From positions 248,001-312,000 of the forward strand of contig JBPGPT010000018.1 of NCBI GenBank assembly GCA_051047955.1: 64,000 bases of DNA, read 5' to 3'. Shown piece after piece: positions 1 through 64,000 of this stretch (its first letter is position 1; each line of letters starts with the position of its first letter). The translations under genes and the position numbers were made by a program. The notes under the pieces are model-generated. The model saw only the letters and a list, made by a program, of their open reading frames with translations. It ran no database searches and was not told the DNA's origin. Source of the DNA: Cystobasidiomycetes sp. EMM_F5. Taxonomy: Eukaryota.

Positions 1-640
1 CAGGTCACCTTCCAGACAGAACTCGGTCAGCTCATCGACCTGATAACAGCTCCAGAAGACCATGTCGACTTGTCCAAATTCTCCCTGCAAAAGTGCGTAA
101 TGCGCCATTCGCAACTAGGCATCATTGACGTTCTTTTTCATGAGCAGACACTCGCTTATCGTTATATACAAGACAGCCTTCTACTCCTTCTATCTCCCCG
201 TTGCGCTCGCCATGCACATGTCTGGTGTGACAGACGAAGCTGCGTTCAAAACGGCGGAGGACTTGTTGGTTCCCATGGGCGAATACTTTCAGATCCAGGA
301 TGATTTCCTGGATTGCTATGCTGACCCAGAGGTACTGGGTAAAATTGGCACAGACATCCTGGACAACAAGTGTAGTTGGGTCATCAACACGGCTCTGGCA
401 AACGTTACACCGGAACAGAGGGCCATTCTCGACGAAAACTACGGTCGTAAAGACGCGCAGGCCGAACAGCGATGTAAGCAAGTCTTCCAGCAAGTCGGCA
501 TACCGGACAAGTATGCTGTATATGAAGCAGACTTTTATCAGAAGATCAATGCGCAGATTGATGCGGTTGACGAGAGTCACGGTCTGAAGAAGGAGGTGTT
601 GCGGAGCTTCTTGGCAAAGGTGTACAAGCGGTCAAAGTAG
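1..640 (+). CDS. ERG20: Farnesyl pyrophosphate synthase, 3' part (5' end outside the window)
   Basis: Exon 1-92 reads [27 protein letters not shown]. After a GT-AG intron come [11 protein letters not shown], the second Asp-rich motif [12 protein letters not shown] and [14 protein letters not shown], ending KVYKRSK* (TAG 638-640). Confidence 0.96.
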
Positions 641-924
641 GTATGATTCAGAATAGTCACCTAGCGGATCGTCCCAGCTTGTCATTTTCGTACGGTCCAA
701 TTACTCAGGATACAGATCTAATCAGATAACGCTCCGAAGTCGCGCCAGGCACCAATAAGCATTGCCTGCTCGCAACGCTGAAATGAACATGTTTTGCCTT
801 GCTGATCGTTCTTAAAGTATCGAAAAACGGTCATAAGGCCCGTGTTCAATACGGCCTTGCCCCTCACATGGCCATCTATCGAGGGAACCGTTCAAATTGC
901 TTTTGCAACAGCGACAATCCGAGC

Positions 925-1959
925 ATGTCATGGAAGGATGCGCTGGTCGACTATGCAAAGACTCCGGACCCATCGGAACTGCCTCCGGAGGTCTTGCTGA
1001 TGAGCACTGATAACACAATCTCCATCTGGGATAAGTTCCCGAAAGCAATGTTTCACTTTCTCGTCCTGCCCAGGTTGCCTTTCCAGCTGCCTGAACCTAC
1101 TCAGGACGTCTCTCAGACGACCCTGAACAGTCTCTCGTCACTAATATCGAATAAACATGGTTTGGCTGTCTTGAAGATTTTGAAATATGCCAGCTTGGAG
1201 GCGAGTGGGCAAGCTTGGACAAGTTGAGCGCGTTTGGATCATTGCTGAAAAAGCAGTCAAGTAGGTCATAGAGACTGTGGAGGACGAGATGGTCAAGAAA
1301 CATGGCTTCAAGTGGCCAATATCCGTCGGCTTTCATGCCGTCGAGTCCATGGCGCACGTACATCTGTAGGCTTCATGGGAGCAGTTGGAAGACGAAGTCC
1401 ACCTGATTGTGGTCGTTCATGTATACTTGAAAAGACACGTCATATCGCAAGACTTCGTTTCTGACAGCCTCAAGAATAAAAAACACTGGAATTCGTTCAA
1501 CCCATCGCACGGTAAGCATAGCTACAGTATTCATATCAGAGCTCAAATAACAGTGCGATGACCAGGATTTTTTCTACATCTCGACGACGTCCTCCAATGG
1601 GTGGAAAACAAGACACTGAAGGAGGCAGGTCTAATTTCTAGGATGATTCTAAAAAATTACAGCTGATGGCTAAACAGCATACAAAGTCCAAAGCAAACTA
1701 CGAGAAGCTGCTGAATAGCTCGCTAGAATGCTTTCGATGCGATGAAACTTTTTCAACGATCCCTAGACTGAAAGATCACCTGAGGCAGGAATTTGACAAG
1801 CTCAAGATCGACGCAGAAACGAGCAACCGCAAGACGAAGCGGAAAATGTCTGTTGACGACGAGCCGGATGAGCGGTCAGAAAGCAAGCATCGGAGAACAT
1901 TGTCAGATGCAGCAGAAGAGCCTGAACCGACTGAACAGTCTGGCAAGGCTCGAAAGTGA
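925..1959 (+). CDS. HNT3: Aprataxin-like HIT-family DNA 5'-adenylate hydrolase (5 exons)
   Basis: [17 protein letters not shown]. The spliced HIT motif reads [20 protein letters not shown], followed by KNKKHWNSF and a C-terminal zinc finger [20 protein letters not shown]. Confidence 0.92.
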
Positions 1960-2066
1960 CTAGTCAGTAGGTATGGACATTCATAGCACCTCGAATCCCG
2001 TTGTAATTTGCGTATTTCGTGTCAAGGTGTCTCCACCCTGAACCATCCCTAATTTGCATAATTTGC

Positions 2067-3368
2067 ATGCTCGCAGCATTTCGCAACAGCTGCACCCGCT
2101 TCACGTCGACGTCTGCCAGCAGCGTACCCAAGATGGCTACTCCGCAAGCTGTTGCTGGTCGTTCATTCAAGCTGGCGCTCATCCAGCTCGGCGGTATTGG
2201 CCCCGACAAGGCCAAGAATCTCCAAAGAGCCAAAGAGCTGACGCTTCGAGCTGCGAAGGGAAAGAACAGCGATGGCCAAGTTGACCTGCTGGTCCTGCCT
2301 GAAGTCTTTAACTCGCTCTACGGCACCGAGCACTTTGAGGAGTACGCTGAAGCGATATCGGGGTCGTCGGGACAAGGTGGTCCGTCGACGAGGATGCTCC
2401 ACGAGCTCGCGAAAGAGACTGGGAAATGGCTGATTGGGGGGAGTATACCCGAGCGAGACGATGCCGGAAGGATATATAATACTTGGTGCGGGTCTAATCA
2501 ATGTCCGGTTAGGATCCCGCTGATGCCGATATTCTAGCACGATATGGAACCCGCAAGGCGAGATGATTGGCAAGTATCGCAAGATGCATCTATTTGACAT
2601 TGATATTCCTGGTATGTGGAATCGACAAAGTGCGATTGCGGTACATGCTGACAATCTCTGCAGGCGGAATAACCTTTCAAGAATCCAAAGTACTGTCAGG
2701 CGGAAACGATCTGATGGTTTTCGAGACTGGTACGAGTGTCGTCGAATATAATGTGTCAGATCCAGCTGACCCTTCATACAGAATTTGGAAAGATTGGCCT
2801 TGTAAGCGGATCATGGCTCTGTCTGTACTTTATGACGCGCTGAGAGACGACCATACCACATTCTCAGGGCATCTGCTACGATGTCAGATTCCCTGAAGCT
2901 GCCATGATGGCTTCCCGACAGGGCTGCATTGCGATGATCTATCCATGTAGGTCAACACGCGACATCGAGACGCAGCATGCTGAGGGATTCAACGTCATCT
3001 CTAGCCGCCTTTAACACTACCACAGGACCGGTCTATTGGGAACTGCTTCAGCGTGCGCGGGCAGTGGACAACCAGATGTACGTCGGGATGTGCAGTCCTG
3101 CGCGTGCGGAGAGCGGGTATCCTGCATGGGGACACAGTATGCTCGTGGATCCGACGGGCAAAGTGACTGTAGAGCTAGACGAGAAGGAGGGGATCGCTTT
3201 CGCGGACGTTGGTGAGTTGTATGATTCGCAGAGGCCCACTGCGTGCTGACAACATTTCGTCCAGACGTTGACCTGATCAACAAGACTCGACGTAATATCC
3301 CGATATCGGTCCAGCGGAGGTTTGATTGCTATCCGGACGTGGCCGCGGGGAGTTTAGCGAGTAGATGA
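2067..3368 (+). CDS. NIT3: Nitrilase-family omega-amidase (Nit2/Nit3 type), multi-exon
   Basis: The E-K-C triad lies in [20 protein letters not shown] and [10 protein letters not shown]. Also [30 protein letters not shown] and C-terminal [12 protein letters not shown]. Stop TGA 3366-3368. Confidence 0.9.
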
Positions 3369-3501
3369 GCTTGAGTGTGTAATGTTTTGACACATTCAAT
3401 TGCTTGTATGTTGCCACTGGCCGGTCACCTGGGTTGCCTTCGCTCGCACTTGCTCCAACCAAAAAGGGCGACCAACTCTGCCATCGCTGTTGCTAGCAAA
3501 C

Positions 3502-6500
3502 ATGGCGCCAAAGGATAATGAGCGCGACGCTGGGGACGATGAGCCAAACTCGAGCGACGAGGAGGGCATTGATATTATGAACTCGGACGGGGACAGCAGC
3601 GACGAGGAGGAGGACGAGGACTCGGAGGAGGAGCGCAGGATCCGAGAAGGTGGGGCAGAAATGATGATGGAGCTCCAGCAGTCTTGAGCTCAATTACTGC
3701 TTTTGCATTGCAATGCAATTCCAGGATTCATCGCCGACGACGCAGACGACGACGAGCGCGAACGGAGGAGGAAGCGCAAGAAGAAGAAGAGAAAGCACAA
3801 AGAGCGTCAGTGGACGTCGACGACGGGAGACGTATGCTGCAAGCTGATTGATGGCCATGTTCAGGAGAATTCGAGGCATTGTCTGAAGACGATCTAGACC
3901 TGGTCGAGCAGAACACTGGACTACGCATTGACAGGCCTGAAGTGGTACATTGAATGGCAGAAGGAGATCTATTCCCCCACTGACAGTCTCCCATGCGATT
4001 ACAGCGAAAGCTCAAGAAGCTCAAACGGGCCGGAGCTGCTGAAGAGTCTGAGGACGAAGAGGACGCCCGCGAACCAGACCTCAGTAATATCTTTGATGAC
4101 ATACAACGCCGAAACAAGCCGAAAGACAAGCGACGAGCCAGAGACGATGTCGACATTCTCACCAAAGCCAACCGTGCGGCAGACATGGATGACATGGAGG
4201 AGGACGATATGGCAGACTTTATCGAGGAGGATAGTCCTGATGAGGAGGCTGGTGCCGACCGCGAGCAGAGGATACGTCGAAAAGCCAAAGACAAGGAGGC
4301 GGTCAGACGTAAGAAGGTCGCTGGCATCGCTTTTGGTGGTTTGAATATCACTGCAGAGTAGGTCCATACGCGGTACTCTTCTTTGTATGCTGATGAATCT
4401 GTCCTTCAGAGCGTGGGATGAGATACAAGAAGTCTTTGGCGACGGCCACGACTATGACGATGCACTCGAGTCGGATGGCGAAACATCAAAAGCACAACCA
4501 ACGCTCAGAGATGTGTTTGAGCCAGCAGAAATTGCCGAACGTATGATGACAGACGCGGATGATATCATCCGTGCCCTCGACATGCCCGAACGAATGCAGA
4601 TTGCACAGGCTAGCATACAACCAAAACCTACTACACTCGTTGATGGAGAGGTCCAGGAAGCCTCGGATTACCTCTTGGAGCGGGAACAGCTGAAAGAAGC
4701 GGCAGTCTGGGTCTCGTCGCGTATTTCCGACGCCTTGACGGAGAAGTACGTCCGAACCAAGGATGGAGTCTTCTCTCCCTTGTCGGAACCATTCATGAAT
4801 GCCGTCTTCAAGATTCTCGAATTCATCTGCGTCGACTACTTTGAAGTACCTTTTATCTGGGTTCACCGCCGAGACTATTTTATACACCACGACCCACAAG
4901 CCTACAACCCTTCAGATCGCTCTATCGCGCTGCTGACTCGCGAAGACTTGTGGAAAATCTACTCGCTAGCCATCAAGTATCGTGCCATTCTAGACCGCAA
5001 AGCGTCACTCCTGAAGTTATGGGAAAAGGTGCAGACTGAAGATGCATACTTTGACGATCTCTTTGCGAGAGTCGAGAGTCTCGATGAGGTGTCAGATCTC
5101 GTGGATTTCGTGACAATCAAGTACGCAAGACGCATCAAAGAGCTGGCAGAATTGGCGGGCGCAAACGTGATACCGGAAGATGCCGAAGTGGACGCCGTTC
5201 GCAATGGACCAGACGGAGTCAAGCATAAGCGCGCTACGTCAAATTCCCGTTACGAGCGCGCAAAGTCATCTATGGTCTCCAAGTTTGCAGAGGTGCGTAA
5301 CGCTTGAATAGCTATCAAGCAGGACGTGGCCAAGCTGATCCGATCTGCAGCGAGCCGCGTTCCCGGCAGAGGTACTGGCACAACGCTTTGTGACTTTGGA
5401 CAAGTCGCAGATCTTCGAGGATCCACCATCTGGACCGCGAAACTACGCCATAGAATTCGCTGATCCTGCCAGTGCATTTATGGATGCAGAAAGCGTTATA
5501 AACGGCGCACTACTAATACTTACGACGGAACTAGCAAAAGAGCCGACTCTGCGCAAAGAGATTCGTCATGCGTTTCGTGACTTTGGCATAATCAGCGTGC
5601 GACCCACCGACCTGGGCGCTACAAAGATTGACGAAATGCACCCTTACTATGCTTTCAAGTATCTACTGGATAAGCCTGTCGAGATGTTCCGAAACTCGCC
5701 CCAGTTCTTGCAGATCTTGGCGGCAGAGACAGAGGGTCTCGTCTCGGTAGATATTCGTATAGGCCGCGAGAAGCTGAATCAGCTCACAATTTCCATTTAC
5801 GATGTCTACTTGGATTCTACGTACACCTCGGACGATGCTAAAGAATGGAATCACTTCCGAGAACGTGTCATTGTCGATACGCTTACACATCACCTTCTTC
5901 CACTCGGTACCCGTTATATCCGTGACTGGCTACGAGATACGGAGGAGGACTTCATTGCCAATCGATGCGCGTCCAAGTTGGAAGAGGTGCGTAGATTTTC
6001 AGAGTCCGCACGATATCGACTAATTCTGTTATGTAGCGAGCGGATATGGCACCTTTCCGACCAAAATGGAAAACGAAGGGCGATGTCCCGAGAGTGCTCG
6101 CCATCTCTCACGGGCAAGGTGATATCAAAAAGGACTTTGTATACGCTGTGTGCTTAAACAATAAGGGCCGGCTGATAGACCACGAACGCTATGCCGACAT
6201 TCGTAATGCCGATACCAAGGAAGCTCTTGCTGCGCATATCGAGCGCCTCAAGCCCGATGTCATCGTTATAGGAGGCTTTACGCCGGCCACACATCGCCTT
6301 CGGGAGGACGTGAAGATTTGCACCAGTAACATCGAAAGTAAGCGTCGAGAGGCGATAGAGCAGGACCAATCACTCGACTCGACAGCAAAGATGAACGCTC
6401 GCGACAAGGCCGTCATTGACATCATCTATGTGCACGACGAAGTGGCACGCTTATATCAACATAGTCGCCGGGCCAATGACGAGTACGGTAATCTTACGAA

Positions 6501-8657
6501 TATTGCACGTTACTGCGTCGGTCTCGCTCGTTTTGCACAAAATCCTGTCTGCGAGTACGCATCGCTCGGACAGGATCTGGCGAATATCTCCTATGATCCA
6601 CATCAGAAATTGGTAAGCTGGCTGAACTGCGGAAACGAAGCGAATATTGACGAACAAAATGTCATAGGTGCCGAAAGACAAGCTTATGTCATACTTGGAG
6701 GTTGCCCTCGTGAACGTCGTAAATATCGTAGGCGTCGACATCAACAAGGCAGTGCGGGACCCATACTACCGTCTGCTTCTTCCGTATGTTTCCGGACTGG
6801 GTCCACGAAAAGCGGATGGTATGGTCAAGCGTATCAATGCAATCTGCGGAGGCACTCTTTCTTGTCGGGCTGATCTTGTTAAGCGCGAGATATGCACGTC
6901 ACGAATCTTCATGGACTGCGTCGCTTTCTTGCGCATAGCATCGGAAGCAGAGGAGGAAGAGGATGATTACGACATTCTGGACTGTACCCGCATACATGCC
7001 GAGGACTATCATATTGCTCGGAAAATGGCTGCAGATGCTGAAGATATGGATGAGGAAGACATCGAGGATCTCTCACATCCTTCCGGGGCGGTAGTGCAAT
7101 TGATGGAGAACGGTGCTGGCAAACTGGACGAACTCAGTCTCGATGATTTCGCTTCTGCGCTTTTCAACACGCAACATCTGCAAAAGCGTCTCACGCTTTA
7201 CATGATTCGCGACGAACTGCAGCGTCCATACAGCGAAAGACGGGCGGAATTCTCGCAACCTGCCGAGCAGGAAATATTCACGATGTTGACAGGCGAGACA
7301 CGACAGACTCTAGACTTGGGCCTCATCGTTCCTGTCGTCATCGTGCGGGTGCTGCCCAATGGCGGCATCCTATGCCGATTAGACTCCGGTATAACAGGCA
7401 TGGTCAATCAAGGCTATTACGAGGGCGACACTCAGTACCAGCCAGGTCAGACGGTCCAAGGCCAGGTCATTGCTATGAGTTTGGCCAATCTCAGCGTCGA
7501 GTTGTCATTACTGCAGCAAAGTGTGGCTACCGACGATTCCGACCGAAGAAAGGTACAGCCAGACCGCTTTTACGATCACGTACAGCTTAGCATGGACAAG
7601 CAAGCTGTCGAAGCCAAACATAAGCGTGCGCAAGGACGTCAACGAAGGGTAGTTAATCATCCGAACTTCCAGAATTTCAGCGCCGGATCAGCCGAGCAGT
7701 ACCTTGCCAACATGCAGCGTGGAGATTGTGTTGTACGTCCGTCCTCGCGAGGGTTCGATCATCTGGCAATTACGTGGAAGGTCGACGACGGCATATATCA
7801 GCACATCGGTAAGTCTTGGGTTTTTGCTTGACGTGTCGAACTTGCCTAACACTCGCATCAGATGTCCTCGAGCTCGATAAGCCGAATGAGATGTCGCTAG
7901 GTCGACAATTACGTATACAAAACAAATACACCTACGCAGACTTGGATGAATTAATCGTATCACATGTCCGCGGTATGGCCCGCAAGGTCGACGAGATGCT
8001 GCATTCAGAAAAATACAAAGGTTCAGAAGAGAATCTACGTGAGTCACGGTCAAATCCGAACGTCGTGTATGCTGACTCGCTCTGCGCAGGCAAATGGTTG
8101 AGTACATCCATTATGGCGGAACCGAACAAGAGTTTCTACGGGTTCGCCCTAGACAGGCGTAGGCCTGGCAATTTCCTGATTGGATTCCTGACGAAAGGCT
8201 ATGAAATACAAACTTGGGTAAGGGTGTAGAATTTCTTAATTGTCCAGTGCCATACTGACCATATCTGTTCAACAGAATGTCACCGTCGAGCCAGGTGCAT
8301 TCGTATTACAGGGCAACGCGGATCCGGCGCCGACAGTGACACTGCTCTGCAACGCTTTCAAGTCAACTTATCTCACGTTGCGGTTCCAGCAACCCGGAGC
8401 ATCTGCTAGCCATACCAACAGACCGCAGCAGCCAAGTCGGACGCCGATGCATTGTAAGGTCGTTGTTGCGGACAATCGGCTCTAGCTAACGATATATGAC
8501 TGCAGATCCACCTCAGGGCAACATGACACCGTACGGTGCTGGTGCTCGCAGCCCGTTCCCAGCCGGCAGGCCTCCAATACCAATGCCTATGCATATGCCG
8601 CCACCACCCGTCACTGGGGCCTACATCCATCCGTCACGTCAAGCAGCATACCGCTGA
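3502..8657 (+). CDS. SPT6: Transcription elongation factor / histone chaperone Spt6, multi-exon
   Basis: Acidic N-terminus with GFIADD, then DVFEPAEI..DMPERMQI and FEVPFIWVHRRDY. YqgF/HhH region VGVDIN..LPYVSGLGPRKA, an S1 domain, and SH2 region RVVNHPNF..VRPSSRGFDHLAITWKVDDGIYQH. Pro-rich last exon ends at TGA 8655-8657. Confidence 0.96.
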
Positions 8658-8901
8658 GTCGCACAGAAGCCAGTATAGTAGTATGGTCAGAGTGATGTTG
8701 TATTGCGCCAGCTGGCATGAAACGCAAGTTGACGATATCTCGCGGCTGTCAAGGTGCAGGTGGCAAACCGACAACCACCCTATCTACCGGCTGACTATAA
8801 ATGCCTCAAGTTTTCATTCTTGCAGCTGTTTCTTCCTTACACACCCTTCCGCTTACTAGCACTTCGTGGCCGACCAGAGTACCAAATCAATCTGATCCTC
8901 G

Positions 8902-10328
8902 ATGCAATTCCGGCGAACATCCTCTGTCAGCTACTCTGATGGATCCGCACCAGTACACACGCAAGCAAGACAAGGCGCGCGACCGAAGTGGTTGATTATT
9001 GTCTCCTTGGCGGAAGACATCACGAGATCAAGGGGCACATCGCAAGCGGATCCGGCCCTCCTACCCCTTCACTTGACCTTGCAGGCTCAGATTGCTGCCA
9101 TAGCAAGACATTACAGAATTGCTAATGGTATGCAAAACCAGAGCATGGTGCCGCTTTTGATATCTGACGGTCTGAGCAACAGAGAAGGATGTTGGCCTCG
9201 CTGTGAATACGCTGACCGGGATGCCCCTGGTGCATATCTCAGCAGATGCCTGGTATATCATGTGGCAGGGTCTGCCGTGCGAAGGTGGACCTCCGCAGAG
9301 TGTGCTCACTCCGGAATCCGGGGTAATGCCGCGGGTCATATTGCGTAAGTAGGTCTGGTCATAAACAAGCGCAGGCTGAACTGGTCTTGAGTGCAGCGAT
9401 TGCCGGCAGCGTAATTCTGGTGACAAGGCCTACTGACAAGGGATACAATGTGACAGTGGACAAAGGCGCTCATCATACGCCGAAGATCCCTGCTGTGACA
9501 CCTCGGAAAGAAGGTACCTTGCTCGCCTCCAATACTTTACGAATTACGCCTCAACCCACTTGCGATGCATCGACTCAGGATCACATCTCTGTGACCCTGC
9601 CTGATCCAATTAGTCATGACGAGAGCGCATCTGCGTCGCGCCTCGGTGGCACATTCATGCGAGGGAAAGCTGTATGGCAGAGTCGCAATCTTGCCTATCC
9701 ATCGTCTTTGTACGACATATACCCTACTCTCTACCCACACTTGAGGGTGTATCCTGTCATCCCGCACAAAAGCTTATCGAAGCCTAGCGTAAGACCGCCT
9801 TTGCAGATCAGTCTACCGAAACAGAGCAGCGCGAAGTTAAGTATTGGACAAGACAGTGGACAATCAAGCGACGAGTCCAATAGTTGGCCTCCGACACCAT
9901 GTTCTCCAGACCGCTTGCCGTCGGCGTCACTCATGGATCGAATGCAATGGTCACCAATTGAGCTGGCGGCCTTCCGTCAAGCTGCCGCGACAAAGTCGGG
10001 TCTTATACGCAACACACAAAGGGTTCTTGGTGATAGATTCATTCGGCCCCAGCTTGTGGAGCGAGAGTGGAATGCCAACATGCGATCCCTCGCAGAATGC
10101 TCGGCAGTCAGTCCGGTTCCTCTTGATTTTGCGGCGAATCCGGCTTCATTCGAAGAAGCCCGCAATATTTCTGAACGACCGCTGCGATCAGAAGCCGAGG
10201 AAAAATCAGCAATCTCTAGCCAGCGGTACCCCACATGTTTGATGAGGCTTTATCCCGCGGTATACCCGCATTTCGACTTGTATCCGACAAAGAACGATGG
10301 TACATGTCTGAGAAACAATGCGTTGTAG
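8902..10328 (+). CDS. Hypothetical protein with two YPxxxxxxYPxxYPHxxxYP motifs (3 exons)
   Basis: Introns at ~9128-9183 and ~9345-9397 join LLPLHLTLQAQIAAIARHYRI, HISADAWYIMW and LPIAGSVIL in one frame with ORF 9387-10328. It resembles an uncharacterised basidiomycete family (recalled, not searched). Confidence 0.65.
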
Positions 10329-10372
10329 CTTGGAAGTCCAGATCTTCGTGACAAGTCCTTAATATCCGGACA

Positions 10373-13300
10373 CTAACTAGAGTTGTCGAGGTAAGCCCTC
10401 TTAGCGGCTTGCATTACGCTTTTCAAGGAAGCGTATCGTTCCTCGATGTAATTTTCATCCCGACTCTCGAGATGCCGAATGATGCGACGGGCCTCCTGTG
10501 ATCGCCTTTCGCGCCGAGCGTCCCTGTCTTTGGGCATGTCCGCCTCAAGTGGCAGCTTGTCCATGGCGCTACATTTCTGGCGGACCTCTTGCGCAGTGTC
10601 ATACATGAAATCTGTCACGCGTACAAGAGGTCAGATGGCGTGTACAGTGCCAAAGAAGCAGAACGCACGTCGGAGAGCATGGTGAAGCTCGCATCTCCGA
10701 GCACAGAATCGGCCCAAATCGAAGATTTCTACTTCTTCTTTTTCATCATCCTCATCCTCCTCGTCTGAATCTGAGTCTGACTTTTCGTAATCGTACCATG
10801 TTTCAGGATCGTACGGTGTTCCCTACAATCAATCAAATTTCAGCCAAGCGTTCCAATACCAATAGCAATCAATGAAACACACGGAAAGTGTTGCTCTGTT
10901 CGAAGCAATTTTATCCTTGCTGTAGGTTATTGATTAATCAGACAGCATTGGGCTTTCTGTAGAACATGTCTCACCCGTTGCAACCTTGACAGCCTTGCGA
11001 CAACTCGATCAATTCCACGTCAATGATTGGTCGCTCGTCCAATGCAGTGCGAAATTTCGCATTCCAAATTGACGACGCGATCGAGCTATTAACGACTGAA
11101 TCGATGTATTGCCGAACTTGCTGGATCGAATAGACGAATTCTCGGTTTTTGCGGATATCCCGAGACTTCGGCAGGAAATGTGAATGTACTAGGTAGTGCA
11201 CCTGTGCAGAACGCATTCAGACACAATGCCAACAGGAAGTAGGCACAGCCAAGATGCTCACAAAGAATCGGAAATGCTCGGAAAACTGCAGCTTGCCATG
11301 TCGCGTGAATTCTATGGGCATTTGAGCTTCGGTCTCAGCTCTGGTGATCTCGGTAGCATCGTCGGGCTCGATGAAGTCGCCAAGATCCGCGTTCAGGTCT
11401 ACCGGTCCCTCCTCAACGCTTCCCTCTTCGTCATCATCTGAATCTTCTTCTTCCGAGTCGGCTGTACTTTCCTTCGTATCATCGTCATCTTCCTTATCCT
11501 CCGAATCGGAACCATGAATCACAGTTCTTTTCTGCTTCTGCTTCGCTACATACCGAAATGATCATGAGCGCTCGAGACAGGAGATGTAACGGTTCCTAAC
11601 ACACCTTGCTTTTTGTTTCTTTTGGCAGTATACTTAGCGAGGCGTGAATCCTTCTGGGTTGCAGGGCGCAATTTCTGTGGAATGATATCTGTAATCGGGT
11701 GTCAGGAGGTTGCACACACTCCGGAAATCAGCCTAATCGGCTTACGGGTACGATGTTCATCGAGCTCCAAGTCGTCCTCATCTTCTTCGTTGCGTGATCC
11801 TTCCGACGTTGGCGCGTCATCATCACTGTCGCTAACAACCCTTTTCTTTACCGGCGAAGTGCTCGAGTTCGACGCAGATGTGCCATCGTCAGACGACGAA
11901 GAGCCTGACGCTGGCGTTGCTGAACGTTTTGCTCGCTTCTTACCGACGCGACCTGACCGCTCTGAGTTTAAACTAGATTCCGCCTCACTGTCCGTAGGCG
12001 GCTGTATGATTGCTTTCTGTGCTTTGCGAACTTTTGACGTGGATGGGCCGGAATCTCCGTCAATGTCATCACTTCGAAATAGTTTCTGATTTGATCTATC
12101 AGCAGACTTGGGCAGACTACCCTTGCTCCGCCGAGCCTTTCTCGGTTTGGTCGTTACGGCCGATGAACGGAAGATTGGCAGAGACTTTTGTGAACTTCGC
12201 TTCTGCGACGAGCCGTCTCCCCGTGAATCGTCCGCGTCAGTCTCGTGTTCAGAGGCTGATTCGACAACCTTGTTTTTCCGCTTCTCGGATGCTAGCTTCT
12301 TAGCTTCGGATTTGCGCCGGGATGCTGCAAGCATTTCTTTCGGTGACTTGTGCGCTGAATCCTTAGTGCCTGAGTGTGCAGATCCCGATCCTTCGGAGAC
12401 ATCGTCAGTGTCATCGCCGCGTGCCCGCTTTTTTGGCTTCCTTCTGCTAGTGCGCTGCGCTTTATGTTGATCTTTGATTCTGCGGTCCACTTTGGCAGTA
12501 GTTGCAATGTCGTCGCTATCATCAACAACAAAGTCCTCTTCAGGAATCTCCGATACCTCTTCTTCGGTACCATCGGAATCCGAGCTGGACTCTACAGCAT
12601 TTCTCCTGCGAGCCAATTTGCGAGCACCTTTTTTAGCTGAACTGGGGCGAGAGCTATCGCGAATGCGGCGCCGTTTCTTTGCAGCGGTATTAGATTCGAT
12701 GACTGGCTTTTTTCTCTTGCGCGGAGAAGGTTCGACTTCACTCTCATTGTCTTCTGCGCTTTCATCACTTGCGAAGCGTTCGTCGTTGAGTGGCTAGGTG
12801 ACCACAAGGGTTAGCATTCGTCGTATGTCAATCACCGCAGCGAGCGCTTACGATCGATGTATTAGTACTGGATTTTGCGCTGCCCTTGAAAGATTTACTG
12901 AAAGTGGGGGTTCTGTTTGCCTGCATTCGTTCGGCAAACGAGGGCTTAGGAGTAGTAGTATGTTGACTTGGTGAGACTTTTTTGACGGGAGCGCGGTCCT
13001 CCCCTCTCACGAGTCGTCTAGAAGACTGCGACGAAGGTCTCGGCGCTTCCGATGTACCGCTTATATCATTATCTGACTCTGCTTCAGACTTAGGCAACGG
13101 CTCGACGGGCTTCTCCACAGGCTTTTCTGAAATCGATATGCTCTGCTTTGTCGCCTCAGTCCGCTGAGCTGTATTTGACGGGACGCCCGCAGATTCAGGT
13201 TCCGAGTACTCGACATCGAGTGGGATAGGCTTGGGCGCCTGCTTAGGTGGTAATGGTGCAGGCTGTTCTGATATATCAGGCAATGGATCATCGACTGCGT

Positions 13301-13832
13301 CAATGGCAATGGGCCTCTGTTGACTGCCAGCGGCAGGCGGAGAGGTGTCGCGACTGTTGCCAGCCTTCTTTACATCATCCTTCTTCTCGTCAATCTCTAC
13401 TTTAGTCGCAGTTGCGTTGTTAACCTTTCTTGAGGCTTTCTGTTTGGATGCGGGACGGTTCTGTTGGATCGTTTGGCTCGCAGGTTTCGTAATCCTGGCT
13501 GGTTTCCTGGCTTTACTAGCAGGCTTCTTGGCTATCTTCACAGCAGTAATCTTGACGTCGTCGAGGCTATTCCCATCGTCGTCGTTATCGAGTTTCACAA
13601 CATGACGGGCTCGGGCTGTTTTGGCTGGTTTCGCTTCGGATTGAGCCAGCTTCTCGTCGTCAGACGTCGTCGGAGTGCGTTCTCTCGTCACTGCCCTGCT
13701 CCTGCGTACAGAGGTTGCCCGAGTCTTGTCCCCGCCAGCTGTTCCACGTCGCCCATGCTGTTTTGCGTTGTCGCTGTTTTCCTCTGCCTCGTCGCTTAGC
13801 TCAATGACCACTTTGCCAGTCCATCGTGCCAT
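10373..13832 (-). CDS. DUF4211/CCDC82-like protein with a long Lys/Ser/Asp-rich disordered N-terminus, multi-exon
   Basis: Co-oriented ORFs 12828-13955, 11702-12616, 11217-11522, 10971-11216 and 10373-10618 are separated by intron-sized gaps. The C-terminal part has DFIEPDD, SSIASSIWNAKFRTALDERP, CQGCN and FDLGRFCARRCELHHAL. Confidence 0.75.
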
Positions 13833-13944
13833 GATTGCACTTGCTTCAACAGCATTAGCATATCCAAGCAGTTGGTCGAATATTGAAATGCGGCAGTTTG
13901 GATAATTGTTTGACTCTGCCTTTGACCGATTTCTAAGGTGTCCC

Positions 13945-15061
13945 ATGCCAGACAATGCTCGACTGACTCTGACATGCTATGCCATCAACATTAAAGACTG
14001 GAATCCTGACGAGAAGGTTGGCTTTCTCTGACGTATTGACCGAATCCGAGCAGTTTAGATAACTTTTGCACATTTATGCCCGTTCCCACTCATCTCGACC
14101 TCACTGCGTCTTCAGCTGTACGATAAACTGATTTCCCTCCTAGAAGCGCGCGCGCAGCAGCGTGTCCGGGCTTTCAAGCTTCGGAGAGATGCCTTATGTG
14201 ATTGAGCAACCGCCGCGGTCGGACTGGCCGTTGCAAAGCGAAAAATGCTGATACAACCATATCTAAAGGCTCTTTGGTTGGCCGGCTAGTGCCGAAATGG
14301 CATCTTTGCTCGACAAGGACGGGGTGTATATGGGGCAATCTCGTCACTGAACGGACGCATAAAGGACGGCCGTATTTGGTACGCACCTTGCTGCGAGAGA
14401 CAGTGGCCGGTACTAAAATTCAATGCGTGTCTGCATTGTCTGGGGTTGTCCGTTTTACGCTCAGACCGTATCAGAAGGACAACCGCTCAATTTCGATTAC
14501 AACGACACGCATGACGAAGACTGCGTTGCTGTCGCTGCTTCAGACCTAGCAGACGGTCATTTGAATTACAAGGTCGGCGTGGACGTCATGCGCATCGGTC
14601 TGCCGCAAGGTATGCCGACTCTGGGCGATTTCAAAGAGACCCTCGAAGACATGGCAAGGACTTTCAATCAATGTATACAAACCACAGCTGACAATATGGT
14701 CTCCCAGACTTCGGCTGCAGAATGGCACGGCTTGACACTTCTAGCCGGCGAGGACCTTCTCGGAGCTCTCCTCTTACTATGGACTGCCAAAGAAGCGGCA
14801 TCGAAAGCGATGGGCGAAGGACTCGGCTATCCATACAAATTGATCGATGCAGCTCCTTTGCTTGCTACCAGTCACGCATGGATCAACGTGGACAAACAAT
14901 TGTGTACGATTCAGCACCTGCGGATAGGAGCACCGGGGCAAGACCAGTACCTTATTGCGGTGGCCGTCCTTGATACCACAAGGCATGACTTGCACATCAA
15001 GCTTGAGGAAATCGGTATCGATACGTTGGTGGCGGAAGTACTTCAATTGATACCGAATTGA
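13945..15061 (+). CDS. LYS5: Sfp/Lys5-type 4'-phosphopantetheinyl transferase, multi-exon
   Basis: QQRVRAFKLRRDA, SLVGRL, THKGRPYL, FDYNDTHD (FNxSH equivalent), VGVDVM and LWTAKEAASKAMGEGL (WxxKEAxxK motif). Confidence 0.88.
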
Positions 15062-15198
15062 CACAAGAACGGGTGCAATAAGCTACCATGCAGGCGGTTT
15101 GTGCTGCCTCAAGACCCCTTCACGCGTGTTACAACAACAGTAATACTAGGCGATGCATGCCACAGGGGTCATTCAATTCACGGCGATCGCTCTCTTTG

Positions 15199-18033
15199 TC
15201 AATAATCGTCATCATCATTGCCGCGCTTTCCTCGGCTGGACCTCGCCAGAATATGTTGCTCCTGAGCGTGCGGAACATCAGTCGTACTCTTTCGCCACGC
15301 GGTCGTCTAGCGGAACTCACCCCATCTTCTTCATCGTCATCAAGCGATGCGCTGCCGAATGCTCCATCGAGACCTGCATAAGGGTCGTGGGCATCGCGGT
15401 TGGCGTGACTAGCGTATACCGGCGAGCGGTCTTCCTCCAGATCGCCCAGTAAGTCGTTGCCTCGGCTAGCGAAGGTTCCCATCGCATTATATGCCGACAG
15501 CGATGCAGTCGTGTCTGTCCTTTTAGGTGGTAAAGGAGGGCGTGTGCCGTTTGTGGCAGTCGAGACGCTGAGTAGAGGAGCGTCATCGTCTCCTCGTCTC
15601 TGGCGTAAGGCTGAAGATTGTGGGATTGGCGCTGGATCTGCAGCCTTCATAGAGGATCTGGCGGCAGCGTTCATGGCCGACGAGTCGTGCAAGCGCTTTG
15701 CAACCGCTCCGCGAATGAACTGCACATGTTATCGTTAGGAGGCATCGCTGTGATTGAAGAGGAGATGTGCACCTACAGTCTCTGGCAATTGGTGATAAAC
15801 GGAGGCCAAAGAGCCAGTATTCAGCAATAATCGATCCAAGACAGATCGCTCCATGGCTTCAGCTTCTGTATTTATGGATGGCTTTTCTGACAGGACGATA
15901 TCCTTCGCTGCCACGGGGTCGGTGGACAATAGTCTCCAGTAAATGTAGCCTCGATCTCTCAGATCTGGGTTATCTACTTCCTCTGTCGCCCATTTCAGCA
16001 CTTTCGGAACCAGTTCTTGGCCAGCTGTCGGGCGCTTGATGAAGAGTTTGACAGTTGCGGTGAGAAGCGCGAGCTGCACTTCGACAGATTCATCCAAGAA
16101 GCTGTTCAAGAAATCTTCCAGCAATTCGTCGGAATTTTCTATCCTATCGGCGTATTGTCCGATAATCCAGATCATAGCTGCTTTGGCTTCCGGAGTATCA
16201 AAGGCCTCGAGATGCTCGCACAGCGTCGCGATGATACCTTCGTATTGGTTTGGATATTTCCTGAATACATCCTTGATGACCACGACAGCTTCTTGCACAA
16301 CGTAGCTGATCCTGGTGGAGACGAGCTCAAGCAAGACGCCGATGCACTTGTCGGCTGCCGAATTAATCTTTATTGCAAGTCGACCGATCGCTCGAACGGC
16401 TTTGCGAACAAAGTCAACATCCACTTCCGTAGCGTATTCTTGCAGTTCAGCCAAAACTTGGGGGTAATTATGCCGGTCGACGAGGCGGTATATGATCTCG
16501 AGCTTGGAGAGCTTGACGTATATAGGATCGTTGTATTTGCAAAAGAAGACTTTGACGTCGTTTTGCAGTACCGTCGGACGGCGCTGTATTATGAGAAGAA
16601 TGTTGCGGAGAGCTACGTATTGGACCTCGTAGCCGGATGAGAGTAATGTCACTGCTATCCCGTCAGCTAAAACATGTGCGTGATTTATTGACACGTACCT
16701 AACGGAGGACTCAGCTTGCGACAAAGACCCTCTATGCGATTCTCGTCCTGTATGTAATTCATCAGGTGCAGGATGACCTTGATCGTGGTCAAAACGACCG
16801 CGGAGTTAGCATGCTGAAGCCGTATAGCTATCCGCTCTGCAAGTATCTCGGCATCTTCAGACTCTTGCGGCGTAAAGTACATTAGTGCCTCTAGTATATA
16901 TGTTTGTCCCCACCTGACGTGATAAATTAGAATAGACAATATCTAGGTTGGCCTTGTGCTTACTCGGAGCATTCCCCCATAGCACTGACTAGCTTGCTTG
17001 ATATGCTCGCATTCAGTCGCAGTTGTATACTGTCGCTCCTTTCCCCAATCTCGACAAGAGCTGCAACGGCGTTTGCAATGACGGTAGGGTTCGCATCGGC
17101 AAGTAAATCTCGCAGGTCATTCATGAAACCCTCTTTGTCTACAAGACGTTTGTCGATCATGAAGAGCTTCCCAACGCAGATTGCGGCAGTCTTGCGGACA
17201 TACGGGTCGCTATCTTTGAGGGCGTGCCGTAGTGGGTCGACCAAAGCTGACATGACCTGCAGAGAGACACTCTGAGGATGTTGTGCGGATAATGCGATGC
17301 AGACGTACGGTTGGGACTTGTATGTATGACATTGTCCGTATCGCTAGAGCTCTGATTAAAGGATTGCGGTCGTTCGAGTCCTACAGCTGATGGATCAGTG
17401 AAGGCAAGCGTGCGAGATTGTGGAACAGACGGACGGACAAAAACCCTTCCATTGCATGTTTCATCATGTCGGGCTTTGAGCGGGCGTAGTTGACTGGCAT
17501 AGTTGTTAGTGTCTCGCTGCAGGAGAAGATGCACTGCAAGTGCTTACCTAGGTACAGATAGACCTCGAATTGATGTCAGCTGTGTATGTACAGGATGTGA
17601 GCGCACTTCGTACCATCTTTTTGATATCGAGAGCTTGGATGTTCATGCACGCTACAACTTCACTGAAGAGGGGACTCATATCGATGCCCATGGTCATGTT
17701 TGCGCTGGAGGAGTGTAAGAAAGCTGGTGTGCTATTCGCGCGTGCCTGCTCATTGCTTACACGACTTTCTTGAGAACACCCTGCAAAGACGACATGCGTT
17801 CGCAACGACGCACCGTCAATCAGGACTGGCTGAAACCTGGCAGAGTCTATGTACCCACCTTGGTCTTTACAAAGCCCTTGTCCTTTCTGTCGCCGGCGCT
17901 CTGCAGCTCCACGCGCAATGCATCGACCTTGCCCTGCATTCGATCCAAAGACCGTCAGCTGTTTGCAGCCAATAGATGGCAAGGCCAGGCTTTGTTCTCG
18001 ACTGACTCTTGCAAAGAACTTGCTGTCCGACAT
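15199..18033 (-). CDS. APL1: Adaptor protein complex beta subunit, AP-2 type, many exons
   Basis: [73 protein letters not shown] and [17 protein letters not shown] last intron (GTGAGT...CTCAG, ~15320-15262) gives the C-terminus ...[10 protein letters not shown]-2 rather than AP-1 is inferred from the N-terminus. Confidence 0.88.
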
Positions 18034-18686
18034 GGCATGCAGCCTCGAGGCCGCCCGTCAGGCTGACCAGTCAGGATTCTGCAGCACGGGCGACAGTTTG
18101 GTCAGAGGTCAATCAACGAAAGACCTGCTTGCAAGGGTTTTCCAACGCGGACTGCAGCTGTATTGGCTGGCAGAACATTAACAACATTCCCAATACGTGC
18201 AGTGTTAATTTAAAACTGATTACAAGTATGCTGCACATTGGGTTCGCTCAAGAGGCGCCGGTGACGCGCGTTGCAGCTGATATCCTAATACACACACACC
18301 AAAAGCTTTGCGAATACGTCCAACAACGATTCATGTGTTAAGATGAAGCCTTTCAACGATGATGTCCGCTTAAAACCGGTGACGCGTTACGTAGCTGGCT
18401 GCATTTGAATTCGGTATGACGAGGTTGTCTGCGGGATAAGTAGAGATACTGAACGAACGTATGGCAACGTCCGATAGCTAATGAAGACTGCCTAGATGTA
18501 GCTCTGAGGTTGCTTCGCAAGGCGGGCATATCGGCGTACATATGCCCGAGACTATCGTACCTGGAAGCATTCTCCCAATAAGGCCGCGAGCGGGACGTTT
18601 ACCGCATCATCGAAATTACTAACGATGCCTCTTTCCTGGTCATACTGATATCGTCTGCCGAAGCAGGTCAGAGCAGGCTGCCAAAG

Positions 18687-20325
18687 ATGTCTGCCGCGTA
18701 CTCGAAGATTGGCGATGATCTTCCTCTATCCGAGAGAGAGCTCGAGTATGCCAAGACGGAGCACCCGACGTTGTAACGGACACGAGGTCTGACGCACAAC
18801 TGTGCTATGTTACAGAGACACAAATGGACACTCGCGCACGCTGGCCGACAAGCTCATCTACGTCTGGCGCACACGGAAGCTCCTAGTGTGCCTAGCCGGC
18901 ATCGCTCTGGCCGGGACAATCTTCTCTTTGCTGGCCGACCAGAAGAGCTTCGGTCTCAGAAGTACATCGATATCACACCGTCTTCAATCTCGCGTAACTA
19001 ACATATTGTTAATAATTTCCCAGAACATCTCACTCCTTGCGACGATCCAAATTCGCCAGAATGCCTCAAGGTCAGATATGGACCGTCAACTCCACTGGCG
19101 CTGTCGGTCAAGAACAGTGAAGATATGTTTTCACGCCATCTTGCCAAACGCAACGCCTTCATTGAGAAGCACGGAGGCGTGGGCTCAATGGCCTCCTTCA
19201 CTCAAGATCGTAGTGCGGAGCGTGTGCAGCGATGGACTCTGTGGTGCGGATTGACGATTTCCGTTATGATTGATCGCACTTCGCTGAGGTGTCAAGTGCA
19301 GGGACGTTTTCGTACCAAGCTGGAACTGTCCGTTCGAGACCGAGCGGATAGGGGATCTCGCTGACGGCGGCAAGGCGAGTCACCGCGGCAAAGCTGCCAA
19401 ATATCGCAATCTGACGAGATCCTTCCTTGCAGTACGTTTGCGGATTGTCTCGGATACAAGAGACCCGTGGGAAGAGGTGTGTAGTGTATTCTTTTGGAGT
19501 AGAGCGGGAAAGCAGCTGGGAAGCAGAGATACTGGAACGGACAGACTGCGAGATCTTTATGTTTGATTTCTCAGTGGACCAGGTCAGCGATATGTGACGC
19601 TTGTTCCTCACTGGCTTACGTCATGTTTATCTCAGTTTGGTCCGCAACTACAGACAATGGATCCTGCGATCAGCCGACGAGCCCACTTTTTCAAATACGG
19701 CATCGGCGAGAGGGACGAAGTTATCGATGGCAATGAGTTCTATACGCTGAGCACACTTATGAGCATGTTGGGTCACGACTGGATCGACATGCGTATGTAG
19801 GCAATGGCCTCCGCTTGCTTCGTTGTTACTGATGCTGCAACTGCGCACAGTCAAAGTCGATGTCGAGGGCGCCGAATTCAAGTGGGTCTATGCAGTAGTG
19901 TTCGAAAAGACGGAGCTTACGGCTATTTCGATGCCTTTGCAGAATCCTGCCTGGCATAGTCAATGAATTTGGAGACGGAAACCTGCCATGTAATTAAGAA
20001 AAAATGGCTGACTTACGCCGTATCACTGATGCATTACCGTGCAGTCGGACAGCTTATGCTCGAGATACATACATATGCACTCGAACGGCGCAACAACTTT
20101 GAGGATTTTGCTGCTTGGTGGAGACAGTTGGAAGCCGCTGGACTTCGTGCGTACAGCTCGGAACTGAACTATCCCAGTTATGCCTGGTTGGAAGAGCCTA
20201 TGGCTATCGAGATGAATTGGATCAACAACTGCCTAGGCGAAAAGGCATGCGGTACTTTGGTGCGGGATGTGCCGGATCGTGCAGTGGACGGGCTCGGTCC
20301 GCCAAGGTCAGCGAGATCATATTGA
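18687..20325 (+). CDS. Methyltransf_22/METTL24-like (FkbM-related) membrane-anchored methyltransferase, multi-exon
   Basis: N-terminal TM segment LLVCLAGIALAGTIFSLLA, then FVPSWNCPFETERIGDLADGGK|YVCGL, CVVYSFGVERESSWE, LGHDWIDMLKVDVEGAEF and GQLMLEIH. Confidence 0.85.
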
Positions 20326-20513
20326 AGGCGTCAAAACACATCTGGAAGGGTAGTTTGTAAGACCAAGTAACGTCGCCGTCTCAGGACTCGGTGCAAAGTT
20401 GTCTTTAGCATGTTTTGTAGCAGACCGCGTCTTTTGTATACCCAAACAGCATTCAGCAGGTCGCCAAAGCGGATATGACCAAGTATGCCGCAACGCGGAT
20501 TGAAGAATGAAGA

Positions 20514-23002
20514 ATGAGCTCGCAATATGGAAGGACTGACGACGTCAATCACGACGAGTCTGAAGCGCTGCTGCTGCGACGCCGCGATAGCCTGGACGAG
20601 CTGCCGTCGCCGTCAGTGACCAAAGTGCAGCAGCTTGGACGCCAGAGCGACTACTTCTGGCCAGCTGGCATCGCGTCCTTGACCGTGCAGACCACTGATG
20701 CTGCTGCCGTCAAGCCTGAGGCAGCGCGGTTGCTGTCTAATGGATCCTCGAATATCCCGCCCAGACCACCTCGAGAAAGTCGCAAAGCCCAGCCGTCGAG
20801 ATGGGCTACCCGCGAGTTCTTCGTCTACTATGCAGTGGTCATCGTGTCCCTGCTGGCTATGGCCTACGCGCCAGTCAGGCTGAGCAGAGGTAATTCCCTG
20901 ACAAAGTCCTGTTTACGCCTCGCTCGCTGATCGCGTACATTGCCCGCAGAGTCGCATCCAAACTACCACGTATACGAGGGCAGCCTGTCAGACGGCTGGA
21001 TACCAGGTCGCAAGGTTGTCAGTGCTGATTCCCTTTCTCCGCGTTGTTGCAGCCATTAATGTCTGTTTGTCAAATGATCAGGACAACTCTGACTCTCAGG
21101 TCCGGCAGTTTAGACATGGCTTGCCATCCCTCGCTGCGCTTGCTGGCGCGTGGTTGGTTTTCTCAAAGCTATGGTCTCAATATCAGACACGTCGTCAATC
21201 CAAGTCGTACCCTCCTCCCGCTTCTCCAAATCCACTTTCCCCATACCAAAGAGTGCCTTTTCTTCTATACGGTGGCCTAGCTGTTCTCATCCTGCTACAT
21301 GGCGTGTCGGCGTTCAAGATCTTACTAATCTTGGCGATAAATTACCAAATTACCAAAGTAACTGGCTCGATGCCGGTAGCTCCGCTCGCCATCTGGGCCT
21401 TTAACATAGCAGTGCTGTTCGCGAACAAGGTCTTCGAGGGCTACAACTTCGGAAGTATCCTGCCATTCCTGGCCTTCCTTGTTAGCGGCTCCCCCCTAAC
21501 GTCGAGGTGCCGCAGATATTGACGTTTGGCGACAGGATCAGTCGCAACTGTCGGGACTCGTTCCTCGCTGGCACATCATCTATAATATATCCATGCTTCG
21601 TATCGTGTCATTTAGTATGGACTGGTACTGGGCGCGTAAGCAAGGTTTAGGACAGGTAGGCTGTCACGCCTGTCCGCCTCGTTGTTGCACAAAGAGCTAA
21701 GAGTCCATCTGCAGCCACACTCGCGTTCTTCTGCGAGCTTGCCTGATTACTCCTGGCACAACTACTTCGCATACGTCTTGTATCCCCCGTTGTATATTGC
21801 GGGACCTATCATCACTTTCGACGCCTTCATGCATCAGGTCAGTTGATTTCGATAACTTCTGCACTGTAGTAGAAACTAACGTAAAGTCTACAGGTGAAAC
21901 AAAAACAGGCAACAAATTGGCGAGCGGTTTTGGCGTATGCTGTACGTTTTGCTGGCTGCCTCTTGACCATGGAGGTCATTTTGCACTACATGTATGTGGT
22001 GGCAATCAAAGACTCCTCTTACATGACAGAGAGGCACGGACGCACCGTCTGGATAGCAGCTTGGAACGGCGATACGCCCTTTGAACTTGCTATGATCAGT
22101 TTTTGGAATCTCATCATCGTCTGGCTAAAGGTATGGAATGTCATTTCGCTTACAAGTCACTTTGAGCTCAATCAACAGCAGTTGCTTCTGCCATGGAGAT
22201 TCTTCCGGCTGTGGTCAATGATGGATGGCATAGATCCACCGGAAAACATGATTAGATGCGTCCTGAACAACTACTCGACCCGGGGGTTTTGGCGAAGCTG
22301 GCATAGATCGTATAACTTATGGCTGTTACGGTAAGCAGCAAATGTACCAAGGCTCGTGCAAGTGACTAACAGCATCTTTCAGTTACGTATACTTCCCCAT
22401 CGGATCCGCGCTGAATACTCTGGTAGCTCTTTTCGTCGTATTCACCTTCGTAGCGTTGTGGCATGATCTTTCACTCCAGCTCTTAGCTTGGGGTTGGGTC
22501 ATTACGCTTTTTGTCCTGCCGGAATACATCGCCATGCGAGCTCTACCGGAAAAGAAGTATGGCGCAAGACCGTGGTACATTCACGCATGTGCTCTGGGAG
22601 GCGTAGTGAACATCATCATGATGATCACTGGCAACACGATCGGATTCGTCTTAGGAGTCGATCATACAGTGGTCTTTCTCAAATCTGTGTTCGTGACAGT
22701 AGACGGTAGGCTTTCTTTTGCAATGCACATAGCCTCCGCAATATTGTTGATCCGCTTGATAGGATTCACGTTCCTCCTGTTGACCTGTGTGGCTCTGTTC
22801 TCCGCAACGCACATCATGATGGAGTATAGGTGATTGCTGACAACTAGATCAGGATGGCGTAAATGACACTGACAACTCTTTCTGCGGACTTGATAACGCT
22901 GCTCTTACTTGACTACGTCACTGCTACTGCTGCTACCGATGCCATCTCGACAATACCTGTAGAGAGGAAGAACTGCGAAGGGGGATCAACCGCAAATGCT
23001 GA
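20514..23002 (+). CDS. GUP1: MBOAT-family O-acyltransferase Gup1 (GPI-anchor lipid remodelling), multi-exon
   Basis: LSDGWIPGRKV|DNSDSQ, YPPLYIAGPIITF, WLK|LLLPWRFFRLW..DGIDPPENMIRC..NNYS..GFWRSWHRSYNLW, the catalytic His in FVALWHD, and the end MEYR|EEELRRGINRKC*. Confidence 0.94.
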
Positions 23003-23026
23003 GTATACAAAACTGGCATTACAACC

Positions 23027-25176
23027 TCAACTATTCCCTTCATTAGTCCCGAACTCCGCAGCGGCATTCGAGCTTGTATCAACTAGGGGTAACGGGGCTG
23101 ACACTTTCTCCGATCCACCATCGGCCGCACTTGCTACAGAGCTTTTCGGCTCTCGCAAATCGACGAGAAGCCATGTGCGTGTCAAGAGATTGAACATGCT
23201 GCCAAAGAAGAGCGCAATCACTGTACCTGTGCAACACGTTGCGGGTCAGCCCAAAGAGATGTGGCGTGGTCGGCCAGTACGTACTAGTTAATATGATGAC
23301 GTTATACGGCATGGAGAAGTCGGGAGTAGGCATATCTAGTAGTGTGGATGTCGTATAGATGCGTCGGCCTCTCCCTCCTGCCGTGGGCGCAACATACATT
23401 ACGCCTGAGGGTACGTCAAACCCTCTCATTGAGTCTGGCGGGTATTCTGTATACCACAGATATGCCCGCTCGATGTCGAGGACAACGCGAACCACGGACA
23501 ACGGCGGCAATGTCATCTTCGCCTCGATGACTGTTGGGCGACCTCGGAGCTGCGCTGGCGTGTATCGTAGTTGACTTATCACGGCGTCTTGAGAAAGGTC
23601 TGATATCAGTCAAATGCATATGCGAATTCCTGGCCATCCTCACCTTGCGCGACGAGCTTCTTGCCGATCTGTACCTTCATGGTGTGCGTATAGACTTTGA
23701 TCCACCATGGCCATTCTTCCAGCCAAGTGACGTGTGCGTCTTCGGGCTGGTTGTTCGTAATCTCTACGCCCAGCTGTCCTCGTTCGAGCCCGTAGCCACT
23801 GTTGATGCGCTCGACAGTGATGTTTGCGGGGATGTATGAGCGCGCTGCATCGCACAATCAGATGCTTAGATGCTGTAATGATAATGCGCACAGACACCGA
23901 GACTTACGGTACTCGAATCCTTCTGGAGTCATGACTGGCCAAGTCATTGATAAGCTAAGGGGCAGCGAAGCTGTACGCTCAAGGCGGATCAGCAAGTATC
24001 AGACACGCTTTTTGAAACAACTGACTAGTTGCTTGATCGAAGTGAGCGACTCTACGTTTAGCAGAATTGATATCTGGTTGCGGGTCAATAACGAAGCCGG
24101 AATTTTCGTCCTCCTGGGCCAGGTCGATCATCAAGGAACTGCTCGAAGCGATTGGGCAGGTCAAGTTGACTGTACGCCCGAACAGACTGGAGAGAGACCA
24201 TTCTGATGAAGAATGCCACGGTCAGTCAGCGGTAACATAGTTTGTGATCAAATATACCTCTTCGTGGCTGACTGCCCGCAACAAGCGTCATCCATACCGG
24301 ATCTTGAACGAGTTCGAATTCAAGTTGGACATGTAAGAGGTCGGTATCGGTATTGCGAGTGACGTGTATTCCGAGTCTCTGCCAAGAAGCCTCAAACAGC
24401 TTGTGTGGATTGAGCAGTTGTGCGAGGCCCGCAACGCCTCTGCAGGGTAGTTGTCGTAGAAACGGTGTCAGGTTTTCGGTACAAGGGTGTTCTAAAGGGA
24501 GCAGGCCATGGAAGAAGGATTGACCGTGAGATTGGGGGTTGGTGGGGAAGAAGGTGTCGACAGGGTATGTTGTCATTTTGTGGTCGAGCTTGTTTAGGCT
24601 CGAACAAAACAAGCCGCCCAGAGTGTTTGTCAGGCCAATCCACTTTTTCTGCACGTTGCTGTATTGACGTGGAGACAAGGTCAGCTTCTTTGACGTTGCG
24701 TTGCAAATATTGGCCCCACATTGCGTCGTCGCCATCTATCCACGCATAAATCTCCCCTCCGCTCGGCGCACCGTCGCCTATCGGATCCTGCCATCGAGAG
24801 TAGTCCCATCTCCCGCTAGTCAGGCTCAGATGAAACTCGTCTACGTCCCATGCGCGTACTATCGCTACGAGCGAGCGGGGCAGTAATGAAGTCTGATAGA
24901 CTGGATGCCGTCAATTACACCGTCAGCTCGGAACAATATGGCGCAAGTGCACCACCCACGCGTCACGGTGTCTGAAGTATTGTGACCCTCCCAGCCGTCG
25001 TCGCCAGCTGCGATATCAAACTCAAATCTCGACATGACCTTTCCATCCGGCAATGGACGCATGACGAGCGACTCGCGATACTCGTCGGCATGGCTCTCTG
25101 ACGCGCAGCACAATAGCGAGAACAGGCAGACGAGCGATACCAGAGCATAGCTGGGCCTGCATGGCGGCCGCGACAT
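23027..25176 (-). CDS. GPI16: GPI transamidase subunit PIG-T/Gpi16, multi-exon
   Basis: Signal peptide, then EYRESLVMRPLPDGKVMSRFEF, WIGLTNTLGGLFCSSLN, LPLEHPCTENLTPFLRQLPC, YTEYPPD..RGFDVP and LLDMPTPDFSMPYNVIILTST|..ALFFGSMFNLLTR. Confidence 0.94.
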
Positions 25177-25388
25177 GGTGAATGGGCAGAGAGCCATACG
25201 TGACCGGTGCACTTTTAGGCGGCCAGGCTGAATCCGAACCTGACAAGATGCGTTCATCTTTTCGTACTTCTGACCATCTATACGTTCAGGAAAGCTCTCC
25301 CTTCTCCTTTGAAGGTTCCTCCAATACCTCTAGCTTTCTCCTTTGTTTTGATTTGAACGGGAACACCAGGCTATTCCTGTTCTTTACC

Positions 25389-26799
25389 ATGGTCGATGAT
25401 AGGCGTGCATCACATCATCTAACCAGCACACAGCCTGACGACTACTTGTATTTCAAATGTCATACAGACAATCCATGTTGATGCCCATGTGGCGACTATG
25501 CACACCCCTCCACGCCCGTTACAACCGACGACTCTCCCTCTGCCTGTGATCGGCGTAGTCGAGTTTTCACCCATTCTCACTCCTCGAGGGTCTCCTCTGC
25601 TCCAAACGCGGCAATGTCTGGTACGCAAGGCAGAGCTCAGAACTGCGTCGAGTAGTCGGGCAGCTAGTACAGCAGCGGGTCGGCTGGTTGGCCATCGAGT
25701 GAACCACGCACGGGTCCCGTATCAGCCAGAGCAGCTCGCTCGGCGATTTTGTGGCCGCGTTTCTGCCTTGCGAGCTGCAGAGCTGAGCGGGTATCAGACG
25801 ATCCGTGAATGTCGCTGTCCGCCCATCGAGTACCGGTATCCCCGACATCCTTCGCAGCGTGGCTGACTCACCGCTGCGTTGGATTCGGACGGTAGTCTTT
25901 CGGAACCTGCTCGACACGGTGTTGAGAGCGGCCATCGAGGGCGCGTGAACAGAGCCTTACGGCAATGTCTTGTTGATTCCTCTGCCTTTACGCATACTAG
26001 GCGACCTCGTCCCACGCTCAGAGGGAAATCCCTTCATACACACACTCTGCGGCAGTTGCCAGCATAGCCTTTACACACAAGCGCGGCGTACGACGTCGTC
26101 GCCCTCTCCTCAGGCTGTTCCCGGGCTTCCGTTCTCTAATCTTCCCATCGCGCAATAGTCAATCTACTCCTCCTACAGGTGCGCAAGCGTAGTGCTGTGA
26201 CACCTGAGGAAGGAAGAGGTTGTCGAAAACATACAGGCTGCAATACCGGCTTGGCGGAGTCTCCAACCAATCGATTCTGATTGCGTGCTATGCACATCCT
26301 TCTTCCGAGCTGGTCGCTCGTCTTTCACCGTCGCGTTCATCTACGTCACCGCACGACCGTAGTGGTCCCTTAAATTGACTTGTGAAAAAAAGACAATGAC
26401 GTTTCCGTTGAAAGGTACAAATGTGCTGGTGCCACCCTCCAAGACGAGGTCTTTTTGAGGTCCTGCTACAGTGTCCTCGGCGAGTTTGCCATTCTTGCTG
26501 TCGAACAGAGTATGGAATCCTTGAAGTCCTCCAGAGGGTGTTTGGGGTGCGTGGTTGACGGCGACTATGTCAAACCTTGGGAGACGTTTGTGCAAATGCA
26601 AGGAGACTCGGAAGACATGCAGGCTGCATGTGAACACACCTCAGCTCTGATCACATGCCCTGCGCATTGGCTGGTGCCGAGCTCGAAGCGGCTCACTGTG
26701 TTCATGCTCCCAGGGGTGAATACGATGAGCCGTCAGAAGTCGGTCCTCACATTCCGCGGAGCCCTACCTGTCGCAGAGTACTGTTCCTTTTCTTTCTAA
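25389..26799 (+). pseudogene. Possible decayed protein-coding gene diverging from GPI16
   Basis: A pyrimidine-rich promoter-like tract precedes ATG 25389. Protein-like stretches (GIPDILRSVADSPLRWIRTVVFRNLLDTVLRAAIEGA*, RKEEVVENIQAAIPAWRSL, ORF 26455-26799) are broken by stops and frame changes that I could not resolve with plausible introns. No family recognised. Confidence 0.25.
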
Positions 26800-29700
26800 C
26801 ATGATGACCGAGATTGCACAGTTAGGCTCGTCTACCTGCGTCTCGATGTCTGATCCTTCATTCCGCTTCAGATCTGCCTGCATCCATGTTCATACACTGC
26901 TCTATCGTCTAATCCCGTAGTGATGCTCGCATCGCTTTGCCTGTAATATCAGAATGCACACGCTATCGTCTTTTTACTTGCAATCCTTTCCACGACCATC
27001 ACCATTTGCATTAGGTCATCTGATGTCCGTCGGATCTTCGTCACGTATACTATGACACATCTTCCTGCTTGTTCAAGGGGCAGATACGTGCTTACTCCAA
27101 TCCAGCTCTGTCCGCAATCGAGTAACATCCCTTCCTTTCGTCCTGCATCAATCATCAGCAATCTCTATACGCACAGGTATCGACCGATGTAGTCGTACTT
27201 TTTTCAAAGACATGCTGGGTATCCTCTCTCCTAATTTCCACACGCACGAAGCGTCTTACCGATTGATAATTGGTAAGATTAGGCGAAAAGAAGAAGCTCG
27301 TAATATCGGCTTGGCGACTCTCCTCCCCTCATATAAGGGACCGGCATTTGCACTCCGCTTGTCTCTGCCAGTATGCTTGAGTTTGCTGAAGCTGCCATCC
27401 ATTCGTACGAAGTCATCGCAAGATTTTCCTCAGGCTCGCATTCTCAAGCGCTTGCAACGGAGACATGTTTGAGACGAGGAGTAAACTGCAGGTGTTGCCA
27501 CTCCAAGACGAGCAGGTGAATGAAACCACCTTGTTCGCTGCTGCGTAATCCAAAGGCATACGAGGTGGCATTCATGAGTCTCCAGAGGGCAATAATGGAT
27601 GGCCTTCGGTATTGAATCGCCTCGAGCGTAGTCGATTTTGAGGCAAGAGGCTTGGAAGATTGCGGTTGCTGCGCTCAGACCCCAACTAGTCGAGCCGCTA
27701 CTGTGGAACACCTATGCTGATGCCAGCCGCTGAGTCTTAAGACAGTCTGGACCGCTGAGCAGCCCTACTGTCCATCTCAGGCTGGTAATCAATCTACGGA
27801 TCCCAGGTTCGATGCAGGACTTCTTTCCCGTTCAAACCATCATTACATTATTCCGTTCTGTCGTTGTTTTCCCTTACCCGGTTCATATTCCATCAAAAGC
27901 GATGTCTGGCACTTTGCTTACTATACCTCATTTATACTCACAATGGTGACTTACCTTGCAATATCCATGCGATGTCAGGCCCAAAATTCAGTCTCCTCCA
28001 TTGAACATGCCCCAAAATTGTCATGGCTTGCTCCGTTGGCTCTTTACCGTCAGATACTACCCCACAAGACACCTTGCAACAATCATCAACTTCTCTCGAA
28101 TCACACAGGTTGCGTCAGACGTGCTCGCGCCTATCTCTTACGAGATTTGTGGATTCCGTTATATATCTTCCCGCGTGCAAAGCTTTTCGACGTACACGGC
28201 ACGGCGTCCGTGTAATTAGGATGCAAGCTACAGCTTGTAAAAGGGCTGGCAGAATCTGGTCCACAGACATTATGGACTATCATCAACGACATGCGAGCTC
28301 AAAGCTTCATGCTGCGAGTATCCATTCATGCCCCTACCTTCCAGCATTCAAAGCACTGCAGTGACCGCCTATTCGGCTTCCGCGTCGGGCTGTAATCAGA
28401 TCGACACGTTCCGGAGCGCTGTAAGGATCGTCTTCTCGAAAGGTGCAAAAGCCCCTTGCCATTGTCGCTGCGTCATTCCGGTGTCTGCGAGTGGCAGGTT
28501 GCTAGCGCTTGGGTGCAAACAGGCGCCGAGATGGAGCGGTGGTGACGGCTTGGGGCTTCCTCAGCTACCGATGAGGACGAATCTTCTTTGAACCGGAACG
28601 AGGGTTTCGTGTGGGTGAACCTGCCGATGCTGCACTCCAAGACGTCTACTCACGCCATGCATAGCGGGAGTAACTCACGCACTCTCGCTTGCGTAGTCGC
28701 GAGTGTGGACCAGAGAGCATCTGAAGGTAGCAGTGAGGATGTCCGCTCGTCGGTGACGAAGATTCGGAAGAATGCGGCTAGCGGGGTCGATGCCGACAGG
28801 CGTCTCCCGTTTATAATCTGCGATGTTGTTGATACAGCGAAGCGATGGCGACGCTTCCAGTCATGCGGATCCACGTTTGTAGCAAGGTGTCTTCCCCCTT
28901 CCCGTCCCATAATTTTATATGAATCATAATGGCCGGAAGTAGAAACTCTCGTCGGCCTTGCAATCTCTGCTATATATCCTGGCGGACGCGAAGACAGTTC
29001 TGGGCAATTCGGGTGAGTGTCCACGTCCTGAGGTAAAACGTGCACTGAGCGGACATTTGTATGGCAGAGATATCAGTTCCAAAATTACTGTCTAGACCAG
29101 TATATATCCTGCTCGCAACGGTGACACGACTAGCGTCCCTCAATGTCATTGTCAGCGAGTAGAGTTCCCAATCCGTGTTTCTTTGTACTGACTTCGCTTT
29201 CGCTTTCAACAGCTCTGATACCTATCTATGTATCTGGTCGAAACAGCTTGTATTTTATACTTGTATCTTTCCCCTCGACTTATGTGGATGTCACCCATGC
29301 CACCCCCTTATTGTCGCTAGATAGCGTGGTCCACCGAGCCATGATTGCTGCTCCAAAGTCATACCCTTGCTTTTTGCGTACGTTTTGCATTGACCGCCGC
29401 CTGAAAAGTGACACGCGTTGAACGGCCATGACGCTCGATTCGATCAGCGTGCGACGTCAGGTCCAACGCACGCACGCTCGCACTCTTGCCTTTGCTCCAA
29501 GCGCGGCCATGTTGAGCCTCGAGAGGTCGGCATGACATGGGTTGAGCAGAGGTGTGTTGCGGATGTCGTCGTCGATGGCTGAGTTGCGTTTCATTTCCTT
29601 CCCGCTGCTCTAACGGCTTCCATCTGTTTGACTCGAGTGCTGTTCTGCCGCGTTTGGGCCTCGACGCAAACGATGGAACGCTGAGCGGAGAAGCTGCACC

Positions 29701-29992
29701 GGCTATTCCATCTTCGCGCTTCCCTCCACCTCCTTCGCATCCGCCTTCGCACACTCGCAGTGTCGAGTTTGACACTGAAATGCGCGATTTGCGACTGCTC
29801 CTCCACCGCTGCCTGGCAATGCAGTCAATGGGTAGCAGGTTCATCGTACTTTGATGACCGCCCGAGACTAGCTACCGGCAGCAAAGACCTCTCTCTTTCC
29901 TTCTTCTCGTCGTCACATTTCCTGCGCCATAGTTCTGCCTTTTTGCTCGTGTACAGCAACGTCGCCGGCCGACCAGAGATTAAGTTCTCAAT

Positions 29993-30090
29993 CAGGAAAC
30001 AGGAAACAGGAAACAGGAAACAGGAATCAGGAAACAGGAAACAGGAATCAGGAATCAGGAATCAGGAAACAGGAATCAGGAAATAGGAAT
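29993..30090 (+). repeat. Heptamer tandem array (CAGGAAW)x14
   Basis: Thirteen consecutive CAGGAAA/CAGGAAT units plus a final TAGGAAT, read directly. Confidence 0.95.
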
Positions 30091-31260
30091 TGTGCTTCTT
30101 TACCCCGGGTGATACGTTGCCTGACCCCCTACTACCCTGCGACAATAATCACACTCCTCTCGTTTTCACACAGGCTAGATGTCATACTGACTCGCCTATA
30201 TTCACTCCCAGAGAGGTTCATGTGGGCATCCGTTATTCTTCCCTCGGTAATCAGACTCGAGCCCATCCCAGGGGGTCAGACTTCCGACAGCTAGAGCAAA
30301 CAAGCGCACAACACTGGCTTGTCAAATCCCACATCAGCAAAGAGCGCCTGCCGTAATGCAGTTGCTGGCACGCACGCTACTCGAGCTGTTCATTCGCACT
30401 TCTTCCTTTTCGAAGCCATCGCTGCGACGTACGACCCCCACGGTATGCCCGTCCGTCATCGACGGCACTCCAACACTTGGACCATGTGCTCCTTCCGTTC
30501 GGTTCATCTCCTCTCTGTCCATCAGGCAGCAGATACCGGGCGTGAAACCACATTCCGGGTGGGGAAGGTCAGCTGCAGACCCAGTGGATGCTGTCCTCCA
30601 AGACGTGCGTTGTGCTACTGTGTCATAGGTCTCTGGATCGCATTCCAGAGGAAACCGGTCCATAGTGCCATGATTGTACCAGAGGACAACGGAAGACCTG
30701 CCAATGACCACGATTCACCATCAAGTTCGAGTGCAGCGTGTTTGAGAGGGATTTGGAAGATCGCGGACGGAGATACGCTACGACTATATCGAGCGTCCGT
30801 TGTCAGCAAAAAGTGTAGATGTCAGTGAAAGGCGAGGGCTTCCTTCGTTGACCCACAGCGACCTCGTCCGGAAGCTGCTAATCTCCACGCGGACCCACAA
30901 TTGTTGCAGGGTATGTTCTCTTCTCGTATAAACCCCGCTCGTTTCCCAAATGATGACGAGGATGTACCCTTCGAGTATATTCCGAGGTCTGAAACTCATA
31001 AACTCCATCCCCACTTCCACTAGTCAGCGATATTAGAGTCTGTCAGCGTTGCTAGATCAGATTGGCTTCATTGCAGGCAGTCTTTGATTCTTAATAAGAT
31101 GCGAAGTCTTGGAAAGAAGAAGTGAAGGCACCGCAACGAGGTTTATTAGAACCGGAAGAAAAGGCGTCGGTGTTGACATATGCATGATGTGATATCATTG
31201 ACTTCGTCGCTTCCTCTCTACACACGAGCATGCGAATCAGCTACACTGCACTCTGATGAG

Positions 31261-32055
31261 TCAGTGCTTCTTTCCGGCTTCTGCTTTGGCAGCCAGGACT
31301 TTCTTCACAGCTGGGCGTGCTGTCAGATTCTCGTGCCACTGATGTACGAGCGGAAAATCCTGCTTGAGGCTGATGGGCACAAGACAGCGTTCAGGACAAG
31401 GTCATACCAAAGTATACGCGCAAACAAGACGTACTTCACTTTATCACCGACCAGACCAGGGAAGTTGAGGTTCCACGTAATGAAAGCCAAGTCTGATGCA
31501 GTAGCCTTCTCACCAAGAAGAAAATTCTGCCCCGTCTGCTTGAGGTGAAGCTCAATGACGCCCAGCACGCGAACAATCTCGTTCTGATACCGCTCGATAG
31601 CACTGGGTAGCTTTTCCTTGTGAAAGTATTGAAACCAGGCCGCCTGACCGAAGGGGACACCTTGTCCAGATATCTGGAAAGCTAACCATTGATATTGCTT
31701 GAAGTGATCTTCGCCAGTGACGGAGATTTTGCCTTCCTTGTCGTACTTCTCGAGAAGGTACAGGATGCAAGCCATGCTTTCCCAGATGACAAAGTCATTG
31801 TTGCGGTGATCAATGAGTGCAGGAATACGGCCGTTGGGATTGATCTTCAGGTAGGTGTCGCTCTTGAGACCGTTGGGTGATTCAGTCGAGCCAAACTCGA
31901 GAAATTTGGTTTCGTAGGTGAGACCTAGTTCCTCCAGTATGATGGCGACTTTCCACCTGCAAATATGTTCAGCAAGGATACTTCTGTGCATCTGCCAAAT
32001 ATCCTGACCCATTGGGTCCACCAGCATGCGAATACAGAGTGAATTGCGAAGCCAT
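31261..32055 (-). CDS. Glutathione S-transferase, Ure2p-like class (3 exons)
   Basis: MASQFTLYSHAGGPNG|WKVAIILEELGL, YLKINPNGRIPALID, IWESMACILYL, QWLAFQISGQGVPFGQAAWF, SAIERYQNEIVRVLGV, and last exon DFPLVHQWHENLTARPAVKKV. Confidence 0.93.
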
Positions 32056-32169
32056 TGATAAAACGGAGCGAAGAGCTTAGTGAGATCTGAGTTCCGGCGT
32101 ATGGGACGAGGTATGAGCAGTGATGGATAGGAGAATGGAAAGAGGAGCCATGATCCAGGAGTGCTGCGT

Positions 32170-32176
32170 TTTTATA
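32170..32176 (-). promoter_or_regulatory. Candidate TATA box for the GST gene
   Basis: TATAAAA on the minus strand ~115 nt upstream of the GST ATG, followed by a pyrimidine-rich tract. Confidence 0.4.
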
Positions 32177-32366
32177 TGACGGCGACGCCACCGAAACTCG
32201 GGGCAAATGCAGAGCGCCCGGAAGTGGCTTAGTCAGCGATTTGTAATCAGCCATTGTCAGACTCGGTCTCGATTCCGTCAGCGTGTAATGAAGGAGTCGA
32301 CGTCTCATATTGCTCAGCGTCCTCGGTCTCCAAAAATATGAGGAATTACTCCCCGAGCGAGCCGTA

Positions 32367-34118
32367 CTAATCAAACAGCTGTTGGATTTCCTCGGTCTGG
32401 AAAAACTCATCAATATCCCGAGCTAGAACTTGAGGAGCCTCCAACGCCAAAAAGTGACCACCTCGGTCAAGCTGCTGCCATTGTCGAAGCTTAGGAATCT
32501 GCTCAACGAAGGCCTGCTTGACCGGCTGTCCCAGAGAACCGCGTTAGCCGTGCTTCGACCTCTCCAGAAAGAGCTAGATAACCTCACCCAATGTATCTCG
32601 TACTTTCCGCATCCGAATGCTAGAGGCTGGACGAAGTTCGTCTCCTCAATTCTCCTATTCTGCTCCTTCTCCGCATCATCGGGACTTCTTCGGAAGTAGT
32701 ATAGCCAGAAACTGCTGGTGATGTTGCCTGTGAACCAGTAGAGCATGCAATTTGCAATTACTTCGTCTTCAGAGGGATGTGTATGAGGTGAAGACCATCG
32801 ATACATCTTTTCGCCAATATATATCAAGAGTGCAACGGGAGAGCTTGCTAGTGCGCCGCCAAGGGTCTACAAGGTCATCAGATCAGACAAAGGACAGATC
32901 GAAAGACGGGACGCACATATGGGACTGTCTGTTGTGATTTGTTTGGCGGTCAGCTTGGCATAATTCCGGACTTCTTAGAGCGACTTACTCCCTGCATTTC
33001 CTGATACGCAGAACCTTTCGCTCTATAAAATGCGCAAGGGTCTCGCATCAACAGCAAGGCCAATATGACCAAAAATATTCGCACCTGAACGCCTTCATCC
33101 TTTCCAGACCTCGTTTCTCAACGTCTGTCAGTTCGCCGGTACCGTCTGGCTTCGATGTAACGGCTGAGAAGTAATTTAGGTCTTTGATGCAACGTCAGTT
33201 ATACGAGTGCGTCTGAATTGTGTGATGAACGTACGCAATGCCATTACATTATCTGGGAACGATTGAGCCGTATATCGTGTGAGCATGCTTCCCCAATCTC
33301 CACCTTGAGTGAGGTACTTTTTGTAGCCTAGAGATTGCATTATAGCGTTGAAGCAGATTGCAGATTTCTCGTAGTCTGTTATTTGGCATTGGTCAGCAGG
33401 AATTGAACGACCTGCGCACAGACAAGCATACTCCAAGGTACGCCATTCGTGGTCTTTGTGCCTCGCTTAGGAGCGTCAGAGAAGGCGTAGCCTGGTATAG
33501 ATCTATCGAATAGCGCGCATCAGCCACAATGGAGAGCTATGATCAACGACAGGACCCACGGCATGACGATATGGTAGTTCTTGGACAGGATCTTGCTTAT
33601 TTCGCAAAACTCCAAGATTGAGCCGGGCCAGCCATGGACGAGGAGAAGCGGAACAGCTTTCGGGTTGTCTGATTTGCGATGGATAAAGTGTACGCCAATC
33701 TCGCCTTGTTCTGGCAGTCCGGCTACTTTAAGCTGTAAGTCACGTCAGTGTCATTAAAACCCGTAAACAGTGAGGACGGTCTATGTACCTTGTAATGCTC
33801 TCCCATATCCTGGATCTTCTTTCGCCATACTGGCCATTCGAAGCCATTTGCAGCTCTTTCAATCAGTCGTTTCGTCACGCTCGGCGGAATGCCGTCTTCG
33901 AGCAAGCGCAAAGGAATCAGCTTCGGGCATCCAGTCTACCATGCGGATAGCGCACAAGTGAAATCGTCGTCATCTCGCGTCCAAGCGTCTTCGAGCAGGT
34001 TGTCGTAGTACTTGGACAGGTCGACAGCTTTCACGGCAGCTTGGACGGGGCCGTAATCATAATCTGGAATCACAAAAGGCTCGGGCTTGCCGTACGTGAT
34101 GCCTTGCATGAGCGACAT
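32367..34118 (-). CDS. Epoxide hydrolase (microsomal/EHN type alpha/beta hydrolase), multi-exon
   Basis: KPEPFVIP, VHFIHRKS..AVPLLLVHGWPGSILEF, PGYAFSDAP, nucleophile motif QGGDWGS, YIGEKMYRW, NCMLYWFT..SSFWLY and the catalytic His in GGHFLALEAP. Confidence 0.92.
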
Positions 34119-34332
34119 GGCTTCGAGTAGTTCTAATAGGTCTGAATGCAGCAGACAGGCAGAAGCGTCCGTGTTGCAATTCGCCGGGTAATAGCTGTCC
34201 CCGCAACAGCCTATTGATAAGCAGTCGATGATGCCATGATGACTACTAAGCACAGCTACAGAGTCTCCTTGCGCGCCGTCATGTATGCTGATACGTCTCT
34301 CGACGCCAAAGCACAACATGCGTACTCATACC

Positions 34333-36365
34333 TCAATGACCCGGCTCAGCCGTATGGACACCCGTCTCTTGCGGAGCGTACTTTTCATCCAGGAAGTACT
34401 TGTATGGATTCTGTAAGTGACGTTGGATTAGCTTGCTGAAGCGAGGTACATGCCTGCGTGAACAGCAACATACCATAATATTCTTGGGATCTATAGCCTT
34501 CTTGAGCGTTCGCATTAGACTGATAGCTTCGTCCGACTGTGAGTAGCCGATATGCGGTGCTTTCATGACGCCAAGTCCATGCTCGGCTGATATAGATCCC
34601 TTCCTCTCGGCTGCACATACAGAGCTGGTCAGCTTGTTCTGGCGGTAAGCAGGTTGGCGATTGACTGCGCAAACGTACAGACCCATTCATACACCCACGG
34701 CTCCAGAACGTCCTCAACCTTGCTATCCCACTTATTCGCGACGACGTTGAGGTGAATGTTGCCGTCTCCTACGTGACCATACCCGACACACAGCTTGATG
34801 GACCCATCTTCAAACATGCCCTTCTCCTTGAAGCGTGCTCGGATATCCTCAATGACCTCGTACATTTTGCCGACGGGTATTGACAGGTCGCTAGAGGGAC
34901 ACACACGCAAGTGTTGAGCTCGCATTGTCGATACTCAGATAAGCAACCACACTTACTACTTGTATACCTTTCCTGCCTTTCCACACGCTTCAGGGACTGC
35001 CTCTCTCAGTCCCCACAGTCCATTCATCTGCGTCTCGTCCTGCCCGACCACTCCGTCCACCACCACCTCGCGCTCCATCAGGTCTTCCACCAGCGCATTC
35101 AACTTCTCATCGTCGTGATCCTTATTCGAGCCGCTCGTCTCTATGAGTATATAAAAGTTGTTTTCTCCTGGCTGAGTCCCAGTGTTGTCTAGTGGCGCCT
35201 TCTGTCCTGTATGCGAGAGGACCAATTCGTACGCTTCTTGATCAAAGAACTCGAATGCCGACAAGACTTCGCCTAGCTTATCACGAGTCGCTACAAAGAC
35301 GTCTTGTAAGCGTTGCCAATTTGGAACTTTGAGGATTGCGACGTTTCTCGCTGTTGAACGTTTTGCTGTGAGAATGCATACGCCAGTAATGATTCCCAGA
35401 CTCCCTTCACTGCCTATAAAGAGCTGTTTGAGGTCGTACCCCGTGTTATCTTTGCGCAGTCCGCCCATGCCGCTGTGCAAAACAGTCCCCTTCTCGTCGG
35501 GAAGTACTACTTCGAGACCGAGTACTGTCCCACGTAACGACCCGTATCGTACAAGTCGCAACCCACCGGCATTCGTAGCTACGTTGCCACCGATATGACA
35601 TGATCCTTTGGCACCGAGATCGAGAGGCATAATGTAGCCTTGCTCTGCACAGTGCGCGTCGAGCGTCTCGAGAATACATCCTGCGTCGGCTGTCAGTACT
35701 CCGCTGATGGGGTCGAATGAGCGGATTTTGTTTAGTCCGGACTGTCGGTGAGAAGAATTGTTCATGAATGAATGTATGTGAAATATATGTACGATGATGA
35801 GTGCGAAGTACTTGACACTAAGAGTCCAGAATAGACCCACCAAGCTCAAGACCACCTCATCGTACACCGGGACACTCCCCCCAACCAACCCCGTATTTCC
35901 GCCTTGTGGAGTAATGGCTATATTGTTCTCTACGCAGTACGCAACAATCCTGCTCACTTCCTCTGTGCTCTTTGGCTTGAGGATGACTTGGGAGTTGCCC
36001 TTGTACTTTTGCATCCAGTCTTGGTTGAATGCGACCAAGTCATCCTCGGACGCCGTCTCTGCTCCTTGGACTGTACTGAGTAGACCACTCGTCATTCCCT
36101 TGAATGCCTCTACGTCCTCTCGCGTCAGCTTCTTGTACTTTGTGTTTCTCGGGGGGAGATGGCTCCCGAGGCGTACGGCGGAGGACGAGATTGAGCGGGT
36201 GCGGGTGTAGGAGGGAGTGTGTGGATGAGAGATGGACGGAGAGAGCCTTGCACTTCTTGACAGACTCCGATAATGTATTGGAAGCATTTTTGTGAATGGC
36301 AGCTGACACTGCAGCCGCGCCGATGCGAGTTCTGCGACATGCCTGGCGAGCGTCGTCGGGAGCAT
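34333..36365 (-). CDS. DLD2: FAD-linked D-2-hydroxyglutarate/D-lactate dehydrogenase, mitochondrial type
   Basis: Arg/Ser-rich presequence, then FNQDWMQKYKG, PQGGNTGLVGGSVP, PLDLGAKGSCHIGGNVATNAGG, LRKDNTGYDLKQLFIGSEG, GYGHVGDGNIHLN, GSISAEHGLG and NPYKY. Confidence 0.93.
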
Positions 36366-36711
36366 ATTGATTGAATGCAATTTGTGAAATGGAGGAGAGC
36401 AAAGCAGCTTCCATGGCTTCATTGTCGTCCAATATCCCGATCATCATCATTCAATTAACATTCGACAATCAACAATCATTATTCGCATTTAACCCACTGT
36501 TCCATGACTCTGATACGCTGATACTCTGACACGCTGTACTCGAGCTCAGTCGCCCCGGAGTCGATATACTCGCCGCTCTTGGCTGTACAGTCAGCACCGC
36601 CTGGACGGTGTCGCGGTGTTTCAGTGCGATATCGAGTGATATCGGACATCGACAGCCTGGTCGACGTCTCTCTCTGTCTCTATTTCTCTAATTTTTCGCC
36701 ATCCGAACGCT

Positions 36712-37749
36712 ATGGCACCCGCTGCGGTGAGGTATTATCGTCGACGACCCGGTCATGCATTGGCTGAGTATCCTGTGGTCTACAGATCAGGAGGAAGCTC
36801 GTCATCGTTGGTGGGTTGCAGGAGATGCCAGGACATGGCCATGGCTAATCTCATTACCGACCCAGGCGACGGAGCATGCGGCAAGACGTCCCTGCTTTGT
36901 GTATTTGCAGCAGGCGAATTTCCAAAGTGCGTTCAAGCGATCCGATCTTGCTGAGAAGTATCTTATCATATCATTGCAGAGAATATATCCCTACAGTATT
37001 CGACGCCCACGTAGCAGAAATCAGGTGAGTTGCCGAGATACGGTGGGTGGCAATGCGCGCATTCTGAAGAGGACTCACGTTCGCTCTTTCTGCTCGTCGC
37101 AAACAGGCTCGACGGAAAGCCAGTGCAGCTAGCACTATGGGATACGGCCGGCCAGGAGGAGTACGAGGTGAGCAGCCGCCACATGCAAGCTTGGCAGTGT
37201 GCCGTCAATTCAATTCTGATAATCTCCCCTCTGTGAACACAGCGCCTTCGCCCCCTCTCATACTCGAAGTCACACATCATCCTCATTGCATTCGCCCTCG
37301 ACACGCCAGACTCGCTGGAAAACGTACAGACAAAGTGGATAGAGGAAGTGAGAGAGATTTGTGGGCCAAACATCCCCGTCATGCTCGTAGGATGCAAGAA
37401 GGATCTTCGCGATGCTGCAGAATCGTCGACATCTACACTCGACGAGAGAAAGTACGTGTCGAGGCAGAGAGGCGAACACGTCATGGCAGAGATTGGAGCG
37501 AGGACGTACATGGAGTGTTCGGCGTTGCGGAATGAAGGAGTGGATGATATCTTTGAAGCGGCGACAAGACAGGCTATGCTCGTCCGCCATCCAGCGGGAA
37601 ACAACACGTCGAGTGGGAACGGATCGGCTACACTGGGGAGGGCTACGAATGGACTGGCAGAGAAGAGCGACAGGAGGAAGAGTGCGGGAATGTACGATTC
37701 GCCAAGGGGCGCAAACGAACAGAGTAAAGGGTGTTGCATCATCCTGTGA
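36712..37749 (+). CDS. RHO2: Rho-family GTPase, Rho2 type (5 exons)
   Basis: Spliced IRRKLVIVGDGACGKTSLLCVF, then [40 protein letters not shown] and ECSA, ending in the CaaX GCCIIL*. Confidence 0.92.
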
Positions 37750-37842
37750 CGGATCCCTACCAGCAACGATGGACACTGCGACGAAGACCCGGAACAAGAC
37801 TCAGGACGAGCAGCTAGACGATTTTCCTTTCCAATGACTTTT

Positions 37843-37860
37843 ATCATCATCATCATCATC
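37843..37860 (+). repeat. (ATC)6 microsatellite in the RHO2 3' region
   Basis: Read directly. Confidence 0.85.
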
Positions 37861-38489
37861 ATATACACGGACGACCGGATGGACGGACGGGCACGACGTG
37901 TATTTCTGTATCGATTACTTACTTTTTCTGCACGATTTTCGCGAGCCTAGGCGTCCTTTATATGCTGGAATCGCTTTTCTTCTGCTTACTGTCGTTACTT
38001 CTGCTCTTGATACTTGCTGCGGAAGGGCACACGAATACTGACTGACAAATGTTTCAAGCTGATTATTATCTCGGTTCAGAAAGTGCGGTGGACTGACACC
38101 TTACAAAAACTCCATCATTTCAGGCTCCCGATTGAGCAGTCTCTTCCTACGTTATACATGCTTAACTTACAGGCGACGTAAGACTTGGACAACTTGAATA
38201 TGTTTTCGCATCGTTGGTGCACCTTTTTGCCACCTACCGGTCGGCTGGACGACCATTCGGCGCACAATCTACAGCGACAATCTATATCCATGCTTCTGCG
38301 CTGTTGCCTGCTCCTTTTGTAGCCAATGCACAATAATTGAGAACACCCGCTGGACGGATCTCTCTACATATCGTTTCTGTAAGTCTCCGCAAGTACTGCG
38401 ATACTCGCTCACTCTGCTGATACATGCTTTGTGATTATAGAACTTTGCGCTGTACTTTACTTTACGACTGCTTACATCTCCACTCTATT

Positions 38490-39476
38490 ATGGCCCTTCG
38501 TCTGCTGGATCGGACCTACCTGCCACACATTATCCGCGGAAAAGGCGCCGGAACTGCCTTACCGTCCTATCGGTCTATGCAAGCAGAGGCTAGTGCCATC
38601 AATACAGATTCAGCTCGTCCAGCGTCAACAATCAGTTCATCAACGTCGTCTAGCCTGCCCATTTACGCCGTTGCTACGGCTTCTGCGTACCACGAGACTC
38701 GAATCATCTTAAGTAGGAATGGCGCTTTACCTTCTGTTCCGAACCATTGGGTTGCATGGGTGAGGCTTTCTTCAACGTCTTGTTCAAAATTGGTTTGCAC
38801 GCACTGAGGTTTCCGGATGACTCTATCACCAGTCCTCTATGGTAGACTTTTCCGAGAAACTGGATCGTATTCGCAGTATATTCCAGACGTACTATTGGAG
38901 TATCTATGTCAGGCTATACCTTGTCGCGGCGACGCTCGTATCAGTCGTCACTGTGAGCTGTGCTTTCATTGCGGATGGGAAAGGTGGAGACGCTGACGAG
39001 TCAATAAAGCCATGGCCAGTTATTGTAGTTGCCCGTCGGCATATTCTGACACGCGATGACCTGGCTATACAAGATGCAATGAACCGGAACATCACGCTGG
39101 AACAGACTGATTTCAGGTATAGTCGCAGCTTTCTTTGTAAAAGCGAGTGTTGATGCTGACTATCTATGGCTACAGATCAAGCGACCTGCTTCTAGCGCTC
39201 GCTGCATCTTTCGGTATTCTGACTGCGATATGGACAATCAGCTGGATCCCGCTCGCCATCATCAGGTATCGAGCTCGAAAGCAACTAAAACAGATCATAT
39301 CGACATATTCCGATGGCCCCGTGCTGTGGAGTATCGCAACGATCGGAACTTGGTCTGGGCGAGCTACTTTCATCGCGAAGTTGCCTTGGAAGGCTGTCGA
39401 GCTGTCGGTCGCTAGTGGACTGGCATGCAAGACGCACAATACCAAAGCTCCACCGGGCTACAGAATGGTAGCGTAG
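38490..39476 (+). CDS. Hypothetical protein with two predicted transmembrane helices (about 4 exons)
   Basis: ORFs 38424-38807, 38839-39153 and 39147-39476 are linked by GT-AG introns. Hydrophobic segments IYVRLYLVAATLVSVVT|PWPVIVVA and LLLALAASFGILTAIWTISWIPLAII. Confidence 0.6.
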
Positions 39477-39753
39477 ATTCGAAACATCTCCTACCGTATC
39501 ATGTAGAGCAGAGATGCACAATAAGAGCTGGTCTCGCTTAGCCTTGTGCTGGATGTGACAGGCGCTTGGCCGCAGGCTGATCCGTCTCATCGTCATCTGC
39601 TACGTGCTGCATAGACCATCGAGAAACGGAGACTTCCGGCCGTTCTGTTATCTGACCCTTCTAGCGTGTTTTGCGCTTGCATTACTCGCCCGACAGGTAG
39701 CAACAGCACACCCTTATGCATTCTGCTCTGCTTCTTTCACACGCTGCAGGATC

Positions 39754-39881
39754 TGTCTGACAAAAGCACGTCCGATCTACATTGTCTGACAACACTCGCT
39801 TACGTCTTCTGTGTTGCAAGCCAGACCTTCGCTTCTATGCTGTCTGACAAGCCAGACCTTCGCTTCCATGTTGTCTGACAA
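39754..39881. repeat. Degenerate ~30-bp-period array with four copies of TGTCTGACAA
   Basis: TGTCTGACAA at 39754, 39783, 39841 and 39872, plus a near-perfect 31-bp direct repeat at 39817-39847 and 39848-39878. Confidence 0.85.
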
Positions 39882-40450
39882 CCTCGGCTAATAGTTCTTG
39901 CATTCTTCTCTTTTCTTGCTATGCCTGTTGCTTCTGCACCGCCTGTTGGTGTGGTGCCGTACCGTCATGTGCTGATTAGATATCAGCCGTGGGCAATCGT
40001 GCCAGCAGGCGGTCACATTAGGAGCGGTATAGCCATTTCATCCGGCATGCTCTACGACATGTCTTGACGGGTGGATGCACGTCAATAATGACGATACCGT
40101 CACTGGAATTATCAGAGATGAGTAAGCAGCCGTTCAGTATAAAGTAATGAGAAAATTTGAGGAGTTTTAATCAATTCGTATTCTCTGTCTGCCGCTTAGT
40201 GCTCTGAAAGAAGGAATGTACTTGTAAGTCGAAGGCACGGGACGGACGAAACAACACTGACGACAGAGAGAAAGGAGGACGGGAAGACACACAGACGTCC
40301 AATTGGCAGGTTCATCGCGTCCTTCACATGTCACCTTTGTTTACTACTTCTGCTAGTCGGTCGTAGGTAATGGAAGAGGATCCCTCATTCATTCTAGGCC
40401 CGGGCGCAAAAGACAAGAGAGTTCTCCAACCATAACTGCACGCAACATAA

Positions 40451-41032
40451 ATGCAGCAGGTGAATGTCTGGCTGCACGCTCAAAGTTGCAGAGCAGCCGG
40501 ACAAAGTCAACGAACCGGCTGCGGAACCGAACCAAAAGTGTACGCATGCAACAGGGACGCGGAGATCGTCAAGTTGATCGAACTCATGGCTAAGTCTGTC
40601 GAGTGTATCACACCTGCCGGATGGATCTACAACGAGGCCGATGGTGTGGCCACTCCGAAAATTCTGAATGCCGTGCCAGAACTGCCTGGAGGATGAAGAA
40701 GATGACTGCTCAGGCCCCCAGACCGCTTCCAAGACTTTATATAAATTCAAATGCAAGCAATGCCAAAAAAATGGGAAACAATGCTCGTACAGCATGGATG
40801 AGCGCTGTGTTTCATTCAATGTCCAATTTGGCTGACCAAAATACTCATAGTGCTGTTTAAGCATACGCAAAATCCTGCAAGCGTCGAAAAAAACCTCATC
40901 GAGCAGTTTTTGCAAAATGTCACGTATATAGACGGCGAGAAGAGCATCTGGCAGCAGATTGAGCAAACAAAGCGCCCCAAGCCCATGGACGTCCATCGGC
41001 CCAGAGAATGGCCAAAGAACGACTCGCAGTGA
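40451..41032 (+). CDS. Hypothetical or frameshifted gene with an atypical six-cysteine Zn2Cys6-like motif
   Basis: 40674-40784 encodes CQNC-x7-C-x14-CKQC-x6-C. An intron at ~40807-40850 joins it in frame to ORF 40850-41032. The upstream ORF 40451-40696 is in a different frame. Confidence 0.45.
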
Positions 41033-41623
41033 TGAACTTCGATGATGTAGCACAGTACGGCAATAATCCATGGGGTACAACGAATGAGTCCAACACTTCA
41101 GTCAAGCCACAGGATCCGAGGCCACGACCAGCTGGACGCGAGCAACCGGCTCCAGTCGATACGTGTTTGGCGATTGCGACTCCGATGTGATGTCTTGACA
41201 ACAACCAGGTATTCCCGTAGCTACGACGAACCATCAGAGGTAAGGGAGAACTTTCTCTCACCATGTTGTCCGATTTGATGGCTGACATCGATGACAATGG
41301 ACTTGGCGTTTAGATAATCGGGGTGCTGCAGGACAAACTCAAGCAGCTTTGCACAATCTTCGGAGTTTGAGAAAGCTCAGGATGCTGCGATGTGGGTTTA
41401 CGCTTTCAGGAAGAAAGACGCAGTGTAGTATGGCTCTTTGTGCGTATCAGTATATATGTTGTGCAGTCCTTTAGGAAAGCAGCGGTCATACTGTAGGACA
41501 TGGACATGGTTGCCGACTTTGAGATTCACTCTCCGAGCTTTCGATTCAGTCTCTTGTCCTCTTGCTACTTTCTTGAGTTCCTTTCATCTACTTCAGCGCA
41601 CCTATTTACCTGGTATACTCGTC

Positions 41624-42541
41624 ATGCTTCAGCATTTCGAAACACAAGTCAACGGCGATGGTCTTCAGATTGTCACCTATGCCTTCAATCCACCCACATT
41701 ATCAGCCTCTCGTATCAAGGAAGGGTACTGCAGCTTCTCGTACTATGGCCACGACTACGCAGGCCTGGCCTCTGATGCTTCGGATTGGTGCATTGCTCAA
41801 GGTATCGATGGGGATTTACTCGCAGGGATATCGCCATTTCTGGACGACGCTCGCAGATTCTACTCTGTCCGCGGACTGGACTGCCTGTGGATGACTATCC
41901 GCGTCAACAGCTCTGGCGATGATGGATACGTCGTTCCGAGGCTACATCAGGATGGCTCCTACTGGGACAAGAGTCTTGACGGCGAGACTGGAGCTGTACA
42001 CAAAGTCGGAACATGCTTGCTCGGTCCTGGAACGCTGTTCTGGCGGTCTAAAGCTGGCGCAGAGACTGCCGCAGAAGACATCCTCAAAGCCAGATGGGTC
42101 GACAACGAGGGAATGCGGGAGAAGGTAAAAGCGGAGGGCTGGAATCGCGAAGACAAGGCGGACGAGCTCAAGCTCCGAGCGTGGCAAACTGAAGAACTGG
42201 AAAAGTTGCCTGGTATAGAACGCGTACAGCCGCTTCCTGGTCAACTGGCGATCTGGACAGTGGGAAACACTGAAGCTGCTGCGCTGCACTCGGAGCCTGA
42301 CATGGCCAACATGCCCAATGGGCGGATCTTGTGGGTCACGACTTCAATGGGTCAGAAGCTTATCTGCTGACAGTCGTTCTTTCTCGCTGTCAGCATTTCC
42401 ATTTTGCCGGGCACGGAAGCGCAGGTCCGCCAGCTGTGCGCAAGATGGGAGGTTGGCTTTACAGAGAAGATCAGTGATGCGGATGCCGTAAAGCTTGGAG
42501 GGAGAAGCTCACGTTTGCAGGCTGTGTTGGGCGTTATCTGA
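41624..42541 (+). CDS. Conserved hypothetical protein, putative non-heme Fe (2OG-oxygenase/DUF1826-like) fold (2 exons)
   Basis: Long ORF with VVPRLHQDG, KVGTCLLGPGTLF, AALHSEPDM and spliced GRIFISILPG, giving an HxD...H pattern and a distal RxF. Confidence 0.7.
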
Positions 42542-42735
42542 TAGCGGACGCGATCGAAGAAGTCGCTCGAACCGCTATGAAACGTCAAATGAAAGCTTTC
42601 TACCCATTGCTATGTGACATGAGACTATGCAATGCATCATGTGACGCGCAAGCCTGCTTGAGATTGAAGTGCCTTGACCATGTATCGACTTGAAAGTGTT
42701 GGCACCCGTTATCCTACAAACCAAATGACTGAAAC

Positions 42736-45700
42736 ATGGCGACGCTGAGTGCCGCCGGCGACGACGACGGTACAATGTCTGATAATGCACCACGGAGACC
42801 ATCGCACAGCAGCGGGAGCGGAGACTGGAGCTCGTCCAGTCTGCCCGTCGGGAGCAGCAGCTGGACGGCAACAACAGCTGCGACGTCGACGGAAGGCGAG
42901 AGCGGAACAGACTGCAGCAAGCGGAATGGCTGGATGGGAGCACCGCAGGAGGGATATACGTCTTCGTCGTCGGATTTGAACGATATTACTCACGGCAAAC
43001 GCGGTCACGATGGGCGGGAACAGCCTGCCAGGTCGATGTTTGCGTCAAAGAGGACCTTGATACCTTCTTCAAGTCATCTGGCGCCGTCTCTATCGCCTGT
43101 CGCATCGTCGTCATCAGCAATTTCTGGTTCAATTAATAGCAATAAACAGATTTCAGTGTCTCTGGTCAACAACACAAACGATGCTGGGTTCGTAGAAACA
43201 ACGTCCGCTAGAGCAGCCTGCGAGCTTGCAAAGTACTGGAACGACGTCAAGCGAAAGCAGGATCACTCGAGCGGCAAAGGAAAGGCCCGGGCGGCACAGA
43301 ATGATGATAACAACGATGCGAGCGACGAGGACAACGAGAACTACGTTGTGGTCGCGAGGATTGACAATGGCAAGCGGATATATCGCGTCAGGTAGGGTAC
43401 ATTATATTGTCGAAGTGGTGATCAGCTGATGGACCGTTCGTAACGCGCTTTTGTGTTCCATAACCTTCGCAGGCCCCGCTCGAGACCTCCGTCTGCACTA
43501 GCCAGCAGCATATTGGAAAAGGACAAAGCTGCACAAGATCACCTGAGAATATCCGCATCTTCAAAGCGTAATGGGTTTCTTCGCCCGGATGCGCTGTCCG
43601 TCAGGTTGACTCGCTCGATACCAAATCTCCGGGTGTCGTCAGCTTCAGAGGAGAGCTTGGCCGATTCGACACCATCGGTCATATACAGAGACGGTGACGG
43701 GTACTATCGGCCTTCTTCTGCGACTTCGTCAGCGCTCGGTGATATGATGCTCCAGCCTGTCGAATACCTTGGGCCGTCAAATCATAGCTCGACTAGCCTG
43801 AGCTCTTTCGATAGCTCACAAAAGCGACAGTCTACACTGTATGCTGCCTCCAGTATCACAGATCTTAGGTCATACGCAAGTCGCAACGGTAGCGATGCAG
43901 ACATATTCAGCAAATTGGTAAACTGGAGGAACGATCCCCATACTTCTCGAAGACGACCTGCGCATATGATGCCTCAGCAATCGTTTGTAACTGCGCATAC
44001 ACACATCAGTAGTGCCAGCACACAATTTGATCAAGATGAGCATGTTTATACGCCGGGAGCGAATACACCGGTCGGCTCCAGCTTCCCTTTCGCAAGCGAT
44101 ACGACGCCGAATGCAAGGAAGACCGGGCTACCGCAGTCTGCGACCACAGGTCAGCTCATATCGCCTTCGCGCAACACAGAGGAAGTGGATGTAAGCCCGT
44201 CAAACAATCGTCATGCTTCGCCTTTTGGCAAAGGTGTCCGTCTGCCTTCGTCTTCCCGGCTGCGAAGGAAACGGAAAAGTCTAGGAGACGCTGTAGAGTC
44301 ATCCCCAGAAGAAAGCAGGACGCCAGTACCCGTCTCAAAAGGCCTACCGATCGAGTCGCCGGATCAAGAACTGGAGAATGTGATGGCTGCAGCAGTATCA
44401 GCGAAGATCGTTCTGACAAACGAGCATCAAGCCGACATGATACTTGCCTTATCCGACGACGCTCCGCATCGATTGTTGCGAGAAACATCAAGTACCGAGA
44501 CGATTCGTGATTCTGCCAGGCTTTCTGACGACGTCACGATGCGCTTCAATGTACATTTAACAGAGCAGCATGCATTTGCTCTTGCAGATGGCCCTGTTTC
44601 CCACATTCCGGCGGTCGCAACAGACGAACCTGTCATTCCTGCGTGTCCCCTTGACACGCGCATATTTGACGTGTTTCAGTCTGTCGATGGCTTTGATCGG
44701 AAGCGTGGTAGCAGTAGTACCCGGAGTAGTCTTCATGTGGGTAACCTTGACGATAGCCGTCATCTGGTACGTGGCGTCTACTTTATCTCGGAGAGCCATG
44801 CGCTGACTGTTCTGCTGAAGCGGGGCATGAGTGTATCGTCTCTAGCTTCTGTATCCTCGGCACATTCAAGCTCATCCGCGACCTCTGCACAAGATAAGGC
44901 TCATGACATTACAGTCACGGCAGCACCGGGAGACGATCCTCGCTTCGTTATCTGGGGAATCAAGCGCATACCTGGCCTGGATGCACTACATCAAGAGCAG
45001 CAAAAGTCGAGACCATCCTCAAGCGAAGTCAAGGCGAGTCCTTCGGCTAGCGGTCTACTAGAAAGCCCGCCCGTCAACCCAGGCATGACAAGCAGACGAT
45101 GGAGTACGACAAAGCGGCAGTCAGTCTTACCAGATATCGCCAATCTAAATAATTCGAGTCCAATCTCTCCTGCGTCGGCGAAAGCTGCGGAATCGCAGCG
45201 AGTACTGATGGCTGCTACTATACACCGATGGGTTGCGGAAATGACCAGCAAGATTGAAAGCGATCTCATGACGGACTTTTTTCTCACTTATAGATGCTTT
45301 ATGACCTCGCTCGAACTGTGTCAGCTGCTCATCACTCGCTTCGAATGGGCTCTGGTGAACTGTGATACAGCAGAAGATCTCGCTGCTCGGCGTATAGTCC
45401 GCGTGCGAACCTATGTCGTTATAAGGCATTGGCTTCTGAACTACTTTCACGAGGATTTTGTACCAGATCGAGAACTCCGACTGGCGTTGACTGACTGGCT
45501 TAATCGCATGGGAAAAGACGAGCGCCTCCGGGCCAATTCTACCGATCTGCGGCTTGTCAAGAGCCTTAAAAAGGTCATCAAGAGGCTCAAAGCAGCGTAC
45601 TCTACAGTCGAAGTTACCAATGCGTCGAACGTTGCCGGCGCGAACGGTTTGACGCAACGCTCGCGTGCCAACACCATGTCCTCTATCGATTCCAGAGGAA

Positions 45701-48457
45701 TGTCGGGTAATAAGTCCGACGCAAAAGGAACCGCCATAGCGACACAGCCCGCAGAAAATGCCTTTCATAGCCAGCAGGACGATTCCGGTCGGCATTCGAG
45801 ACAGGCTACTTCATCTTCGGAGGACGATGTCGATTTGAACATCGATATCTATGCTACTAATCCGAACGGCTATGATTCCGATGAGCATCCTGCGATTCCA
45901 CGAATCATTCCAATATCTCCCCCTCGTCCGCAGCATACGTCACCACGAACCCGACTCCGGTCTCCAGGCAGCATGGATGTCGATCGGTCTTCTCGTTTTC
46001 TATCGACACTGCCAGCCGGACCAGACAACACAAACCGTTTCTCGAGATACCTTACCTCCACCGTCGGCTCGCTTGGCAAGCTTAAGAAGATTGTACGTAA
46101 CAGGACCGTGTCGCAGTCTGCTCAAACAGGCAGGCCCGAGCTTGTTCCTGGCGAAGGTGATCTCCTGTACAAGCGCGCCGAGCTGAATAGCTATCTCGAC
46201 AAGTGCGGCTTCGATCGATCTGCGCAGCTCGGACAACCTGCGGTCCGCATGTCGATGAGTGCGCAAGCGCTGAGCCTTTTATCCCAAGGCCAAGTTGCCG
46301 AAGCAACAACGACATATTCTGCTGTTGTTGACGAGCCATTACGACTTCTTCACCACATGAAGAGCAATCAGACTATAAGGAATCAGCGGTCTATCAGCTC
46401 GCTTCTGTCCAAGAAGCGGAGCGGACTCTCTGTCAAGGATGACAAACTTAAGAAGCAGGCTGTTGTTGCTACACTAGCGCCCGCAGCTGAGATCAGCAGA
46501 GGGGCGATGCAACTAGATGATGTCGACTCCTCCGACGAGTCGGATGAAGGTAGCAGGCCAAAAGTTGTCAAGACCCTGAGGCGCTTACCAGCTGGGCGAA
46601 ATTTGCGCACTGCCGCAACCTTGGCTCACTTGGACACTCAGCAGACTTCTCTGGCGCATCGGCATTCCATTGATACTATCTCATCCTACGCTACGCATCG
46701 AGCACCGTCCGCTGCATGGCAACCTATACGTATACCTTCTTTCGCGACGTACGACTCTAACTCGTCTGCTAACGATGCCGATGTGGACGATGCTGTCGCC
46801 ATCAATGGAGTCGTACCATTCTTCGTACCAATCACTGATAGCGATGATGAGGAGGCGGGTGACGTGGAAGCTGCATTGAGACGCCTCGAAGGGCAAGTTG
46901 ATAATGAGCGAGCGAAATCAAATGCTCGTCGGGTTGAAGCATACCTCTTGAAGTCGGCGGAAGCCAAAGCAAATGGCGGCATATTGGTAAGTCAGGCTGA
47001 GGACGACGAAGAGATGGACGACAACATGGACATCCCGCAACCGCCTGCTGCCACCCAGGACACCGTGGAGAAGCAGCTGTCTATAGTGCCAACCCACGGA
47101 CCTGACTATGCTCATGACGATAATACCCGACCTGCTACCGCCATAGAGGCTATCTCAGCACCGACACCCGCAATCAATATTCCAGTGCTTAATACACCAT
47201 CAGAATCGCTTTTGCCCGTTCCAGCGATCCAGGGCAAGCGAGTGCAGAGAAAGTCATCTGTCTACAAGCTTTTCCGGGGATCTAGAGCATCCACTTTCCT
47301 TCGCTCCGTCGCACCTGTAACACAGCCTGTGGCTCCCCCTGCGCCACCAGCTCATCGACCGTTCCTGCGCGAGTACAAGACCGATCTTCTGGCTAGGCAT
47401 TTTTGCATTATCGAACGCGACCTTTTGGATAAGGTCTCCTGGCAAGAGTTGATCAGCGGAGTTTGGAAGCAGAGGCTCGACTGGGGAGAATTGACGGATT
47501 GGGAAGCCTTCCTGAAGCAAAGAGCAAAGTACAATGCCAATATGCAGACTGAGGCGAATGCGGCAGGAATCTTCGGCTCAAAAGTCAAGAAAGCAGGTGA
47601 TGTCCATGCCATCATCCAGCGCTTCAATCTCATGTGCCACTGGATTGCTTCGGAGAGTGAGTTTACGAGAGCGTTCTGGCCGTAGTTTCATCGAGCTGAT
47701 TTGCTATCTATGTAGTCGTGTTGACCACGTCTACTACCGAAAGAGCACTGCTGATTGCGAAGATCATTCGATTGGCCTTTGTGAGCTGGCCTGCCGACAG
47801 CGTGCAGAGCTGTACTGATTACTTTGGCTGTAGAAATGCTACCGAATGTACAACTTCCAGACTTTGACGCAACTCATCCATGGCCTGCAGTCGCCTCATA
47901 TCGAGCGTCTTAAAAGAACATGGAGTCGCGTGCCAGCCTTTGAGATGCGTCTCTTCGGTCAGCTCAAATTCTTCTGTTCGCATCTCCGCAACTTCCGGCT
48001 GCTACGAGATGCAACGGAGAAGCTGATTTCGCAATGGGGTCCACCTGGTCAAGATGCGGACACGCATGAGCTAGAAGGCGCGCCTGGGGCCATACCTTTT
48101 TTTGGATTGATACTGCGCGATCTGGCCGTTACTGGCGAGTTGCCAACGTATCTGGACCCCTCTTCTCCTCGCGAGCCTGCAAACGTCTCGTCCGCCACCG
48201 TTCCGCTCCAGAATTATGCAGAGCCAATGACGTTCATTGGCCTGCCTGCCATCCCATCAGACATGCCACTACTGCCCCTCATCAACGTGCACAAGTATCG
48301 TGCGATGGCAGCCATTGTACAGAAGGTCATGACGTGCAAGGAGATGGCGAACCACTATCCGTACGAACCGGACTTGTTCGTCTATCGCAAGTGCCTGTCG
48401 CTGCACTGTCTGCCTACCCAGCTCATCGCACAGCTGTCGACTGTGTGCGAGAAGTAG
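42736..48457 (+). CDS. LTE1: Large RasGEF-domain protein, Lte1-like
   Basis: REM domain LMAATIHRWVAEMT..DFFLTYRCFM..LLITRFEWA..VRVRTYVVIRHWLLNYFHEDF. CDC25 domain LLARHFCIIERDLL..VSWQELI, RFNLMCHWIASE, NFQTLTQLIHGLQSPHIERLKRTW, IPFFGLILRDL and LINVHKYR. Confidence 0.82.
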
Positions 48458-48823
48458 GAGTCACACTTACTCATTTCACATCGTATACTGCAAGCTTCTT
48501 GTGTCTAGAGCATCGCAGTTTGCTCTCCCCTCTTGGCATCATTTTCCTCACCCTCGCTTTGGAATCTTGCAGCTCTTTAGCCAGCTCGTAGCTTATCCGA
48601 CACGGTGTAGACTGCTGTAATGCGAGGTAGTCTCTTGGTTAAAAAGTGGAGATTATGATGTTGCCGTTTGCCTGCAGACCAGACTTTTAATACGCGTCAC
48701 GTAAAAGACAAGTCCCTCTCCGCTCCGACCAGCAAAGGCGCAACAAGTACCAAACCTGAGGGGAGAGTCCTGCGGTAATCTGAGCATAGGCTGCGCTGAA
48801 TACTATCTGCCATCTCGAAAACC

Positions 48824-50669
48824 ATGGTCGGCGTCGTCATCAAACACGCTGGAAAGACGTATCCTTACGAACTCGACACGTCCAAGAGTGTCCCGCATCT
48901 GCGAGAAGAAGTCTACACGCTCACCAACGTCGTCCCGGCAAACCAAAAGATTCTAATCAAGGGCGTCCTCAAGGATGATGTCGATTTGAGCAAGCTGGCC
49001 ATAAAGAGCGTTAGTCGAGTCTTATCCAGAAAGGATGGATTATTGTACTGACTACGAGGTGCAGGGTCAACAAATAACTGTGCGAAACTGCTGGCCAGCT
49101 TGTGCGCCGATGGCATTGACTGATGTGCGTCTACAATCCAGTTGCTCGGAACAGCTGGCAGCGCGTCCAAGACAGTAGCGATACCGCAAACAAAGTTCAT
49201 CGAAGACATGGACGATAGCGAGCTCGCGCAAGCAGTAAGACCACATTGCCCCAATTACGGCGGTCGAGGCTGACGTACCATTCGGTTATGCAGCTGCGGA
49301 TACCAGCAGGCTTGCAGAACCTAGGTATGCGCCGTCAAATGCCCACAAGGCATCCATGTTGATGGTAATACTGGCAGGCAATACATGCTATATGAACAGC
49401 ACTGTGCAAGTTCTCGGGCAGATTCCAGAATTGCGGACTGCGCTTGCCAACTATGGCGAAGGTTTACAAAGCTTGCAGCCGGAAAAACGAGTAGCTGCAG
49501 CTTTGCGTGACTTGTACTCCGGAATGGACGCGTCATCATCCGACTATCCGCCCCTTCTCTTCTGGCAGGTAAGGCGGCATCCATCGTGCACTTTGTAGTG
49601 ACCGTGAATCTTACGCAATTCGCCATCAGCTACTGCGCCAATTCCGGCCGCAATTTGATCAACAGGACCACGGCCACTACGCACAGCAGGACGCCGAAGA
49701 ATGCTGGACCAGCATAGTCGCAGCGTTAAAAGACAGTCTGGGCAATAATTTCGTACAATCACATATGAGCGGGCGATTGTCTACAACGACAAAGAACGAT
49801 GAGACGACGGAAGAGGAACCGACGACGCGCGACGAGACATTCTTCAACTTGACGTGCAATATTACCGCAAATACAAACTATTTGGTCAATGGCCTCAGAG
49901 ACGGTTTCACGCAACAGATTGAGAAGAACTCGCCAGCGCTGGGCAGGAATGCGCGGTATACCAATACTTCTGCCATTTCAAGAGCTCCTGCATACCTCAC
50001 TGTGCACCTGAACAGATTTTTCTGGAGACCTGATATCAGGAGTAAGCTTTGTGACGAACAAACAAGCTGTGAACGTTCCTATCTTACGGGGCTATCCACA
50101 GAGAAAACAAAAGTAATGCGCAAAGTCAAGTTTCCCTTTGAACTTGACGCTACCGAAATCTTCAGTGACGAATTGAAAGCCAAAGTGCAGCCGGCCAACA
50201 GGAAATTGATGGAAGTGGAAAAGGATCGAGCGGAGCGTGCCAAAGTCGCAAAGCGGACCAGAGTGGATAAGAACGAAGAAGACACAGGGCCGGACGAAGC
50301 GGAGAAGAAGCAGCGTGCTCAAGAGGCTCAGCAGATTGAGGACCTCGTGGATCCGTCATTAAAAAGCGATGCGGGCGCGTCTACGACTGGCTTGTACGAA
50401 CTGGTCGGCATTGTCACGCATAAAGGTGCATCGGCAGATGGCGGACATTATATCGGATGGGGCAAAAATACAAACGAGGAGGACAGTTGGTTCAGTAAGC
50501 ACATCCCCGTGATATGCCATTACTGCATAAGGCTGACTCGTCCCGCCTGTCAACAGAATATGATGATGCCAAAGTCACGACTGTCAAGCAGGATGCTATC
50601 ACAGCGCTGGATGGCGGAGGTGAAGGGTCCATTGCGTACCTCCTACTCTATCGCACCAAGCAGTTTTGA
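48824..50669 (+). CDS. UBP6: Proteasome-associated ubiquitin C-terminal hydrolase (UBL + USP domain), multi-exon
   Basis: UBL domain VVIKHAGKTY..LTNVVPANQKILIKG, FIEDMDD, Cys box GLQNL|GNTCYMNS, QQDAEECW, His box IVTHKGASADGGHYIGW and LDGGGEGSIAYLLLYR. Confidence 0.95.
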
Positions 50670-51026
50670 TGAATTGTTGCGTCCTTTGACTTGCTATCCC
50701 AAACGGGCAGTATCATTGGATGACCCTGCAGCTGCACGCGTTTTATCCAACCCAATGGCGTTTGAAATGTAGCCGTGCCTGCCGAGGATTAATACTGACG
50801 TTGTTCTCGTTGTCGAACCCGTGACCGGCGTCGAGCACTCTTTATCGGCCAGACTTGGCCTCGTTGATGATCTGCCAGCAAGATTTATGACGACACAAGC
50901 CCGGCCTGAGCGCCGAGGCTGGCTCAACAGAACGCTGCCTGGTCACAGTAAACACTGGATGTAGTGACCGGCTGGTCGGTCTCCACAAAGTAGGCACCCC
51001 CCCCCCCCTTCTTTTGCTTGTTTGAG

Positions 51027-52130
51027 TCACGACCAGATACCACCCGTACATTTCGAGCATTGACATACAAAGTCCCAGCCGTCGCTGAGCTTCTTTCTTC
51101 TCCACTGCCTATCCTCCTTGACATCGTCTCCCAAGTAGTTTATGCACAACTGCTGACCTGGCTGGATATCCTCTGATGCCCAGAATGACCACTTGCGTTT
51201 GATGTTATCTTTGGCGACATTGTGATGGCATGCATGGTTGAAGAAGCTGCATTCGACCCAGACGGCGTATCCTAGCATTTCTCCATCTGGTTCCATGAGC
51301 CCAAATGAATTACCGTGATCGCGGCTGACGAGCGCAAGGATGGTCTGAGGTGTACATGCTGACCTAAGAGCTTCGGGAATGTGTGCAAAGAGGAAATGGT
51401 ACATTCGGACATGGCTGTCGATCAGATACGGCTTCTGGCGATATGGCTGCAGAGAGGGAGCGAGAGATAGAAAGCGGTCATGCCATGCTGTTTCGTCGTG
51501 ATGTCGTCGAATAATGCCATTCAAGAGGAAGAATAGTGTATCCTCGTCGTCCTCTTCGTGCAGGGATGGCTTGCGGGGGGCATGGCCTGCAGCGGATTGC
51601 CATGCTTGGTCGATGCGTTGTGAGAGGTCTATTTCAGTGTTCCGTTCTTTGTGCGAATCGAGGGCAGCAGATGTGTCTAAAGAGGCTTTGGCGTTGGACT
51701 TTGATTTGGCTACGGCGGCAGATACGTCTGCAATAGCTTGCATGCCGAGATCGCCAACGCTGGCTGTCCAGGAAGCCCTACAATCGTCTGAACAGAACCA
51801 TGCCAGTCCAATTGGATCTTTTGAGCCATTGCTTGGGGTATACTGGCACGTTGATTTCCACTTTGCCCCGTTTTCGTACGCAAAGCACCACGCGCAGACT
51901 TCCTTCTTGAATGGCCTGTAGATGACATTGAGGAATGGATCGAGAGACTCAAAGAGCAGCGTTCCACTGGGAATTGCGATGGATGCGTACACCCCAACGC
52001 CGGACAGAGGGTCAGTCTTTACGGCAAAGAGTGGAGATTGGACGAAAGTGACGGGAGTGCGGACTGCGTTGGCGGATGTGAGGGAGGGATTAGAGATAGT
52101 AGTACTGTCAGCGGTGTTAGTGCGTGCCAT
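51027..52130 (-). CDS. SET6: SET/MYND (SMYD-class, Set6-like) lysine methyltransferase, single exon
   Basis: GVGVYASIAIPSGTLL, zinc ligands CAWCF and WFCSDDC, NSFGL, SFFNHAC, GQQLCINYL and post-SET WDFVCQCSKC. Confidence 0.8.
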   Translation of the reverse strand: MARTNTADSTTISNPSLTSANAVRTPVTFVQSPLFAVKTDPLSGVGVYASIAIPSGTLLFESLDPFLNVIYRPFKKEVCAWCFAYENGAKWKSTCQYTPSNGSKDPIGLAWFCSDDCRASWTASVGDLGMQAIADVSAAVAKSKSNAKASLDTSAALDSHKERNTEIDLSQRIDQAWQSAAGHAPRKPSLHEEDDEDTLFFLLNGIIRRHHDETAWHDRFLSLAPSLQPYRQKPYLIDSHVRMYHFLFAHIPEALRSACTPQTILALVSRDHGNSFGLMEPDGEMLGYAVWVECSFFNHACHHNVAKDNIKRKWSFWASEDIQPGQQLCINYLGDDVKEDRQWRRKKLSDGWDFVCQCSKCTGGIWS

Positions 52131-52354
52131 GTGGGTAGGTCAGCATTAGTTTCATTACAACTTGCAATTGATTAACGTCCATTTCTAATCCGTCGCCCTT
52201 TCATTAACACCGTCTTCTAATCCGATTACAATTCCCAATCCTAATATTCTAATCCAATTACAATTCCGAATCCTGATCCCAATTACAAATTCCTCCCCCT
52301 CTGACGTCAAAAAAGTTCAAACTCCCTCTCTCTCCCGCCAACCCAACAACCACC

Positions 52355-54753
52355 ATGTCGGGCAGCAACGAGGGCTATCAGAGCCTGTCTGCCGTGTCGA
52401 GGGAGCAGAGGGTCAAGAATGCTGCAAACGCCAGCAATAATAACAATAATAATGCTGCCCGAGCAGGAATCGGAGCTGCAACATCGACAAACGTCCCAGC
52501 CCAGGCGTCACCGCTGCGCAAGATGGTCAGAATGGCAAGCGACCTCTTACTCCCCTCCTCGTCGTCGTACAGCGCTGCCTCGTCCAGGCCAGGTGCTCAG
52601 AATCGTACATCGTCGGGCAACGTGCCAAAACTAGACTATGGCACATCGTCCCATCGCAGAAACGAGAGCGCGATAGCCGAGGAGGACGAGGACGCGACGA
52701 GCTACTACGACGAGGAGGAGCAGTGGGGAAACTGGAGGCTCATCATGCTCACAATTGGACTGGCGGGAGCGCAGTTGGCGTGGACGATTGAGCTGGGGTG
52801 AGTGTGTGTGCAAAAGAGCATGCATTGATGCGCTGATGCCTCGTCGATGCAGATACGGAACCCCATACCTCCTGTCCCTCGGCCTGTCAAAAGAGCTGAC
52901 TTCCCTCGTCTGGCTCGCGGGTCCGATATCTGGCTTTATAGTCCAGCCCATCATTGGCGCACTGTCCGACAACTCGTCTTCCCGCTATAGACGCAGAAGA
53001 TGGGTAGTCTACACTACGGCTCTCATCACCTTTTCTGCCATTACACTCGCTTTCGCTTCCGAACTCGGTACTTGGCTGGTCGACCTATTCAACAGAGGTC
53101 AGGGTGACTGGGATCCCAAGCGGAATCAGGATGTAAGCATTGCAGCTGACTCGTGGTACTGCGAGCTTCATCCTGACGCATCGTAATTAGATTAAATACG
53201 CAAGCATCGGTCTAGCCGTGTTTGCATTCTATATTCTCGATTTCAGCTTGAACGGCGCACAAGCTGCTCTCCGCGCTCTCGTTCTCGATTTGGTCCCGTC
53301 GGACCAGCAAACAATGGCCAACGCTTACCTTGCGCGCATGACAAATATCGGCAACATCATCGGGTACAGCTTCGGCTACATCAACTTGACGAGCTCCATC
53401 CTCCTACGCTGGATCGGTGGTGGCCAGTTTCGCAAACTATGCATCCTCTCAGTCACCGTTCTCGATATTTGCGTGTTCCTCACATGCTTCTTGAACCCGG
53501 AAGAACGCCTACCCAAAGTCAAGCGAGACAAGTCTCTTAGTAAAGTCTTTTCCAACATTATCAGCGCAGCAAAGGATCTCCCAATTCCAATCAGGCGGAT
53601 TTGCTACGTTCAAGTATTTGCTTGGTCTGGTTTCTTCCCCATGATGTTTTATTCGGTGCGTTGAAGTGAACTCAGTCGTGTCGCCTCAGGTTCTGACTGC
53701 TTCACTCTGCAGACTACTTGGATTGGCATGCGCTACAAGCTGCAATACCCCGACAATCCCCCAACAGACGATACCGCTACACGTGCCGGTTCCTTGGCTC
53801 TCCTGTTTCAATCCATCATTGCCGTCTTGACATCCCTGTTCCTGCCCATCTTTCAAGCTGCTGGGTCTAGTGACTATGTTCTGTCCCGCCCGCCAACGAA
53901 AGCGTGGAACCTGCTTCGCTGGTTCTTGTCGCTCTGGACACCGCGAAACTTGTGGACCTTTTCGCACGTCTGGTTTGTCGGCATTATTGGCACTACATTT
54001 TTAGCAAGCACGCACGAGCAAGCAACTTGGGTCGTTGCTGCATTGGGTGTTTCGTGGGCCATCACGTGCTGGATTCCATTTGCCATTCTCATGGAGTTTA
54101 TCCGCGAGATGGAAGCTGGAGCAGAGTTGAATGGCGACGTAGTGATTTCCGCTGCCGAAGTTGCGGAATCTATGATTGATGAGCGAGTACGGGGGGATGG
54201 CGACAACGAGTCGTACCTGTCTGTTCCCGGAAAAGCCAAGCCTCGCTCGCGCAGACAGTCTAGAGCGTCTAGTATTCGCAGTCGACGATCGTCGATCCGA
54301 AGTAATAGATCTGGTAGATCGGCGCGCATGCGTGTCGCAAAGGCTGTGGGAGAATGCCAGCCTCTTCTCGAGAATGGCAATGAGCCGCCCCAAAAGACTG
54401 AAGGCGGTACGATTCTTGGAATTCACAATCTGGCCATCGTGTCACCGCAGTTTATTGTGAGTGGCCACTAACGACAAGTTGTGACTACGTGTTCTAATCA
54501 TTATACGTACCCTCAGACTGCCATCGTCGCGTCTATCATCTTCAAGATTTCTGAAATTACTCAAGACTCGCCGTATCGCCGCAAGCATGGCATCGAGTCT
54601 GGTGCAGATGTCGTCTGGGTACTTCGCTTCGGCGGTGCTATGACTATCTTTGCAGCCATCGCTTCGAGATGGGTACCCGCTGCTCCGAGCGAAGTTACAT
54701 ATGTCGAGATGCTCAAGGAGTCTAGCAATGTTCGTGACGATGACGACGTCTAG
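52355..54753 (+). CDS. SUT1: GPH/SLC45-family sucrose/alpha-glucoside:H+ symporter (S. pombe Sut1-like), multi-exon
   Basis: GAQLAWTIELG|YGTPYLLSLGL..LVWLAGPISGFIVQPIIGALSD..YRRR, FYILDFSLN..RALVLD, VQVFAWSGFFPMMFYS, WIPFAIL and GTILGIHNLAIVSPQF. Confidence 0.88.
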
Positions 54754-55067
54754 ACACGAGACCAGCAGTACAGTCGTGTGCGGATGGCTTTCTCTCTCGC
54801 TCGTATTCTCTGGCTCTCTTCCCCTTCATCACATCGTCTCGCAAATTGAAACTAATGAATCTATTGACACGCCCTTTACGATGTAAGGATAGTATGAATA
54901 GCTCGTTGTCTGTCGATGAGGTAATAGACTCGTTGTCGCATTTATCGGCATGTCGCGGTATTTCGGTCCATTCTTTTGCCAATTTACGCGTCTTGTTTGT
55001 GCAAAATTCTGCCGATTTCAAACTTGAATCTCGACCAACTAAATGACCAACCTATGCTGAGACTACC

Positions 55068-57567
55068 ATGACTTCGCCGTCGAGGAGTATTGGCATTCCC
55101 AACATCCCGCCCAGAGGTGGACGGGAGAGCGCAGCTGGGAGCGCTGCAGCCTCGCCGTCTCAGTCTCAATCGCAGTCTCGGGGGCTGCTCACACCGCATC
55201 CATCGCAGTCGCAGCTGCATCTATCGACGTCGTATGGCAGGACAACGCCCGGCGACGAGTCTTTGAACGACAATCTGACTGACGAGCAGCGAGCAAGAAT
55301 TGTCGCAAGACATTTGGTGGACCGTCAAGGCCAGTCGAGGGTCAGAAGGGCGTCGAGAGGGCAGCAGGCTCAAGGACTGGCTGGAGAGACCAACGACGTC
55401 AAGAAAAGACTGCGAAAAGTGTTTGGAAACAGCAAAACTGCCGAAGAAGGCGTATTGGACGACGACGAGCATGGACTGGGCGAGGCAGACGCGGACAACG
55501 ACGAGGACGATGGCACACATAGCCCAAGCAAACTGCCGCAGGATCCCGACGAATTCCCCGTTCGTGCAGCTCCGTATTCGGCAGGCTTCACAATTTCGCA
55601 CACTGACTGCCCGCTCTACAGATGCCATTCGGTCTGCAAGGAGGAGACACGACACACGGAGTGTACGCTTGGCAGCGGAAAGCTATAGCCGCAAACTCGC
55701 CTGCTCTACGAAAAAGATCTAAATCAGTCGGCGAACTGAGCAGTCTCAGCGGTATCAATAACGCTCGCGATGCCGATGGAAGTATGCTGGAAGAGGGACC
55801 TAGTGCCGGAGGTGATGACGACGTCGACCCGAATGTCACAGACGTCAAGAAGATGCTGGAGCCTGGCGGATTCAGGAGGAATTACATTGCTCGACAAGCC
55901 GCCCAGCAGGATGATGCCGGCTCATCCGTTGGCAGTCCAAGAGGTGCCAACGGCTATAGCAATGGCAAGATGCAAAGACCACGTCCGACTCGCGCAACAA
56001 GTAGTTTTGTCGAATTCCTATCACTCTACGGCCATTACGCTGGTGAGGAGCTAGAGGAGATTGAAGAGGGTGACGAGGAGGAGGAGGAGGAAGCTTTGGA
56101 AGCGGCTGAAAGAGCTATACCTCGCGGTGCCGCACGTGTACCTCGAGATGTGGACGAGCGGACTCCGTTGGTCAAGAGAAACGATACACGAGCGCGCATA
56201 GCACGTAAGCGAGTCAGCCAAGAGGGCAAGCAGGGCGAAGCCACAGTCACTCAAGCAGTGCTCATGCTGCTAAAATCGTTTGTTGGTACTGGCATCCTTT
56301 TCCTCGGACGAGCCTTCTTCAATGGAGGCATGCTCTTCTCCATCATCGTTCTTCTCTCTATCGCCATGATCTCCCTATACTCCTTCCTCTTGCTCGTTCA
56401 GACCCGCCTTGTTGTCCCAACAAGCTTTGGTGACATTGGTGGAGTTCTGTATGGTCCATACATGCGCTATGCTATTCTTACAAGTATCACATTGTCCCAA
56501 GTCGGCTTTGTGTCTGCTTATACTATCTTTGTGGTGAGCACAATCTTTTGTGCGCACAGACGGAGAGATAACCTTGATGAGATTTTTTTGCCCAGGCGCA
56601 AAACATGCAGGCATTCATTATGGCAGTAACAGACTGCAGGACATACATCCCTATTGCCATTCTGATCTTTGCACAAATTCTATTCTATCTCCCTCTAGCC
56701 ATGTTTCGCAACATTCACAAACTGTCAGGTACTGCTCTCATTGCGGATGGTTTCATCCTTATCGGCATCGTCTATATTGCCTACCTTGAAATTGGTCACC
56801 TCAACGAGTATGGACTCGGCGACGTTGTGCTTCTTAACAAAGCCAAATTCCCGCTGCTTATCGGCACGGCAGTATTCTCCTTTGAAGGTGTTGGATTAGT
56901 CATACCCATTACGGAAGCAATGAAGGAGCCCGAAAAGTTCCCGAAAGTCTTGTCTGGCGTCATGGTTGGCGTCGCGTCGCTCTTTGCGGCCGCAGGAGCG
57001 CTCGGATATGCAACATTCGGATCGGATATCCAGACTGTTGTCCTTACGAATCTGCCGCAGGACGATCGGTTGGTCAACGCTGTCCAATTCCTCTACTCTA
57101 TAGCCATTATGCTCTCTACGCCTCTCCAGCTATTTCCCGCAGTTCGCATTATGGAACAAGGCATCTTTTCGCGATCGGGAAAATACTCTAACCGCATCAA
57201 GTGGCAGAAGAATGCATTCAGGTCGCTCACTGTCCTTGGATGCACATTGATCTCTTGGGCTGGAGCGAGAGATCTCGACAAATTTGTGGCGCTTATCGGA
57301 AGTACCGCATGTGTGCCACTCTGCTTCTGCTACCCTGCCCTTCTGCACTACAAAGCCTGTGCCAAGAATCGAAGGGAGAAGCTGCTGGATATCATCCTTG
57401 TCACCTTCGGGGTGTTGATGGCTATTTATACCAGCATACAAACGGTAAGCAATCTTTCGAGACTCGGGTCACAACTGCTGACTTGGCCGTTCTCTCGCCA
57501 GATTGACATGTTTGCACACTCGAAGAGTGATCCTCCAAAGTTGGGCAAGTGCCCAGTGCCAGAATGA
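55068..57567 (+). CDS. AVT3: Vacuolar amino acid transporter (AAAP/Aa_trans family, Avt3/Avt4 type), multi-exon
   Basis: LQGGDTT, PGGFRRNYI, FVEFLSLYGHYAGEEL, dileucine-like ERTPLV, MLLKSFVGTGILFL..FFNGG, IGTAVFSFEGVGLVIPI, STPLQLFPAVRI and SGKYSNRIKWQKN. Confidence 0.9.
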
Positions 57568-57788
57568 TACCTCAATACACACAGAGACAATTATCACGAT
57601 ACATATGGCTGCATTCGTAATTCTGCGCCCTTGCGCTGCGGAGCGGCGTCTGGTTGCCTAGTATATACAAAAGCCCAATGTGGATATGACTTGGTGTCGA
57701 TAGTAAGAATTTGTTTGCAGCATAAGGCATACATCCGGTATCAGCATCAAGTCTGCTTTTCTGCACTCTGACAACACTACCACTGCAC

Positions 57789-60032
57789 TCAGCACAATAA
57801 TGCGAATTTACTAATCATCAGTCCTCGTTTAGTCTGCTTTTCGTCTGCGTTGGTGTCGCCGGACTGCACTTGGCTTGCAGTAACTGACAGGTCGACGATC
57901 CTTACGAACGCGCTACCGTCTTCCATCTCTGCGATATGCCATGGCTCCCAACACCATACCTCTCTTCCCTCTTTCATCTGAGAATGGAGATCAACGATAC
58001 TGGCGGGAACGAATAGAGTCTTGAACCCTTGCTGTTCATCCTCCTTCCTCTTCATCGCCGCCATCGTCTCGAATGGAATCTTGGCTTGCACTCCATACTT
58101 TATACCGTCCGCTGCAGCTTGTTCTGCCTGCTGTGCGCGAAGCAGAGATGCCGAATGATTGCCTCCGACAATCACTTCGTGATCACCCTCTCGTGAAGTC
58201 ATGTTCCGCCCTTCGATAGCCGCAATACCTTCTTGCCTGTAGACTGAGCTAGATGGTTGAGCTGATCGTGACGACGACGTCGCATGTGGTAGTGAAGGCA
58301 CGACTGTTCCTTCCTGCTTGACCGCCGCTTCCCCTCCCCGAAATGCAGAAGCTGTAGAGAGCGAAGATCGGGGATGCGTGGTTAATGAAAACAGAACAAT
58401 CCCCTCGGTATAGGATTCCTCGTGTCCGCTTGAGACTGGATTGACGAAACCCTTTCCCATTTCTTCGGCATCCTCTTCTTCGTCTGCGTCATGCAGGATT
58501 CGACAGGTTGTACACATGAGCTTTTCTCCAACGCCTCCGGTAATGAACCCTCCGCCTGATGGCCTGTCTGTTCTGATACCACCCTGTCCTGCGGGCCCAA
58601 AATCATTGTTGATGTCCAGACGCGCCAAGCTGGGAGGTAAGGAAGAATGTATTTCGACGATTTGAAGCCTAAGTCCGGGATTGAGATCGGTCTTGAGCTG
58701 AGCGAGCGTTCTTTTAGCAGTGGAGAGAGAGCGAGAGTGACCATGTCGTGATGTAAGAGATGGTTTGCTAGGCGAAGAAGAGGAGTCGCTCCGCTCTTCC
58801 AGCATTACATCCTTGACTTCCTCCTTCTTTACTCTGTTGAGCCTCGAGGCTGAGGGTCCACTAAGCAAGCGTTGTGTCTCGTGCAACCACAGGCTCTGGC
58901 TAGTCTGATTCCGCTTGATGACGTTTGCAGCTCGTTCAGCTAGACCCGCCTTAACCCACCCTCTTCGCTTCTTGCGAGGTGACAGAAGTTCAGCAATATC
59001 CTGCTCTACGGTGTTTACGCTCGCGAATGGTGATTCGGAGGAATTGGGATTGGATCTGAAGAGTTCGGGTATGAATGGCTTCAAGTCGCCCGTCTCCCGC
59101 TTGTTGGGAGAGGTAGAGGGACCGCCTAGAATGGAAGAGAGACGATGAAGCGGCTTTGATGATGACGTCTTCTGGCGTGCTGCAGTTTGTGGGTCACTTT
59201 GATCAGCATGTGGGCGCCTGGAATCCGTGCCGGGCGTTTTGGTAGCACTTTGCAGCAGACCGAAACCGCTCGCGATGGAGGGGATTGCTGCTGTCGGTTT
59301 TCTGAGGGTGGACATTTGGCGGGTGGATTGAGCCTTTCGCGGCGTTATTGTGCGAGCATCGTCATCTGAGCTGGATTCAGACTCTGCAACAAGGTCCTCC
59401 TCTCCGGCTTGATCGTCATCCACAGACATGACATGGTCACCGTGGCTATCATCCTGATCCGAGACTTCAATATCTGTTGCTTGAGCTCTACCTGCGCGAC
59501 TCGATGTAGTAGTAGACTCGGTGTACGCGGTCGTTCGTAATCTCTTTGCAGGATGAGAGGAGTCGTTGCCTCGCCGTACAAGCGGGCTCGATAGGGTAAA
59601 CGAGTTCTGGAATGACGTAGAATGGGTCTTGGATGCAGATGGAGGAGGTCTGTGCGCGACGGGGGATGAGTGTGTTGTGGTACCTGCAAGGCCATGCCGT
59701 CAGTCTCTGAAGCGTCGGATTCATATTTCTTTCGGCACTTCTCCACCTTTGTTGATGTTGGCGCTTGAGACTTTGTTCGACCGACCACCGCCAACCCTGC
59801 TGGCACCAGGCTGCTTTGCCAGTCCAAAGCTTTCGTGGAATGCATTGATGGCATCGTCTACACGACGTGGACGGGCAGCATTTACCTGCTGTGCGCGTAG
59901 AATGGCAGCACTTTCGTAACTTCTTCCCGGATTGCGGTATGAAGATGCTTCTTTTTGGAGGGGATCAGTCTGGGCGTCAGTGTCAGCTCCATCGTCTCCA
60001 ACTACGACAATATCCTCGTCTCGATGGTCCAT
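57789..60032 (-). CDS. Hypothetical protein (2 exons), Ser-rich N-terminus, possible SPIDR/DUF4502-like C-terminal region
   Basis: ORF 57789-59429 stays open upstream to a CTGAC..TTGCAG acceptor at ~59684. This joins in frame to the exon beginning MDHRDED (ATG 60032). Confidence 0.75.
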
Positions 60033-60316
60033 GCTCTCAAAACAATGTCGTGCTAAAAGACATCCTTCGTCGCCGCTTCGTGCCGGGCGCCGTTGAACGG
60101 GGCAGCACAGGGACATCGAGGCTGACACTCTTTTGGCCGGACAGCGACTGAATACCAATACTACGCTCGTTTTCACAGCATATCCTGACTCGCAGCGTCT
60201 CTGGCGTCCTGCTCCGATTTGAACAGCCTCGATACGGTCACTATTGCGGATTTTGGATCAATATCTGGTCATTTGTATATCCTGGTTATATTCTCAATAA
60301 CGCCCGCATCGTCGAC

Positions 60317-62554
60317 ATGCTCACTCTCACTGCAACCGCAGCTATCGCTTTCCTGGCGACCATTCAGCCCACCACTGCTCAAATCGCAGCCGGGACATCT
60401 GCGGGCGAAGGTTCAGTCAGCGGGCCGACATCAACGCCAGAGTGGGCTCAACTTGACTGACGTTGATGATGAGTGGTGGGGCTGATGGACGGCTCCCTCG
60501 TTGGCCCGTTTCCCGCGTTCCCAGCGCCGCCGGATACAACTGCGATACTTCGAAATGTCAACTGCCGAGCTGCCATGTAGGCGAATCCACGCAGGAACTG
60601 AGCATACCAGCGACATGTTGACGCCGTGCATGTCTACGCAGTGCGCTTCAACCAGCATACCCGGGGGACTCAGCCGAGATCAGACTCCTCAGTTCATCAG
60701 TGTGTCTTTGTACATCATAGAAACGACAATCACGCGCTAACGCTCACTGCGACAGCACTGACGAGCGACGACGCGATACAAAGGTACACTATCGAAGCAG
60801 TGACGCACTTCTTGGGCAACAGGACAAACCCGAACGGTGCATACAGTCTCGATTCAGACGAAAGTGCTCCTGCTGATAAAGTGGTGGCACTACAGGCTGT
60901 CCTGTCAAATCGACCTACTTTACATCTCTTTCATACACAAACTACTCCCTGGTAACAGACTGGTTTGTAGCGGGAAACGAAATTGCAGATGTAGGTAAAT
61001 CGAGCACGCATTCCAGCATACATTGCCGCTCATGGTATTCCCGCTGTAGCACACAATGACGCATGTTGGCGACGCACCCCAGAGTGAGATTGACGGGAAT
61101 CTCGCTGCTCTGAATGCGTTTGCTGGCATTCCGTTCTCCAGCATCACTGGTTTTCGGGCGCCGTTCCTCAACTACTCGGTCAACACGCTAAAACACCTCC
61201 AGGCTGCCAAGTTCGAGTACGACTCGTCAGTATCGTCCGCTACACCCGTCACGTCTAACCAGACAGACGCATACTGGCCTTATACGCTTGATTATGGCCT
61301 GGCCAACGACTGTTTGAATGGAGTTGCGGGTATCTGTAAAGGCCAGCCTGTCATTCCAGGATTATGGGAGATTCCAATGTACAGCACTTTTGATACGAAG
61401 GGTAGTCCTCATTTGTGAGCCAGATTGATTTTCGTTACATAGGGTGCTGAAGCTAACATGTTGAATAAGGATGGACGCGTACCTTGATGATGCCAATGCG
61501 GCAAACGTTGGAGCGTGGTACAAGTCGACATTCCTAGACCACTATAACAACAATCGCCAGCCATTTGGTCTCTACAACCATCCTATCGTAAGTCGTACAT
61601 ACCCCTTCCATTGTATTCTAGCGCCTGAGTCTGGCTTTTTGCACACATAGCACCTGGCCGTAGGATATCCAGGCCTGACGGACCCGCTCGACCAACGACG
61701 AATGATCAACCAATTTTTGGACTTTGCGCAAACTCAACAGAATGTGTGGATTATCACAAATCAGCAGCTCTTGGCGTGGATGAGGAATCCTAAGCCTGTT
61801 AGCGTGGGTCGCTGTAATCTCTTTGCGCAACGTATAATTACATTGAGGTTGATCGCGGCTCGTCATCCGTCTACAGCAATTGAACACTATTCCAGAGTTC
61901 CAGTGCAGTCAACCCCAAGTCTCGGCGGCCATTTGCAACGGCATGGTGAGCGACCACGTCACCATCATCTTTGGGAATGTCTGATTCCATCCATGTTATT
62001 GTCAGTACCCGAACGAATTGGGGCTATTGCAGAACTGTCCGTTTTCGGATTTCCCGTGGACGACATGCTACGGCTGTCCAGTCGAGCCGCCGTCGCCTAC
62101 CAACCCTGTTCCAGCACAGGCTTCCACAGCAGGAGGACCTCCACTCCGACATCGGATTCCAAGTAATTGCTCGACGCCGTTCTGGGAGTGAGTGCTATCG
62201 AGTATGACACCCTCATGTACAAATATGCTAATTTACGAATGTGTGTGCGCGCAGCCCAATTGGAAACAAATGCCTGTGTTCTACTTCGAATTGCCAATTC
62301 TCAGATCAGACGAAACCCATTGGACCGAATGGACAGAATGTGAGTCCGCGAGTGTATGCATTTCAGTTGATTGTCCGCTGATACCGTGGCGTCATCAGCT
62401 TACAGGCGGTGGAACCGGAGCCAAGGACGCAAACAACCCTACCACTTCGTACGTCCCCTTCAAGACTGGGAGTGCGGTTCGTTTGAGCGGTAGTCGGATC
62501 CTTGTATCCGTCGTGGCGATAGCTGGCCTAGCCATGATGTATCCTGGCGTATAG
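60317..62554 (+). CDS. Secreted, probably GPI-anchored CE4 polysaccharide/chitin deacetylase, many exons
   Basis: Signal peptide, then CDTSKCQLPSC..CAS..PGGL..PQFI..TSDDA, GNEIAD|HTMTH metal motif, GFRAPFLNY, YDSS, YWPYTLDYG, GLWEIPM and QNVWIITNQQLLAWMRNP, with a hydrophobic C-terminus. Confidence 0.88.
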
Positions 62555-63365
62555 GTCTCGATGCCGATGGTGGTCAAAGCACATTAGCGCTCCACTTTCT
62601 GTCGCTTATTTCGGTACGCTGTTATCCTATTTCTCGTTGTGTTTGACATCTATGTGCAACGCCCAGTAGCGCACAAGATGAATCATCCTATCATGGACAA
62701 TGTGTCGAGTATGTCTTTCAGGTTGTTTTGACAACAATCCGTTACATTCCATGTTCGAGTCCATTTATATTGGCGCGGCATATGTTCAAGACTGACAGTC
62801 TGATGGAAATGAAGGCTGATTGAATGCCTTTTTCGAGCTGATTAGGGACTATCCCCTGAGTTGCGGGGCAAACGTCTGATTCATCTGTACTCTAACGTCT
62901 CAATGGTGCTGAATACAGAAGACACAAGATTGGAGTACTGTTATAGACAGTAGACTGCGCAAGTAACCTCTTTTCGTCAATGATCTGGTCCGTTCTGGCC
63001 TGCGAACGTTTGGCTCAGGACAGGGTTCCAGCGGTGATGTCATCGGAGGTCACCTTATTCAAGCGTCTCTGGAACTTCTCCGAGCGTGTAGAATATCGCT
63101 GAGCTTGCGTTTGTAATTGCAGTGCGCCTTATTTGCGTCTGCTGGCTCACTCGTCTCCGCAACCCGTCAATACCATATATCAAGGCACAACGAAGCGGGT
63201 CTCTCAGGCCAATCTAGCACGTTAACAAGCGTAATCATCGTTGTATTCTACTCATAATGTGTCATATACACCTCTACAATAATTCCCCAAGTGATTTATT
63301 CGCCGTGCCGTCACTATACATGGACATGGCTTGATTTACTTCCAACCCTCAAAGCCAAGTCGAGC

Positions 63366-64000
63366 ATGTCTCTGCCAAATTCTGCCAACATGCTACCACC
63401 CATGTCGGGTCTGGGCAGCGGGCAGCGGCTCATTGTCGTCTCGAACCGGCTGCCAGTGACCATCAAAAAGAACGAAAAGAACGGGGAATGGACCTTTAGC
63501 ATGTCGTCGGGAGGGCTCGTGTCGGCGCTGAGCGGGTGCAAAAAGCAGATGGACTTCACCTGGATTGGCTGGCCAGGTGCGCGGTTGCGGGTGTGTCCAA
63601 TGGCAATTGCTCGAGGCTGAGAATGTATAAACAGGCCTCGATGTCCCGTTCGAAGAGAGGGAACTCGTGTCCAAGAGGCTCATGGACGAGTACTCGTGCT
63701 TGCCCGTCTACGTCTCGGACGAGATTGCAGACCGTCACTACAACGGATTCTCAAACAGCATACTGTGGCCGCTGTTTCACTACCGTGGGCGGGCTACACG
63801 TATTCATGAATTGGGAGTCACTAATTACATTGAGCAACACGCGTAGACCCGGGGGAAATGCTCTTTGACGAAACAAACTGGCTGGCGTACCGCGAGACAA
63901 ACCTCCTGTTCGCCGAGGCTCTGCGCAAGGAAGTCAAGAGTGGAGACATGGTCTGGGTGCAAGACTACCATCTCATGCTGCTGCCCATGATGCTGCGCTC
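63366..64000 (+). CDS. TPS1: Trehalose-6-phosphate synthase catalytic subunit, 5' part (runs off the window)
   Basis: RLIVVSNRLPVTI..FSMSSGGLVSALSG..WIGWPG, ADRHYNGFSNSILWPLFHYHPGE and VWVQDYHLMLLP. Confidence 0.95.

What the first reader, a model, noticed from the sequence alone, without database searches (positions are those of the whole stretch)
57789..58983. Candidate fungal SPIDR-like (DUF4502) homologous-recombination scaffold
Seen, in order: SPRKKRRGWVKAGLAERAANVIKRNQTSQSLWLHE, LRLQIVEIH, LMCTTCRIL, GIVLFS, EGREVWCWEPWH and GLMISKF. From memory, this matches the order and character of blocks in vertebrate SPIDR: GGLAERL..RERSAISLWRH, LTVKILELH, a Cys strand, VLF, VRIFPPW and VILNTYF. 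Those blocks form a helix plus an OB-like fold after a long disordered N-terminus. SPIDR scaffolds the SWS1-SWSAP1 Shu complex in animals, and I do not know of a characterised fungal counterpart. If the match is real, basidiomycetes may keep a truncated, single-OB SPIDR and a metazoan-like Shu system. This is pattern recognition without any alignment score.
Basis: inference. Interest (0 to 1): 0.7.

Follow-up and report, generated by a model that had tools for sequence, protein, structure and literature searches.

The report
Fungal SPIDR-like helix plus OB protein
This fungal gene encodes a mostly floppy protein ending in one long helix and one small barrel domain that looks like a distant, shortened relative of SPIDR, an animal DNA-repair scaffold with no described fungal counterpart.

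Summary
All six peptide blocks lie in order in one open minus-strand frame (57789-59699, 636 codons). They are conserved in about 45 basidiomycete proteins.

AlphaFold2 models show a disordered N-terminal part, a 28-residue helix and a five-stranded OB-type barrel. Fold searches return almost only OB folds, at modest scores (best Z 6.0 and 6.7).

The SPIDR link is real but below threshold. Pfam DUF4502, the N-terminal family of SPIDR, is the only recurring hit, always at profile positions about 257-313, once reaching 374 of 376.
- Boletales relatives: 20 of 24 hit (best 24.5 bits, E 2.2e-5; cut-off 27).
- First 21 family members: 2 of 21 hit.
- A 69-residue piece of the window's protein: E 0.017.
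- The whole window protein: no hit.

DUF4503, covering SPIDR's three C-terminal OB folds, never hits, and the protein ends after one OB.

I read it as a remote, truncated homologue of SPIDR's central module. A role with Sws1 and Rad51 paralogues is inferred only, because no partner could be examined. I found no paper describing a fungal SPIDR homologue.

The parts
57789..59699 (-). Main open frame (636 codons plus stop at 57789-57791). It is probably exon 2, from 59683 downward, of the gene.
   Evidence: A database gene call of 546 aa (P0002) starts at an internal Met of this frame.
59747..60032 (-). Probable exon 1, starting at ATG 60032 (MDHRDEDIVVV...). It carries a conserved N-terminal motif.
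   Evidence: Script model: exon 1 plus exon 2 gives 726 aa. BLASTP of the exon-1 translation against the 737-aa Cystobasidium minutum homologue P0051 gives E 0.006, and against Cyphobasidiales P0053 E 0.069. There is no RNA evidence.
59684..59746 (-). Probable 63-nt GT..AG intron that joins exon 1 to the main frame in phase.
   Evidence: Inferred from sequence only.
59823..59867 (-). N-terminal short motif RRVDDAINAFHESFG. Relatives have KLNDALKDFQNNFG and RGVDAALKAFEASFG. Function unknown.
   Evidence: Coordinates worked out by hand from the exon-1 numbering.
58983..59683 (-). Ser/Thr/Pro/Ala-rich, poorly conserved region (P0001 residues about 6-239), taken to be disordered. It holds short conserved motifs such as KPLHRLSSILGG.
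   Evidence: Composition S 17%, T 11%, A 8.5%, P 8%. Alignment A1 is mostly gaps here. Only residues 225-239 of this region were modelled; they are low in confidence, below pLDDT 50 in 225-231 and again from 239.
58860..58943 (-). Long helix LAERAANVIKRNQTSQSLWLHETQRLLS (P0001 253-280), preceded by the basic SPRKKRRGW stretch. This is the part that matches Pfam DUF4502 positions 260-294.
   Evidence: Model helix 29-56, pLDDT 81-88 in the 10-residue blocks 31-50 and lower at both ends of the helix. The 69-aa fragment 58800-59006 hits DUF4502 at E 0.017.
58650..58673 (-). OB strand 1 (LRLQIVEI)
   Evidence: conserved block
58497..58520 (-). OB strand 2 (LMCTTCRI), containing the invariant Cys399
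58386..58406 (-). OB strand 3 (EGIVLFS)
57999..58385 (-). Long low-confidence, low-complexity insert between strand 3 and the OB helix (P0001 439-567). It is shorter in relatives.
   Evidence: Mostly low pLDDT (10-residue block means 35-54) across model residues 222-332, rising toward the OB helix. Gapped columns. No in-frame intron candidate found by script.
57978..57998 (-). Short helix between strands 3 and 4 (IVDLHSQ), the position of the canonical OB helix
57924..57962 (-). OB strand 4 (EVWCWEPWHIAEM), with W582 and W584 at least 90% conserved and P586 invariant
57795..57830 (-). OB strand 5 (KRGLMISKFALL), which is the C-terminus of the protein

Best explanation
A real, expressed-looking basidiomycete gene encodes a protein of about 636-726 aa. 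It has a long disordered N-terminal region with a few short conserved motifs, a basic patch, a roughly 28-residue helix and a single OB-fold barrel with long floppy loop inserts. The helix-plus-OB module is a remote homologue of the last third of Pfam DUF4502. That part of DUF4502 probably corresponds to the central 'inferred OB' domain of animal SPIDR. The three C-terminal RPA-like OB folds of SPIDR (DUF4503) are absent. By analogy with human SPIDR, I infer that the fungal protein is a recombination scaffold. In human SPIDR, residues 1-515 carry the interaction with SWS1-SWSAP1 and RAD51 (PMC6821187, passages read). On this reading the structured module docks on the Sws1/Rad51-paralogue (Shu-type) complex or on ssDNA, and the disordered N-terminus recruits further partners through short motifs. 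Shown here: the gene, the family, the fold class and the sub-threshold DUF4502 match. Inferred: the equivalence to SPIDR's central domain and every functional statement.
For: The family is real. One search found 21 proteins at E<=1e-3, including the window's own. One search gives E 4e-39 against Cyphobasidiales P0053. hhalign of the window's subfamily (A4) against the Boletales subfamily (A3) gives probability 98.6%, E 1.2e-15 over 169 columns, from the SPRKK stretch to the C-terminus. DUF4502 (PF14950) hits are as follows. Of 24 Boletales members, 20 hit at E 2.2e-5 to 0.15, all at profile 257-313, and P0035 reaches 260-374 of 376. P0029 carries a precomputed PF14950.12 hit. P0004 (E 0.003, profile 258-291) and P0021 (E 0.001, 257-311) hit among 21 first-round members. 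The window fragment 58800-59006 hits only DUF4502, at E 0.017, profile 260-294. Two of 12 helix fragments hit at E 0.062 and 0.1 in the same register. The fold is consistent. The model of window residues 225-636 has helix 29-56 and strands 119-126, 170-177, 208-214, helix 344-350, then strands 356-368 and 400-411. That is the OB order b1-b2-b3-a-b4-b5, with 10-residue block pLDDT means reaching 87-94 on strands 1, 2, 4 and 5 and about 80 on strand 3. The P0029 model has 10-residue block pLDDT means of 75-97, mostly 87-97, over its helix and barrel. VIA-align against 48,161 chains returns almost only OB folds (SSB, RPA70, PriB, TPP1, CST, BRCA2 OB, AsnRS N-domain). Best scores are Z 6.0 (rmsd 2.6, 58 aligned) and Z 6.7 (rmsd 2.7, 80 aligned). 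In the ESM Atlas structure search with P0029, row 3 is the chordate 'DNA repair-scaffolding protein' cluster (PF14950 100%, PF14951 98%) with the aligned part inside DUF4502. An arthropod cluster with PF14950 on 10% of members also appears. Both are under the tool's bar. Literature: human SPIDR is described as a disordered N-terminus, a central inferred OB and three C-terminal OB folds that bind ssDNA (PMC11377751, passages read).
Against: No DUF4502 hit reaches the curated 27 bits. The whole window protein gives no Pfam hit at E<=10. Two longer window fragments gave none. Ten of 12 helix fragments, 19 of 21 first-round members, 4 of 24 Boletales members and 4 of 4 further full-length relatives gave no DUF4502 hit. 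Most hits cover only the helix and strand 1, a stretch of about 50 residues, and the sequences that hit are related, so they are not independent. Fold-search scores are modest. No chain reached Z>=8 and no Foldseek match reached E<=0.001. They show a common fold class, not kinship with SPIDR. The Atlas rows have TM 0.30/0.12 and are under its bar. No SPIDR sequence or model was available for a direct alignment. No Sws1, Rad51 paralogue or other partner of this organism could be examined. No recombination-related domain appeared among the 27 long frames scanned in the window, 26 of them the other frames of at least 180 codons.
Confidence: 0.6

Rival explanations
1. It is an unrelated, lineage-specific fungal OB-fold protein. 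The DUF4502 similarity would then be a chance or convergent resemblance of one amphipathic helix (GLAERA...T..LW), and says nothing about SPIDR or recombination.
For: All Pfam hits are below the cut-off and mostly about 50 residues long. The window protein as a whole has no hit. OB folds are very common and the fold scores are middling.
Against: DUF4502 is the only one of 24,736 families that recurs, always in the same register, and in two subfamilies only about 25% identical to each other. The best single-sequence E is 2.2e-5. One match extends co-linearly to profile position 374 of 376, through strand 4. An independent structure-based look-up lists the chordate SPIDR cluster with DUF4502 as the aligned part. 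The overall layout of a disordered N-terminus followed by an OB matches the published description of SPIDR (PMC11377751).
Confidence: 0.22
2. It is a true homologue of the SPIDR central module but does not work with a Shu-type complex. It could act as a stand-alone ssDNA-binding or partner-binding OB protein in another pathway, for example replication-stress or telomere maintenance, or as an adaptor for a RecQ helicase or a FIGNL1-type ATPase.
For: Top fold matches are ssDNA-binding OBs (SSB, RPA70 DBD-A, PriB) and protein-binding OBs (RPA70N/Rfa1 N-OB with Foldseek probability up to 0.99 at E 0.02, and TPP1). Papers describe human SPIDR as also binding BLM, RAD51 and FIGNL1 (PMC6821187, PMC11377751, passages read).
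Against: Nothing found here favours any one of these partners. The only mapped partner region that includes the homologous part of SPIDR (residues 1-515) binds SWS1-SWSAP1 and RAD51 (PMC6821187).
Confidence: 0.15
3. It is a spurious open frame or a decaying pseudogene and not a functional gene.
For: Large parts are low in complexity, and no RNA run was listed for this stretch.
Against: A 636-codon open frame carries six blocks conserved across Cystobasidiomycetes, Microbotryomycetes and Boletales, including invariant Cys, Pro and near-invariant Trp residues. The core is modelled with confidence.
Confidence: 0.02

Closest known systems
SPIDR (KIAA0146, 'DNA repair-scaffolding protein') of animals; Pfam DUF4502 (PF14950) plus DUF4503 (PF14951)
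   Same: Both have a long disordered N-terminal region followed by a helix and an OB-type barrel. There are sub-threshold but register-consistent matches to DUF4502 positions about 257-376. The chordate SPIDR cluster appears in the Atlas structure list.
   Different: The fungal protein ends after one OB. The three C-terminal RPA1-like OB folds with zinc ribbon (human 623-915, which bind ssDNA; PMC11377751) and any DUF4503 match are absent. The first roughly 250 positions of DUF4502 are never matched. No hit passes Pfam's cut-off. No partner binding is known.
Other 'disordered N-terminus plus OB' genome-maintenance proteins named in PMC11377751 (HROB/MCM8IP, SHLD2, SPATA22), and RPA70N/TPP1-type protein-binding OB domains
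   Same: The overall architecture is shared. The OB fold class is shared.
   Different: No Pfam family of these proteins was hit at E<=10 in any scan. The fold scores do not separate them from any other OB.
Fungal Shu complexes: S. cerevisiae Csm2-Psy3-Shu1-Shu2 and S. pombe Sws1-Rlp1-Rdl1 (recalled; PMC11876325 and PMC11339404 read in passages)
   Same: This is the pathway in which a fungal SPIDR-like scaffold would be expected to act.
   Different: The known fungal subunits are Rad51 paralogues and a SWIM-domain protein. To my knowledge none is a helix-plus-OB protein. No link to them was tested here.

Membership tests
Pfam DUF4502 (PF14950, SPIDR N-terminal family) | Whole-protein score at or above the curated gathering cut-off (27 bits) | tested here: not met
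   Window protein: no hit at E<=10. Its 69-aa fragment: 15 bits, E 0.017. Best relative P0029: 24.5 bits, E 2.2e-5. P0029 does carry a precomputed PF14950.12 hit from a newer release.
Pfam DUF4502 (PF14950) | Co-linear match of the conserved blocks to one region of the profile | tested here: met
   Every one of the 25 hits maps to profile 257-324, and P0035 reaches 260-374 of 376. For the window itself only positions 260-294 are matched.
Pfam DUF4502 (PF14950) | Match to the first two thirds of the profile (positions 1-256) | tested here: not met
   No hit in any of the scanned proteins covers positions before 257.
SPIDR proper (DUF4502 plus DUF4503 architecture) | Three C-terminal RPA1-like OB folds (DUF4503, PF14951) | tested here: not met
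   No PF14951 hit at E<=10, or at E<=1 for the 24 Boletales proteins, in any scan. The protein ends at strand 5 of its single OB.
SPIDR proper | Disordered N-terminal region followed by a central globular OB-like domain | tested here: met
   AlphaFold2 models, composition, and the description of human SPIDR in PMC11377751 (passages read).
SPIDR proper | Binding to SWS1-SWSAP1, RAD51, BLM or FIGNL1 | not testable with these tools
   No genome is held for the window and no partner sequences from this organism were available. No complex job was sent.
OB fold | Five-stranded barrel in the order b1-b2-b3-helix-b4-b5, and structural matches to solved OB domains | tested here: met
   DSSP order in both models. 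By their titles, nearly all of the top 50 rows in each of two VIA-align searches are OB domains. Best Z is 6.0 and 6.7, with 24 and 76 chains at Z>=5 and none at Z>=8. Foldseek found no match at E<=0.001. This supports the fold class at modest strength.
OB fold, ssDNA-binding subclass | Binding of single-stranded DNA | not testable with these tools
   No assay or nucleic-acid docking was available.

The most novel reading that the evidence does not exclude
The helix-plus-single-OB module is the ancient core of SPIDR and predates the animal-fungal split. Basidiomycetes keep it as a stand-alone scaffold that forms the missing third subunit of a Sws1/Rad51-paralogue (Shu-type) complex. Weak Atlas neighbours suggest ascomycetes and plants may keep it too. 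Animals would then have added the three RPA-like OB folds later. This would give a tractable fungal model for a human infertility and genome-stability gene.
Probability: 0.35. Interest if true: 0.75.

Novelty: new variant of a known kind. Interest (0 to 1): 0.6.

Why it matters
SPIDR works with SWS1-SWSAP1 in human and mouse recombination, and its loss is linked to ovarian insufficiency (PMC8275761, PMC10164582 and PMC11377751, passages read). The papers I read treat it as an animal protein. Phrase searches for a SPIDR homologue, orthologue or 'SPIDR-like' protein returned no paper. A conserved fungal protein holding only the central helix-OB module would do three things. It would mark that module as the evolutionary core of SPIDR. 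It would show that the ssDNA-binding triple OB is a later addition. It would also let yeast-like basidiomycetes be used to ask what the central domain does.

Tried and rejected
- Whole-protein Pfam and PDB sequence searches of the window protein found nothing.
- Profile searches of the PDB: alignment A1 gave only a 12-bit chance match to YGR203W at E 0.7, and A3 gave nothing. No solved SPIDR-like chain was found by sequence.
- The word-indexed homologue search worked poorly on this low-complexity protein. One search found one relative. One search, a profile of A1, found only the window's own protein among 7,999 candidates. That blank is uninformative.
- The ESM Atlas look-up with the window's C-terminal part returned only unnamed fungal clusters.
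- Foldseek against the PDB gave no match at E<=0.001 for either model.
- For RNA evidence on the gene model, no RNA holder was listed.
- No genome is held for the window. Co-occurrence with Sws1, SWSAP1 or Rad51 paralogues could not be examined.
- The 26 other frames of at least 180 codons in the window, plus the 178-codon frame 59721-60257 upstream of the gene, were scanned. They show SPT6, adaptin, RasGEF, UCH, SET, GST, an FAD oxidase and an amino-acid transporter, and no recombination factor. Shorter frames were not scanned.
- Earlier findings of this scan held nothing relevant.
- Two review or analysis papers on Shu2/SWS1 evolution were not held. A search for Sws1 plus Basidiomycota returned only mitochondrial genome papers.
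- The one supplement of PMC11377751 held as text mentions SPIDR only for its OB3 domain. Supplementary Figure S1E of PMC10164582 on SPIDR conservation could not be seen and may bear on the known taxonomic range.
- I considered an FxxA-type RAD51-binding reading of the N-terminal motif and dropped it. Only the Boletales version (FVSA) fits that pattern.
- No complex prediction was sent, because no candidate partner sequence was available.
Full report
**Observation**

The minus-strand frame 57789..59699 is open for 636 codons. The finding's coordinates cover only the conserved C-terminal 400 residues.

Upstream of the frame, an ATG at 60032 opens a 286-nt stretch. A 63-nt GT..AG intron (59746-59684) joins that stretch to the main frame in phase, giving a 726-aa product.

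The putative first exon holds a motif, RRVDDAINAFHESFG. This motif recurs near the N-terminus of two relatives:
- the 737-aa Cystobasidium minutum protein (BLASTP E 0.006);
- the 535-aa Cyphobasidiales protein (E 0.069).

I therefore think the 546-aa database gene call that starts at an internal Met (P0002) is too short. No RNA run was listed for the stretch, so the gene model is inferred.

**A real family**

An exhaustive phmmer search of 1.84 billion representatives found 21 proteins at E<=1e-3, including the window's own protein. Fourteen were at <=1e-10 and five at <=1e-30.

All members that carry names are basidiomycetes:
- Cystobasidium minutum and a Cyphobasidiales MAG;
- Sporobolomyces johnsonii;
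- Rhodotorula babjevae and R. araucariae;
- Rhodosporidiobolus odoratus and R. nylandii;
- a Microbotryomycetes species;
- Coniophora puteana.

The closest named relative, P0053, matches at E 4e-39 with 30% identity. From this I infer that the window comes from a Pucciniomycotina yeast near the Cystobasidiomycetes.

Searching with the Coniophora protein added 24 Boletales proteins, at E 1.6e-35 to 3.5e-19. Profile-profile comparison of the window's subfamily with the Boletales subfamily gives probability 98.6%, E 1.2e-15. The alignment runs from the SPRKK stretch to the C-terminus.

- invariant: C399, P565, P586;
- at least 90% conserved: P341, G433, V435, F437, S438, L439, D570, L571, W582, W584, L627, F632.

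**Fold**

I made two AlphaFold2 models.

| Model | Alignment | Mean pLDDT | Core pLDDT (10-residue block means) |
|---|---|---|---|
| Window residues 225-636 | 21 sequences | 60.7 | 87-94 on strands 1, 2, 4, 5; about 80 on strand 3; 81-88 mid-helix |
| Hygrophoropsis relative P0029 | 42 sequences | 69.8 | 75-97, mostly 87-97, over helix and barrel |

The window model has a helix at 29-56 and strands at 119-126, 170-177 and 208-214. A short helix follows at 344-350, then strands at 356-368 and 400-411. This is the OB order b1-b2-b3-helix-b4-b5, preceded by a long helix. The loops between strands carry long low-confidence inserts. The P0029 model has the same elements.

VIA-align against 48,161 PDB representatives returned, by their titles, almost only OB domains. 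Examples are SSB, RPA70, PriB, TPP1, CST, Teb1, MCM10, BRCA2 OB, RADX, the tRNA-synthetase N-domains and the PAN N-domain.

| Model | Best Z | rmsd | Aligned | Chains at Z>=5 | Chains at Z>=8 |
|---|---|---|---|---|---|
| Window | 6.0 | 2.6 | 58 | 24 | 0 |
| P0029 | 6.7 | 2.7 | 80 | 76 | 0 |

Foldseek found nothing at E<=0.001. Its weak top rows for P0029 are again OB domains, for example Rfa1/RPA70 N-OB at probability up to 0.99 and E 0.02. I take the OB fold class as shown at modest strength. These searches cannot test kinship with SPIDR, because no SPIDR-like chain was found in the PDB by sequence.

**The SPIDR question**

The whole window protein has no Pfam hit at E<=10. Across the family, however, one Pfam family recurs: DUF4502 (PF14950), the N-terminal family of SPIDR.

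| Set scanned | DUF4502 hits | E-values | Profile positions |
|---|---|---|---|
| 21 first-round members | 2 (P0004, P0021) | 0.003, 0.001 | 258-291, 257-311 |
| 24 Boletales proteins | 20 | 2.2e-5 to 0.15 | 257-324; P0035 reaches 260-374 of 376 |
| 3 window fragments | 1 (the 69-aa piece 58800-59006) | 0.017 (15 bits) | 260-294 |
| 12 typed helix fragments of subfamily members | 2 | 0.062, 0.1 | same register |
| 4 further full-length relatives | 0 | - | - |

Further points on these hits:
- P0029 is the best Boletales hit at 24.5 bits, and it carries a precomputed PF14950.12 hit.
- By my count, the end of the P0035 match falls just after its W.PW block.
- For the 69-aa window fragment, DUF4502 is the only hit of any family.
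- No hit anywhere reaches the 27-bit cut-off.
- None covers profile positions before 257.
- DUF4503 never appears.

An independent look-up supports the same direction. The ESM Atlas structure search with P0029 lists the chordate 'DNA repair-scaffolding protein' cluster (PF14950 100%, PF14951 98%) with the aligned part inside DUF4502. It also lists an arthropod cluster carrying PF14950 on 10% of members, and unnamed ascomycete and plant clusters. All are under the tool's own bar (TM 0.30 by query).

Taken together I put the odds of true remote homology to the last third of DUF4502 at about three in four. I could not obtain any SPIDR sequence.

**What it most likely does**

The passages I read describe human SPIDR as follows:
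- a disordered N-terminus, a central globular 'inferred OB', and three C-terminal RPA1-like OB folds (residues 623-915) that bind ssDNA (PMC11377751);
- residues 1-515 mediate the three-hybrid interaction with SWS1-SWSAP1, and this is the region that binds RAD51 (PMC6821187);
- SPIDR acts with SWS1-SWSAP1 in recombination (PMC8275761, PMC10164582, PMC11339404).

On my reading, the fungal module corresponds to that central domain. I therefore infer a recombination scaffold. Its helix-OB module would dock on a Sws1/Rad51-paralogue complex or on ssDNA. Its disordered N-terminus would carry short partner-binding motifs. Nothing here tests that function.

The main rivals are these:
- The helix similarity is chance, and this is simply another fungal OB protein (about 0.2).
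- The homology is real but the protein works in another pathway (about 0.15).

**Known or new**

Databases label every named member 'hypothetical' or 'uncharacterized'. One member has an automatic DUF4502 hit.

- Phrase searches for a SPIDR homologue, orthologue or 'SPIDR-like' protein found no paper.
- 'DUF4502' occurs in one clinical paper only.
- Searches combining SPIDR with fungi, with Arabidopsis or with 'orthologs' turned up no paper whose title or abstract describes a non-animal SPIDR (listings and some passages read).

Because the DUF4503 part and the Pfam cut-off were both tested and not met, I do not file the protein as SPIDR. I file it as a truncated variant of the SPIDR central module.

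**Verdict**

The result is moderately interesting. It is a plausible fungal handle on the least understood domain of a human recombination and fertility gene. It rests on converging but individually sub-threshold evidence.

Noticed in passing
window 59823-59867 (-), in the putative exon 1: The motif RRVDDAINAFHESFG recurs near the N-terminus of Cystobasidium (KLNDALKDFQNNFG) and Cyphobasidiales (RGVDAALKAFEASFG) relatives. It resembles the Boletales N-terminal block ..PESIxKFVSAFD. It may be a partner-binding short motif. Its function is unknown.
   Followed up: partly
window 59429 downward (the internal Met used by the database gene call): The collection's gene call for this locus (P0002, 546 aa) starts at residue 91 of the open frame. 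The Cystobasidium homologue is 737 aa and shares the upstream motif, so the call is probably truncated at its 5' end.
   Followed up: partly
window about 58983-59300 (-), P0001 residues about 135-239: Short conserved motifs sit in the disordered region and are shared with the closest relatives. Examples are KPLHRLSSILGG versus KPLKSLG.ISGL, and LKPFIPELF versus (I/V)KPKWAQLLE (alignment A1).
   Followed up: no
Boletales relatives P0021, P0027-P0050 (alignment A3): The Boletales subfamily has an extra, strongly conserved stretch of about 50 residues just before the SPDK/helix block (MKTILTT.VAQATDPTKEG.GAELLSLFLQQHGH.FTSSTDRELQRGV). In the P0029 model it forms two short helices. The window's subfamily keeps only (D/E)I.ELLSPRKK.
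   Followed up: no
ESM Atlas neighbours of P0029: Unnamed clusters from Ascomycota (451 aa, 168 members) and Streptophyta (205-490 aa) appear as weak feature or structure neighbours. This hints that the module may occur beyond basidiomycetes and animals. All are under the tool's bar.
   Followed up: no
window 55607-57567 (+): The neighbouring gene encodes an Aa_trans amino-acid transporter (PF01490; E 7e-23 and 1.4e-65 on two frames, so it holds at least one intron or frame change). It converges on the 3' end of the SPIDR-like gene with a gap of about 220 bp.
   Followed up: partly
window 4345-7831 (+): An SPT6 gene is spread over four overlapping frames (HTH_44, Tex central, YqgF, HHH_7, S1, SH2 domains). 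This fits an intron-containing fungal nuclear gene. Other long frames hold adaptin, RasGEF, UCH, SET, GST and FAD-oxidase domains.
   Followed up: no
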